Assembly: GCA_951406725.2 (NCBI GenBank)
Contig: OX597829.1
Span: 3,348,001-3,412,000 of the forward strand
Origin: Octopus vulgaris
Lineage: Eukaryota
Length of the DNA stretch: 64,000 bases
Direction of reading: 5' to 3'
The position numbers and the translations under genes are program-made. Each line of letters opens with the position of its first letter. Position 1 is the stretch's first letter. Of this stretch, positions 1 through 64,000 are shown piece by piece. The notes below the pieces were generated by a model. The model searched no databases, was not told where the DNA came from, and was given only the letters and a program-made list of their open reading frames with translations.

Positions 1-125
1 TTTTGGGGGGAGGGTTTAAGTCAATTATGTTGATCCCAGTTCTCAACTGGCAATTATTTTACCATACTCTGAAAGGATGAAAAGCAAAGTTGATCTTGGT
101 GACATTTTAACTCAGGACATAAAGC
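1..125 (-). mobile_element. Degenerate CORE-type tRNA SINE fragment
   Basis: Reverse complement resembles the GAGTTCAAAT...GCCTTTCATCCTTTC..GGTCGATAAA segment of the full copy at 9289-9525. Confidence 0.6.
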
Positions 126-375
126 TGGAAAACACTGGATTAATTATGACAAAGTTACTTTATTAAATTCTTCATTATTTTCAAAATAAATTGAAACAAA
201 AGCAGTGGATTTCAACAGAATTACTGAGCTTTGCAAAAGTCCTGTTACACTTATTTTGACGCTCTCAACAAAGGACACAACGATAGTTTTGATGTAGTAA
301 GACATGTTTTTATTGTTTTAACATATAAATATGTACATTATTTACATTTGACTGATATTTGTCCTCATCTTGTTT

Positions 376-425
376 GCTGTTAACACAATGTTTCGGCTGT
401 TATACACTCCAGCATTCATCAGGAA
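376..425 (-). ncRNA. Hammerhead ribozyme-like motif in a small repeat (about 320-532)
   Basis: Minus strand reads cCTGATGA-at-gctg-gagtgtataa-cagc-c-GAAAC-attgt-GTTA: conserved CUGAUGA and GAAAC boxes around a stem II hairpin. Confidence 0.65.
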
Positions 426-532
426 ATTTCAAACTTGGGTTCTCATTCCTGAGGTATTTTTCGATGTTGTTGTTGTTGTTGTTGTTGTTGTTATTATTAT
501 TATTATTCAGGTCACTGCCTGGAATCGAACTC

Positions 533-1240
533 AGTGACTGCGGCAACCAAAAGTCCTTCAACCAGAAGTTCATGTTTAACCCTAACCACTCTTGCATGGC
601 CTTAGCCAAGTGGGCTGAGGCACTGTCCTGCTGAAAGACATAGTCCAACTTCTTTATGATCTTTCTCACCCAGGGTAGGACTTTCATGGCCAAGATATCC
701 CTGCAATTGGCTGCAGTGATCCTGTAACTGACCATGAACCACACCAGGGCATCTTGCCATTTGAAGCCAGGGTGCTTGATTGTGGACATGTAGTGGACCT
801 TGGAGATATTCTGGCTGAAATTGATCACACAGTTGTTCTGCTTGCTGATGACCAGATTGACCATGAACGATTTTTCATCAGAAAAAATGAGAATTTGATT
901 GCCATGACACTTCAAGTCATTGAGAAGGCAACTACAGTGTTCCCAACACTGTTTTAACGTATGGTCGGTGAGCAGAGGCCTTTCCACACACCTTAGGCAC
1001 TTGCTGCCCTCCTCCTTGACATGACAACCTTGGACATCATGGCCACTGAGATGTTGTTCTTCCCAAGAGCAGTTATTTTCAGCTTTGGATCATTTTGAAG
1101 GTCTTACTCATGGCCAAATGGTTGACAACTTGAGGTTTGCCTGATTGAGGTCGATCTTTGTGGTATTTTTCCATTCTTGAGCCGCTCTGCAATTTTTGGT
1201 GAAGTCAGACTTGTTGTGGCCCACATACAGGAGAGCAGAA
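533..1240 (-). mobile_element. Degenerate Tc1/mariner transposase, maT/DD37D-like
   Basis: ORF 400..987 contains IFSDEKSF and VFQQDSASAH...QEWL...FWLKDFWLPQS. It is interrupted before the third catalytic residue and resembles the DD37D element at 45185-46452. Confidence 0.8.
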
Positions 1241-1644
1241 GTCTTGATTCTTATTGCTTCCATCTCGATACACCTGTACACAATGTAAAAGACATTTTAA
1301 TTATATGTGCTGGAAAAGTAGAACTTTAAATATGCTTGACAGCACTTTTTCTATCACACACATTAACCTTTCGAAAGATCAAAACTGAGTATAACAGGAC
1401 TTTTGCAATGCCTAGTATGATAGCAAAAGGGATAAAGGGTTCAGTGGCAAAAAGGGGGAGCAGCCATGAAACATCACCTTAAAAAAGGTAATTTACTGAG
1501 TATGATTACAAGAATATCATGGGGCCCACATGGCTAAGACCTGCTTTTATTGGAAAAATCACTTTAAAACACATTCTGTTGTTATTGTTGTGTGTTGAAT
1601 TCTGTTTATAATCATCTAAGTACCAACAGTTGGTGTTAAACAGA

Positions 1645-1830
1645 GTTGAATAGTAGGCCAAAAAGTTTGCTTCAGAACCAGGTAGTTTTGGGTTCAGTCC
1701 CACAGCATAGCACCTTGGGCAAGTGTCTTCTTTTAAAGCTCCAGACAGACAAAAGCCTTGTGAGTGGATTTGGACAAAAACTGAAAAAGGCCGATTCTTA
1801 TATTTATATATACATGTGTGTGTGTGTATG
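1645..1830 (+). mobile_element. Nin/Deu-domain tRNA SINE, 5' half
   Basis: B-box-like GGTTCAGTCCC, CACCTTGGGCAAGTG and GCCTTGTGAGTGGATTTGG...AACTGAAA match the full copy at 49612-50020. Confidence 0.75.
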
Positions 1831-1838
1831 TACATGTA

Positions 1839-2730
1839 CAAGGGTTGGACAAAATAATGGAAACACCTTGAAATTTCAAACGAATTTATTTTAATATGAG
1901 GTAGGACTTACAAGGTATGGACTCGTACAAAGTTTGAATTGTTTTCAAAGGAACTTTTGTCCATTCTTCAGCTAAAACAGTCTCCAGTTCTTGTAGTGAT
2001 GATGGTGGAGGATATTGACTCCTAACTTGTTTTTCTAAAATGCACCATAAATGTTCAATAATATTGAAATCTGGGGACTGTGGTGACCAGATAAGATGTT
2101 CAACTTCACTAGAATGTTCCTTGTGCCATTCAGTAACAAATTTATCTGTGTGAATTGGTGCATTATCATCCTGAAAGATTGCGTTTCCCTCTGGAAACAG
2201 TTCCACAACCACAGGATAAATTTGATCAGATAAAATGCTTAAACAGTCTTGACTATTAATTCTGCCATGATGGGAAACCATTGGACCAGCAGATTTCCAA
2301 GATATAGTCACCCCCCAAAACCATCACAGATATTCCTCCATTTAGAAGAAGGCAGTCTGGATAAATGCTTCTTTTGGCTGTCTCCACATGTATACTTGGT
2401 TGGTGGTTGGAAATAAGGTAAAAGATGACTTGTCTAAGAAATTAACATTCTTCCACTTTTCTAGGGACCAATTCTGTTGGTTTTTCCCTCCATTCTAAAC
2501 GATTTGCAATGTTTGCTTTTGAAAGTAGTGGTTTTTTTCTTGCAGTGAAATCTGGCTTTGTGCAGCTCCTGGTGAACAGTTTTTGTGGAAACTGGGTTCT
2601 CGAGGTGGTCATTAAGCTCTACAGTAATTTTGGGAGCTGTACTTTTGTGATCCTTTCTAACAATTCATGTAAGAGTCCGATGGTCCCTATATGAAAGTTT
2701 TGGCTTTCTTCCAGAGTTTTGTTTCGACAA
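1839..2730 (-). mobile_element. Tc1-like DNA transposon, 5'-truncated, DD36E spacing
   Basis: ORF 1886..2311 has IFQDDNAPIH...WSPQSPDFNIIEHLW with 36 aa between D and E. A frameshifted WKNVNFLDKSSFTLFPT lies upstream. TIR-like end TA|CAAGGGTTGGACAAAATAATGGAAACACC at 1839. Confidence 0.85.
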
Positions 2731-3179
2731 GATATCATAAAGGAGTATATCTCCTAATATTGTCTGAATATCCAATACCAATTAAAACAAGCATATGAAA
2801 CATAATATATATACATCTGGGCTGGCCAGGGCTACCCAAGAACAATGAAAGATGAAAATTACTTAATTCTTCTGATAGCAATCCAACTGTGACAACCACA
2901 CCTTTTAAAAAGCTGTTTTAAACTGTCCCTATTTGAATCAAAACCTATTATAATTACATTTTGTGATATTCCAAAAGCCAACTTAATTAACCCTTTCAAT
3001 AACAGTCTACCAAAGACGACCACCTCCAGTTCCATTATGCAAAAGTAATATATTTTAAACTGTCAATAGTTAACCTTCTGTTATTATTATTATATGTCAA
3101 AACACTTTACTCATTCCAAACAGCAACTACCATTCCATCTGATTCTATCACAAACCTATATTAAATTTTGTGGTTGTGT

Positions 3180-3470
3180 TGAGCGTGATCGTTACCAACA
3201 TCGCCTAATTGGCACCTGTGCTGGTGGCATGTGTAAAAAGATTCGAGCGAGATCATTGCCAGTATCGCCTGACTGGCACATAAAAAGCACCCACTACACT
3301 CTCAGAGTGGTTGGTGCTAGGAAGGTCATCCAGCTGTAGAAACTCTGCCAGATCAAGATTGGAGCCTGGTGCAGCCATCTGGTTTGCCAGCCCTCAGTCA
3401 AAATCGTCCAACCCATGCTAGCATGGAAGGCGGATGTTAAACGATGATGATGATGAGGATGAGGAGGATG
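3180..3470 (+). mobile_element. Orphan 3' UTR/tail of RTE LINE family A
   Basis: Matches the UTR that follows the RT ORF at 8530-9050. Has the CCATGCTAGCATGG palindrome and a (GAT)n tail. Confidence 0.85.
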
Positions 3471-3809
3471 ATTTTGTCAGAAACTTGCTTCTCAACCACA
3501 TGGTTTCAGTTTCAGTCTCACTGCATGGAACCTTGGGTAAGTGTCTTCTATAGCCTCAAGCCAACCAATATAACTCTTTTGATAACAATCCATATAAGAC
3601 TGATGGTTGGTGGGTTAAAAAATGCCAAGAGATTAATGTGGAAGAATTGGATGGAAGAGGAAGACCAAAGATGACAAGGATAGAATTGATGAAGCTCAAA
3701 CTCTGGAAGACAAATCTCAGAAAAGTGATGACAAATGAACACAAGTCATGGGATTCTTAGTTGGAAAAGACTCGTCCAACCCCCATGCCCAGTAGGAAAA
3801 AGTGGACGT

Positions 3810-4035
3810 AAGAGGATGATGATGATGATGATGACGACGACGATGACGATAATGATGATGATGGCAACAATGATGAGGACAAGGGAGAGAAAAAAGAGGA
3901 AGAAGAAGAAAAAGAAGAAGAAGAAGAAGAAGGTGGTGGTGGTAAGGAGGAGGAGTAAGAGGAGGATGAGGAGGAAGAAGAAGAGGAGAGGAGGAGGGGG
4001 AGGAGAGAAGAGGGGGAGGATGATGATGAGGATTT
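3810..4035. repeat. Purine-rich trinucleotide low-complexity tract (GAT/GAA/GAG)
   Basis: Read directly from the sequence. Confidence 0.95.
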
Positions 4036-4637
4036 AAAACCTTCAATCATAATTTATGTAAGATCCTTTCATTAAGTCATATTCCAAACACCAATTTCAT
4101 ATACTAATGGAGTCAGGAATGAAATTCAAAAACGACCTATCAACTACAGCTTTGTTTATGAAAAGGGATCAAATCATTTCATTAGAATCAGTAAACTGAA
4201 TTCAATTGTTGTAAAAATCCTTGAGAAGAAGGAATGGAAATGTTTCATTATTAATTTATTTTTTAATTCGTCAGGGCAACTGGAGCAAGCATGGTTATAT
4301 TGGCTTCGTTTGAGACATAAAGCACCAGCAGTAGTCAGATTCTGAAGTCTTGATAATGTAATCAGTACCCCAAGACCTTATCTTCATTGCCAGATGAAGA
4401 CATCAAACTGCGAAAACAATTCCACTGACAAAAATAAAGTAAAATAAAATGAAATAAAATAAGAAATATTTGTACAAGCATAGAAAATAGAATAAAACAG
4501 TCAAAAAGAAAATTATAATTCAGAAAATCATTTTTCTATGAAAGGTAAAAAAAACAAACATTATCCATACTAGTAAATGAATAAATAAATAATCAAAACA
4601 ATAAATATGTATATACATACATATGTACATACATACA

Positions 4638-4673
<36 letters not shown>

Positions 4674-4794
4674 TATATATTATATTATTATGTATGTGTA
4701 TATGTGTGTATATATATAAGGATATGAGTATATATGCACTCATATTTATATTTATATGTAAATGATTTTTGGGTATGTACTCATACTTACATTA

Positions 4795-4912
4795 GAATCT
4801 CCGAAGAGGCCGTAAGATAATTTTGTTAATGTCTCATTTATACCTGCAATATATGGCTAATATAGGTTAAATGAGACATACCTTTCTGCATGGCCGAAAC
4901 AGCTGTCAGTTA
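4795..4912 (+). ncRNA. Hammerhead-like motif with extended stem II
   Basis: aatct-CCGAAGA-GGCC...[ATGTCTCATTTA/TAAATGAGACAT internal hairpin]...GGCC-GAAAC-AGCT-GTC. Confidence 0.6.
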
Positions 4913-5109
4913 TAATGTATATGTATTTTTATATCTTGTTATATTTATTTAGTTATATCTCATTATATTGATTGTAATTATTGTACTGTATTAATGTCTA
5001 ATCTTAATGCTCTTGTGTAGTGTTTTAATAAAGTATATGATTCGGTATTATCTGATAGTTGATGAATGATTTAGATATATTTCTCCATTTTCTCATTTTG
5101 TATATATAT

Positions 5110-5572
5110 ATCATCATCATCATCATCATCGTTTAATGTCCGCTTTCCATGCTAGCATGGGTTGGACGGTTCAACTGGGGTCTGGCAAGCCCGAAGGCTG
5201 CACCAGGCCAGTCAGATCTGGCAGTGTTTCTACAGCTGGATGCCTTTCCTAACGCCAACCACTCCGAGAGTGTAGTGGGTGATTTTATGTGCCACCGACA
5301 CAGGTGCCAGACGAGGCTGGCAGACGGTCATGCTCAGATGGTGTTTTTTTATGTGCCACCGACACAGGTGCCAGACGAGGCTGGCAGACGGCCACGCTCG
5401 GATGGTGTTTTTTATGTGCCACCGACACAGGTGCCAGACGAGGCTGGCAGACAGCCACGCTCGGATGGTGTTTTTTATGTGCCACCGACACAGGTGCCAG
5501 ACGAGGCTGGCAGACGGCCACGCTCGGATGGTGTTTTCGGTGTTTTCTTATGTGCCACCGACACAGGTGCCA
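5110..5572 (-). mobile_element. RTE family A 3' UTR with an internal ~63-bp tandem array
   Basis: (CAT)n tail at about 5110-5130. The unit ATGTGCCACCGACACAGGTGCCAGACGAGG... starts at 5287, 5351, 5414, 5477 and 5550. Confidence 0.9.
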
Positions 5573-5586
5573 TACATACATACATG

Positions 5587-5620
<34 letters not shown>

Positions 5621-5659
5621 CACATACACACATACACACACACACACACACACACATAT

Positions 5660-6190
5660 ATATTATATAAAATCCGTTCTGTCTGTCTGTGTGTGTCGTC
5701 TAGGATCTCGGGCACCTCCATCTGATTGCGCTCAAATTTGGTATGTAGATACCAATGGTATCAGGGCGTGTAGAAGTCTTGAAAAAATTACAAAAATCCA
5801 TTCCAGGTGAGAATGCGATCGATAAAGCCATGGGAACATGCATTTGTATGCGCAAATATATATAAATATATATAATCCATTCATCTAGATTTACCTCCAG
5901 CTAACCCATTTGCATGCATCGTTTTTGTCCTGCTTTTCTTCCGTCATTCTGTACATAACTGTGCCTTCCATTTTTTGTTGTTTTTGTACTGCTTAAAGGC
6001 ACGTTTCTTTCCTGCCAAGCTTACTGTTTAAACCATGTTTGAGTTCTCCCAGTCAACAGCCTTATCATTACTGGTACTTTAAACTCTTCGGTTGCATATT
6101 TGTGTGAATAAAATCGTTTTTCTTTGAAATAGAAAAAAGTCTATCTTTATTTCTTCTTTTGCTGGTGTCTCAAATTAAGGTTAAATCAGT
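5660..6190 (+). mobile_element. Possible non-autonomous Helitron/Helentron-like element
   Basis: Opens TATATAAAATCCGTTCTGTCTGTCTGT...CTCAAATTTGGTATGTAG, an arrangement typical of non-autonomous rolling-circle elements. No clear 3' end seen. Confidence 0.4.
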
Positions 6191-6933
6191 GTTTCTCAAA
6201 GGGGAGGCCTATGTTTTGAGAAAATTTGGTTTAAATATTTGACAACTCAGCACTGTCCATTGGACGCGGTAGAGGGGGGGGGGCGTTTTGCTCACATATA
6301 TATAATTATATATATCATCATCATTATCATTTAACGTCTGCCTTCCATGCAGGGATATACGCGTGTGCACACATACAGACACATGCACACACATGCACGC
6401 ACACACACACACAGTATTTAAAATGAACTGAACTATATAAATGAAGAAAATATTAGTGAAATAAATGAAAAAATGTAAAGTAAATACATGAAGATAGGTA
6501 GGTAAAGGAGAAGATACAAGAAGCAGCAAGTGTATGGAAAGGAGTGTATGTGAAGGGGACAGAAGGAGTATGTAGTGATGATCAGCATTTTAATACAATT
6601 CTTGAAGATGACACTTGGAGTTGGCAAAGTATTAGTGGATTATGGCCCTATGCTAAATTGGTAACACCTAGGAGATAAATGAAAAGATGAGCAATACACA
6701 TAAGTAGGTGTGTGTGTGTTTATTAGATGAATCTGAATCTTAATAGATATATTAATTAATCTGATGTAAATATTCACTGAGAGTGCTCCATAAATAGTTA
6801 GAAATGAATTGGTGCTATGGTCAATGTGTATGGCAAGAAACTTTTTAATGTGAAGCACAAAAATTTACAAAGGATAAGGTCTGTGGGCGGATCACAATTT
6901 CTAACTCTTATATCGGTGTAAATCTTGTATATA

Positions 6934-7405
6934 TCATCATCATCATCGTTTAACGTCTGCTTTCCATGCTAGCATGGGTTGGATGATTTGACTGCGGTCT
7001 GGCGAACCAGACTCCAATCTGATCTGGCAGAGTTTCTACAGCTGGATGCCCTTCCTAACGCCAACCACTCCGAGAGTGTAGTGGGTGCTTTAATGTTCCA
7101 CCTGCACGAGAGCCAGTTTGGTGGTACTGGCAACGGCCACGTCTGAATGGTGCTTTTTACGTACCACCTGCACAGGAGCCTGTCCAGCGGAACTAGCAAC
7201 GACCTAGCTCAAAGGTTTCACATGTCACCAGCACAAGTGCTAGTAAGGCGACGTGGTAACGATCACACTCGAATGGTGTGTCTAAACGTGCCATCGACAT
7301 GAAGGCCAGCTTGTTGCTCTGGCAATGATCTCACTCGTATGGTACTCTTAGCGCTCCACTAGCAACGGATGCTAGTCACTGAGTTTGATTTCGACTTCGA
7401 TTTCA
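6934..7405 (-). mobile_element. RTE family A 3' UTR/tail
   Basis: (CAT)n tail, CCATGCTAGCATGG palindrome and degenerate tandem UTR units. Confidence 0.85.
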
Positions 7406-7855
7406 ATGTATAATTCGATATACATTAATAAAGATAAGTTTAGCACATTAACTTAATGTGTAACATCTTCATTAATGCTGCCACTGAATTTAGGATGTTT
7501 ATATTACTTATGAGGTATTCTATATTTTTCAGCTAGAGTGTAGTTGGGTCTCAAGGGGTTTATACAAACCTAACAATATGTGTTATATAGTGAAAACAAA
7601 ATTTCCATTCAAATAGCAGTTACCTGATGATTTTCTGTTCGAGTCTAACCGTCTTAAGTCGTAGTGGAAACGCGACCTATTGTCACAAACAGGCATAAGA
7701 ATATTGTATAAATTTTATGATTGAAAAATTTGCTATATTTTGTACATACGAATATACCAGTCTGCGGGTGCAATAAAACGGGCTCATGCAATTGTGCCTG
7801 TGGGTGGGAGTTTCTCCACCTCTGGTCTATGGAAACTAAATAAATGGAAAGAAAT

Positions 7856-9051
7856 TATAGTTTTTGTATGTGGCAGATGCTCGGGAGCAGTAAACACTGA
7901 AAATCTGCAGAGAACAACTTCCGCCAAATTCCAGGGAGAAAAACTAGAAATAGTTGATAGCTTCCATTACCTAGGTGACCAAGTCAGTAGTGGAGGTAGG
8001 TGCACTGAAAGTGTAGCTGCTAGAATAAGAATAGCCTGGGCAAAGTTCAGAGAGCTCTTACCTCTGCTGGTGACAAAGGGCTTCTCGCTCAGAGTAAAAG
8101 GTAGACTGTATGACGCATGTGTACGAATAGCCATGCTACATGGCTGTGAAACATGGGCTGTGGCTGCTGAGGACATGCGTAAGCTCACAAGGAATGAAGC
8201 CAGTATGCTCCAATGGATGTGTAATGTCAGTGTACATACTCAAGTGTAAGTACCTTGAGAGAAATGTGGGACCTAAGAAGCATCAGATATGGTGTGCAAG
8301 AGAGACGACTGCACTGGTATGGTCATGTTGCGAGAATGGATGAGGATAGCTGTGTGAAAAAGTGCCACACCCTAACAGTTGAAAAAGTGCCACACCCTAA
8401 CTGTGGAAGAGGTAGGCCCAAGAAAACCTGGGATGAAGTGGTGAAGCATGACCTTCGAACTTTAGGCCTCACCAAGGAAATGACTAGTGACCAAGACTTT
8501 TGGAAATATGCTGTGCTTGAGAAGACCCGGCAAGCCAAATTAGACCATAACCTTGTGGCCTATGCCAGGGGCGTCACCAGCCCACTTGTGCATATCTTTT
8601 CCTTCTTTGGACACTAAACTCTGCTTGCGAAGACCTGTTGAGGTGAGTGAATTCAAAATCAAATTCGATGACTGGCATCCGTGCTAGCGGGGTACAAAGA
8701 GCATCATACGAGTGTGATCGTTGACAGAGTGGCTAACTGGCTTCCATTCCAGTGGCATGTAAAAGCGTGATCATTACCAGCATCGCCTTACTGGCACCTG
8801 TGCCGGTGGCATGTGTAAAAAGATTTGAGCGAGGTCGTTGCTAGTACCACCTGACTGGCTCTGTGCCGGTGGCATGTAAAAGCACCCACTACACTCTCGG
8901 AGTGGTTGGCGTTAGGAAGGTCATCCAGCTGTAGAAACTCTGCCAGATCAAGATTGAAGCCTGGTGCAGCCATCTGGTTTGCCAGCCCTCAGTCAAAATC
9001 GTCCAACCCATGCTAGCATGAAAAGCAGACGTTAAACGATGATGATGATGA
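7856..9051 (+). mobile_element. 5'-truncated RTE LINE family A (RT C-terminus plus full 3' UTR)
   Basis: ORFs 7740..8249 and 8255..8617 give FHYLGD, RIRIAWAKFREL, MLHGCETW, RRLHWYGHVARM and GRGRPKKTW, then the UTR and (GAT)n. Confidence 0.92.
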
Positions 9052-9288
9052 TATTTACCTCCTGAGATTGCAATTTCACCAAGTGGGACATAGGATTCAC
9101 ATGGAGGAAACTCAGATCAGCAAAGCTATACTTTAATGCAGTTGTTTTGAACCTAGTCATTAATACCCCTTTGGAGGCATTGTAAGCACAGAAAGGGCTG
9201 GCAAATGTTGAGGGGTGGGGGCACAAGGAGTGCTTGGTGTTTAGATGAGTTATGATTTTATTTACAAATATAATAATTAAACCAAGTA

Positions 9289-9525
9289 TAAGGTGGTGAG
9301 CTGGCAGAACTGTTAGCACGCTGGGCGAAATGTGTAGCCATATTTCATCTGCCATTATGTTCTGAGTTCAAATTCTGTCGAGGTCGACTTTGCCTTTCAT
9401 CCTTTCAGGGTCGATAAATTAATTACCAGCTACGCACTGGGGTCGATGTAATCAATTTAATCCGTTTGTCTGTCCTTGTTTGTCCTCTCTATGTTTAGCC
9501 CCTTGTGGGTAATAAAGAAACAGAA
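9289..9525 (+). mobile_element. Full-length CORE-type tRNA SINE with 19-bp TSD
   Basis: tRNA-like head (TGAGCTGGCAG...GAGTTCAAAT) and CORE-like GCCTTTCATCCTTTCAGGGTCGATAAA. ATAATAATTAAACCAAGTA is duplicated at 9270-9288 and 9526-9544. Confidence 0.88.
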
Positions 9526-10298
9526 ATAATAATTAAACCAAGTACAATATCTTTATTTTAAACAAGTTTTCAATAAACTTTGTCAGGATTAAAAATATGA
9601 GTCAGACATTGTGATATCAGTGAGAAGAAAGCATAAACAGATAATCCATCAAGATACAATGTAATTTCATTATAGAAGTGGGACATGTATTAGGCAGGAT
9701 ATTATAGGAACATATGAATAATAAGCTATTGCAGGAAAATAATTTTCATTTGATTAAGATATCTCTTTATCTCCCCGCAAAATCACAGGAAGGGTAGGGC
9801 ATTCACTAAAGAGCATTCATGAAAGTATCAAGGGGCTGAACTAGTAAAGGTTGAGAACCAGTGATATACAGTGAGCTAAAGTATGACATCTGTTGAAAAG
9901 GGAGATCTGAAACCCTGTTAGTGACATTTAAATGAGTTGGATGGCCTGATTGCCCTGTATAGGAGAAGAGAGAGAGATTGACACTATTAGAGGGTTATAG
10001 CAAAAGTATAAAAGTTGAAGAGTAAAATTGAATGAAAAAACAAGAAAGGAAAAGCGAAATTACTGGAGAAAGATCTACTACATTGGTTGCACAGGCCATA
10101 TTTAGTGGCAAAGGTAGATATGGATTGACCAGAGCTTTTTGTCTCCTGGCCTTTATAAACGTTGGGTTGGTAATTGATGTTTCTTCAAAAATAGAAAAAA
10201 AAAAATGAAATTGTTTTCTGCACCAAGTTATACTTGATTGTGAGTGACATGGTGAAGAGGTAGAAGAGGAGAGAGAACATAGTATACTCATGTATTCA

Positions 10299-10560
<262 letters not shown>

Positions 10561-11182
10561 TCTTTGTATATCAAAAGGATGTGTTATAACACTATTCCAC
10601 ATATACAAAAACAGCCATACCAACAATCCAGCATACCTCCATCATCAGCTGCCCCACGGATATCATTATGGTTTCAACACCTGAGGAGTATCATTCAATC
10701 CAGCGGTGTCAACAGCACTAAAAGAAGTGCTGTTTGGGAACAAGCATACCAAAAAACAAAACACACAACTTTCAAGCACATTCACCCTATGTACTGCAGT
10801 ATTCAATCAAATATAGGCTGGTTTAAACACTAACTTTAAAATTAAACTACAACAAGAAACACATAAATCTATATCAGTATTAATAGTAAACCTACAATAA
10901 CTAAATTATATTCTAAATAGTGACCAATCTTTAAGTCCATACAAATAATAATCCCACCAGTCTTTCATAGTTACTACAATAATAACAGAAAGTGAAAACT
11001 TTATTTCAATTCTCTCCAAAACAAAAACACAATTGAATTTAATGAATAATAGAATAATTATGAGTGAAATACATTATTTCCTAATTCAAAAGTTAATAAT
11101 AAAAACACTACATACTCTTAAGTGTAAATGGAATCCATGACCATGATACCAACATATAAATCTATATATAACCATCTATACA

Positions 11183-11550
<368 letters not shown>

Positions 11551-11756
11551 ACCTAATTACATGCATACATATATTTATACATATATATACAATATGGAGC
11601 AAAAGTAATTCACAAAAAAATTATTTGTGAAGATATTGACTCTGTTACTATCTAGTGTAACAATTTAAATATGATAATAACAGGACCAATAATATAGGTG
11701 ATTGCATGCCGCCCAAAAAGCATTAAATATCTGAAAGATTAAAATTAATCCTTCAG

Positions 11757-11757
<1 letters not shown>

Positions 11758-11809
<52 letters not shown>

Positions 11810-11818
11810 TATATATAC

Positions 11819-11865
<47 letters not shown>

Positions 11866-11872
11866 TACATAA

Positions 11873-11913
<41 letters not shown>

Positions 11914-11968
11914 CACACATATATACATACATACATACATACATACATACATACATACATACATACAT

Positions 11969-12023
<55 letters not shown>

Positions 12024-12040
12024 AATTTATACATATATAT
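11758..12040. repeat. (CA)n/(TA)n/(CATA)n microsatellite
   Basis: Read directly from the sequence. Confidence 0.95.
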
Positions 12041-12173
12041 AAATGTAAATCTTAAATGATAAGGGTGAAAAATTGAATATTAATTTGATTAATATCAATT
12101 TAAAATCACCGGTATAGCATATAGAATAATCTGAAGATTCAGAAAAATTATATTACTTACATCTGTATATATG

Positions 12174-12232
<59 letters not shown>

Positions 12233-12237
12233 TATCT

Positions 12238-13622
12238 CTTCCCCGTCTGTCTTGATAGACAATGGGTCGCGCCAAGGGTGGGGCCTACTTTGATGATGAG
12301 CAGCGTCTGCTGTGACTGAACAGTCCAATTCTAGAGTGGCAGTCCCTGGTACAGTTGCTGCACACGAACATCGATGGGTACGTGTGGGGTGTTGCTGCAG
12401 TTGTCCTCCTCCTGTCCCGCCTGTCCGACCATAGCTGTGCTCTCCTTTCCTCAGCCATGGAAACGCCTTTCCTCACTGTCCGACGCCAGGCAGAGCGGTC
12501 AGCAGCTGTTACCTCCCACGTGTCCAGACAGATGTTGGCAGTCCTCAGGTCGCGCTTGCACACATCCCTGTATCGTAGCTGTGGACGTCCCTTGGGTTGG
12601 GATCCTGTGGTGAGTTCGCTGTACAGGATGTCTTTAGGCATGCGACCGTCCTGCATGCGGCAGACGTGTCCGAGCCAGCACAGTCGTCTCCGCACGAGGA
12701 GGGCATGCATGCTTGGCATATTAGTCTGTTCTAGGATGACTCCGTTTGGTACTCGGTCCTTCCAGGAGATGCCAAGGATCCGTCGAAGACACCGCATGTG
12801 GAAGCCGCTGAGGCGGCATTCTTGCCGGGTGTATGTTGTCCAGCTCTCGCTGCCGTAGAGTAGGGTGCTCAGCACGCAGGCTCGGTACACTGCGATCTTG
12901 GTGGTTATTGTGAGCATGTTGTTTTCCCACACTCTCCTGGAGAGCTTTGCCATGGCAGCAGCAGCCTTCCCAATCCGTCTGTTCAGCTCCGGCTCAAGGG
13001 ACAGGCTGCTGGAGACCGTCGATCCCAGGTATGTGAACTCGTTCACCACCTGCAAGCTGTGGTCGCCGACACTGATGCTGGGGACCCCTCCGACGTCCTG
13101 GCCCATGATCTCTGTCTTTTTCAGGCCGATGGTAAGGCCGAACTCTTGGCAGGCATCCGCCAGGGAGCTGACCAGCCTCTGGAGACCTGGCTGGTTGTGT
13201 GATGTTAGGGCGGCATCGTCAGCAAAGAGGATCTCTCTGATCAGCACCTGACGGACTTTGGTCTTAGCTCTGAGGCGCGCAAGATTGAACAATCCACCAT
13301 CAGCCCTGGTGTGGAGGAACACTCTGTCGTCAGATGTTCTGAAGGCATAGGACAGGACAAGGGAGAAGAAAAATCCGAAGAGCGTTGGCGCCAGAACGCA
13401 ACCCTGTTTCACTCCACTCTGGATGGGGAACGACTCCGAGGGCGATCCGTCAAACTGCACTGTTCCCTGCATACCGTCGTGAAAGGAGGTGATGAGTTTC
13501 AGCAGTCTGGGAGGGCAACCTATCCTACCCAGGAGCGCAAACAGCCCCTCCCTGCTGACTGAGTCGAACGCCTTAGCCAGGTCGATGAAGGCCACGTATA
13601 GGGGCTGTCTCTGTTCTCGACT
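12238..13622 (-). mobile_element. GC-rich, 5'-truncated RTE (BovB-like) LINE with an uninterrupted RT-to-C-terminus frame
   Basis: 436-aa ORF 12285..13595: [61 protein letters not shown] and C-terminal CxxC...SRIGLFSH. Both flanks are (TA)n. Confidence 0.95.
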
Positions 13623-13694
13623 TCATATATATATACATTCATATATATACATACATACATACAGATATATATATATATATATATATATACATAC

Positions 13695-13731
<37 letters not shown>

Positions 13732-14214
13732 GGGTATGAAAGGTACTGGTGTCAGGAAGACCCAAAAGATATTGGGTAATGCTAAGTAAGTGCTATGGAT
13801 AGACTATGGTTAAAGCTCTAGGCTCGATAATGATATGAGTGAGGAGTCCAACGTGGGTCATGTAGTAGCATGCATATATATAAATTAACAGAATGAGATA
13901 AAAAAAAAATCCAAACAGTAAATAAATTTCATAACATTTATCAAGAAAAAGTCTTACACCAAAAAAAACTCCTCAATCAACCAACACTGTTTACAAGGCT
14001 CTATGCTTGGAATAACCAAATATAACTACTATTGGAACTTACACAACAGGTACAAGAAAATTTCTTCACCCACCAAAAATTTTTCATCACTTATATACAC
14101 CATTCTACTTGAATAATGGAACTGCAAATACAATATCCTTATGTATCTCACTTCTATATTAATTCTCTTACTTCCCTCTGTATTTCATATCTTCTCTACA
14201 GTAATCAATACTCA

Positions 14215-14262
14215 CCGTCTCTGATGGAATATATAAAATATCCTGGAAACAGCTGTAAGATC
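14215..14262 (+). ncRNA. Hammerhead-like motif
   Basis: gtct-CTGATGG-aatat-ataaa-atatcc-tg-GAAAC-AGCT-GTA-agat. Palindromic stem III loop; one core deviation. Confidence 0.6.
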
Positions 14263-14326
14263 TTTTCTTGATAAATGTTATGAAATCTATTTACTACCTT
14301 GGATTTTTTATCTCATTCTGTCAATT

Positions 14327-14386
<60 letters not shown>

Positions 14387-14546
14387 GTATAAAGGATCAT
14401 GAGCAAGGCCAGAACATTGCGAAGTAAATGCAAAGCAAATCCCAAGAAAACAAATATATGAATTAATGTAGACTTACCTTGCATTTAGTATTTTGGGGTT
14501 ATGACTCCATTTTCAAGAATGTTGCCAGTGTGCATGTGTGTGTGAG

Positions 14547-14600
<54 letters not shown>

Positions 14601-14751
14601 TCTGCAACATTCGTTATTTTCTTTAAAATGGGGTCAAAACCCCAAAATATTGAATGCAAGGTAAGTCTATATTAATTCATATATTTGTGTTTTGGGGATT
14701 TGCCTTGCATTTCCTTCACATTGTTCTGGCCTTACCCATGGTCCTTTATAC
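14387..14751. repeat. Fold-back element: ~140-bp imperfect inverted arms around a (CA)n spacer
   Basis: GTATAAAGGATCATGAGCAAGGCCAGAACA... versus ...TGTTCTGGCCTTACCCATGGTCCTTTATAC. Confidence 0.85.
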
Positions 14752-15100
14752 AATATATGCTACACAATACTTCATAGTAATTATTCCATATATGTGTGTG
14801 AGTGTGTGTGTATGTATACATGAGATAATAGTTTCACTCTTATTAGTTTCAGTATTAATAGTGAAAGTATTGTCTCACATTACAATAGAGATGTTATTGT
14901 TTCACTTTTGACACATAATATTGAAATAGTGTAAAAGATAAGAAATTACTTCAAGCTCACATTAGGCAAGAAGATGAACATATTTTTGGCTCATGACACT
15001 TCATGGATTCTAAGAAAGGCGTGTGTAAAATTTTAAGGAAATCGGTTGAGTAGTTCTTGAGCTCTAGTTATGCACACATACACACAGACACACATTCTCA

Positions 15101-15177
<77 letters not shown>

Positions 15178-16109
15178 ATATATATATGTATACATACACA
15201 TGCACAATCACACACATACATATAATTATATACATACACATATATACATATCTATCTATTATCTATTATCATACATACATGTACACACACACAACAGGAA
15301 AGAGAAAAATATGACTGAGGGAAAGAAGGCAGTCCAGACTAGTCTAAACAATGGAAAAGTGAGAAGGAAGGAAGGAAGGTGAGAATTATGTCGCAATGCT
15401 ATGTCACATAATTTTCTTCATTCTAAGGAGTATCATTGTATTTCTTCCTTTTTTCTTTTTTGTTGTTGTTGTCCGTTCATTGAATACAAGGGAAAAAAGT
15501 TGACATGCAGCAGGTTGTGAGACAGGTTGGAGATGGGGAATTTTTCGGCAACGCAGGTCATTCAGTTGAATTTTAAATATTGCCTCACTCTCTCTCCCTT
15601 CCTCTTCTTCTTCTGTCTGGCTAGATCTGTCTGCCGACCGGTTTCTGTGTCTCTCTCTCTTTCTCCCTCTCTCAGTATTACTTGGTCTCTGCTTGTTATT
15701 GTCTTTAAATGCTGTTGTCAGCCAGTCCTTGGTAAAAGAGGGGGTGACTGTATCCTAGTTTGAGTGTATGCTCCCTGAGGCAAACCTTGAGTGTTACACA
15801 CTACACAACCCCTACCATCACTCCCAAAAGGCCCAAAAGTGGCATTCTCATAAAAGTGTCACTCAGGGTGAACTGCTCAACCCTCACTATGCTACTGAGG
15901 GTTGGATAAGGGATAGAAACTTTTTTCATAAAAACAGTTAAAAAAAAATTCCCTTGTACCATGAAGTCAGAACTGGTAGGCATGGAGGGACAGGTGTATG
16001 ACACAGTACAGGAAAGACAAAGAAGTAAAGGGATGAAGAATAATAGTTAAATATTTTTTAGTGAATTTACTAAATACTTCTCAGATTGGAACAAGGACAC
16101 ATATTTTAA

Positions 16110-16330
16110 CCCTTTTGTTACCGTATTTCTGTTGAGATGCTCTATGTTTCTTCCAATTATTTTAAATATAACAAAGAATTTAGTAAAATAACTTGGTTAT
16201 CATTCAGCTAGTATTAGGAACATAAATTGTGACTAAGATTTGGTGGAAGATTTTAATTCAAAACTGATGAAAACAAGACATTTATACTAAAGAGCCAGAG
16301 CCAGTTTCAGCCGGGTTGGTAACAAAAGGG
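16110..16330. mobile_element. piggyBac-type MITE
   Basis: TTAA|CCCTTTTGTTACC ... GGTAACAAAAGGG|TTAA. Related degenerate copies at about 130-240, 2990-3070 and 50410-50915. Confidence 0.85.
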
Positions 16331-16414
16331 TTAAGGAAGGAAATAATCAATAAAATTGATCCTTGTACTTCATTGCTACTTTATTTTATTGAACTCTAAG
16401 ATGATGAAAGAAAT

Positions 16415-16582
16415 CACATGGCCTAATGATTTGGGTGTTGCACTTACGTATGCAAGATCATGGGTTCAATTCCCAGACTGAACAGTGCATTGTGTTCTTG
16501 AGCAAAACACTTCATTTCATGTTGCTCCAGTCCACTCAGCTGTAAATGTGTAATCTTGTGACTGACTGGCATCCTGTCCACA
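16415..16582 (+). mobile_element. tRNA-derived SINE (family C) fragment
   Basis: TGGCCTAATG...GGTTCAATTCCC head followed by GTTGCTCCAGTCCACTCAGCTG; same family as 49440-50105. Confidence 0.7.
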
Positions 16583-16702
16583 TTTTCAGATATACATTTG
16601 AATAATAACAGAAAAGGAAAAAACTTTATTAAATGGTCCCTTATTCTTCCTTATGTAAATTTAATAATGATTTAATTTAATGTTTTAATGGACCTTATCT
16701 AT

Positions 16703-16746
16703 TTCATGCTGAGGAGATCCAATGAGATTGAAATAGCTATACACAA
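16703..16746 (+). ncRNA. Minimal hammerhead-like motif
   Basis: catg-CTGAGGA-GATC-caatga-GATT-GAAA-T-AGCT-A-TA. Confidence 0.6.
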
Positions 16747-17369
16747 ATGTGAAGGACTTTATGATCAAAAGGAAAATTAAAAGAAAATTTAATCAAATAA
16801 ATGTACCCCAGTATGGTTGCAGTCCAGTGACTGAAAAAAATAAACGATGAAGATATTTTTATTCCTTTCACTTATAGGGGGGGGGGGGAACAAAAAACTT
16901 GGCAGAATAATTCTCTCTCCTCCTATGGAGAGGAACAACCAATCGACTGCAAGATTACATTGTTATGAAAATTATGGTTGAGTGATCATATATCTCTAAT
17001 AATGTTGCAACAATAGTTGCATATGCAGATATGCAATAGATGGATGTTGGAACTTGTACATATGAAAATGCTGGGCAAACACATCACTGGAGATGGCTAG
17101 AGCTAAACTTCCTTTATCAAACAACTGACTGCTGCTTGTGATGTAATAATGGTCAGAATTGCAAGGCAAGAGACAACATTGATTATATATGTGAGAAAAC
17201 AAAAAGAAAGTCAGAGTAAATTCTCAGGCACAAGTGAGAACTTCCCAACCGCATAGTTCCAATATCATATTCCACTCTCTCTTACCTACCACCTGTCCAT
17301 CCACCCTCTAAAATACAAACTCACCCACAACTTTCACATTCTTCTTTCTGACCCAACAACCACCCCTAT

Positions 17370-18190
17370 CTTTCCCACACCTCTCTCCTGTCTTTTAAAA
17401 AAGACAGGAGTCTTAGAAATCTCCTTGTTAGAAGATTCCCAGCTCCCAGCTCCGCACAACCAGGAACCTTTAATTGTTCTTGCCGGTGATGTAACACATG
17501 CCCCAACATCGACAATACTGCTTCCATCACAGATCCCAAGAAGCAATATCACATAACACACCACTTCTGTTGCACTTTGGTGAATCTCATATATTGTATC
17601 ATATGCAAACTAAGCAATGCTCTTCACATTGGAGAAACAGGGTGACACCTTGGGGATCGCTTTTGCAAACACATCAAAAGCATAATGCTACCGTATGCCA
17701 GGTCATACCACTTCAACGCTGTGAATCATTCTATTGCAGATTTATCAGTGTGTGGTATGGCCTTGCACCACAGATCCCACTTCTCTAGGAAACGAAAAGA
17801 GCAACGTCTCATATTTGATCTTGACACTGTGTCCCTGACAGGTATTAATGAACATTTTTCCTTTCATCCTTTCACCTCCTCTTAATTCCTTTTTACCTTT
17901 TTTAATCCTCCTTCCACCCTCTCTCTGCAACATTCCCATATTTACTTACCTCTACTTTCTCCATCACCCTTTTTCTTCCCCCTTTCTGTACGCCCTCTCC
18001 TATAACTTCTGTTTCACGTTTGCAGCCCATGTTATTCTGTGTTCATTATGAGTTGCAGCCAGTTTTTCAAGCTGTGAGGATGTAAAACTCTGTCTTTCTT
18101 CAACTTCCCTTTTTCTCAACTCCCAGATGAAGGACTGCATCCCAAATGATGGATATTCTACTCCTCATGGCAAGTTCACAGTACCCCTTT
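17370..18190 (+). mobile_element. Penelope-like element 3' remnant (Cys-rich linker, GIY-YIG endonuclease, 3' region with decayed hammerhead)
   Basis: Manual translation gives PGTFNCSCR*CNTCP, NLIYCIICKLSNALHIGETG*HLGDRF and HFNAVNHSIADLSV...RKRKEQRLIFDLDTVSLTGINEHFSF. CAGATGAAGGA-ctgca-TCC-CAAAT at about 18124-18147. Confidence 0.85.
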
Positions 18191-18199
18191 CACTTCTCT

Positions 18200-18415
18200 C
18201 TATATGTATATATCTGTGTGTGTGTTGTTATGTCTGTGTTTGTCTTCCATCATTGCTTGGCAACCAGTGTTGGTGTGTTTGGCAAAGAGACTGATAGAGT
18301 AAGCACTAGGCTTAAAAATAAGTCCAGGGGTTGAACAGTTTAACAAAAACACTTCAAGGTGGTGCTCCAGGATGGCCACAGTCAAATGACTAAAACAAGT
18401 AAAGGAATAAAAGAA
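18200..18415 (+). mobile_element. Nin-type SINE 3' half
   Basis: Matches 49810-50020 (TTGCTTG.CAACC...ATGGCC.CAGTCAAATGACT.AAACAAGTAAA). Confidence 0.75.
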
Positions 18416-19139
18416 TTTCTTAGAAAATATTTGGCAATTAGATTTGTTAGAAAAAAGTGATGTGAATAATGAAACAAAGAGTTATTTTTCTGTTTGAAGT
18501 TATTCAGTAAAATGAAATGTCATCTGTTTAGAAATTCTCAGACTTAAGAAGTGTATTTACAATTAATAATCCATAAATACATCAATATCATGTTAAGATA
18601 GAGAGAAAATTGTAGTAGATAGCAATATATTTGCCTATTGTAGCATTTTCAAATAGTTTTGTATAATGACCTTTTAAAAGATTTTATGGAAGGAAATAAA
18701 ACGGTATGATGCCAATAATTTAACTTTATATTAAATGGTTCCATTGAATTTTATAAGTATGTTCTTGAAATGGATCCTTAATTACTGCATTGTTCTACTC
18801 TCAGAATACACAACTGCATGCACCTAAAACCAAATATGTACTTTGGTACTATTCATTGCTTCTTTAATTCTTTGCCTATATACTATCTAACTCTTCTATT
18901 TGTTATGGTAAAACAGTAAATTCTGAGAAAACTAAATTTGGTTGCAAAGTGGAATACATCTCCTCTCCTCCTCATGCACTATACCTACATTTATCTTCCC
19001 CCCTCCACTCCTGCTACAGACTCAACCATATGTTGTCTCTCCCCACCTGTCTTTCTTTTATCTTCCTCCTGTCTACTGATTTATCATTATTATTCTGCTG
19101 TTCCACATTGTCAACCATTTCCTAATCCTCCTCTTTCTT

Positions 19140-19706
19140 CCATATTCCTACCGCTCTATGTCACGCTGGTGAGACCCATATTGGAGTATGGGATTCAAGC
19201 CTCTTCTCCTTATCTCCTCAAAGACATACAGCATCTCGAAAGAGTCCAGAAGCTGGCTACCCGCATGGTTCATGGTCTCAAGAATTTGTCTTATGAAGAA
19301 AGGCTGAAGACGCTTGACCTTTATTCTCTAGAAAAATGCAGCCGCCATGGTGATCTCATTCTCGCTCACAACATCATAAGCGGAAAGTGTAACCTCTCGA
19401 AAGAGCTGTTCTTCACTCCTGCTCCAGAGTGTCGGCTGCGGGGGTCATTCTGAAAAGCTCTATCTGCGATGATTTCATCTCAATCGAAGGAGAGGGGCTT
19501 TCTCCGTCCGGGTCGCGGATCCATGGAATAAGCTGCCAGACGAGATGTTGAAGATGCCGACGGCCGCTTTATTCAAAGTCTCCCTTGACCTCAAGTGGCC
19601 TGAACTCTTTACATGAACACCCTCCTTGTACATAACTCCATGTCCCCCTACATGGCCTTGCTTTTTGCTTTTTGCGCCAAAAAATTAACTAACTAACTAA
19701 CTAACT
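19140..19706 (+). mobile_element. CR1/L2-clade LINE 3' end
   Basis: LYVTLVRPILEY...LERVQKLATRMV..L...SYEERL..LDLYSLE...GDLI, ending in a (TAAC)n tail. Confidence 0.9.
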
Positions 19707-20249
19707 CATGTATTATTTGTCATCTACCATTCAAGACAACTGCCCTTCAACCCTGCACAATCTGTCCCCACTCACTTTTTCCCATCTCATGCACCTTGAG
19801 GGTTCACACTGACACCTCATCTCCATTATTTTTTTTTCATCCTTTTCCAGCTCCACTCACTCACTTCCATCCTTTTAATAAGAGTATCTTGTACCTCCTC
19901 TACAACAAGTAACTGGTTCTGCTCTGGCCCTTTATTTAAAAAACTAACCCCTCATCTTGTAACATAAAGCTGTCCCCTTAGGAATTGTAGTCATGCAAAT
20001 CTCATGGAGATCTCATTAGTGCTGGTGTCATGAAAAAAAGTACCCAGTCCATTCTTTAAAGTGGTCAGCATTAGGAAGGGCATCCAGCCACAAGAAATTC
20101 TTAGACCACATTGCAGTCTTTGAACTCCGGATCCCGTGAATCCATCCGACCCATTACAGTATGGAACGCAGATGCTAAATTCTGATGATAAGGTACATGT
20201 CATATGTATGCACACATACATATGTGTAATATATATATACATATACACA

Positions 20250-20523
20250 CATGTGCCGGTGGCATGTGTAAAAGATTTGAGCGAGGTCGTTGCCAGTACC
20301 ACCTGACTGGCCCCATGCCAGTGGCATGTAAAAGTACCACTACACTCTTGGAGTGGTTGGCGTTAGGAAGGGCATCAAGCTGTAGAAACTTTGCCAGATC
20401 AAGATTGAAGCCTGGTGCAGCCATCTGGTTCTCCAGCCCTCAGTCATTCGTCCAACCCATACTAGCATGGAAAGTGGACGTTAAACAATGATAATGATGA
20501 TGATGATGATGATGATGATGATG
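20250..20523 (+). mobile_element. RTE family A 3' UTR/tail
   Basis: Same UTR with (GAT)n tail. An older copy lies at about 19990-20195. Confidence 0.85.
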
Positions 20524-20803
20524 GCACATACACACAAAAACACACATGCACACAAATATATGTATATTGTATTTGTCCCCTCCACCCACCACTTGACAAC
20601 CGGTGGTGGTTTGTTTACATCATCTTAGCTTAGCTGGTCAACAAAAGAAACTAAGAGTAATAGAGTAAGTACCAGCCTTGAAATATAAGTGCTAGAGTCC
20701 ATGCACCAACATGGCTGCAATCCAGTGACTGAAACTTGTAACAGAGTAAAAGATGTAATCATTCTGTCAATGGTCAATAATATTCAAAACTGAAACATAG
20801 TGG

Positions 20804-21184
20804 GGATCCTTTTGGTTTGAACGGCAGTTTTTTCTAGCGGTGTCATATGAAATTGTCACCCATAATTATGACCCTAGTATCGATCTATTGCATTTCAATC
20901 TGTTTTAGGGTTAGGGTTGGGAGGGAGGGTATCTTTTTTCCTTCACAAATGTAAATAAACCCAATCTGTTTCTTAAACGAGGGACATATTCATACGGCAC
21001 AGAATGTCTTTTACCTCAGTAGACGTCATTGATTGGTTGAGATTGCAGAAATTGAAGAAAAAAACCCCAACAAATATCTTACAAACTATAGAATTTTCTC
21101 AATAAAGCCAAGAGAAAAAGATGTTTTATAAACACATTCTACCAGAAATTATGTTAAAAACTGCCGTTCAAACAGAAGAGATCC
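20804..21184. mobile_element. MITE with ~30-bp TIRs, a TSD and an internal TTAGGG run
   Basis: GGATCCTTTTGGTTTGAACGGCAGTTTTT / AAAAACTGCCGTTCAAACAGAAGAGATCC. CATAGTGG is duplicated at 20796-20803 and 21185-21192 (6-bp ATAGTG if the TIR begins GGG). Confidence 0.88.
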
Positions 21185-21799
21185 CATAGTGGAGAGAGGA
21201 GGAGGGTTTTGTTTTTCAAGTACAATGTATTTTAAGTATTTCAAAGCAAAGGAATAAATTTAATGCACCAGGAAGAAGAGACTCCCTAAGTTTCATTTGG
21301 AAGAACTTCATCAAACTCTGGCGTTAGTGGAATTGAATAAATTAATTGGAAAGTGGAGAGGAGGAGGAGATGGGGAAAGAGGAGGGAGGGGAGGAGAAAG
21401 GAACAAACAGTGGATATATAGTTGAAAGTGTGAATGGAGGAGAGAGGCACCTGTCAGAGTGGAGGGAAAAATTAAAATAAATCTATTGTTTTTATATTTT
21501 CTCTACTATGACCCTACTCTCCCCATCACCCATCCACTACTCTGCCACTGACTCTTGTTCCTCTCCTTCCACTAACACCTATCAACTCTCCCTCTTTCTT
21601 TTTCTTTGCTTCCCCTTTCTTTCACCCCCCCCCCCACCAACCAATATATTTCATTTGAAATTCTTATCTCTTCTCTCAACAATCTGACCTGCCTGCAAAT
21701 TTTAGACTCTTCCTCAAAGCATAAAATTTATTCCATTGTTTCAGTTAATTCTACTTCCTATTTGTCATCAGATTCTACTGTTTTAGAAATATATTAAAT

Positions 21800-24453
21800 C
21801 ATGCATGGTTGCTTTTAAATACAAAGACCCTCCCTCGTGAAGAATGTACCCCCCAGCATAGACCAGTTATTAGTAATTTTAGACTTGAGACCAGAATGAT
21901 ACCAAGAAGCAGACCGGAAGAGGGACTTGGAAGCTTAAGAACCCTTCACATAGTCAGAGATTTAGGGAAATCCTTACTGAGAAATTTGATGAATTCCTGT
22001 GAGATAGCTTGCTGAGCACCACAGACCAAATCTGTGGCTGGTGCAAAGTCCCTTCCAGACCTAGGGTAATATGGTGGTGGAACAATACTATAGACAAGGC
22101 CATTAGAACAAAGAAACAGGCCTGGAAGGTCTGGAAGAGTTGGGGTAGCTGGGAACTGTATTGATAGCTAGAAGGGAGTAGCAGAAAAGAAGTTTGCCAA
22201 TGTTCAACACATGTGAACCAAAGAACTGAAGTATTTCATATTGCTAGACAGTGTATGAGGGAAAATCATGATGTCATAGGAGAGAAAGGTGTCTGCATGG
22301 ATGATGGTGCACTTGTGTTTAATGATTCTGCAAAGAAAGAGGCTTGGAGATGCCATTATGAAAGACTGCTGAACGTGGAGAATGAATGGGAGGAGGAGAG
22401 TTAGCCAAAGGTTAACCCAATTGTGGGACCAGTTACCTGAATCAACAGTACCCTGGTAGATAAAGCAATTAAGGATATAAGGACAGTAAAAGCTCCTGGC
22501 CCATCAGGAATCGCAGCTGAGATGCTTAAAATATCGGGCGTTGTGGGTTATGGTCTAACATCATAAATCAGGTAGTTCATGAAGGGGTCACATCCAATGA
22601 CTAGTGTGACAGCACCATAGTCAACTGCTACAAAGGTAAAGGGGATGCTTTAGATAGAAATAACTACAGGGATATCAAATTGTTGGATCAGGTGATGAAA
22701 GTTATGGAGAGGGTCTTAGCCCAACTAATTAGGGAGAGAGTTACCCTAGATGAAATGCAGTTTGGCTTTGTGCCACTGGTAAGGCAACTGCAGGAAAAAT
22801 ATCTAGCCAAAGATAAACTTCTGTACTTGGCTTTTGTTGACTTGGAAAAAGCTTTTGACAAGGTCTCCCAATCCCTTATCTGGTGGTCAATGCAGAAACT
22901 AGGGATAGATGAGTGGTTGGTAAGAGCAGTACAAGGTCTGTACAGGGATGTTGTCAGTAAGGTGAAAGTTGGAAATGAGTACAGCAAAGAATTTCAGGTA
23001 GAAGTAGGGGTTCACCAATGATCAGTCCTCAGGCCCCCTCTTATTCATCATAATTCTCCAAGCAATAATAGAAGAATTCAAGACAAGCTGCTCCTGGGAG
23101 CTCCTCTATGCTGATGACCCTGCTCCAAAAGCCTTGTCACTACCAGAACTAGAGACGAAGTTTAGGGTATGGAAACAAGGTCTAGAATCAAAGGGCCTTA
23201 GAGTCAACCTAGCAAAAACCAAAATCCTAGTAAGTAGGAAGGCAGATAAATCACAAACCCCTTCAGGTAGATGGCCCTGCTCAATTTGTAGAAAAGGCAT
23301 GGGTAGAAACTCCATAAGATGTACCCAGTGTAAGTTATGGATACGTAAGAGGTGCAGCAATATCAAAGGAAGGCTAACTGGGAAGATAGTTTTTTTGTAT
23401 GGCAAATGCTCAGGAGCAATAAACACCAAAGGTGTACAGAAAACAGATTCCATCACATGCTAGGGGGAAAAACTAGAAGTAGTTGACAGCTTCCGTTACC
23501 TAGGCAACCAAGTCTGTAGTGGGGGGGTGAAAACTCTGAGAGCATAGCTGCTAGAATAAGAATAACCTGGGCAAAGTTCAGAGAGCTCCAGCCTCTGTTA
23601 GCAACTAAGGGCATCTTGCTCAGGGTGAAATGTAGACTGTATGATGCATGTGTACAAATTGCCATGCTACAAGTCAGTGTAAAATGGGGTGTGACTATTG
23701 AGGACATGTGTAAGATGGAAAGAAATGAAGCTAGTATGATCTGCTGGATGTGCAATGTCAGTGTGCATACATGACAGAGTGTAAGCACCCTGAGAGAAAA
23801 GTTGGGCATAAGAAGCATCAGATGTGCTGTGCAAGAGAGATGATTGCACTGGTATGGTCATATGTTATGTATGGATGAGGACAGCTGTGTGAGGAAGTGC
23901 CACACCCTAACAGCAGAAGGAACCTGTGGAAGAGGTAGATCTAGGAAGAAATGGGATGAGGTGATGAAGCATGACCTTTGAATGTTGGGCTTCACAGAGG
24001 CAATGACAAAAGACCGAGACCTTTAGAGTTATGCTGTGATCTAGAAGACCCAGAAATTAAAGTGAGATCACAGCCATGGCCGATACCAATATTGCATGAT
24101 CAGCCCACTTGAAGTACTCTTGAAGTATTGGGCAATATGATATGCTTGGGAAGACCTGTCAAGTCAAGGGAAATTGAAATCGTAGCCATGGCCAGTGCCG
24201 CCTTGACAGAATCCCATGCTGGTGGCACATAAAATGCACCATCCAAATGTGGTCGATGCCAGTTCCCCCTGACCACCTCTTGTGCTGGAAGCACATAAAA
24301 AGCGCCCACTACACTCTTGGAGTGGTTGGTGTTAGGAAGGGCATCCAGCTGTAGAAACATTGTAAGATCTTATTGGTGCCTGGTGTAGCCCACTTGCTTG
24401 CCAGACCTCAGTCAAACCGTCCAACCTATGCCAACATGGAAAGCAGACGTTAA

Positions 24454-24498
<45 letters not shown>
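21800..24498 (+). mobile_element. Long degenerate RTE LINE family A (end of APE domain, RT, 3' UTR)
   Basis: ECTPQHRPVIS, KAPGPSGI, YKGKGDAL, MQFGF, LAFVDLEKAFD, GVHQ, LLYADD and WPCSICRKG, with many stops and frameshifts; (GAT)n tail. Confidence 0.93.
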
Positions 24499-26114
24499 TT
24501 CCTGGTTAAGAACTTTACTTTGCAACCACATGATTTCAGTTTAATCCCATTGAACAGCAGCTTGCATGAGTGCCATTGACTATAGTCCCAGACTGACCAA
24601 CGCCATGCAAAAGAATTTGATAGATCGAAATTTCAGGAAGTGTGTATATGTACACACACACACACACACACTCAGCACTCTCTCTTCACCTGAGATAGCC
24701 ATGTTTCCTCCTAGTGCATGACTCCTTTTTTTTTGACCCACAATACTACTCACCCTCTTCAACTGAGGGGTCCTCTCTTGCAAGTTACTTGGTGACCTCA
24801 CAGCTTCTGGTGCCACATAATAAGCATTCAGTACATTCTGTAAAGTGGTTGGTGTTAGGAATGGTCACCAGCCATAGAAACGAAGCCAAAACAAGCAGCA
24901 AACTGGTGCTGTTTTCTGACCTATCAGTTCCTGTAGCATCGTCCAACCCATGCCAGCATGGAAAAGGAACATTAAATGATGATGATGATAGATTTTTCTT
25001 TGGTTAATTCTGATAAATATTCACCAGTTTGATCATTTAAATCAGCAATTAGTGAATGCTTATCAACAGGATAAGCTTTCACTAATTACCTACAGTCATT
25101 ACATCATGTGATCTGAGATGTACTACAATTGAATGAAAATTGGTTAGGATGCCTTTGATCAACGGTTTACTCATTCAGAGCTCATCTAAGATGAAGCAGT
25201 GACAACAACATCAATAACAACAGCAACAACAGCAGCAACAACAACTGGACACTCTGAGTCTTTGGAGCTACTTTTTCTTTTTGCATATCCAAATAGTTCT
25301 GGATATTAATCAATGCGACCTTCCTTTTTCAAAATGCTGGAGTGCTATGATTACAGGGATATTTGACTTCTGTTTCTATAAGGACAAGTGATTCTATTGA
25401 TGCTCATTTATTGGCTCAAGTAAATACAGACTTATTCAGTATTGATCATGTTGTGTAAATAAAGGAAGGTTTGTTGATTTGAAAGCCTGTAGTTTGAAGC
25501 GAAATGAAGGCCAATAAAAAGCCTGTCCTTCCTTTTTTGATTGCACAGTGAACGAAAAGGATTAGCATGTGTGCTTATCTTTGACCTTCATATAAACTGA
25601 TGTTGGCAGATACAACTTGATTTAGGTCAAGAATGTTGTCGTTATACATTGGTATGTCCAAAAATTACAGCAAAATATATAATAAATGAATGTAAAAAAA
25701 ACTGATGTACACCCAAACACACACACACTCACACACACACAAACACACACACACACACGTACACACACACACATACAGATGCATATACTAGAATGTTATC
25801 TGGTATATGGTAGGTGACTTTGAAAGTGTACATTTGTCACCATAAGAAATAGTGGGAAATACAGTGTACATGCAATAACTATGATCTAACTTTTGATCAA
25901 ATTTGTTGGTGCTTATACAAAATGCTGAGATGAATAACTAAGCTTTAAAAGAAATATATTAATGACATTAAAATGAGATTAAATAAAATAAAATCAACCG
26001 GGTGTTCATGACTGAAAGTGGGCAGAAATGGCCTGAAAATGAGTTGGTCTTGTGATCCCATCATCTGCTGGAGGATGGTTGCTGTTTGCTTCCCAGTTTG
26101 CAACATATACGGGG

Positions 26115-26413
26115 TGCAGGTAAAAGGGCGCCATTCGAGCGTGATCGTTACCAACGTCGCCTTACTGGCACCTGTGCTGGTGGCATGTGTTAAAGGATTC
26201 AAGCGAGGTCGTTGCCAGTACCACCTGACTGGCCCCCATGCCAGTGGCACGTAAAAAGCACCCACTACACTCTCGGAGTGGTTGGCGTTAGGAAGAGCAT
26301 CCAGCTGTAGAAACTCTGCCAAATCAAGATTGGAGCCTGGTGCAGCCATCTGGTTCGCCAACCCCCAGTCAAAATTGTCCAACCCATGCTAGCATGGAAA
26401 GCGGACGTTAAAC

Positions 26414-26447
<34 letters not shown>
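26115..26447 (+). mobile_element. RTE family A 3' UTR/tail
   Basis: Same UTR, palindrome and (GAT)n tail. Confidence 0.88.
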
Positions 26448-26492
26448 CAGGCTGCACCTATAACCAGCTTGTGAAAGCTCTGCCTGGGGTTA

Positions 26493-26582
26493 TGTTGTGG
26501 CAAGAGTCATGACACCCCCTGCGAGAATAGACTTGACCAAATGAATATAAATAGTAGCAGGCTGAGGGAGAGACAGAGTAGG
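26493..26582 (+). repeat. Truncated 5' LTR
   Basis: Aligns to the start of the 3' LTR (GAGTCA..ACACCCCCTG.GAGAATAGAC...TATAAATAGTAGCA). Confidence 0.88.
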
Positions 26583-29500
26583 AGCTCACATTGCAGAGCA
26601 AAGTTAGGAAGGTCAAACATAAAAAATTTTAAAGTTTTCTTAATGGAAAGTAGAAGCAACATCAAAAAGAGGAAATTTGTATATGTAAAAGTAAATGAAG
26701 TGAATATTAAATTACAAATAGATGCTGGTAGTGACATCTTGATTATTAATACCTACACGTGGAAAAGAATTGGGAAACCTATGTTAAGAAAACCATCAAA
26801 AATTGCACGAGGAGTGACAGGTGAAAAACTACACTTTGCATGTGAAATTTGGAGTGATATCACATTTCAGGGAAAAATCTGTAGAGCAAAAGTTTTCGTG
26901 GTAAAAAACGCAATCAATCTGTTCAATACGGACTAGTTGGAGTTGCTTAAAATTTGTTTCCTGATGTGCTGTTGGATAAATTAGACCTCTGTTCTAAGAC
27001 TGAGGCCTGTTTTCAAATAAAGGAAAATGTCATACCTGTATTCAAATCTAATGGACAGGTACCATTTGCTGTGATAAAGCAGGTAGAGGAAGAATTAGAC
27101 AGACTGGAGTAAATGGAAATTATTCAAAGAGTAGATTATTCTAAGTGGGCAGTACCAATGTGTATCACAAAAAACCAAAAAACCAAATCAGAGTGTGTGC
27201 TGAATTTTCTACTGGTTTGAATGATTGTCTAAAAAGGTACCACTATCCACTACCTACTCTGGAGGATACTTTTGCAAAATTAAATGGTGGCAAATTATTT
27301 TTGAAACTGGATTTGTCTGATGCATGTCTACAAATTAAAGTAGACGAGGAATGCTCAAAGCTTCTAACAGTGAACACGCAAAGAAGACTATACAAATATA
27401 ATAGTTTGCCATTTGGTCTGAAGGTCGCATCTGCAATATTTCAACAGGTTATGGATGCGATGTTGTTGGACTGTCAATTGGCACTTCCATACCTTGATGA
27501 TATATTAAAAGCGAATCTCGTGGTCAGCATATCGAACATGTGAAGTGGGTTTTTTCAAAAACTAAGAGATTATGGTTTCATACTCAGTGAGAAGAAATAT
27601 GAATTCTTTTTGCCTAAAATTAAATATTTAGGACAAATTATAGATAAAAATGGAAGATGACCTGATCCGTTTAGGGCAGACACAAGTAAAAATATGTCTC
27701 CCCCAACTAACATAGCAACATTACAAGCTTTTCTTGGTCTTGTGAACTATTATCAAAACTATATGCCAAAGATTTATGAATTGAGAGCTCCACTTAATAA
27801 TTTGCAAAAGAAAGCCACCAAATGGGAACGGTCAAATAACTGTCAAAAGGCATTTCAGGATATTAAAAAAATACAAATTTCAGAGTTGTCACTGGCTCAC
27901 TTCGATCCTGCAGTGGAGATTGTTGTAGCTTCTGACACTTCTGAATATGGTGTATGAGCAGTTTTGCTACACAAATATAAAGACAGTAATATAAAGGTGG
28001 TGGTTTATGCCTCATGTGCTCTAATTGCAGCAGAGAAAAACTACAGTCGGAGAGGGAAAGAAGTTCTAGTGATTATTCTTGCTGTGAAGAAAGTTTCACA
28101 GATTTCTCCATAGCAGAAGTTTTCAGCTTCAGATGGACTAACAACCACTACTATCAATTTTCAGATTGAAGAAAGGAATTCCTACCCATTCAGCTAACAG
28201 ATTACAATACTGAGGTACAATATTGTTAAATTACAGCTTTAAGATGGAGTACATTCCATCAAAGAAAATTGGCCATGAGGATTATTTGTCTAAACTAATT
28301 CCGAAGAATGTGGAACTGCTGGAAGATACAGTGATAGCTGCATTACAATCAGAAAAGAAAATTAAAAACGTTATGAGTAATGTCATTCAGGAGTTGCCAT
28401 TGACTGTACAAGATATAAAAAGTAAATCAGTGGAGGACAAATACATCATAAAAATGAAGGAAACATTGAAAAACAAACAAAAGAGAAGCATGAATGCGAA
28501 CCATTTTTCACTCTGCGATGATGTATTAATGTACGCACAAAGAGTGATAGTCCCAACTGCACTACAGAAATAAATATTACATGAATTTCATAGTGGACAC
28601 TCGGGGGTGTCAAGAATGAAAGCTTTAATGAAGAGTTACGTGTATTGGCTGATAATGGACTGGGACATTGAAAATTTGGTAAAATCATGTAGAGGCTGTG
28701 ATGGCCTGAGATGGATAGTCCAGGGTACATATTGACTATGCTGGGCTAGTGAATGGCACCTACTATTTGATCATTGTTGATAGTTTTACGAAGTGACTGG
28801 AAGTATGTAGGTGCAGTCAACCTACCTCAAAGACAACAATAAAGTTCTTGCATGAACTTTTTGCTTGATATGGTGATCCAGACACCATAGTATCAGACGA
28901 TGGAACACAATTTACAGGATATGAGTTCAAAGAAATTCTGCAAAATGCATGCAATCAAGCACATGTTTACCCAGCCCTGATACCCAAGATCAAATGGGCA
29001 AGCAAAACGATTTGTAGATACGTTCAAGCAAGTACTAAAAAAAAAGCAAGGAACGAGTTAGGAAATGACAAAGTGCCAACTAAATTCTTAGGGGTGTACA
29101 GAATTATCCCAATCTAAATACCAGTTCAGGCAAATTGCCTGCAGAGCTAATATTCACTCAAAAGATTAAATTGATCTTCAACAAATTGTTGCCAAAGGAA
29201 AAAACATAGAGAGAAAATATGAAAAATTCAACTAAACATTTTGATGTTGGAGACAAAGTCCATTTCAAAGAATACAAGAACTGTAAAGAGAGTTAGCAGG
29301 ATGGGGTAGTAACTAAAAGGATTGGAAACATGACGTATTTAATAAACGACCAACGATGGGAGCATAAATGACACCTAAATCAATTAAAAATCAGACATAC
29401 TGAAGAAAGGAAGGAAATTCCAATGGAAGTGTTTTATGACATGTTTGATGTACCAGCATCAAAAGAGATTGAGCCTAGAAGGAGCAGTAACAGAAAACGT

Positions 29501-29656
29501 AAAGGACCAAACATTTAGAAATAATTCTTCAGTGGAAATGGTACTGAATTTCCTAGGGAAGCAAAATATCAAAAAGGAAGAGGTTTTGGAAAGAAAGGGA
29601 AAAAAAAAAAAAATTAATTTTGTTTCTTACAGAAGTTGAAATCTCAAAAGGGGAGA

Positions 29657-29929
29657 TGTGGAAAGAGTCACAACACCCCCTGTGAGAATAGACCTGACTG
29701 AATGACTATAAATAGTAGCAATTCTGAGTGAGAGACTGAACAGGTGTTAATCGCAGGAAGTCGTAAGGTGTCATTTTGGCAGTTTGCCAGAATATCATTT
29801 GTTGGTTCATGTATAGTTAGTGGAGAATTTGTTGGATTGTTACATTTTTGTTACCCTGCTTTGTTGTATGTTTTATTATTACTACATGGTTATAGAGTAA
29901 AAAGTATCATAACAATTGGCAATACAACA
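29657..29929 (+). repeat. 3' LTR (~270 bp)
   Basis: Follows the PPT, contains TATAAATA and ends CAACA before the TSD. Confidence 0.88.
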
Positions 29930-30332
29930 GGTTAAAATGGTAGCAACATCAAACATATTGATGTGGCGATTAATTTCACTTGTTAAAATAAAATTTTCAT
30001 TTGTATAATATTTGCCACAAATAACTAATATGTTAACGTGCTAATGATAAATTCCTATGGTGTAAAAAATCTGTCACACTGTAGAAAAGAGATGGTAAAA
30101 GTGTGTGTCCGTAGAGAGAGATCCAAATAATTGCAACTAGCATATGCTTACATATACACTTTCATACCTGTACAAATGTTATTGGCACACACACACATAC
30201 ACACACACACACACGCATATACATACACAGATGATAATTAGCTGTGTGTGTATATGCATGTGTGACAAAGAAGGGTAATCTGTATATGTGTACATACCAT
30301 TAGTGTATGTATGGGAATGTATTGGAATATAA

Positions 30333-30545
30333 AAGATGGTGAACTGGCAACATCGATAGTATGCCAGGCAAAATGATTACCAGCATTTCAGCCCTCTTCA
30401 GGTTCTGAGTTCAAATTCTGCCAAGGTCAGCTTTGCCTTTCATTCTTTTATGGTCAATAAAATAAGAACCAATTGAACATTGTAGTTGATGTAATTGACT
30501 TACTCCACTGAGATTGTTGTTCTGTGAACAAATCTGAAATCAATA
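30333..30545 (+). mobile_element. CORE-type SINE, diverged
   Basis: GTTCTGAGTTCAAATTCTGCCAAGGTCAGCTTTGCCTTTCATTC matches the 9289 copy. Confidence 0.8.
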
Positions 30546-30782
30546 TACAAGGATTTTAGGAAAAATATTGTTTACTCTCAAGTTATAACTGAGTAAAATG
30601 TTCCATTTGGCAGTTTCAGTTATTTGTTAAATTTATTCCATTTTGTTGTGTTATAACTATATAATTAGATACTGTAAATACATACATACATACAAATATG
30701 TGTGTGTGTTTTAAATAAAATAAGATAAGATAACAAGGCCAAGGCAATGTGATATTTCTAGGACATTTATAAAGAGATAGGT

Positions 30783-30833
30783 GGTCTTAACAGCTGTTTC
30801 AGGGAAATAAATGATATCTCATCATCAGAGACG
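30783..30833 (-). ncRNA. Hammerhead-like motif
   Basis: Minus strand: GTCT-CTGATGA-tgagatat...tttccct-GAAAC-AGCT-GTTA-AGAC. Stem I is GTCT/AGAC; related to the 14215 motif. Confidence 0.65.
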
Positions 30834-30937
30834 AGTTAAGAGAGTTTCAATAGAAGGGATTAGAAGAGTTCGTTATATAAAAAGTTACTTTGGAAAGGGA
30901 GAGATAGAGAAAGTATAAAGGGAAATATGAAAATATA

Positions 30938-31156
30938 AAACAATAGCATACTAGCTGACCTCTGTGGATATTTCTTGGTTTAATGAGAAACAACCATTAA
31001 ATATTAAAAATCAATACGGCATTTTTTAGTGTTTTATATATATAAATATAGCTTATAAATAAAACAGTAAAAATGCTATATTGATTTTTAATATTTAATG
31101 ATTGTTTCTAATTAAACCAAGAAATATCTACAGGGTCAGCTAGTATGTTATTGTTT
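30938..31156. repeat. Near-perfect ~100-bp-arm palindrome (fold-back)
   Basis: AAACAATAGCATACTAGCTGACC... versus ...GGTCAGCTAGTATGTTATTGTTT with a short AT-rich loop. Confidence 0.9.
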
Positions 31157-31414
31157 CCATAAATTTTATCAACATAATCGCAGTCTACTCCATTGAAAAA
31201 TCTATCTGCAAAATTTCAGTAAAAAAAACATATGTATTTTTCAGGAAGTTATAAGGCACTCATCCTGCCCCTCTTATATTAAGTCTTTCTCTCTCTGTCT
31301 CTATTCTACTTCTTCCTCCTCTCTATATGATGCAAAGAATAATTGGAAACAAATCATTCAACCAGCCAACCAACCAACCAACCAACAAAACAACTATCTT
31401 TTATATATACTAGC

Positions 31415-31448
<34 letters not shown>

Positions 31449-31699
31449 CTCTCTCCCCCCCTTTCCTTCTCTCTCTCTTTCTCTCTCTCTCCCCTTATGC
31501 TTTCCCTTTTTTTTCTTTCTGAAGGTGGACTCATGTTCAAAATATCAAGGCACTCTGTACTCTTTTCCAGTACTTATCTCAAGTATTAAATGAATATCAT
31601 AGTCATTGTATTTTGTACTTTGTGTATAACTGTTGTTAACTTTACATCATATACATAAATACATATATACATGCACACATACATACATACTCACACATA

Positions 31700-32800
31700 A
31701 TTTCCGCATAAACAATGACATAGACTGTCTCTACCTAAAATGTAAACAAGGCTTAACATCAATCCAAAATGCCTTTGAATGTCGCATCATATCCCTTTGG
31801 CAACATCTTTTAACCACCGAGCATCGAAATGCATCCCTTGACCAAGTTTGCATAACATCATAAGACTTGGAAGGTAGCTCCTTGAGCAACACCTAGAATA
31901 CATGCCTAATGACTCTACCACAAAGTATCATCAGATGAAAGGATGAGCCTATATGAGCAGAAAACTATGCATGGATATGTTAGTAGAAGGCTCCGTGATG
32001 ATAGTAACATTGACCATTAAAGCAGTTTATAACAGAGGAATAGCCGGATTATTACCTCCTACTTTGAAGGGTATGCGTTTGCAATCCAGGAAAGGAAATA
32101 TCAACCAAGTACCTGATGTACAAAAGGGATAGAGATGCAGGAAAAGCCGTAAAATGTGACAACAGATGCAGTCTTTGTGGCGTTCACACTGAAGATATCA
32201 CCCACATCATAATCAGTTGTCCAAAAATATCATCACAGTATTATCTACTGATGAGACATGACGTTGTAGCTATGAAACTCTATAATGAAATCCGTCAGAA
32301 GAGTAATCCCGAGGACAAAGAAATAAGAACCCACAATATGGTAGAAGCCATAGCCACTCATAATAAAAAAGAATACTGGTGGAATGTACCAGTGAAGGCC
32401 TCAATAAAATGTAAGCACAACAGACCTGATATAATGATTAGGAATAAAAAAAAAAGAAGAGAAACTATGCACAGTAGTGGAAATTAGCTGCCCAGCAGAT
32501 GTTAACATAAAGTGAAAAAGAGAATGCCTATGCTGAACTATTGAGAAATCTGCAGTTACTCTATCCTGATTATAAGTTCAGGTTTATACCTGTAATTATT
32601 GGGGCCCTGGGATATGTAACAACTGCCTAAATACCAATCTTGAGAAATTAGGCTTCTCTAAACCAGAAAGGAGAAAGCTAATTTGGAGACTACCGATCCA
32701 ATCCATCACTGGAACTGTTAAAATCTGTAAAACTTTCCAGAAGTTTATCATTTGAATATATAGGAGCATGTCTAGATATGTAACTATATGCATGAGAATA
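31700..32800 (+). mobile_element. R4/Dong-like non-LTR retrotransposon 3' part (CCHC knuckle plus restriction-like endonuclease), decayed
   Basis: ORF 32116..32487: CSLCG...EDITHIIISCP...RHD...NRPDIMI; downstream IPVIIGALG. Confidence 0.85.
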
Positions 32801-32819
32801 CATACATAAAACATAGAAA

Positions 32820-32925
32820 TCTGTACATACATACATACAGATATAAACATACATGCATATATATTTATATATGTATGTATATACATATATATGTGTGTGT
32901 GTGTATATATATATATATATTTGTG

Positions 32926-32986
<61 letters not shown>

Positions 32987-33052
32987 AATGCATGTTGTAT
33001 TTATATGTGTTTGTGTATGTGTATAAATGTGCGTGTGCATATACATATGTGT

Positions 33053-33112
<60 letters not shown>

Positions 33113-33135
33113 CTGTGTGTGTGTGTGTGAGTGTC
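32820..33135. repeat. (TA)n/(TG)n microsatellite
   Basis: Read directly from the sequence. Confidence 0.95.
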
Positions 33136-33284
33136 TGTGTAAATATATATAAATATTCTGCTTCAGAGGAGCTGTGAATTGCTGAAAATGCAGAATGTGT
33201 AAAATAAAGTATTTGCTCTTCAGTTATAATTAACTCACATGGAGTTCTTGGATTTCTTGTCTCCTTGATCTTTGATTCAAGAAT

Positions 33285-33316
<32 letters not shown>

Positions 33317-33963
33317 CGTGTTTGTGTATGTATGTATGTTTGCTTGCAAAAACAAGCATGCACAGATGCAGAGACACTGACACACAGACACATATACAAC
33401 ACAAACATACACACACAAACACACGGAGCCTAAATGTATGTAATAAAATTCTTCAGAAAGTGATTTTCTCTTTTTATTAATATGCATGAAAACTCTTAAT
33501 AACTAGCTTCTTAAATTCAAGGTCGGCCAAATCTGTTTGCAACCATGGAAGCTGGAGTGACATCATTGATTGAAGTAAAAGGTGTATATGTGAAAAAATA
33601 TCATATTTAATACATTTAAAGAAATATTTTGTTTAAAAAATTATGTATAGATTCAGTCGTAAATAAATGTGTGGATGATCTAACATAGAAGAGGATAAAA
33701 AAAGATATCACATTTAAACAAGATAGCTGAATTGAATATCAATGGAATATCGCATTTAACAAAAGCAAATTAAAATAGTTTTGCTGTTTTTGTGCCGAAC
33801 ATATTATTTTAGGTTCCATGAAATATTTTGGGGGAAAAGAATGTTGGAATTTACCAATGATAGACATAGGACTCTGACCTGTCTAAGAAGGAGGGTAGCA
33901 ACTCTGAATAAGACCTGACTCAGGCTTTGCAGTCTATGTCTGTATAGAAAAATAGAGAGAAAA

Positions 33964-34007
<44 letters not shown>

Positions 34008-34014
34008 ACTACTT

Positions 34015-34290
34015 CTGATCATCATCATCATCGTTTAATGTCCACTTTCCATGCTAGCATGGGTTGAACGATTTTGACTGGGGGCTGGCGAACCAGATGG
34101 CCACACCAGGCTCCAATCTTGATTTGGCAGAGTTTCTACAGCTGGATGCTCTTCCTAATGCCAACCACTCCGAGAGTGTAGTGGGTGCTCTTTACGTGCC
34201 ACCGGCACGGGGGCCAGTCAGGTGGCACTGACAATGACCTTGCTCAAATCTTTTTACACATGCCACCGGCACAGGTGCCAGTAAGGCGAC
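34015..34290 (-). mobile_element. RTE family A 3' UTR/tail
   Basis: (CAT)n tail and UTR match. Confidence 0.85.
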
Positions 34291-34862
34291 TGATGATCTT
34301 GATAACAATGATGATGATGATGATAATGATGAAGATGATCACGGTGATGGCGATATTGATGACAATGGCAGTATGGATGATGATGACAATGATAATGGTG
34401 ATGATAATGAACTTGATGATGGCAATGATGATGATCTTGGTGACAGCAACAACAACGAGGATGATGACAATGATAACGATAACAAGGAAGTTGTTGTAGA
34501 GATGATGATGATGATGAGCAGGAGGAATAACACTATTGTTATGCCTATTATGGTGATAAATATACAACAGATCGTTAAATAATTTAGAGAAAATTTGTCA
34601 TTTAAAACAGTTTTTGCTTTTCTGTCTTTACTTTGCTTGTTGTTCCTACTGTCATTCACATTTAATCCTCATTATCATCGCCACTACCATCACCACCACT
34701 GCTACTGCCACTGCCACCACCACCACCACCATTACCACCCCACCCATCCCACCATCACTGCCGCCACCGCCGCCACCACCGCCGCCACCGCCACCACCAC
34801 CACCACCACCTCTACCACTGCCACTACCGCTACCTATATCACTCCCACCACGATTGCTGCTG
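34290..34862. repeat. Degenerate (GAT)n and (CAC/CGC)n trinucleotide tracts
   Basis: Read directly; the source of the low-complexity ORFs in this region. Confidence 0.9.
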
Positions 34863-34865
34863 ATG

Positions 34866-35250
34866 CTTTGTTTGTTTGTTTGTTTGTTGAGCGAAGCGGT
34901 CTGCGTCCCATTAATGGTAGAAGTCCGAAACGTGGTCCTTTTGCTATTCGTAAGACCTGCAGAAGAGAAAGCAGGTCAACCCCCGACACCGAGAGCATCG
35001 ACGGATGGATGAATGCGAATCCAGGCTCAGCGGTTGCGTAGGAAGTCGGGGACAAGAAACAGGGAGAAAGAATGAGAGGAAGTTGTGACAAAAGAGTACA
35101 GCAGGGATCGCCACCACCCCCTGCTGGAGCCTCGTGGAGCTTTAGGTATTTTCACTCAATAAACACACACACAACGCCCGGTCTGGGAATCGAAACCACG
35201 ATCCTCCAATCGCAAGTCCGCTGCCCTAACCACTGGGCCATTGCACCTCC
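34866..35250 (-). mobile_element. tRNA-derived SINE family D, full length
   Basis: Minus-strand head AGGTGCAATGGCCCAGTGGTTAGGGCAGCGGAC...GGTTTCGATTCCC (A and B boxes) and (AAAC)n tail. Second copy at 41169-41537. Confidence 0.85.
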
Positions 35251-35640
35251 TGCTGCTGCTGCTGCTACCATCTATGCTCCCTTGGCCAATGCTGCCACTG
35301 CCAATACTGCGGCTGCCCAATGTTGCCACTGCCAGTGAAGCTACCAGTGCCACCACCAGCATCAGTGCCACTGCCCCTTCTACCACCACAGTAACCACAG
35401 TTGCTGTTGCCAATGCCATTGTTACTACCACTGCCCTCTCACAGCCACTATCCTTTCCCATTTCTGCTGCTGACGCTGCCACCATTGTTGTCATTGTCCT
35501 CTTTATTATCATTGCTGCCACCTTCCCTTAAGGTTTTTGATTAACTATTAAAACCACGACCACAGTACTCTTCCTTCCAACACAACATAATGGTGATACT
35601 GATGATGATGATGATGATGATGATATCCTCCTCCTCCTCC

Positions 35641-35862
35641 TAAGGCGGCGAACTGGCAGAAATGTTAGCATGCCGGGTGAAATGCATAGCCGTATTTCGT
35701 CTGCTGTTAGGTTCTGAGTTCAAATTCTGACGAGGTCGATTTTGCCTTTCATCCTTTCAGGGTCGATAAATTAAGTACCAGTTATGCACTGGGGTCGATG
35801 TAATTGACTTAATCCGTTTGTCCCCTCTGTGTTTAGTCCCTTGTGGGTAGTAAAGAAACAGA
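35641..35862 (+). mobile_element. CORE-type tRNA SINE, full length
   Basis: Closely similar to 9289-9525. Confidence 0.88.
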
Positions 35863-36099
35863 TGTCCTCGTCGTCGTCGTCATCATCATCATCCTTGCCA
35901 GCAGAAGCATTAATATCTTAATGTTTACATTCCATTTAACTCTGATCGGTGAACTACAAAGATAAAAATCCCCACAGTCAAATAAATAAAAGCTCCTACA
36001 CTGAGTTAATGTAATTGACTTGCCTCCTCCTCTCAAAACTGAACAGCCTTATGCCAAAATTTTATAGAAAATCAATGACAATTATTATTATTATTATTA

Positions 36100-38669
36100 T
36101 AGAAGCAAAGCTCAGGTTTGGTTTTATTCCTGGTAGGATTTTTGTGGGTAGTAGGTTACTACCTGTAATCTGTAATCTTAAACATCTACAGGTTTTCAAG
36201 TCTTTCAAGTGCTTAGAACCCTCATGATAATCCTTGCTGTCCCTAAGAGGCAAATTTTCTCTAGGAGCTCTGCTGGGCATTCCATTTCAATCTCTTTCAG
36301 CCATTTGTCTATATCTTGACTTACTGTTTCAAACACACCAATTTTATAGGCATGATCTTTACTGTTATTATTATTCCGTAGTCTTCTTTTTATTATGTGC
36401 TTTCACTGCACTACTGAGCACATCTCTGTGTGCCTTGGGTATGTGCTGTGGCTTGTTGTGATGCTGTCTTGAAAGTATTTTAAGTAGGATGTGTGCAGTG
36501 CCTAATAGTGCTTTTTACTATATGTTATATATACTTGTTAGTCCTGGTGATTTTGTAATGTAGTTGTCTGAATAGTTTTTGTCAAACCTAATGCAGCTAC
36601 TATGATAGGAATTGTTTCCGTTTTCAGACTCCACATTCGAGTTACTTCTGTTTCCAGATCTTTGTATTTTGAAAGTCTCTTTTAGAGAAATATTGTCATC
36701 TGTTGGTATTGATACGTCAATTAGAAAGCATTTTTTTTCTTCATGATCTCTGACAATTATATCTGGTCTGTTGGCCTTAATTTCTCTATCTGTGTGTATC
36801 GGCATATCCCAGAGTATGGTTGCTTTCTCATATTCTGTGACCTTTTCTGGTGTGTGCCTATACCATCTTTTTTCTGTTATTATTCCATAGTGTTGATATA
36901 GCTTCCAGTGTATGTAGGTCCCAACTCTGTTGTGTCTGTGAATATATTCCTTCTTACCCAGGACTGGGCAGCCAGAGACAATATAATTTATAGCTTCTTG
37001 TCCATCTCCACATATTCTGCAGTTACTTGTATTTCTTTTCGTTACATGTTTTTGGTAATTTCTGGTGGGAAGGTTTTGATCTTGTGCTGCAATTAAAAAT
37101 CCTTCAGTCTCTGCTTTGAGTCCTGAGCTTCTCAGCCATTGCTGGGATTTTGCTTTGTCTATTTCTTTTCTGTTTAGTTTAGGCCAGTATTTGCCTTGAA
37201 GGGGCTTTTCTTGCCATTGTTCCAGTTTTAGTTTGGATTTCAGTTGTTTTACAGCTTTCATTGTTTCTTCTTTTTCTTCGTAGTTGTTAGGTACTATGAC
37301 TTCTTTTTTGTATTTGTCAGCTTCCTTAAAGACAGAAAACGTTTTTTTTTTGTTTTGTTTGTATTTCATGGCTATTTGTATTAGTTTTTGTTGCTTCTGA
37401 AGCTGGTATTTCTGTAATCCTATGGTGGTTATTTTGTAATAGTTTTCTAACCGTGTAAGGCCTTTTGGATGGTGCGGTCTAAATCCTGTCATTATTTTTT
37501 TTTTGTTTCCCTTTCTATTTTGATTAGTTCATTTAGTGTCCAGTTAAGAATATTGTAGCTGTAACTTCTAAATGGGACAGCTAGAGTGTTGATACCTCTT
37601 ATCTTGTTTCTCGCATTAAGCTCTGTTTTCAGTATTAATCTAACTCGTCTATAGTATTCTTCTCTTTCATTTGTGTGTGTTGTATCATATCTAGTTCATT
37701 GATTCCTAAGTATTTGTATGTCTAGCTTTGGTCTAATTCTCTTATTTCATTTGCTTTATCTAGTATGATGTTGGTTCCTCTTAACCTAGTTTTCTTCTTT
37801 TCAAGGTTGCTTTGGAACATGTTTATTTCTTTGGTAAATCCATGTACTGTCTGTAGTAATGTTTCAGATGTTTATCATTTGTAACATACAGTTTTAGGTC
37901 ATCATATATAAGAGGTGGCTGATTGTTTTGCTGTAACAGTTGCATTCACATCCAGTTTTGTTTAGCATGTCAGATAAAGGTGTCAGTGACAAGCAGAAAA
38001 GGAGTGGAGAGTGAAGGTCTCCCCGGAATATTCCTCTTCTAATGGAGATGGCTTTGGTTTTTATGAGTCCATCTTTTGTCTGGAGCTGTAGCACTGTTTG
38101 CCATTTATTCATGGAATTTTTTATATATTTTATGATTATTGGTGCTACCTTGTTCATGGCTAGTGTTTCTAGGATACATGTGTGAGGAATATTGTCAAAA
38201 GCCTTTCGATAGTCGATCCAAGCCGAACTTAGATCCTTCTTCTTTCTGTGCTGTCTTCAGTTATAGGCTTTATTGATCAGTAGCTGATCTTTACTGCTGT
38301 ATGAGCCCTTGCAGCTTCCCTTCTGCTCTTCTGGAAACTGTTATCTTCCAGATGCTTGCTCAATCTCTGCGATATTATTGCAGTAAAGGCTTTGTAAATT
38401 GTAGGGAGACAGGTTATTGGTCTGTAATTTTGTGGGGTTGCCATTTCAGTAGATTTGGGAATTAGGTTAGTTTTCCTTTCTGTCAGCCATTCAGGCATTG
38501 TCTCTGGCTCTGCTACTATTTCATTAAATTTCTCAGTCAGCTTATTATGTGTTCCTGTAAGGTATTTTAACTAGAAGTTGGGGATCTTGTTGTGCCCAGT
38601 TGCCTATCAGTTGCTTAGTATTTGCAGTGCCTGGGTGATCTCTTCAGTTGTTATAGGGGCCCAGAGTTG
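36100..38669 (-). mobile_element. R4/Dong-like non-LTR retrotransposon, decayed, bounded by (TAA)n
   Basis: NYRPITCLPTIYK, WIDYRKAFD, RRGIFRGD..SPLLF, HLLYM, ETEGFLIAAQDQ, CRICG...YIVSGCP...RHN, NRPDIIV...LIDVSIP. (ATT)n lies at both ends. Confidence 0.9.
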
Positions 38670-39599
38670 TATTATTATTATTATTATGTTTTTTCCTTCT
38701 TTCTTCAAATTTTCTTCTGTTTCTCACCGAGTGTTTTCCATACACCTAGGGCAGAGAAGCTCATTGTATGCATTCCCAGATTACACACGCAAATTCACAG
38801 ATAAAATATGTATTTAAAAAATTAATGAATAAATAAATTCATGAATGGATGTTATTTTCACAGTGATAATGCTCTTCTCAGTACATGAGCCGTTCCAGTT
38901 AACACGATTTTTTGCACTTCCTGTAGGGATAGTAAGCCTGTATTATTATTATTATTATTATAGCGGTGTACTGTTAGAATCCTTTATGTGTCAGACACAA
39001 TTCTTCATAGCCTTTCTTCTGCTTCTCTTTACATTCTGAGTTTAAATCTTGCACAGAAATCAGCTTTGCCTTTCATTCATTGAGGGAGGTCAATAAAATA
39101 AGTACCAGTCAAGTACTGGAGTTAAAACAATCCACAACCTCTTCCCACTAAAGCTGTTGGACTTGTGCTGAAATTTGAAACAATTGTTGTTGTTGTTGTT
39201 GTTGTTGTCATCGTCATCACCACAACCGCTGCCACTGCCACCACTACCATGGTAGCATTCATTTTGCTTTTTCTGGTTAGATTTATTGAAAAGCTGACAA
39301 AGATTCTAAAGATGTATTTTGTCAGTTCAGAATTGCCCCCTAAGGAAGTTCTTTCATAGATGAGAGCTGCTGCAATTGTGGACAAATCATTATTTTTCTG
39401 CTTTTAGGAAAAAACAAAACAAGAAGAAAACCAGATGAAAGAAAATCAATCATAATGTTCAGAGTGGTAGGAGACAAAGGCTAGCATCTAGAATTGTCCG
39501 ATTTGAGAACAAACAGAAATGCTGTCACCATGACAACAAAAGATTTTGACATCATTGTCACACCATTTTCTAGTAATACTTTGACATCACTGCAAGACA

Positions 39600-39785
39600 A
39601 TAAAAACAATTGTAGAACCTACAGCAGCAGCAACAACAACAGTAATCACCTCTACAACAACAACAAAAACAGCAACAACAACAATAACAACAACAACAAC
39701 AACAAAAACAACAACAACAACAACAACAAAAACAGCAACAACAACATGAAGGACAATAATAACGAAGCTACCAATAGCAACAGCA
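39600..39785. repeat. (AAC)n tract
   Basis: Read directly from the sequence. Confidence 0.9.
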
Positions 39786-41168
39786 CGCATGCATTATTAT
39801 TTTTTTCAAAAGGAAAAGATTTTCCAGCTCTTCAAGTCTCAAATGGTATTGGAATAAATAAATGGTAATGGAATAAATAAATGCAACACTAATGTCAACA
39901 CCATTTAGGCAACAGGTTGGCCAAACAATATAAAAGTAACCACAGCTACCACCAGCACCAGCACCATTACCACCAACACCACCACTACCACAATTCCTCT
40001 GAGGTAGTCAACACTATCAGCACCAGTAAAAATATCAACAAAAAGAACAATAGTAAAACAGCTGCAATGATGAAATTTTCACAAAAATTATGGCAAATTG
40101 ACCATTTCACAGACTGAAGGTTTTTGTAAAATAGTTTAACCATATTGAAAATATATAGTTTTAGTTAGCAGAAGGAAGAACAGTCAATAAATTGAAACAG
40201 ATTTACAGCAGAATTACGTGTTTCACTGATTGAAGATTTTAGTAAATCTGTTGCTAATTTTATTACTTTTTTTCTTTCTTCCAGTTTTCCACCTTTATTT
40301 TTTTCCCTTTTATCACACAATCTGTTGTTGTTGCATTTAAAAGTAGAATATTCATGGCCCAGTTTTTTTTTCAATAGTATGCAAAGAACAATTAAACTTT
40401 GACCAAAAATAAAATGCAGACCTTATTTTCTTTACATTGCATATGTGAGTTTAATGAATAAATTGAATAAATGCAGTTTTTTAATTTTTTATTTAAAAAA
40501 AAAATTACTTGAAAATCATTTTCACATGAGGACAACATATGATGGACAGAGAAACACAACTTTTATCATGGGTTGGACGGTTCGACCGGGGTCTGGTAAG
40601 CCAGGAGGCTGCACCAGGCTCCAGTCTGATCTGGCAGTGTTTCTACAGCTGGTTGCCTTTCCTAATGCCAACCACTCCATGAGTGTAGTGGGTGCTTTTT
40701 ACGTGCCACTGGCACAGATGCCAGGTGAGGCTGGCAAAGCCAGGCAAGAGTATAAATTATTAATATCACTACTAATTATAGCAATAATAGTATTGCCACT
40801 CACTTTTCAATAAAGTGAGTAACCATGTCACTCTTCCGCAGCAAGAAACCTATGAGACCTTTCTTTCATACTTTTAACCTCTCATCTCCAAGTATAAAGC
40901 AACCTTATTCTCTACTCAGTCAAGGGGAACCTACTCAGCCCTACTCAGTGAAGGGGAACCTTAGTTTTATATTCTGCATAGAGTCACAAAAAGAGGAACA
41001 AATACATACTATAAAATAATTGATATCAGGAAGGCATCAGCTTGTAGAAACTTTGCCAAAGCAGACGTTGGAGCACGATGAAATCATTGAACACATCATA
41101 TCCTGTCAAAACCATCCAACCCATGCTAGCATGGAAGATGGATGTTAAAAGATGCTGTTGCTGCTGCT

Positions 41169-41537
41169 TTGTTTGTTTGTTGAGCGAAGCAGTCTTCTTC
41201 CTCTTGGGAGATGTCCGAAACGTGGTCCTTTGCTATTCGTAAGACCCACAGAAGAGAGAAAGCAGGTCAACCCCCAACACCGAGAGCATCAACGGATGGA
41301 TGAATGCGCATCCAGGCTCAGCGGTTGCGTAGGAAGTCAGGGACAAGAAACAGGAAGAAAGAGTGAGAGAAAGTTGGAGCGAAAGAGTACAACAGGGGTC
41401 GCCACCACCCCCTGCCAAAGCCTCATGGAGCTTTAGGTGCTTTCGATCAATAAACACACACAACGCCTGGTCTGGGAATCGAAGCCGCGATCCTCCGACC
41501 GCGAGTCCGCTGCCCTAACCGCTGGACCATTGCGCCT
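41169..41537 (-). mobile_element. tRNA-derived SINE family D, second copy
   Basis: Collinear with 34866-35250. Confidence 0.85.
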
Positions 41538-41716
41538 GCTGCTGCTGCAGATGATGATGATGATGATAACGACAACAATGATGATATGTATGCACAAGAC
41601 AAGATCTGCACAGGGGATTGGTTAACTTGAGACTATAGAAGATTTTTGCCTGGAGGTACAAAGAAGCTTTAATTCTAAACTCTCTGAAGTTGCAAAGTTA
41701 ACTTTTTATTCACACA

Positions 41717-41956
41717 TCATCATCATCATCATCGTTTAACGTCCGCTTTCCATGCTAGCATGGGTTGGATGATTTGACTGAGAACTGGCGAACCAGACTC
41801 CAGTCTGATCTGGCAGAGTTTCTACAGCTGGATGTCCTTCCTAACGCCAAGCACTCCGAGAGTGTAGTGGGTGCTTTTACGTGCCACCGGCACGAGGGCC
41901 AGTTTGGTGGTACTGGCAACGGCCACGCCCAAATGGTGCTTTTTATGTGCCATCCA
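41717..41956 (-). mobile_element. RTE family A 3' UTR/tail
   Basis: (CAT)n tail, palindrome and UTR match. Further fragments at 40565-40745 (-) and 41025-41155 (+). Confidence 0.85.
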
Positions 41957-42737
41957 TAGCAATAAATTTATTATTAGTAACTAATTCTCAGAACGTCAAT
42001 CAAATAGCCAAGGTAGCCCTTGCACTAAATCTCATTTATTCTGTTTAAAAACAAAAATAACACAATGCCTTGTTTTAGTGAGACATGTTTCTCCTGTTAT
42101 AGTATGTTTGTTATTATGAGGTGTCTGTTGAGCAAGATTGATAATGCATCTGCATAAGTATGCACAGGTGTGAAAAGAAGGTTTACAGAAAGACTAACTG
42201 TTGTTCTTGCATGCAAGTTTCTCCTTTCCATGTCATCAATATTTATCCAAGAGAAATGCTGCCAACTTAGACCATTAGAGCTTGGCACCAGTTTCATCGT
42301 AGATATCAGTGTCAAAATACAAAGAGGAAGAACAGATACCACAAGGCATCTTACCCAATTCTCAAACAAGTCTTGGATTGGAATTTTCTTGATAGATTCT
42401 GAGAGAATGAAAGACAAAGTTGACCACAGAGGGATTGGAATTCAAAGAGTAGAGGTTTGGAACAAATACCTCAAAGCATTCTATCCAATATGCTAATGAT
42501 TTGGCCAATTGAAGAGGAGAAGCAGAACAATAACAAGGAAGGTAAAAAATGTGAAAGATGACCTTTCCATAAGAGCTTGATTTTATACAGCTAACAAAAA
42601 GTTATTTAGTTAGCTTAATGTAATTATGTTAATTGCATCCACACACACACACACACAAACGCACACACACATACTCACACACACGCATAATGTGAGCATA
42701 TATATATATATACATATATATATTTATATATATAATT

Positions 42738-43542
42738 AACAGAGGAATTCAAGACAGGGTGCCCCTGGGAACTCCTCTATATTGACGACCTTGTTCTAAT
42801 TGCTGAGTCAATATCAGAACTAGAGAAGAAGTTTCAGGTGTGGAAACAAGGATTAGAATTGAAGGTCCTTAGAATAACCTAGCTAAAACCAAAGTTCTAA
42901 TAAGTAGGAAGGCAAGCAAACCACAAATCCCTTCAGGTAGATGGCGCTGCTCGATCTGTAGAAAAGGTGTAGGTAGAAACTCTATAACATGCACCAAGTG
43001 CAAGCTATGGACACATAAGAGGTGGAGCAATATCAAAAGAAGGCTAACTGGGAAGATAGTTTTTGTATGTCGCAGATGCTCAGGAGCAATAAACACTGAA
43101 AATGTGCAGAGAACAACTTCCGCCACATTCCAGGGAGAAAAACTAGAAATAGTTGATAGCTTCCGTTACCTAGGTGCCCAAGTCAGTAGCAGGGGAGGGT
43201 GCACTGAAAGTGTAGCTGCTAGAATAAGAATAGCGTGGGCAAAGTTCAGAGAGCTCTTACCTCTGCTGGTGACAAAGGGCCTCTCGCTCAGAGTAAAAGG
43301 TGGACTGTATGACGCATGTGTATGAACAGCCATGCTACATGGCAGTGAAACATGGGCTGTGACTGCTGAGGATATGCGTAAGCTTGCAAGAAATGAAGCC
43401 AGTATGCTTCGATGGATGTTTAATGTCAGTGTACATACTCGACAGAGTTTAAGTACTTTGAAAGAAAAGTTGGATTTAAGAAGCATCAGATATGGTGTGC
43501 AAGAGAGATGACTGTGCTGGTATGGTCATGTGGTGAGAATGA
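42738..43542 (+). mobile_element. RTE family A internal fragment (RT C-terminal half)
   Basis: GCPWELLYIDD, FRYLG, RIRIAWAKFREL and WYGHVVRM; cut at both ends. Confidence 0.9.
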
Positions 43543-43656
43543 TTAATTGATCCTCCTATATTTTCTTTTACTCCAAGCCAGGAACATTTCAACCTGTACC
43601 TAATATATATACATATAATGTAGTGAATATTTTAGAAATAGATGTTAAAATTTTAT

Positions 43657-43718
43657 TTTCAACTGAAGATCCCAGAGTATGTTGGTCATACAGAGAGTGA
43701 AATCACTTGGTATTGAAA
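43657..43718 (+). ncRNA. Type I hammerhead ribozyme candidate with intact core
   Basis: TTTCAA-CTGAAGA-[stem II containing GTATG/CATAC]-GAAA-TC-actt-GG-TA-TTGAAA. Stem I is a perfect 6-bp TTTCAA/TTGAAA; GUA cleavage triplet. Confidence 0.7.
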
Positions 43719-43895
43719 TATACATTACTTACTGATGTAATCAACGCAAAGGTAAGCCTATTTCTCATATGTTCATTCCATTGCTTGTATGTATTTTTAC
43801 TGTGAGTTTCTGGTGGTTTTGGAGCCTTTTAGGAAGTGGTATTATATACCCTACTGAATCTAAATTTAGCTTATATATATATATATATATATATA

Positions 43896-45180
43896 TCAGG
43901 TTGAGTAAAATGTAAGCAACATTTTGAAACATGAAATTCGTCACAATATATTTCAACCATGTGGAAATTTTATTCATGAAAGTAAGTACCATTACAATCA
44001 ACACATTTTTTCAAACGAGATACAAGTTTGTTTATTCCGGTAACATAAAAATCTGAAGTTCTGGAGCGGATGAACTCTTTGAATGCACTCTCAGCATCAG
44101 TTTGATTTTCGAAATCTTTCTCTCGCAGGAAACCATTAAGGTACTTGAAAATGTGGTAGTCGGTAGGAGAAAGGTCGGGGGAATAAGCTGGGTGGGGAAG
44201 AACTTCGTAGCGAAGTTTCCTCAAATTCTGGAGCATCATTAGTGAAACGTATGGTTGAGCATTGTCATGAAGAATGATAGGCCCTCTTCCATTGACCAGT
44301 CTGGGATGGAGGAGTATCAGTTTTTCATTCATTTTGGCAATTTCATGGCAATATGTTTCTGCAGTAATGGTTTTTCTGGGTTTTAAGAAGTTATAGTGGA
44401 TAAGTCCAGCAGTACACTACCAAACAGTCACCATAACCTTCTCTTTGAAGAGCTCATGTTTAGGAAAGTTTTCGGTGCTTCATTCTAGTCCAACCACTAC
44501 GAAGAATGTTTTATATTATCGTACAGTATCCACTTTTTATCACAAGTTACAATACAGTTGAGAAATGGATCGGTCTGGTTACAGAGAAGAAGCAACACCA
44601 AATTTCATATCTGTGCATTTTCTGATTTTCATTCAAATTGTGTGGTACCTGTTTGTTGAGATATTTTGATTTTCTGATTGCATGCAAATGGTTGTAGACA
44701 GTTTTCTGGCTAACTTGAAGTTCTTTCACCAGGTTTCAAGTGGTTTTATGTGGATGTTTCTCAACGATGGTCTTTAATTGACCATCATCAATAACAGATG
44801 GGCGTCCACTATGCTCATGATCTTCAAGGCTCAGGTCTCCACTGTGAAATCATTTAAACCATTTTTAAGCTCACCACTCACTGGTCATTTCCTCACCAAA
44901 TGTTTCGTTGATATTGCGAGCACTTTCAGCTGCTTTATGTTCTTTTTTGAAGTTGAATAGCAAAATTGCTTGAATATCGCACTTTGACAGTTCCTTTTCA
45001 GTTGATTGTAACAATGGTGAAAAAAATATCAATGTTAATTTATTGATGCATTTAGGCAAAGCTTTGTCTGTATTATCAGACAATTGCAAAAAAAAACATT
45101 AAAAAAAATTCAAAACTCTGCACAAATCCAGTACAAATTCTTCATGGTTCAAAATGTTGCTTACTTTTTACTCAATCTGA
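43896..45180 (-). mobile_element. Full-length mariner (DD34D) element, decayed ORF
   Basis: TIRs TCAGGTTGAGTAAAATGTAAGCAACATTTTGAA / TTCAAAATGTTGCTTACTTTTTACTCAATCTGA with TA flanks, 1285 bp. LHDNAQPY...HPAYSPDLSPTDY has 34-aa spacing; N-terminal HKAAESARNINETFG. Confidence 0.95.
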
Positions 45181-45184
45181 TATA

Positions 45185-46452
45185 CAAGGGTGCAAGGGGT
45201 ATTTGAGGAGAGCTTTGGTATGCAATAAAACAACTATATTTCAGCATAAATAAATATGTATTTGAATAAACATTTGTGCAATTAGGTTAATAATGATTTT
45301 TTAAGCAAATTATTCTATGAAATTGCCTTTGGCTTTGATGACTGCTTCAATGCGGAACTGAAACTGCTGGCTTGCTGAGACTATATGGTCCTTTTTCATT
45401 TTGGACACCACTTGGACAATGGTGACCTTCAGTGAAGTTATGGTAGTGTGAGGACGATGATTAGTCTCCCTTTCAACTGCACTCTACACATATTAGTCCA
45501 TGGGGTTCAAATCTGGCGAGTTTGGAGGCCACATATTGGGTGTTACGTAATCATAAAAATTGTTTAACAACCATTCTTGGGTGACTACGGCTTTGTGAGA
45601 AGATGCAGAGTCTTGTTGAAACACGTATGACCTTCCATTGCAAACTTCATCAAAGCAGGGTTTGATAACAGTTTCCAGTACCTCAATGTATCCAGCAGCA
45701 TTAATTCTAAGACTCTGTGGAAAAAAGTGGGGAGGTATCACATGACCATCACTACTCACCACTCCTAAAACCATCACAGGTGCTGGAAAATTTGTGTGCA
45801 TCACTCTGGGTATTTCAGAAGGATCTGCACATAACCACCTGTCATTTTTTCTGTTAGATTTTTGGTTTTGGTCAAAGTCTTTTTTTTTTGTCAGAGAAAA
45901 ACCAAAGCATGCCTTGTTCACGAGGGTTTTTCACTCTGTTAAGTAACCATTTTGAATGAATGAGACAGTTTTCCCGTGTCGTTGCAGACATGAATTGGCC
46001 TTTCCTCGTTACATAGGACTTGTATCGAATGTCATGATGTACCACAGTTCTAATAGTTCACTCTGACACCTGAAGCTCTTTAGCAATGGACCTCATTGAT
46101 CTACTGGGGTTTTCATTGATAATGTTTTGAACATGTATAAATTCCAGTATCCTTTTAGAATCTGAACATTATGAATGTTTTATTCTCTTTGATACACGTG
46201 AAACACTACCATCACATGCCTCCAATTCCAACTGAACTTTGTGTACAAAAGATCTTGCAACATTTAGAAAGTTGCTAATTTCTAAATCACTGTGGTTTGC
46301 ATGTATAGAAAGTATGACTGTATGTCTTTTCATTTCTTGAGTTAGCATGATAACTTGAAAAGGTTATCTGAAACCCCAAAATTGATACATTTATTAATTT
46401 GAAAGTGGAAGAAACTAAAATCGAAATGTCCTCAAATACTCTACACACCCTG
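45185..46452 (-). mobile_element. Full-length maT-type (DD37D) element, decayed ORF
   Basis: TIRs CAAGGGTGCAAGGGGTATTTGAGGA / TCCTCAAATACTCTACACACCCTG with TA flanks. FQQDSASSH...WPPNSPDLNPMD has 37-aa spacing. Confidence 0.93.
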
Positions 46453-47062
46453 TATATATATATATATATATATATATCTAATATAATTAATGTGGAAACT
46501 AATTTGTGTGTCAGTGTGTCACACTTAAACCCCACCTCTCTCACTATTCAATGACATTCTTACTATTCCTCATGATGGGGTGATAGTAATAGTAGGCAGA
46601 ATCATGGTGAGGGCAGTGGCAAAAACAGAGAAAGAGTGAGGGAGAGAGAGAGTGATAAAGAAAAAGAGAGGGAAAGAAAGAGAAACAAAGAAATTTACAG
46701 AGCGTTGATGTTTTATTAAAAGTAGTAGTGTTGATGGTGGCAGTGGGAGTAATAATAAAAGAGGGGGAAAGAGTGGGTATGTGAGAGAAAGAGGGAGATG
46801 ATGTACAACTTTATTAAGTCATGTCTCTTTGACAGAAATTACTATCATTTTAGTGACGACTGCACCACATCCTTTTTTTATTATATTCCCCATCCCAAAA
46901 GAGCTCTTTACAATGGTAAAGAACTAAATAAATAAATAAATAAATGGTAAAAAAACATTCCAAATTAAAAAGAAATCCCTCCCCCTCCCTGTCTACCTGT
47001 CTATCTATCTATTTGTCTATCTATCAACCTATCGTCTACCTACCTACCTACCTACCCATCCA

Positions 47063-47661
47063 CATCATTTAATATCCCTTGTCCATGATAGCATGGGTTG
47101 GACAGTTTGATCAGGGCTGGTAAGCTGAGGGGCTGCACCAGACTCCCGTCTGATTTGGTATGGTTTCTATGGTTTGATGCCCTTCCAAATGCTAACTACT
47201 CTGAGAGTGTAATGGGTACTTTTGTGTGCCACAGGCGTGAGTGCCATTTGTGTGACACCAATATCTTCCACAACTACGATTTCACTTGGCCTGATGGCTC
47301 TTCTTCTCAAGCACAGCATATTGACAAAAATTTCAATCATCTGTCATTGCCTCCTTGAGGCCCAACATTCAAATGTAGCCTGGTTCCCTCCTCATTGTGG
47401 GAACCAAAACCGTAGCATCCATGTATGCTATGGAAGCTCCCTGTATGTAGTCCAACGTGTCCATTGAAGTCACCAGCCACAAAGAGAAGGTCCTTGTCAT
47501 TCGTTAACACAGTAGTCTGCAAGAGGGTGTCATAGAATCGGTCTTTCTGTCCATTGGGTAGCCTCAGCTGAGGGGCATAGGCCGAGATAATGGTTGCTAA
47601 CCTATGATGAAGCACTAATCTAATCTTAAGTATTCTGTCACATACTCTGACTACCTTGATT

Positions 47662-47665
<4 letters not shown>
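47063..47665 (-). mobile_element. Internally deleted RTE LINE (APE fragment joined to ORF end and 3' UTR)
   Basis: ISAYAPQ...FVAGDFNGHVG...GFGSHNEEG followed directly by the family A-like ORF end and UTR. Confidence 0.8.
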
Positions 47666-47741
<76 letters not shown>

Positions 47742-47742
<1 letters not shown>

Positions 47743-48418
47743 TAGCAGCTAAACCCGGTTTCACCCGGATGGTTTGGATGATGTAACTGTAAAACCTGCT
47801 CTGTGTAAGTATTTGACTTGTTTGGGCATACTTACATTAAAAATCAATTTTAGAATGACTTTTTTTGTCAAAACGCTAAATATAACTGACCAACAACAAA
47901 AAAAAGAAACAATCATGATTCAACCAAATCAAAAAATAAACCCAAATGTTAGGCAAACAAAGATGAACCATCCCACTTCCCCTGCACGTGCACATGCACT
48001 CACACACACATTCACATACCCCCCTTTTACATACACACACACATATATTCACACAGAGTTGAAATGCTGTTTGATTTTCTTTTCAGCATGCAACTTTCAT
48101 CATCCTACTACCAAGTATGACATCTCCCTTTCCTTCCTTTTTCATCTATCACCCCTTCCTTTCATCATCCTACTACCAAGTATGACATCACCCCCTTCTT
48201 TCCTTATTCCTCTATCACCCCTTCCTTTCTCATTCATAAACACAAGAGTATTATTATAGTAGATTATCTCGGTAACCATGGGAGCTATGAAAAAATACAA
48301 AGCCCAGCATCACCACCAGATCATTCTACACATCTGTGTAATTTTTCGCACAATCCCACCCAGCCATTTGACCGTGAATGCCAAGACAAGAAAGAATCAC
48401 CCATGTCAAATTTATATG

Positions 48419-48420
<2 letters not shown>
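47742..48420 (-). mobile_element. Non-autonomous Helitron-like element
   Basis: Minus-strand 3' end CCGG-GTGAAA-CCGG hairpin followed by ...GCTG-CTAG|T. TC-type start TCTACTATAATAA near 48261; internal ~63-bp tandem duplication. Confidence 0.7.
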
Positions 48421-48488
<68 letters not shown>

Positions 48489-48494
48489 CCAATC

Positions 48495-48850
48495 CTATGA
48501 CTGGCACCCGGCAGATGCCAGGACCCCTGGACTGGTGGTATGTAAAATGCACTATCCGAATCGTGGCCGATGCCAGTGCCACCCCGACTGGCTTCCGTGC
48601 CGGTGGCACGTAAATTGCACCAATCCGACCGTGGCCGTTTCCAGCCTCCCCTGGCACCTGTGCGGGTGGCACGTAAAAAGCACCCACTACACTCACGGAG
48701 TGGTTGGCGTTAGGAAGGGCATCCAGCTGTAGAAACATTGCCAGATAAGACTGGAGCCTGGTGCAGCCTTCTGGCTTCCCAGATCCCCGGTTGAACCGTC
48801 CAACCCATGGAGAATGGACGTTAAACGACGATGATGATGATGATGATGAT
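48495..48850 (+). mobile_element. RTE family A 3' UTR/tail
   Basis: Tandem UTR units and (GAT)n tail. Confidence 0.85.
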
Positions 48851-49439
48851 ATATATACATGTGTGTGTGTCTGAGTTTGTCCCACCCTTTGCTTGACAAC
48901 TGAAAGTCCTGGGGTCGATTTCTTCAACTAAAGGCAATGCTCCAGCATGGTCGCAGTCAGATGACTGAAACAAATAAAAGAGAGGAATATATATATATAT
49001 ATAAACACATATTCTCACACATAGGCATACACTCACGCAATATACAAATTTGGAAATAATATTTATGAATCGTAAATATACTATCATTCTGTTTTTGGTC
49101 TAGTTTGGGATAGAAAAAATAATTGATGAATGGCACAAAATAAAAATCTAAAAAAAATATAGAAGAAAAACAGGTAAGTGATAAATGATGTAAATTGTAA
49201 AGGACATAGTATGACAGGAAAGTTGGTTACTTGGGTATGTAGGCCAATGGTCATGAATGTCAGGTAATGACTGAATGAGTACAATTGTAAACACAAGTGA
49301 CTGAGCTGGTATTCCTCTGAAGAGTCTCAGGATTAATAGTACTCAACAAGGTGCTTTACTCAGAGGTCAGGGAGGCTCTCCAGATCAAGCCACTACTGCT
49401 TTGCATTGAGAAGTTACAACTCTGGTGACATAACATTGA

Positions 49440-49769
49440 AGTTGCCTTCTCAACTCATACTGACTCACAAGGGCCGGTTTCCCGGGGTTTCATGGCATGG
49501 ATGGTTTCCCATCCCCACCTGGATGGGATGTCAGTCTGTCGGAGGATTACTACTTTTTACCAGCTGAGTGGACTGGAGCAACATGAAATGAAATGTTTTG
49601 CTGAAGTGCACAGGAGTAGCTGTATGGTAAGTAGCTTGCTAACCAACCACATGGTTCTGGGTTCAGTCCCACTGCGTGGCATCTTGGGCAAGTGTCTTTT
49701 GCTATAGCCCCGGGCCGACCAATGCCTTGTGAGTGGATTTGGTAGACGGAAACTGAAAGAAGCCTGTCG

Positions 49770-49802
<33 letters not shown>

Positions 49803-50105
49803 ATGTTTGTGTGTCTGTGTTTGTCCCCCCAGCATTGCTTGACAACCGATGCTGGTGTGTTTATGTCCCCGTCACTTAGCGTTTCAGCAAAAGAGACCGA
49901 TAGCATAAGTACTGGGCTTATAAAGAATAAGTCCTGGGGTCGATTTGCTCGACTAAAGGCGGTGCCCCAGCATGGCCGCAGTCAAATGACTGAAACAAGT
50001 AAAAGAGTAAAGGAGTAAAGAATATGTTGCCTGGTCCAGGGATCAAAACCACAATTTTATGAACACGAGTCCAATACCCTAACCACTAAGCCATGTGCCT
50101 CCACA
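49440..50105 (-). mobile_element. SINE family C split by a nested SINE insertion
   Basis: tRNA head at about 50025-50105 and body (CAGCTGAGTGGACTGGAGCAAC) at 49440-49610 flank the inserted element. Confidence 0.7.
49612..50020 (+). mobile_element. Full-length Nin/Deu-domain tRNA SINE with internal microsatellite
   Basis: A/B-box head, GCCTTGTGAGTGGATTTGGTAGACGGAAACTGAAAGAAGCC domain, (TA)(TG) centre and GAGTAAA tail. Fragments at 1645, 18200, 20570, 24500, 48870 and 59115-59265 (-). Confidence 0.85.
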
Positions 50106-51240
50106 CAGCCCTGGTACGATGGGCACATGATTAAAATGTCATAGATTCTTCCATCTAAGCCAACTGGCCACATGACTTAGAAATTGACCAAGAATGAGAT
50201 GGATGGATGACAACCATTGTCTAAGTTAGTTACACTTGGGAATCCAGCAAAAAAGTGTGATGATGTAATGATAGTAAGTCCTGATAGGACCCTATGGAGG
50301 GGGTGCCTGAGGACTCTATCCCCACAACCCTCTAAGAATTGTGGGCGGAGAAAATAGATGGATAACTTGCTCAAGCAGTAGTTTTCTTTAAGCACCAAAG
50401 CTGTAACTTTTGTTAGCACCTTTGGTATCAGCCTGCCTGAGACTGCCCCTGATTCTATGGTACAAACCCCATGCTTTAAGTGATCTAAATTATAACCTTG
50501 ATGAAAATTTCACATTAATTTATGTTCTAAACATCAGCTCAATCATGAAAGTTATTTTACTAAATTCTTCATTATTTTAAAAACTATTGAAACAAATACT
50601 CTATTTCAGTAGAAATATCGTAACTAAATGTTTGACCCTTTTAATACTGATCCACTTGAGACTGCTCTTGATCCTATGATGCAAACTTTTGGTTCTAAAG
50701 TGCTCTAGATGTAAAACCTTCCATCAAAATTTCATGTTAATTTACACTGCAAATATCAATTTAATGAAAGTTATTTCACTAAATTCTGTATTATTTTCAG
50801 AAAGGCAGTGTATTTCAAGAGAAATAACAAAAGGATTAAGTGTGTTTCTACATAAATATAATAACAAATGGATTATGTGTATTTTCAACATAAGTATGAT
50901 AACAAAAGGATTAAGGAAACACTCTTTGTAAGATTTTCAGCAGAATATAAGACTATTGTGGACCAATAGCAAAACCCACCTCACAGACCTTTCTCTATTA
51001 AGCTCCTAAAAATAAAGTAGCCACAACTTATTGATCCTCACCAGCAAAATAAGTCTACGGTACCTAGTAATTCTATAGAAAGTAAAATAGTTTTACTTAG
51101 GCAAATAGCTCTTATCACCATAGCTATTTAATTTTAAATCTGGTGTTGATGAGTGAAACAGCCATGCATTACCATCAAAAACTTCATTTTCATGGACAAT
51201 AATAAATGTCTCTCAATAAAGAAAGAAGCATGGGAATTCT

Positions 51241-51334
<94 letters not shown>

Positions 51335-51441
51335 AGATGTACTCGCATAGCAAGTAATTTGATCTGAGATCGTGTGCTGAAATGAAAACAATTGCAGCGT
51401 GTGTGTTTCTTAAATGGCTTATAAACACCTTCCACGCTGCA

Positions 51442-51488
<47 letters not shown>

Positions 51489-51776
51489 AAAAAATGAAGT
51501 TCGAAAATGCTGCTGTATTATACAATTTTAAATTTTTATATATACATTATAACATGTTTCAGTTCCTGAAATGAACCTTATCAAAAAAAGTTATATATAA
51601 AAAAAGACAGCTCATGCCGTCAAACACAAGAAATTCATTTATAATACACAACGGAGTCAGACATCTTAGAGTTCATGTATAGTTGATATATAGTTCATGT
51701 ATAGTTGATATATAGTTTGAAGTATATGTTCAAAGTGTTCGATGCAGTGGCCCACGGTGGCGATACGTATTCAATA

Positions 51777-51821
<45 letters not shown>

Positions 51822-52321
51822 CATATATATATATATATATACATATGTATGTTTGTCCATCAGCAACAAGGTCTATCTAGTCATCGTGCAGTTGGGATGG
51901 TGTTTGAGCTTTGTGGGTGCATTGGTGAGTGACCAAGCCAAGCAACATTCAGAAGGTTCTCCAGCAATATGGACAAGGAATGGTGGTTATAGCAGGAGAT
52001 TAGATGGTGATGGTTTTCCTGGTCTGCTTGTATTGCTCATTTGCAGCAATATTGTTGGCTTTGCAGGTTTTGACTCTCCTTACAGACAGTTGGTTACCAT
52101 TTGCTTCTGTCCTGATCTATCTGCTTCTGTGTGACAACAGATGCTAAAGACCTTCAGAGATAGCTTTTTAAAGTGGTTTTGAAGCTTTTCTGGAAATGTT
52201 GGTCTTGTTGGAGTTTGCCATATAATAGTTTCTTTGGGTGTTGGTGGCTTGGCTTGCTAACTACATGACTTTCTCAGTGAAGCTATGACTGTGTCAGTAT
52301 AGTGCAGATGCTGGACAGACT

Positions 52322-52623
52322 AGCATCCAACCAAAATGCAAATATATGGGAAACTACCACCTGTGTCATCTCTTGTGAAAGGTAGGAGAGTCCAGTTTGC
52401 TGGACATTGTTGCAGAGCTGAAAAAGAAGTAATTTCTACTCTTCTCCTCTGGAAGCCATCTACTCGCAATACCAGAGGGCGCACACTCTCCTACCCTGAT
52501 GTAATCTCCAGGGATACAGGCATCCAGCAACAGGACCTCCGTAATGCCATGATGGACCGTGAAGTCTGGCGTAGCATGGTAAATTCCATTGTCTCGACCA
52601 CGGTCGAACAATGATGATGATGA
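52322..52623 (+). mobile_element. 3' end of a distinct RTE-clade LINE
   Basis: IYGKLPPVSSLVKGRRVQFAGHCCR...LLLWKP...GR...MMDREVWR ending in (TGA)n. Confidence 0.8.
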
Positions 52624-52629
52624 GCATGG

Positions 52630-53240
52630 GGAAATACCTCAGTGTTTGGGATTTTGTCTTCCCACTTTATGCCAAGACCTTTTTCTGAGGCAGACAGTAT
52701 AGAAGCAGTTCAGTTTCTTTGCATCACATTGGGAGACAATCCACAGTTTGCAGCCATATAGTAGAGATCTGAGAACTATGAACTTGGTTTTGTTTCTAGG
52801 GTTATACTTCTCTTGTTCTACATTTTCTTCCAGAGTTTGCCAAAGCAACTCTTGTCTTCCTGAGTTTGGTGGTTACCTTATCATCAATACCATTTCTGGT
52901 AAGTGTGCCTCCAAAGTATGGAAATTTAACTACTTCATTCAGTCACTGCTGATTGATGTTAATGGTGGGTTCAGTGTAAGGCTTTCCAGAAATTCACTGA
53001 TGCATTACTTCCGACTTCTTTGTACTGATCAAAGTTGTCAGAAGCCTCGGAGAATTTGTCAACACTGAGCTGCATGTCAACCTTGGTGGCAGCATTGAGA
53101 GTAGTGTCATCAGCAAACAAGAAGACATTGATGATGTCTGTCAAGACCTTGGTGTTTGCTTGAAGATTCCTGAGGTTAAAGAGTGAGTCATCAGTGCTGT
53201 GTTTGATGCTGGTGTCTGTATCCTTGAAGGCACCTGTCAA
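52630..53240 (-). mobile_element. Degenerate BovB-like RTE RT fragment
   Basis: LFNLRNLQANTKV...FLFADD...VLRSLLYGCKLW. An AT-richer relative of 12238-13622. Confidence 0.8.
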
Positions 53241-53245
53241 CATCA

Positions 53246-53303
<58 letters not shown>

Positions 53304-53734
53304 TGATGATATACACATGTCAATCATCTTCATCATTTAATGTGTTTTCCATACTAGCAAGTGTTGGATAGTTTGACAAGAGTTTGCAAGCCAGGGGGCT
53401 TTGCCAAGCGCAATTGTCTGTTATCTCTCTATATATAATATATATATATATATTGTTGTAGTTTAACTAATAATGTTAGTGTTTAATCCTTCCTTGAATT
53501 AAGACTGAATGAATGTGATGATATCAAAGGTATGTTTGTTTCCAAACAACACTTATTTTAGAGCCGTTGAGACTGCTAGATTGAATGGTAATGCCAAGGC
53601 GTCAAAACCATAGTAATATCTGTGTGGTAGCTGATGATGGAGGTATGTTGGATTGTTGGTATAGTTGTTATTGTATGTGCCAATTAGTTTTATAACACAT
53701 CCATTTTTTATAAATATATAAGAGCCTTATATTT

Positions 53735-54612
53735 TCAGTGTTTACTGCTCCTGAGCATCTGCCACATACAAAAACTATCTTCCCATTTAGCCTTGCTTTG
53801 ATATTGCTGCACCTCTTACGTTTGCCTTCCTACTTATTAGAACTTTGGTTTTAGCTAGGTTATTCTAAGGCCCTTCGATTCTAATCCTTGTTAGCTAGGT
53901 TATTCTAAGGCCCTTCGATTCTAATCCTTGTTTCCACACCTGAAACTTCTCCTCGAGTTCTGATAGAGACTCAGCAATTAGAGCAAGGTCATTAGCATAG
54001 AGGAGCTCTCAGAAGCATCCTGTCTTGAATTCCTCTGTTACTGCCTATGATAAATAGGAGTGGGCTGAGGACTGAACCTTCGTGGACCCCTACATCTACC
54101 GGAATTCTTCACAGCACTCATTGCCAACCCTCACCTTGCTGACAGCATCCCTGTACATTGCTTGTACAGCTCTCACTAACCACTCATCTACCTCTAGTTT
54201 CCGCATTGACCACCAGATAAGGGATCAGGTTTTCTCCATGTCAATAAAAGCCAGGTACAGAGGTTTATCTTTGGCTAGGTATTTCTCCTGCAGCTGTTTT
54301 ACCAGAAATATAACATCAATGGTACTTTTCCCTGGCATGAAACCAAACTTCATCTCATCTAAACTGATTCTCTCCCTAATTAGTTGAGCTATGGCCCTCT
54401 CCGTGACCTTCATTACCTGATCCAGCAACTCGACACCTCTGTAATTATTTGTATCTAAAGTGTCACCTTTACCTTTGTAGCAGTTGACTATTATGCTGCT
54501 ACACCAGTCATTGGGTATGACTCCTTCGCGTATCACCTGGTTAACTATACGGGTGACTATGCCATAGCCAACACCGCCAGATATTTTGAGCATCTCTGCA
54601 GTGATTCCTGAT
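53735..54612 (-). mobile_element. RTE family A RT fragment
   Basis: PSGITAEMLK, YKGKGD, NYRG, FGFMPGKSTID and LAFIDMEK; carries an exact 40-bp tandem duplication at 53851-53930. Confidence 0.9.
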
Positions 54613-54677
54613 GGAATTATGCATATATGTATATAAGTATAATGTATGCATATATTCATATACATACATACATACAT

Positions 54678-54708
<31 letters not shown>

Positions 54709-54711
54709 CTC

Positions 54712-54795
54712 TATTTAAAGCAGCAGAAAATTCAACAAAACCTGTTACTCTGAGTTTCACATTGCCGTTCATTGAATTTTCTGCTGCTTTAAATA
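54712..54795. repeat. 24-bp perfect inverted repeat enclosing a 5'-truncated hammerhead (minus strand)
   Basis: Arms TATTTAAAGCAGCAGAAAATTCAA / TTGAATTTTCTGCTGCTTTAAATA. The spacer on the minus strand reads TGA-ACG-gcaa-TGT-GAAA-CTC-a-GAG-TA. Confidence 0.8.
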
Positions 54796-54953
54796 AAGCA
54801 TATTACTCTACCACTGGTATTTGAGTACTCTTTTTTCCACCTTGTTTCACATTTATGGGTTTACTCCGGTATATATATATATATATATATACATACAGGC
54901 ATGCATATATATATATACATAAATACATATGTAAGTGCATATATATATATATA

Positions 54954-55022
<69 letters not shown>

Positions 55023-55026
<4 letters not shown>

Positions 55027-55875
55027 TCATCATCATCGTTTAGCATCCGCTTTCCATGCTAGCATGGGTTGGACGGTTCAACTGGGGTCTGTGAAGCCAG
55101 AAGGCTGCATCAGGCCCAGTCTGATCTGGCAGTGTTTCTACGGCTGGATGCCCTTCCTAACGCCAACCACTCTGTGAGTGTAGTGGGTGCTTTTTACGTG
55201 CCACCCACACAGGTGCCAGACGGAGCTGGCAAACGGCCACGGACGGATGGTGCTTTTTACGTGTCACCGGCACGGAGGCCAGTCGGGGCGGCGCTGGCAA
55301 CGGCCACGATCAGATGGTTTGCTTACTTGTCACCAGCACTGGTATCACAGCCGCAATTTCCATTGATGTTGATCGACTTCGATTTTGGTTCTGCTTTCTG
55401 ATATCTGATTTGATTTGGTTTGATTTGATTTGATTTTCATTTGCCTCAATGGGTCTTCACAAGTGGAGTTTTGTGTCCCAAGAAGGAAAGGTATGTATAA
55501 GTTGACTGGCTACATACCAGGTAGAGGCCACGGGTTATGGTCTCACTAGTCTTGCCGGGTCTTCTCACGCACAGCATACTTCCATAGGTCTCGGTCTCTA
55601 GTCATTTCCTTGGTGAGACCTAAAGTTCGAAGGTCGTGCTTCACCACCTTGTCCCAGGTTTTCCTAGGTCTACTTCTTCCACAGGTTCCCTCAACTGCTA
55701 GGGTGTGGCACTTTTGCACACAACTATCTTCAGCCATTCTCGCCACATGACCATACCAGCGCAGACGTCTCTCTTGCACACCACAACTGATGCTTCTTAG
55801 GTCCAACTTTTCTCTCAAGGTACTTACACTCTGTCGATTATGAACACTGACATTACACATCCATCAGAGCATTCT

Positions 55876-55878
<3 letters not shown>
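55023..55878 (-). mobile_element. 5'-truncated RTE family A (ORF end plus full 3' UTR)
   Basis: ORF 55546..55860 RRLRWYGHVARM...GRSRPRKTW, then the UTR and (CAT)n. Confidence 0.92.
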
Positions 55879-55925
<47 letters not shown>

Positions 55926-56161
55926 TATAGATACCCATTTATGTGATAGTCAACAAAGATACATACACTGAGAGTCACATAGCAGAACTTAATATTTATG
56001 CAGGGAAGAGAAGTGCTCATGGTCTTTAGGTGCTTTTGCAGACTGTTGAGATTGATTTGAGGAAATGTTATTCCTAACTTACAGGGAAAAATTCAATTTA
56101 GAAATACTAAATCAAATTTCACAAAATATAATATATATATCTAAAAATTAGAAAAAAACAC

Positions 56162-56205
<44 letters not shown>

Positions 56206-56206
<1 letters not shown>

Positions 56207-56730
56207 GAAGCTAGTATGCTTCGCTGGATGTGCAATGTCAGTGTTTCATGTACAACAGAGTGTGTCTTGAGAGAAAAACTGGTCATAAGAGGCATCAGAT
56301 GTGGAGATGTGTTGTGCAAGAGAGACACCTGCACTGATGTGATGCATATGGACAAAGACAAATGTGTAAAGAAGTGCTGAGGAGTGAACCTGTGGAAGAG
56401 GTAGACTCAGGAAGACATGGGACAAGGTAGTGAAGGATGACATACGAATGTTGGGCCTCAAAAAAGGCGATGGCAAGTAACTGAGACCGTTGGTGATATG
56501 CTGTGCTTGAGAAGACTTATCAAGTCAAAAGAAACCATAGTTGTGGCTGATGCCAGTGTCACATAACTGGTACCCGTGCTGGTGACATGTAAAAATCACC
56601 CGTAAAAAAACCCCACACTTGGAATGGTTAGCGTAAGGAAGGGCTTCCAGCTGCAGAAACCATGGTAAATCAGAATGGAACCTGGTGCAATTCTTCAGCT
56701 TTCCAGTTCCAGTCAAACCATCTAACCCAA
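56206..56730 (+). mobile_element. Older RTE family A 3' fragment
   Basis: EASMLRWMCNVSV...GRGRLRKTWDKVV plus a decayed UTR. Confidence 0.8.
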
Positions 56731-56889
56731 TATATATATATATATATTTATATGCATCTACATATGGTTACATAGGGTTAAACTCAGCTCACCTTGATTT
56801 CAATTAGCATACACATATATATATATATATATATGTGTGCAATATATGTATAAATATGCTAATTGAAATCATACATTGAAATCAAGGTA

Positions 56890-58620
56890 CTTTTAGGACA
56901 TCAGTTCTCAAGTGCAACGACACACCAGTCACCTTGGTTCTTGGTTATCACCTCCATAAGGCTTCTCCATCTTGAGATTAGCTTTCATCTCATGTCTTCC
57001 TAAGTCTCCAGCTTTCACAAATTTCATCTGATGAGAGAGGTGGCTGTAACTGTCCATATCTTATGTACAGCCCAACTGATGTGAAACTTTGTAGAATATC
57101 AAGTTATCTATCATGGTATATGCTCACTCACCTCTTGACTTCTCCTACTGATGTCATAAGTATATCATATAGGATCAGCATTCACGTGTGTTTAGGTTGT
57201 AGTTCATGCTGGATGATAGAGCCCTTAAACTTATCTGGGATGCTTGATCCCCACCCCTTTGTCTTTTGCGGTCAAGCATTTGCTTATTTCTCAGTCGTAT
57301 ATGAAATGCTTCCAGCTTCTGTCAGTAAAGAAGGCATCATATCATTCCCCCAAGAATTTCATCGGGCTCTCCTCAATAGAAGATATAACCTCAATTTACC
57401 CTGAACTTGGAGCTAGTCACCTGTGCATTTGAAACACCCAAAGAAACCTGGGATGCTACCGTTCTGAATAGATGTATCAATCTGTTTATTACATTAATAT
57501 ATTTGTTTTGCAAGATTTTTGATGTGAAATTGTGTGTTGAAACAGATATTGTTGTATTTAGGAATGGTCATTTTGCCAGTTTAGCCAGAAAGAAGAAAGC
57601 AAAGGACCACTGATGCGGTCACAGGAGTGTGACGAAAGAACTCTGGCCGAAATAAGATTAAGATTAATGTAAAAAATAAATAACGCTGAAGCAAAGTAAC
57701 ACCAAATATATAGTGCGTGTGTTTTTATTGGCTAAACTGGCAAAATGACCATTCCTAAATACAACAAAATCTGTTTATTCTTCACATCATCCTTTTAGAT
57801 AGGACTAAGATCTTGACTTCAACACAGAAATGGTTTGGAACTGACTAATCTCTGGAGAATTTGCTTCCTTCAATATGAAGAAGCCTTCAGTTCTTTTTCG
57901 GGATGATGATATGGTGCCTTTTACCCATACTCTCAATAAGAATTACCACAGCCTGTAGAGTAGTATTAGGAATGTCAGTTATACAACTTGGTCTTGGTGC
58001 AAATGCAGATCAAACTTTCCATACAACCTCTTGGACTTATTTCTATGTTGGTTCTTTTGAAATAAGCTCTTCTTTGGGAGTTCTTGTTTTGTTAATCATT
58101 AGGTCTGCAGTTAATATATGTCTACAAAAAATCTTAGCTTGACTCTCTGTATGGAATTCTTCCACAATTCCTTTAACGCTGACTAGTCTTTCAGACCTTG
58201 CTTTTACTAACAGTATTTTAGTAAATTGGTATGGGATCTTAGTAAAGTGAGCTTCCTTTGCTCGCTCCTTCTTCCTCACTGTGTGAGACCTTTCTGCCCT
58301 TCTTAGCTTGCACATTTTATTCCAAAGACTTCTAGGCTTTCCTCAACACTTGTTCATTTGACTTGCTTATTGAATCTTAATTTCTCTACTCAGATACAAA
58401 ATCTTTCTCTCCCTTCTTTTGAGCTTTGTGGGTACATCTATAGTGGCTCTCCTTTCTTTGGTGTCAAAATATTCATTGGACATGTTGGAGACAATCACCT
58501 TTTGATTGGTCCTGTTTGTGTGGCCTTCAGAACCTTGTCAAGATCCTGGTCTAGTTTGTCCCATGCTGTACAGTTATTAGCTGGAAGTTATTTTACTCTC
58601 CACATTTAACCATTCCATCT
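56890..58620 (-). mobile_element. Decayed R2-superfamily (Hero/NeSL-like) non-LTR retrotransposon fragments
   Basis: RAERSHTVRKKERAKEAHFTKIPYQFTKILL; KGTISSS..RTEGFFILKE.NSPEISQFQTISVL; SIEESPMKFLG...YDAFFTD. These resemble Hero-type pre-RT and RT segments. Confidence 0.6.
57541..57775. mobile_element. Fold-back insertion with 47-bp inverted arms and an internal hammerhead motif
   Basis: Arms at 57541-57587 and 57729-57775. Spacer 57605-57648 reads CCA-CTGATGC-g-GTCACA-ggag-TGTGAC-GAAA-G-aa-C-TC-TGG. Confidence 0.8.
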
Positions 58621-59284
58621 TTGAACTTCTCTGCATTAGCATCTGAAATGTAAGATTTTCTCTACCCTGATGATGGACGCTCAACTTATCCAATGTTGAT
58701 TGCTCCCATTACAGCATATTGTAATGAACTACACCTACCAACATTATGATGGATCTCTGAGCCCCCAATAACAGCAGTTGGACTCATAACACCTTTCTTT
58801 CTTCTCTTTAATTTTCTGTCGCTTGTACTCTAAGTTGGATCCATTAATATCAATATCTATATATTTATACTTAAATATTCATTGTCTAAAAGTCTCCATC
58901 TTTTGGTTTCACTTGTTTTTCCCATGTACATATTTTGTTTTTCATATCCAAACTATTATATTTAATATATCTAAATTGTTTATCTGCATAATTGCCTCCA
59001 TATCTGCTCAACTTAATCCATCTTACAGCCATTCTTTACCCCATGGAATTAATCCCGAGCACTACTGTCTTCTATACTGAGAATCTCTGGATCTTACCAG
59101 TGGACTATAGGTTTCTTTTTATTTCTTGGTTCCATCTATCAAACCCACTCACAAGGCTTTGGTCGACCCAGGGCTATAGTAGAAGACTGTTGCCCAAGGT
59201 GCCATGCTGTGAGACTGAACCCAGAACAATGAGGGCTGGGAAGTAAACTTACCACAGCCACACCAATATATATATGTATATGAA

Positions 59285-59338
<54 letters not shown>

Positions 59339-59399
59339 AAAAAATTTTATCTAGTTTCAGCTCACGAGGTGTGGCCATGCTGGGGCACCACCATTCGTT

Positions 59400-59565
59400 T
59401 ATGTGTTTATATATATATATGTTTATATATATATATGTGTTTATATATATATATATATATATGTTTATATATATATATGTGTGTGTTTATAGATATGTGT
59501 TTATATATATATATATATATGTGTTTATATATATATATGTGTGTTTATATATATATATATATGTT

Positions 59566-59596
<31 letters not shown>

Positions 59597-59887
59597 TTAT
59601 ATATATATGTTTGTATATATATATATATATGTGTGTGTTTATATATATACATACATAAATGTACGCATATGCACATACATAAACATTTATAGATATGTGA
59701 ACACACATATTTATATTTATACATATACATACACAGGTTTGGTGGAAGAAACAGGAAATACACAAACGTATTATACACACGCACACACACACATATATAT
59801 ATATATATATCTACATACACTCATATGTCACTGTACGATATACGTACAAACATATATTTATGTATAATTCTACATACACACATATAC

Positions 59888-59923
<36 letters not shown>

Positions 59924-59925
59924 AT
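59400..59925. repeat. (TA)n/TGTGTTTATA minisatellite-like tract
   Basis: Read directly from the sequence. Confidence 0.9.
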
Positions 59926-59959
59926 GTTCCATTCTATTCTGTTTCATTCGTCGAATAAT

Positions 59960-60060
59960 GTCAGAGTAGAAATGTATGCGCGCATGCGCAGTGCCGTCCA
60001 TTGTGAGACGTCGTCGCCGCCGCCGCCGTCGCTCTGTTCCCCCGGTTGTAGTAGTTTTGT
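59960..60060. promoter_or_regulatory. CpG-rich promoter-like element with an NRF1 palindrome
   Basis: GCGCATGCGCA at about 59980-59990 followed by a (CGC/CGT)n run, in otherwise CpG-poor DNA. Confidence 0.5.
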
Positions 60061-60355
60061 GTGTGTATGCTAATGTCGGCTCTCTTAATTCCTCTTCTTC
60101 TCTTCCCCTCTCTCTTATATCACCACTAACACACGCACACACGCCAACAACGCTGCTCGCCTCTAAAAATCCTTATGCGCTCTCACACACACACACACAC
60201 ATATATATATACGCGCATAAATGTATGTATAGTCGTAGAGAAGAAATACGACCCAGTCATACGCTCTCATAGTGTCAGGCTCACCCATACACACACATAA
60301 TACATTCTACACACACACACGCATATATATATACGCACACATATATAGATATACC

Positions 60356-60568
60356 CACACATACATATATATAATTATATGTATATTTATATACACACTT
60401 GCAATTAGACGCATCTTAATTGTGAAACTAACCACACACACACACATATATATACGCACACATACATATATACGCACACATATATATATACGCACACATA
60501 CATATATATAATTATATGTATATTTATATACACACTTGCAATTAGACGCATCTTAATTGTGAAACTAA
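60356..60568. repeat. Direct duplication of ~75 bp
   Basis: CACATACATATATATAATTATATG...CAATTAGACGCATCTTAATTGTGAAACTAA occurs twice. Confidence 0.9.
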
Positions 60569-62023
60569 TCACACACACACACTCACATATAATTTATATA
60601 CATTTTATAATTAGGATTTTAAAATATATGACCAACACATGGTGCACAATTATATGCAAATATAAAGATACCAGAAAGACTCACAATTAAATGCATAACA
60701 CACACACACACACATATATATATATAATGAGGTTTAGTTAAGAGAAGCAAGTTTGTGAATCGATTTTTTTTTTAAAAAGGCGATGTAGATTGAGATTTAG
60801 TTAGTAAATTTTTGAAAGTAATTATTATTCTAATTTAAAAAAAAAAATTTTACAAGAAGAATCGGTGGGAAAGTAAAGGCGACCTAGCTTCGTTGTGATC
60901 CATTTCAAAGTTTAACCAACAAGTACATGCACAAACGTATATATATATATATATAATATATATACATATATATATACATACATATATTAGTAAGACATAT
61001 ACTAACACACATTGCATATGTAATATGGGCATTATATATAATTGTATATAACCCTTACTATTGTTTTATATTTATAAAAAATTAAGGTGTCTAGAGAATA
61101 AAGAGAAAGAATACAAAAATGGAAAATTAAACCATTAAGCAAACCCACTTTGTTTCCATATCTTTAAAAAAAAAAAATTTGAATTATGGCTATTATTGCA
61201 AAAGAGCTTTAGTCCCCTGAAATAAGTTTATACACATAGATGTATGTGTACACATTAGTTTGATGTGTATTCTATCTGAACCTTTCATGTTTGTATGAAA
61301 AATCAATGATTTTACGACTGAGAAGAAAAGGAAAAGAATTGCTATATCAGAAGAAAGCCGTCACCACTAAACCATCATCAACAATATAAACTATTGCTGG
61401 CATCACCACCACCACCACCATCATCAACAGCATAACCAATACAACTATTACCGCCGCAACCACCACCACCATCTTCACCGACATCATCATCATTATTATT
61501 ATCATCAGGAAAGAAAGGAAAAGAAGCCGAAAAAGCAGGAGCGACGACACATTTGAAAAGTAGGAGCATCAACAACAATATCATCAGCACTAGTTATTAG
61601 TTTTATTATATTATATACTAGAATATGGCAAATGGAGAAAGCAGGCAAAAACAACACAAAATATTGAAATAACAGGTGCTTTTATTATATATATATATAT
61701 TATACATACATTTATTAATATTTCTCTCTTTTAATTGTTTTACTTTAATAACAAAATTGTTTTTGAATTGTTGATTTTTTTAAAAGATTTTATTTACTCA
61801 CCACTTAATTTTCTAAGCTTTTTTTTTAATTGATATCCTTGATTTTGCTCTATCATTGTTGGTGTTTTTAGGTTTTAATTATTATATGTATAAAAAAAAG
61901 AGTGTAAACCTTTTTGTAAAGGAAGATATATTGATAAATTATACTAAAATGTCCCTTATTTAAAATGAATGATAATAATTATAGAATTACACTAATACAC
62001 ACGCACTTTATCCTAATGTAATA

Positions 62024-62066
<43 letters not shown>

Positions 62067-62787
62067 GTATGTATGTATTATTACATATGAATGTAATGTT
62101 TCCATATATGTGTGATAATATATAGAGTAGGTTAGAATATCTGCTGTAATGTAATAATATAAGCCAGGACTTGCTGTCATATTCCATGTAATGTAGTAGT
62201 TTCTATCTTCTTACCTGTTTTTATTTCTTATATTCATATCCATATGAATCTTCATTCTAATCACACATTTCTCTTGTCTATTGTAATTGCTTATTTCTTA
62301 TTCTTCTTGTAATTGCTTTTCCAAACCACACATAATCTTAAAAAAAGACAATTAGAAAAAATGAACCAGCTTTAAATCTTGCTTAAACTAAATTTAATAT
62401 TTGCTCATTTCTCATGCATATATTATATTGGTTAATTTCATATTCTATCCCTGACATTCACTGAGTGTATATGCATACAAATTATGTATATACACACTGG
62501 TGTATTATTATTTAAGACATGTATACAATATAATCCTGAAACCTTGCTAATTATTTATATAATATTATGTCTTGAAGTCTCTCAACCATGTTCTACCCAG
62601 TTCTCATTATTTCTCTTTGTATCACATTTATATACACAAACGCACACAAAGTTGATGTTTATTTTGTCCCCTTTTCTTCACTATTGCATACTATATAATA
62701 TACACGTACACATCTATAATATTCAGACCGAGATCTGCCTTATTTCGTGTCTCAACTATTTAATACTCTTCAACCTTGTTCTCATGT

Positions 62788-62806
62788 AAGATGGCGCCCG
62801 CCCGAC
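62788..62806 (+). promoter_or_regulatory. YY1-like motif
   Basis: AAGATGGCGCCCGCCCG in a TE-poor region. Confidence 0.35.
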
Positions 62807-64000
62807 ACTCAACAAACTCTTAATTCACTTCTTTCTTTCTTAAACACATTTCTCTCGACATATATTACTACATCGATGTTCATATCTTTTCTCCCCTACT
62901 TTTATAAATTGTATATTTCCTACATGAACAGATCTTATTCTGTTCTTTTTAATTTTTTTTTCCTTACCCTCTTAGCCACACACTATTAGTAACATACATA
63001 CACACACATACTATTAGTAACACACACATACTATTAGTAATATACATACACACACACACACATACATTTATGTATACACACACGCACACATAGTGATATG
63101 TAATAGACACACATGCGCTTCACATGGCATTTTCTCTTCTACACACACATTAATACAGACACGCACTTTATCTGTTCTTCACTTTATATCAAAAATGGTC
63201 GATGCACTAACTTTTCGGGGTCTTTTTCATTTTATTTAATTCCTTTCTAAATAAATTCCCCCCCGTCTTGAAGCGACGTTCCCATTATTTCTGTCGGATC
63301 CACATGGATGTTTGTGTATCTTATTATCTACGGAGGTGTATAGCATTGGAATTATTATTATAAATGTGGAAACATTGCCGTTGTTTCCTTGTTTAATTTG
63401 GGTAAAGAGAGTGAGAGAGAAAAGTTATCGATCTCCCAAGTGAATTATTATTTGCTGGAGAAGAAGGAGATCTGGCCAGGCAGGCAGGCATTTTCACAGT
63501 TAAATAACCATTCCGGTTAGTTATATCGTTGGTAATGGCCAACACACATAAAAAAAAAAAAACCCCAATTAACTTGAAATATTTTGTGCAAAAAGATGAG
63601 TTTTATGTAAGAAAATAATATTTCAAAATTGGTGGCTTTCGGCGGGGATCTTGGCGTCATTATTGTTTAGCCCCAGGTCAACCTGGATTGAGCAAATATA
63701 TGTAACAGACAGATATTAATTTCAGTCTTGACCATCCCCTTCTTGTATGGTAAAATGTACATTTTATAAAGAACCATCCTTCTTTCAAGAGGGTGGGATG
63801 TCAGGGGGGTATTTTTTTAGCTGCTATTTCTAGCGACCATGTGCATTCTTCTGTCATTGTCTCTATTTATTACAGGTAGATATAGGTAAAAATGGGCCAT
63901 TTAGAAAAAAAAAAAAAAAACTCGGAATTTTTTTGTCGAATGTAATCATTGGTGTTTGCCTTGTTTCTGTAACTGAGGCAAATAAAAAAAAAGGGGGGGG

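What the first reader, a model, noticed from the sequence alone, without database searches (positions are those of the whole stretch)
57470..57775. Hammerhead enclosed by 47-bp inverted repeats, inserted in a Hero-like LINE
It looks like a MITE, but the spacer holds CCA-CUGAUGC-(GUCACA/UGUGAC)-GAAA-G-aa-C-UC-UGG, with stems I, II and III. It interrupts another element, so it is an independent mobile unit of about 300 bp. It is a candidate minimal ribozyme-carrying non-autonomous element and the clearest example of the hammerhead plus fold-back architecture.
Basis: partly seen in the sequence, partly recalled or inferred. Interest (0 to 1): 0.7.

Follow-up and report, generated by a model that had tools for sequence, protein, structure and literature searches.

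The report
Truncated fold-back Penelope-like retroelement insertion
This 277-base hairpin-shaped insertion with a damaged hammerhead-ribozyme motif is real, but it is most likely an ordinary dead, shortened end-piece of a Penelope-like jumping gene in an octopus-type genome, not a new minimal mobile element.

Summary
A 277-bp insert (57491-57767) lies between two identical 12-bp target-site copies inside a decayed LINE-like sequence. It holds inverted arms and a type I hammerhead-like motif, the only descriptor hit in the window (0 of 5000 spacer shuffles).

The arms are not terminal: 58 bp lie outside the left arm. Only 39 bp of the repeat belong to the element, and the rest is target DNA. 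In public contigs the family continues upstream of 57587 with other sequence (17 and 6 contigs), folds back at other points, and has two right-hand ends about 49 nt apart.

This is the published Penelope-like pattern: a 5'-truncated copy, an inverted 5'-truncated copy, a tail at one end, a TSD, and an ATG-led reading frame in the repeated end. The canonical core CUGAUGA exists in other copies, but the window's CUGAUGC is the larger share in both contig sets. The motif likely does not cleave. No RT or GIY-YIG ORF could be linked, so membership is inferred.

One detail is unusual: 8 nt of target match the template just past the element's end, hinting at homology-assisted priming.

The parts
57479..57490 (.). 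Left copy of the 12-bp target-site duplication
   Evidence: Exact direct repeat with 57768-57779; chance estimate about 1e-4
57491..57499 (-). Junction filler between TSD and tail; 57489-57498 is the exact reverse complement of 57663-57672, so possibly copied from the element's own RNA
   Evidence: shuffled 10-mers occur in the element 109 of 20000 times; noticed after the fact, so weak
57500..57548 (-). Tail: about 49-nt extension present only on the inverted copy; continues the reading frame begun in the arm
   Evidence: Family boundary with dissimilar, often (TA)n-rich flanks before 57500/57501 (X9 13+20 contigs, X17 7); homology of P0003 ends here
57549..57587 (-). Inverted, 5'-truncated second copy of the element's 3' end (39 bp, identical to 57729-57767)
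   Evidence: other copies have different sequence before 57587
57588..57767 (+). Direct, 5'-truncated copy of the family's 3' end (inferred pseudo-LTR): hammerhead, AT-rich spacer, start of a reading frame
   Evidence: Continuous family coverage in X9 and X17; boundary behind 57767 with TA-rich flanks in 7 X9 contigs
57604..57648 (+). Type I minimal-hammerhead-like motif with C at core position 9 (57616); predicted cleavage site after 57643
   Evidence: A at 57616 in 44 X9 contigs, 7 X17 contigs and 4 of 6 X23 reads
57745..57767 (+). ATG and first 7 codons of a putative ORF start; with the tail (57571 to 57497, minus strand) it reads 25 codons
   Evidence: 88% identical over 25 aa to the N-terminus of an uncharacterized Octopus bimaculoides UniRef protein, P0003; identity as a PLE ORF start is inferred
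57768..57779 (.). Right copy of the TSD; 57769-57776 equal the 8 template bases that follow the element's end
   Evidence: 13 of 127970 window positions, both strands and including this locus, match as well; 0 of 3372 in the LINE flanks
57780..58900 (-). Host: decayed LINE-like sequence, upstream part with many stops and frameshifts; outer limit approximate
   Evidence: 57823-57966 aligns at 58% over 48 aa to unnamed protein P0007; no Pfam RT hit in 3 of 3 frames of 57780-58349; Hero label recalled
56900..57478 (-). Host: decayed LINE-like sequence, downstream part; outer limit approximate
   Evidence: Translation begins with a motif I recall as following the P0007-like segment in Hero-clade RTs; no Pfam RT hit in 3 of 3 frames

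Best explanation
The 277-bp insert between two 12-bp target-site copies is most likely a dead-on-arrival insertion of a Penelope-like retroelement (PLE), made of two 5'-truncated copies of the family's 3' end joined head to head. Shown: TSD, a 180-bp direct copy with the hammerhead motif, an 88-bp inverted copy whose outer 49 bp are a tail absent from the direct copy, and a family in other copies that runs on upstream of 57587 and has two right-hand ends. Inferred: an autonomous PLE protein (RT plus GIY-YIG nuclease) nicked both target strands 12 bp apart; reverse transcription began at two internal sites of the RNA, about 23 and about 75 nt into the ORF start; both cDNAs stopped early and were joined at 57587/57588. 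The hammerhead is a passenger from the pseudo-LTR. As a single copy with C at position 9 and no stable helix III it is predicted not to cleave, and the copy lacks coding capacity.
For: Asymmetric arms, one-sided tail and TSD; different upstream sequence before 57587 in 17 X9 and 6 X17 contigs; boundaries before 57500/57501 (33 X9, 7 X17 contigs) and behind 57767 (7 X9 contigs) with dissimilar AT-rich flanks; other fold-back joints 57565 to 57728 (X17, 1 contig) and 57586 to 57705 (X9, 1 contig); an opposite-strand joint 57535/57738 (X17, 1 contig) that fits the tail continuing the sense strand; lowest depth inside the element at the junction bin 57574-57600 in X17 (611 against 1166-4043). PMC3846280 passages: Pen2a_Av has an inverted pLTR, 9-bp TSD and 31-bp tail on one side, and its pLTR holds the first 12 aa of the ORF, 22 with the tail; here 7 and 25 codons. 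PMC8557442 passages: inverted 5'-truncated copy plus a 30-40-bp tail at one end. PMC4209133 parts 1-2 of 4: PLE hammerheads have an unpaired base between 9 and 10.1, G10.1-C11.1, long helix II and short helix I, all seen here. P0003 from O. bimaculoides matches the 25-aa frame and then diverges at the tail end. PLEs cover 6.83% of the O. vulgaris genome in 190 families (PMC13282606 supplement row). A second, unrelated hammerhead-plus-fold-back piece lies at 13870-14339 of the same window.
Against: No RT or GIY-YIG ORF was linked to the family: only 30 nt of upstream sequence are known, no genome is held, and four collection scans found 0 loci. The 28-aa peptide has no Pfam hit and only sub-threshold Atlas hits (0.84); P0003 continues into an unrelated-looking protein. 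The tail (about 49 nt) is longer than the 30-40 bp in print. Helix III is not palindromic. Other fold-back joints rest on single contigs, and 1508 contig pieces and 150 loose-end rows were not shown. The raw-read runs did not behave as a same-species control: X22 gave 0 reads and X23 only 2-9 reads deep outside a satellite.
Confidence: 0.8

Rival explanations
1. The family is a non-autonomous PLE derivative (pseudo-LTR-only or retrozyme-like, longer than 180 bp), moved in trans by a PLE protein. This copy would still be a truncated fold-back insertion of it.
For: No ORF linked. The non-canonical C9 allele is the larger share of depth in X9 (87%) and X17 (67%). bioRxiv 10.64898/2026.07.22.740005 (parts 1-2 of 5) argues that animal retrozymes derive from PLE pseudo-LTRs and that monomers are dispersed.
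Against: No go-back joint from the 3' end to the hammerhead in X9 or X17. The motif is of the minimal PLE type, not the canonical type of tandem retrozymes (PMC7229834 passages). An ATG-led frame is retained in the repeated end.
Confidence: 0.13
2. The whole hairpin (arm, hammerhead spacer, arm) is a fixed minimal ribozyme-carrying element that moves as a unit.
For: Clean TSD, identical arms, strong fold. Logan contigs break at repeats, so spanning pieces can be missed (warns that a hole proves nothing).
Against: Copies with other upstream sequence and other fold-back points; no listed piece spans the unit; ends asymmetric. One copy only in 64 kb.
Confidence: 0.04
3. A DNA MITE whose spacer resembles a hammerhead by chance.
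For: Short size, inverted repeats and a TSD; no Rfam hammerhead hit.
Against: The left repeat is 58 bp inside the TSD, so the repeats are not terminal. The motif is not a chance match. The family extends beyond the left arm.
Confidence: 0.02

Closest known systems
Endonuclease-positive Penelope-like element insertions with inverted pLTR, tail and TSD (Pen2a_Av, PMC3846280; scheme in PMC8557442)
   Same: Head-to-head 5'-truncated copies, one-sided tail, 9-12-bp TSD, ORF start inside the repeated end, AT-rich or (TA)n flanks in other copies.
   Different: Both copies are cut very short (180 and 88 bp), no ORF body; tail about 49 nt rather than 30-40; clade not determined.
Minimal type I hammerheads of metazoan PLE pseudo-LTRs (PMC4209133)
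   Same: Unpaired base between 9 and 10.1, G10.1-C11.1, 6-bp helix II, short helix I, rudimentary helix III, dispersed single motifs.
   Different: C at position 9 in this copy and in many others; loop 3 (AA) not palindromic.
Poseidon PAc of Anolis, in vitro (PMC11167929)
   Same: Two internal RT start sites define the tail; both target strands are cut and extended; hammerhead mutants did not affect insertion.
   Different: There initiation was at RNA not homologous to the cut DNA and 111-118 nt into the ORF; here the target shares 8 nt with the template and the ends fall about 23 and 75 nt after the ATG.
Non-LTR retrozymes (PMC7229834; bioRxiv 10.64898/2026.07.22.740005)
   Same: Short, non-coding, type I hammerhead, 150-450-bp scale, PLE-related.
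   Different: Not tandem; inverted arrangement; minimal rather than canonical hammerhead; circular RNA untested.
MITEs (definition in PMC8969392 passages)
   Same: Short, inverted repeats, TSD.
   Different: Repeats are not terminal; family extends beyond the left arm.

Membership tests
Penelope-like element, EN+ | Telomerase-like RT plus GIY-YIG ORF in the autonomous family member | not testable with these tools
   No genome; 0 loci in 4 scans; only 30 nt of upstream sequence seen
Penelope-like element, EN+ | 5' truncation: family continues upstream of the copy's left end | tested here: met
   17 X9 and 6 X17 contigs with other sequence before 57587
Penelope-like element, EN+ | Adjacent inverted 5'-truncated copy at variable junctions | tested here: met
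   This copy; two other junctions, 1 contig each
Penelope-like element, EN+ | One-sided tail of 30-40 bp from two 3' ends | tested here: met
   Two ends at 57767 and 57500-equivalent; length about 49 nt, somewhat longer than in print
Penelope-like element, EN+ | pLTR includes the start of the ORF | tested here: inconclusive
   ATG-led 25-codon frame conserved in P0003, but not tied to a PLE protein
Penelope-like element, EN+ | Target-site duplication | tested here: met
   12 of 12 bp; empty allele not seen
PLE minimal hammerhead | Core C3 U4 G5 A6 N7 G8 A9 / G12 A13 A14 A15.1 / U16.1 H17 | tested here: not met
   This copy has C9; met in other copies: A in 44 X9 contigs, 7 X17 contigs, 4 of 6 X23 reads. 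Core as listed in PMC3088659 passages
PLE minimal hammerhead | Extra base between 9 and 10.1; G10.1-C11.1; long helix II; short helix I | tested here: met
   against PMC4209133
PLE minimal hammerhead | Palindromic helix III allowing a dimer | tested here: not met
   15.2/16.2 are complementary but the loop AA is not; predicted duplex +0.7 kcal/mol
PLE minimal hammerhead | Self-cleavage as a dimer | not testable with these tools
   Needs an assay
Non-LTR retrozyme | Head-to-tail tandem units each with a hammerhead | tested here: not met
   Single motif in the window; no go-back joint in X9 or X17, though contigs can miss joints
Non-LTR retrozyme | Circular RNA | not testable with these tools
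   No listed holder is on record as RNA and none of the guessed RNA runs has raw reads
MITE | Inverted repeats at both termini, next to the TSD | tested here: not met
   Left arm starts 58 bp inside the left TSD
Hero clade LINE (host) | RT similarity placing it in the Hero clade | tested here: inconclusive
   58% over 48 aa to unnamed P0007; no Pfam RT hit in 6 of 6 frames; clade name recalled

The most novel reading that the evidence does not exclude
The junctions record twin target priming by a Penelope-like RT: both nicked target strands paired by microhomology with the two internal start sites of one RNA (8 nt at the right end; 6 nt, with a short self-templated filler, at the left), and the two cDNAs met head to head. 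This would explain inverted pLTRs with a one-sided tail without the antisense self-priming proposed earlier, and would qualify the homology-free initiation seen in vitro. The family also appears to have spread with a non-canonical C9 core, suggesting cleavage is dispensable in vivo.
Probability: 0.3. Interest if true: 0.45.

Novelty: new member of a known kind. Interest (0 to 1): 0.18.

Why it matters
As read here it is ordinary: one of very many truncated Penelope-like ends in an octopus-type genome, and a warning that such ends mimic MITEs or minimal ribozyme elements. Two details could be useful to specialists if they hold across many copies. Target-template microhomology at both ends would bear on how PLE inverted repeats and tails form, which is unsettled (antisense self-priming in PMC3846280; homology-free internal initiation in PMC11167929). 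A family amplifying with a damaged core would be in vivo evidence that the hammerhead is not needed for insertion.

Tried and rejected
Rfam: no hammerhead family hit. No genome held. Pattern scans gave 0 loci: metagenome contigs twice, viral contigs, genome contigs. Weak self-BLAST hits at 29770, 24855, 40091 and other places were not copies of the family. Run search: no RNA holder listed; this is no evidence on expression. X22 gave 0 reads, so it is no test. Protein searches with LINE-flank pieces found nothing in the word-indexed database; the exhaustive search gave 3 hits, of which P0005 and P0006 are bacterial-type repeat proteins taken as chance and dropped, and P0007 was kept. Atlas searches on P0003 and its residues 1-27 named no PLE family. 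The family's arm motif was not found in the supplements held for PMC13282606 (1 file) or PMC8557442 (1 file); the octopus repeat library itself was not among them and may contain the family. A search for 'hammerhead ribozyme' + 'A9C' + 'cleavage' found 0 papers, so the effect of C9 rests on recalled knowledge that A9 pairs with G12. A search for Penelope + twin priming + inverted + microhomology found 1 unrelated paper (listing only). Earlier findings: nothing by sequence or in this genome.

Full report
1. Observation. The window is AT-rich animal DNA full of microsatellites and LINE remnants. It resembles octopus DNA by repeats I recall, and the only named homolog of the element's reading frame is from Octopus bimaculoides. 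No whole genome is held. At the stated place there is an inverted repeat, 57540-57587 / 57729-57776, 47 of 48 identical. An exact 12-bp direct repeat at 57479-57490 and 57768-57779 brackets it, with a rough chance of 1e-4. The insert is therefore 57491-57767, 277 bp. The last 9 positions of the right arm lie in the right direct repeat, and the one mismatch is its first base. The element's own inverted repeat is thus 39 bp (57549-57587 / 57729-57767, identical), and the left arm begins 58 bp inside the left TSD.

2. The hammerhead motif. It reads as described: CCA, CUGAUGC, an extra G, a 6-bp stem II, GAAA, GAAC, UC, UGG. A descriptor allowing one core mismatch finds only this site in the window; 2 of 40 window shuffles score with stem II of 5 bp or more, 0 of 40 with 6 or more, and 0 of 5000 spacer shuffles. 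Rfam has no hammerhead match (150 of 184 rows shown). The extra base between 9 and 10.1, the G10.1-C11.1 pair, the long helix II and short helix I are the traits given for PLE minimal hammerheads in PMC4209133 (parts 1-2 of 4 read), which also reports that a single such motif did not cleave and dimers cleaved weakly. Against function here: position 9 is C; helix III costs 5.7 kcal/mol; the predicted intermolecular helix III is unfavourable (+0.7); stems I and II form with probability 0.29-0.40 in the spacer alone; the MFE of the whole element does not contain the hammerhead. That A9 matters is recalled knowledge, plus its place in the consensus core in PMC3088659 (passages); a search for A9C data found 0 papers.

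3. Other copies. Twenty of 24 listed runs hold half or more of the sampled words, in 10 studies; none is on record as RNA. I laid 4 of the 24 on 57250-58050 at 80% likeness: X22 0 reads, X23 572 reads, X9 1179 contigs, X17 333 contigs. Depth lies only in the bins from 57466 to 57789, none on the LINE flanks, so what was laid comes from other copies. (a) Before 57587, 17 X9 and 6 X17 contigs carry a shared sequence that is not the left arm: the family runs on upstream and this copy is 5'-truncated. (b) Before 57500/57501, 33 X9 and 7 X17 contigs run into dissimilar flanks (agreement 0.52-0.59, often (TA)n), and behind 57767 seven X9 contigs do so: two 3' ends about 49 nt apart. (c) Other fold-back joints occur at 57565 to 57728 and 57586 to 57705, one contig each. 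(d) No listed piece spans the unit, but 1508 pieces and 150 loose-end rows were not shown, and the tool warns that holes prove nothing. (e) At 57616, A occurs in 44 X9 contigs (12766 of 96272 depth), 7 X17 contigs (360 of 1093) and 4 of 6 X23 reads. The canonical core exists, yet C is the larger share in both contig sets. Laying favours sequences like the window and summed depth is no copy number, so the shares are rough. The core is not invariant: 57636 is T in 4 of 9 X23 reads. No variant at 3% or more was listed in 57638-57646. (f) No go-back joint of the hammerhead-bearing unit was listed in X9 or X17. X23 is dominated by a roughly 83-bp tandem repeat from the spacer without the hammerhead.

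4. Comparison with print. PMC3846280 (passages and Discussion) describes Pen2a_Av with an adjacent inverted pLTR, a 9-bp TSD, a 31-bp tail on one side, and the first 12 residues of the ORF in the pLTR, 22 with the tail. Here an ATG at 57745 gives 7 codons before the first end, and the inverted copy with its tail reads 25 codons. That frame is 88% identical to the first 25 residues of P0003, which then continues with unrelated sequence, an independent hint of the same outer end. PMC8557442 (passages) gives the same general scheme. PMC11167929 (parts 1-2 of 4) shows that two internal RT start sites define the tail, that both target strands are cut and extended, and that hammerhead mutants do not change insertion in vitro. 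PLEs cover 6.83% of the O. vulgaris genome in 190 families (PMC13282606, passages and one supplement row). The defining RT plus GIY-YIG ORF could not be reached, so the filing under PLE is by structure and motif only. Two earlier AI reports on other genomes reached the same kind of reading; I did not check them and had stated my reading before.

5. The host. The right flank 57823-57966 aligns at 58% over 48 residues to an unnamed protein, P0007. None of 6 flank frames hit Pfam's RT model. I recognise RT motifs of Hero-clade LINEs on both sides in the expected order, from memory; Hero elements are listed for O. vulgaris. The host is badly decayed while the arms (39 of 39) and TSD (12 of 12) are intact, so the insertion is inferred to be much younger. 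The empty allele was not seen.

6. Mechanism. Shown: TSD, two head-to-head copies, one-sided tail, family boundaries. Inferred: a PLE protein nicked both strands 12 bp apart, each 3' end primed cDNA at one of two internal sites, both stopped early, and the products were joined at 57587/57588. Both arms carry the same allele at 57554/57762 where 76% (X9) and 50% (X17) of depth shows the other base, weakly favouring one template. At the right end, target bases 57769-57776 equal the 8 template bases after the element's end; 13 of 127970 window positions (this locus included) and 0 of 3372 LINE-flank positions match as well. At the left end the family's last 6 bases, read from low-agreement loose ends, match the TSD on the other strand, but 9 extra bases intervene; a 10-mer across them is the reverse complement of 57663-57672 (109 of 20000 shuffles). 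These were noticed after the fact in one copy. They suggest homology-assisted priming on both strands, which differs from the homology-free initiation in PMC11167929 and from the antisense self-priming proposed in PMC3846280. One literature search for twin priming in Penelope found no relevant paper; that is not an exhaustive claim.

7. Verdict. A real feature, explained by a known class: a truncated fold-back PLE end with a probably dead hammerhead (confidence 0.8). A non-autonomous PLE derivative remains possible (0.13); a fixed mobile hairpin (0.04) or a MITE (0.02) is unlikely. Novelty: new member of a known kind. Interest 0.18. Other papers consulted: PMC7229834 and PMC8969392 (passages) and bioRxiv 10.64898/2026.07.22.740005 (parts 1-2 of 5; its supplements were not seen). 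The octopus repeat library was not among the supplements held and may already contain this family.

Noticed in passing
window 13870-14339: A second hammerhead-plus-fold-back piece of an unrelated family: 90-bp inverted arms (84%), a degenerate minimal hammerhead at +14221 with palindromic helix III (CAGCTG), TA-rich ends. Likely another truncated PLE end.
   Followed up: partly
window 30780-30840 (minus) and 30938-31156: A related hammerhead-like motif with the same palindromic helix III, next to 89-bp inverted arms at 92%.
   Followed up: partly
window 14387-14751: 133-bp inverted arms (88%) around a (CA)n tract; no hammerhead seen; shares only a 17-nt AT-rich stretch with the tail studied here.
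   Followed up: no
run X23 laid on window 57652-57730: Most of the 572 reads fit a tandem repeat of about 83 bp made of 57652-57713 plus the reverse complement of 57710-57730, with two fixed differences and no hammerhead: a satellite-like derivative of this family's spacer. X22, with the same species label, gave 0 reads.
   Followed up: no
window 56791-56888: Small fold-back with 30-bp and 14-bp arms around a (TA)n tract at the end of the LINE remnant.
   Followed up: no
window 36518-38256 (minus): Another LINE remnant: RVT_1 at E 1.7e-7 and weak zf-RVT; resembles R4/Dong by recalled motifs.
   Followed up: no
protein P0003 (UniRef A0A0L8I3J7): An O. bimaculoides gene model that starts in this family's arm and tail and runs into a different sequence whose nearest named Atlas cluster is SWIM on 12% of members at score 0.84, a lead only: probably a chimeric annotation across an insertion.
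   Followed up: partly
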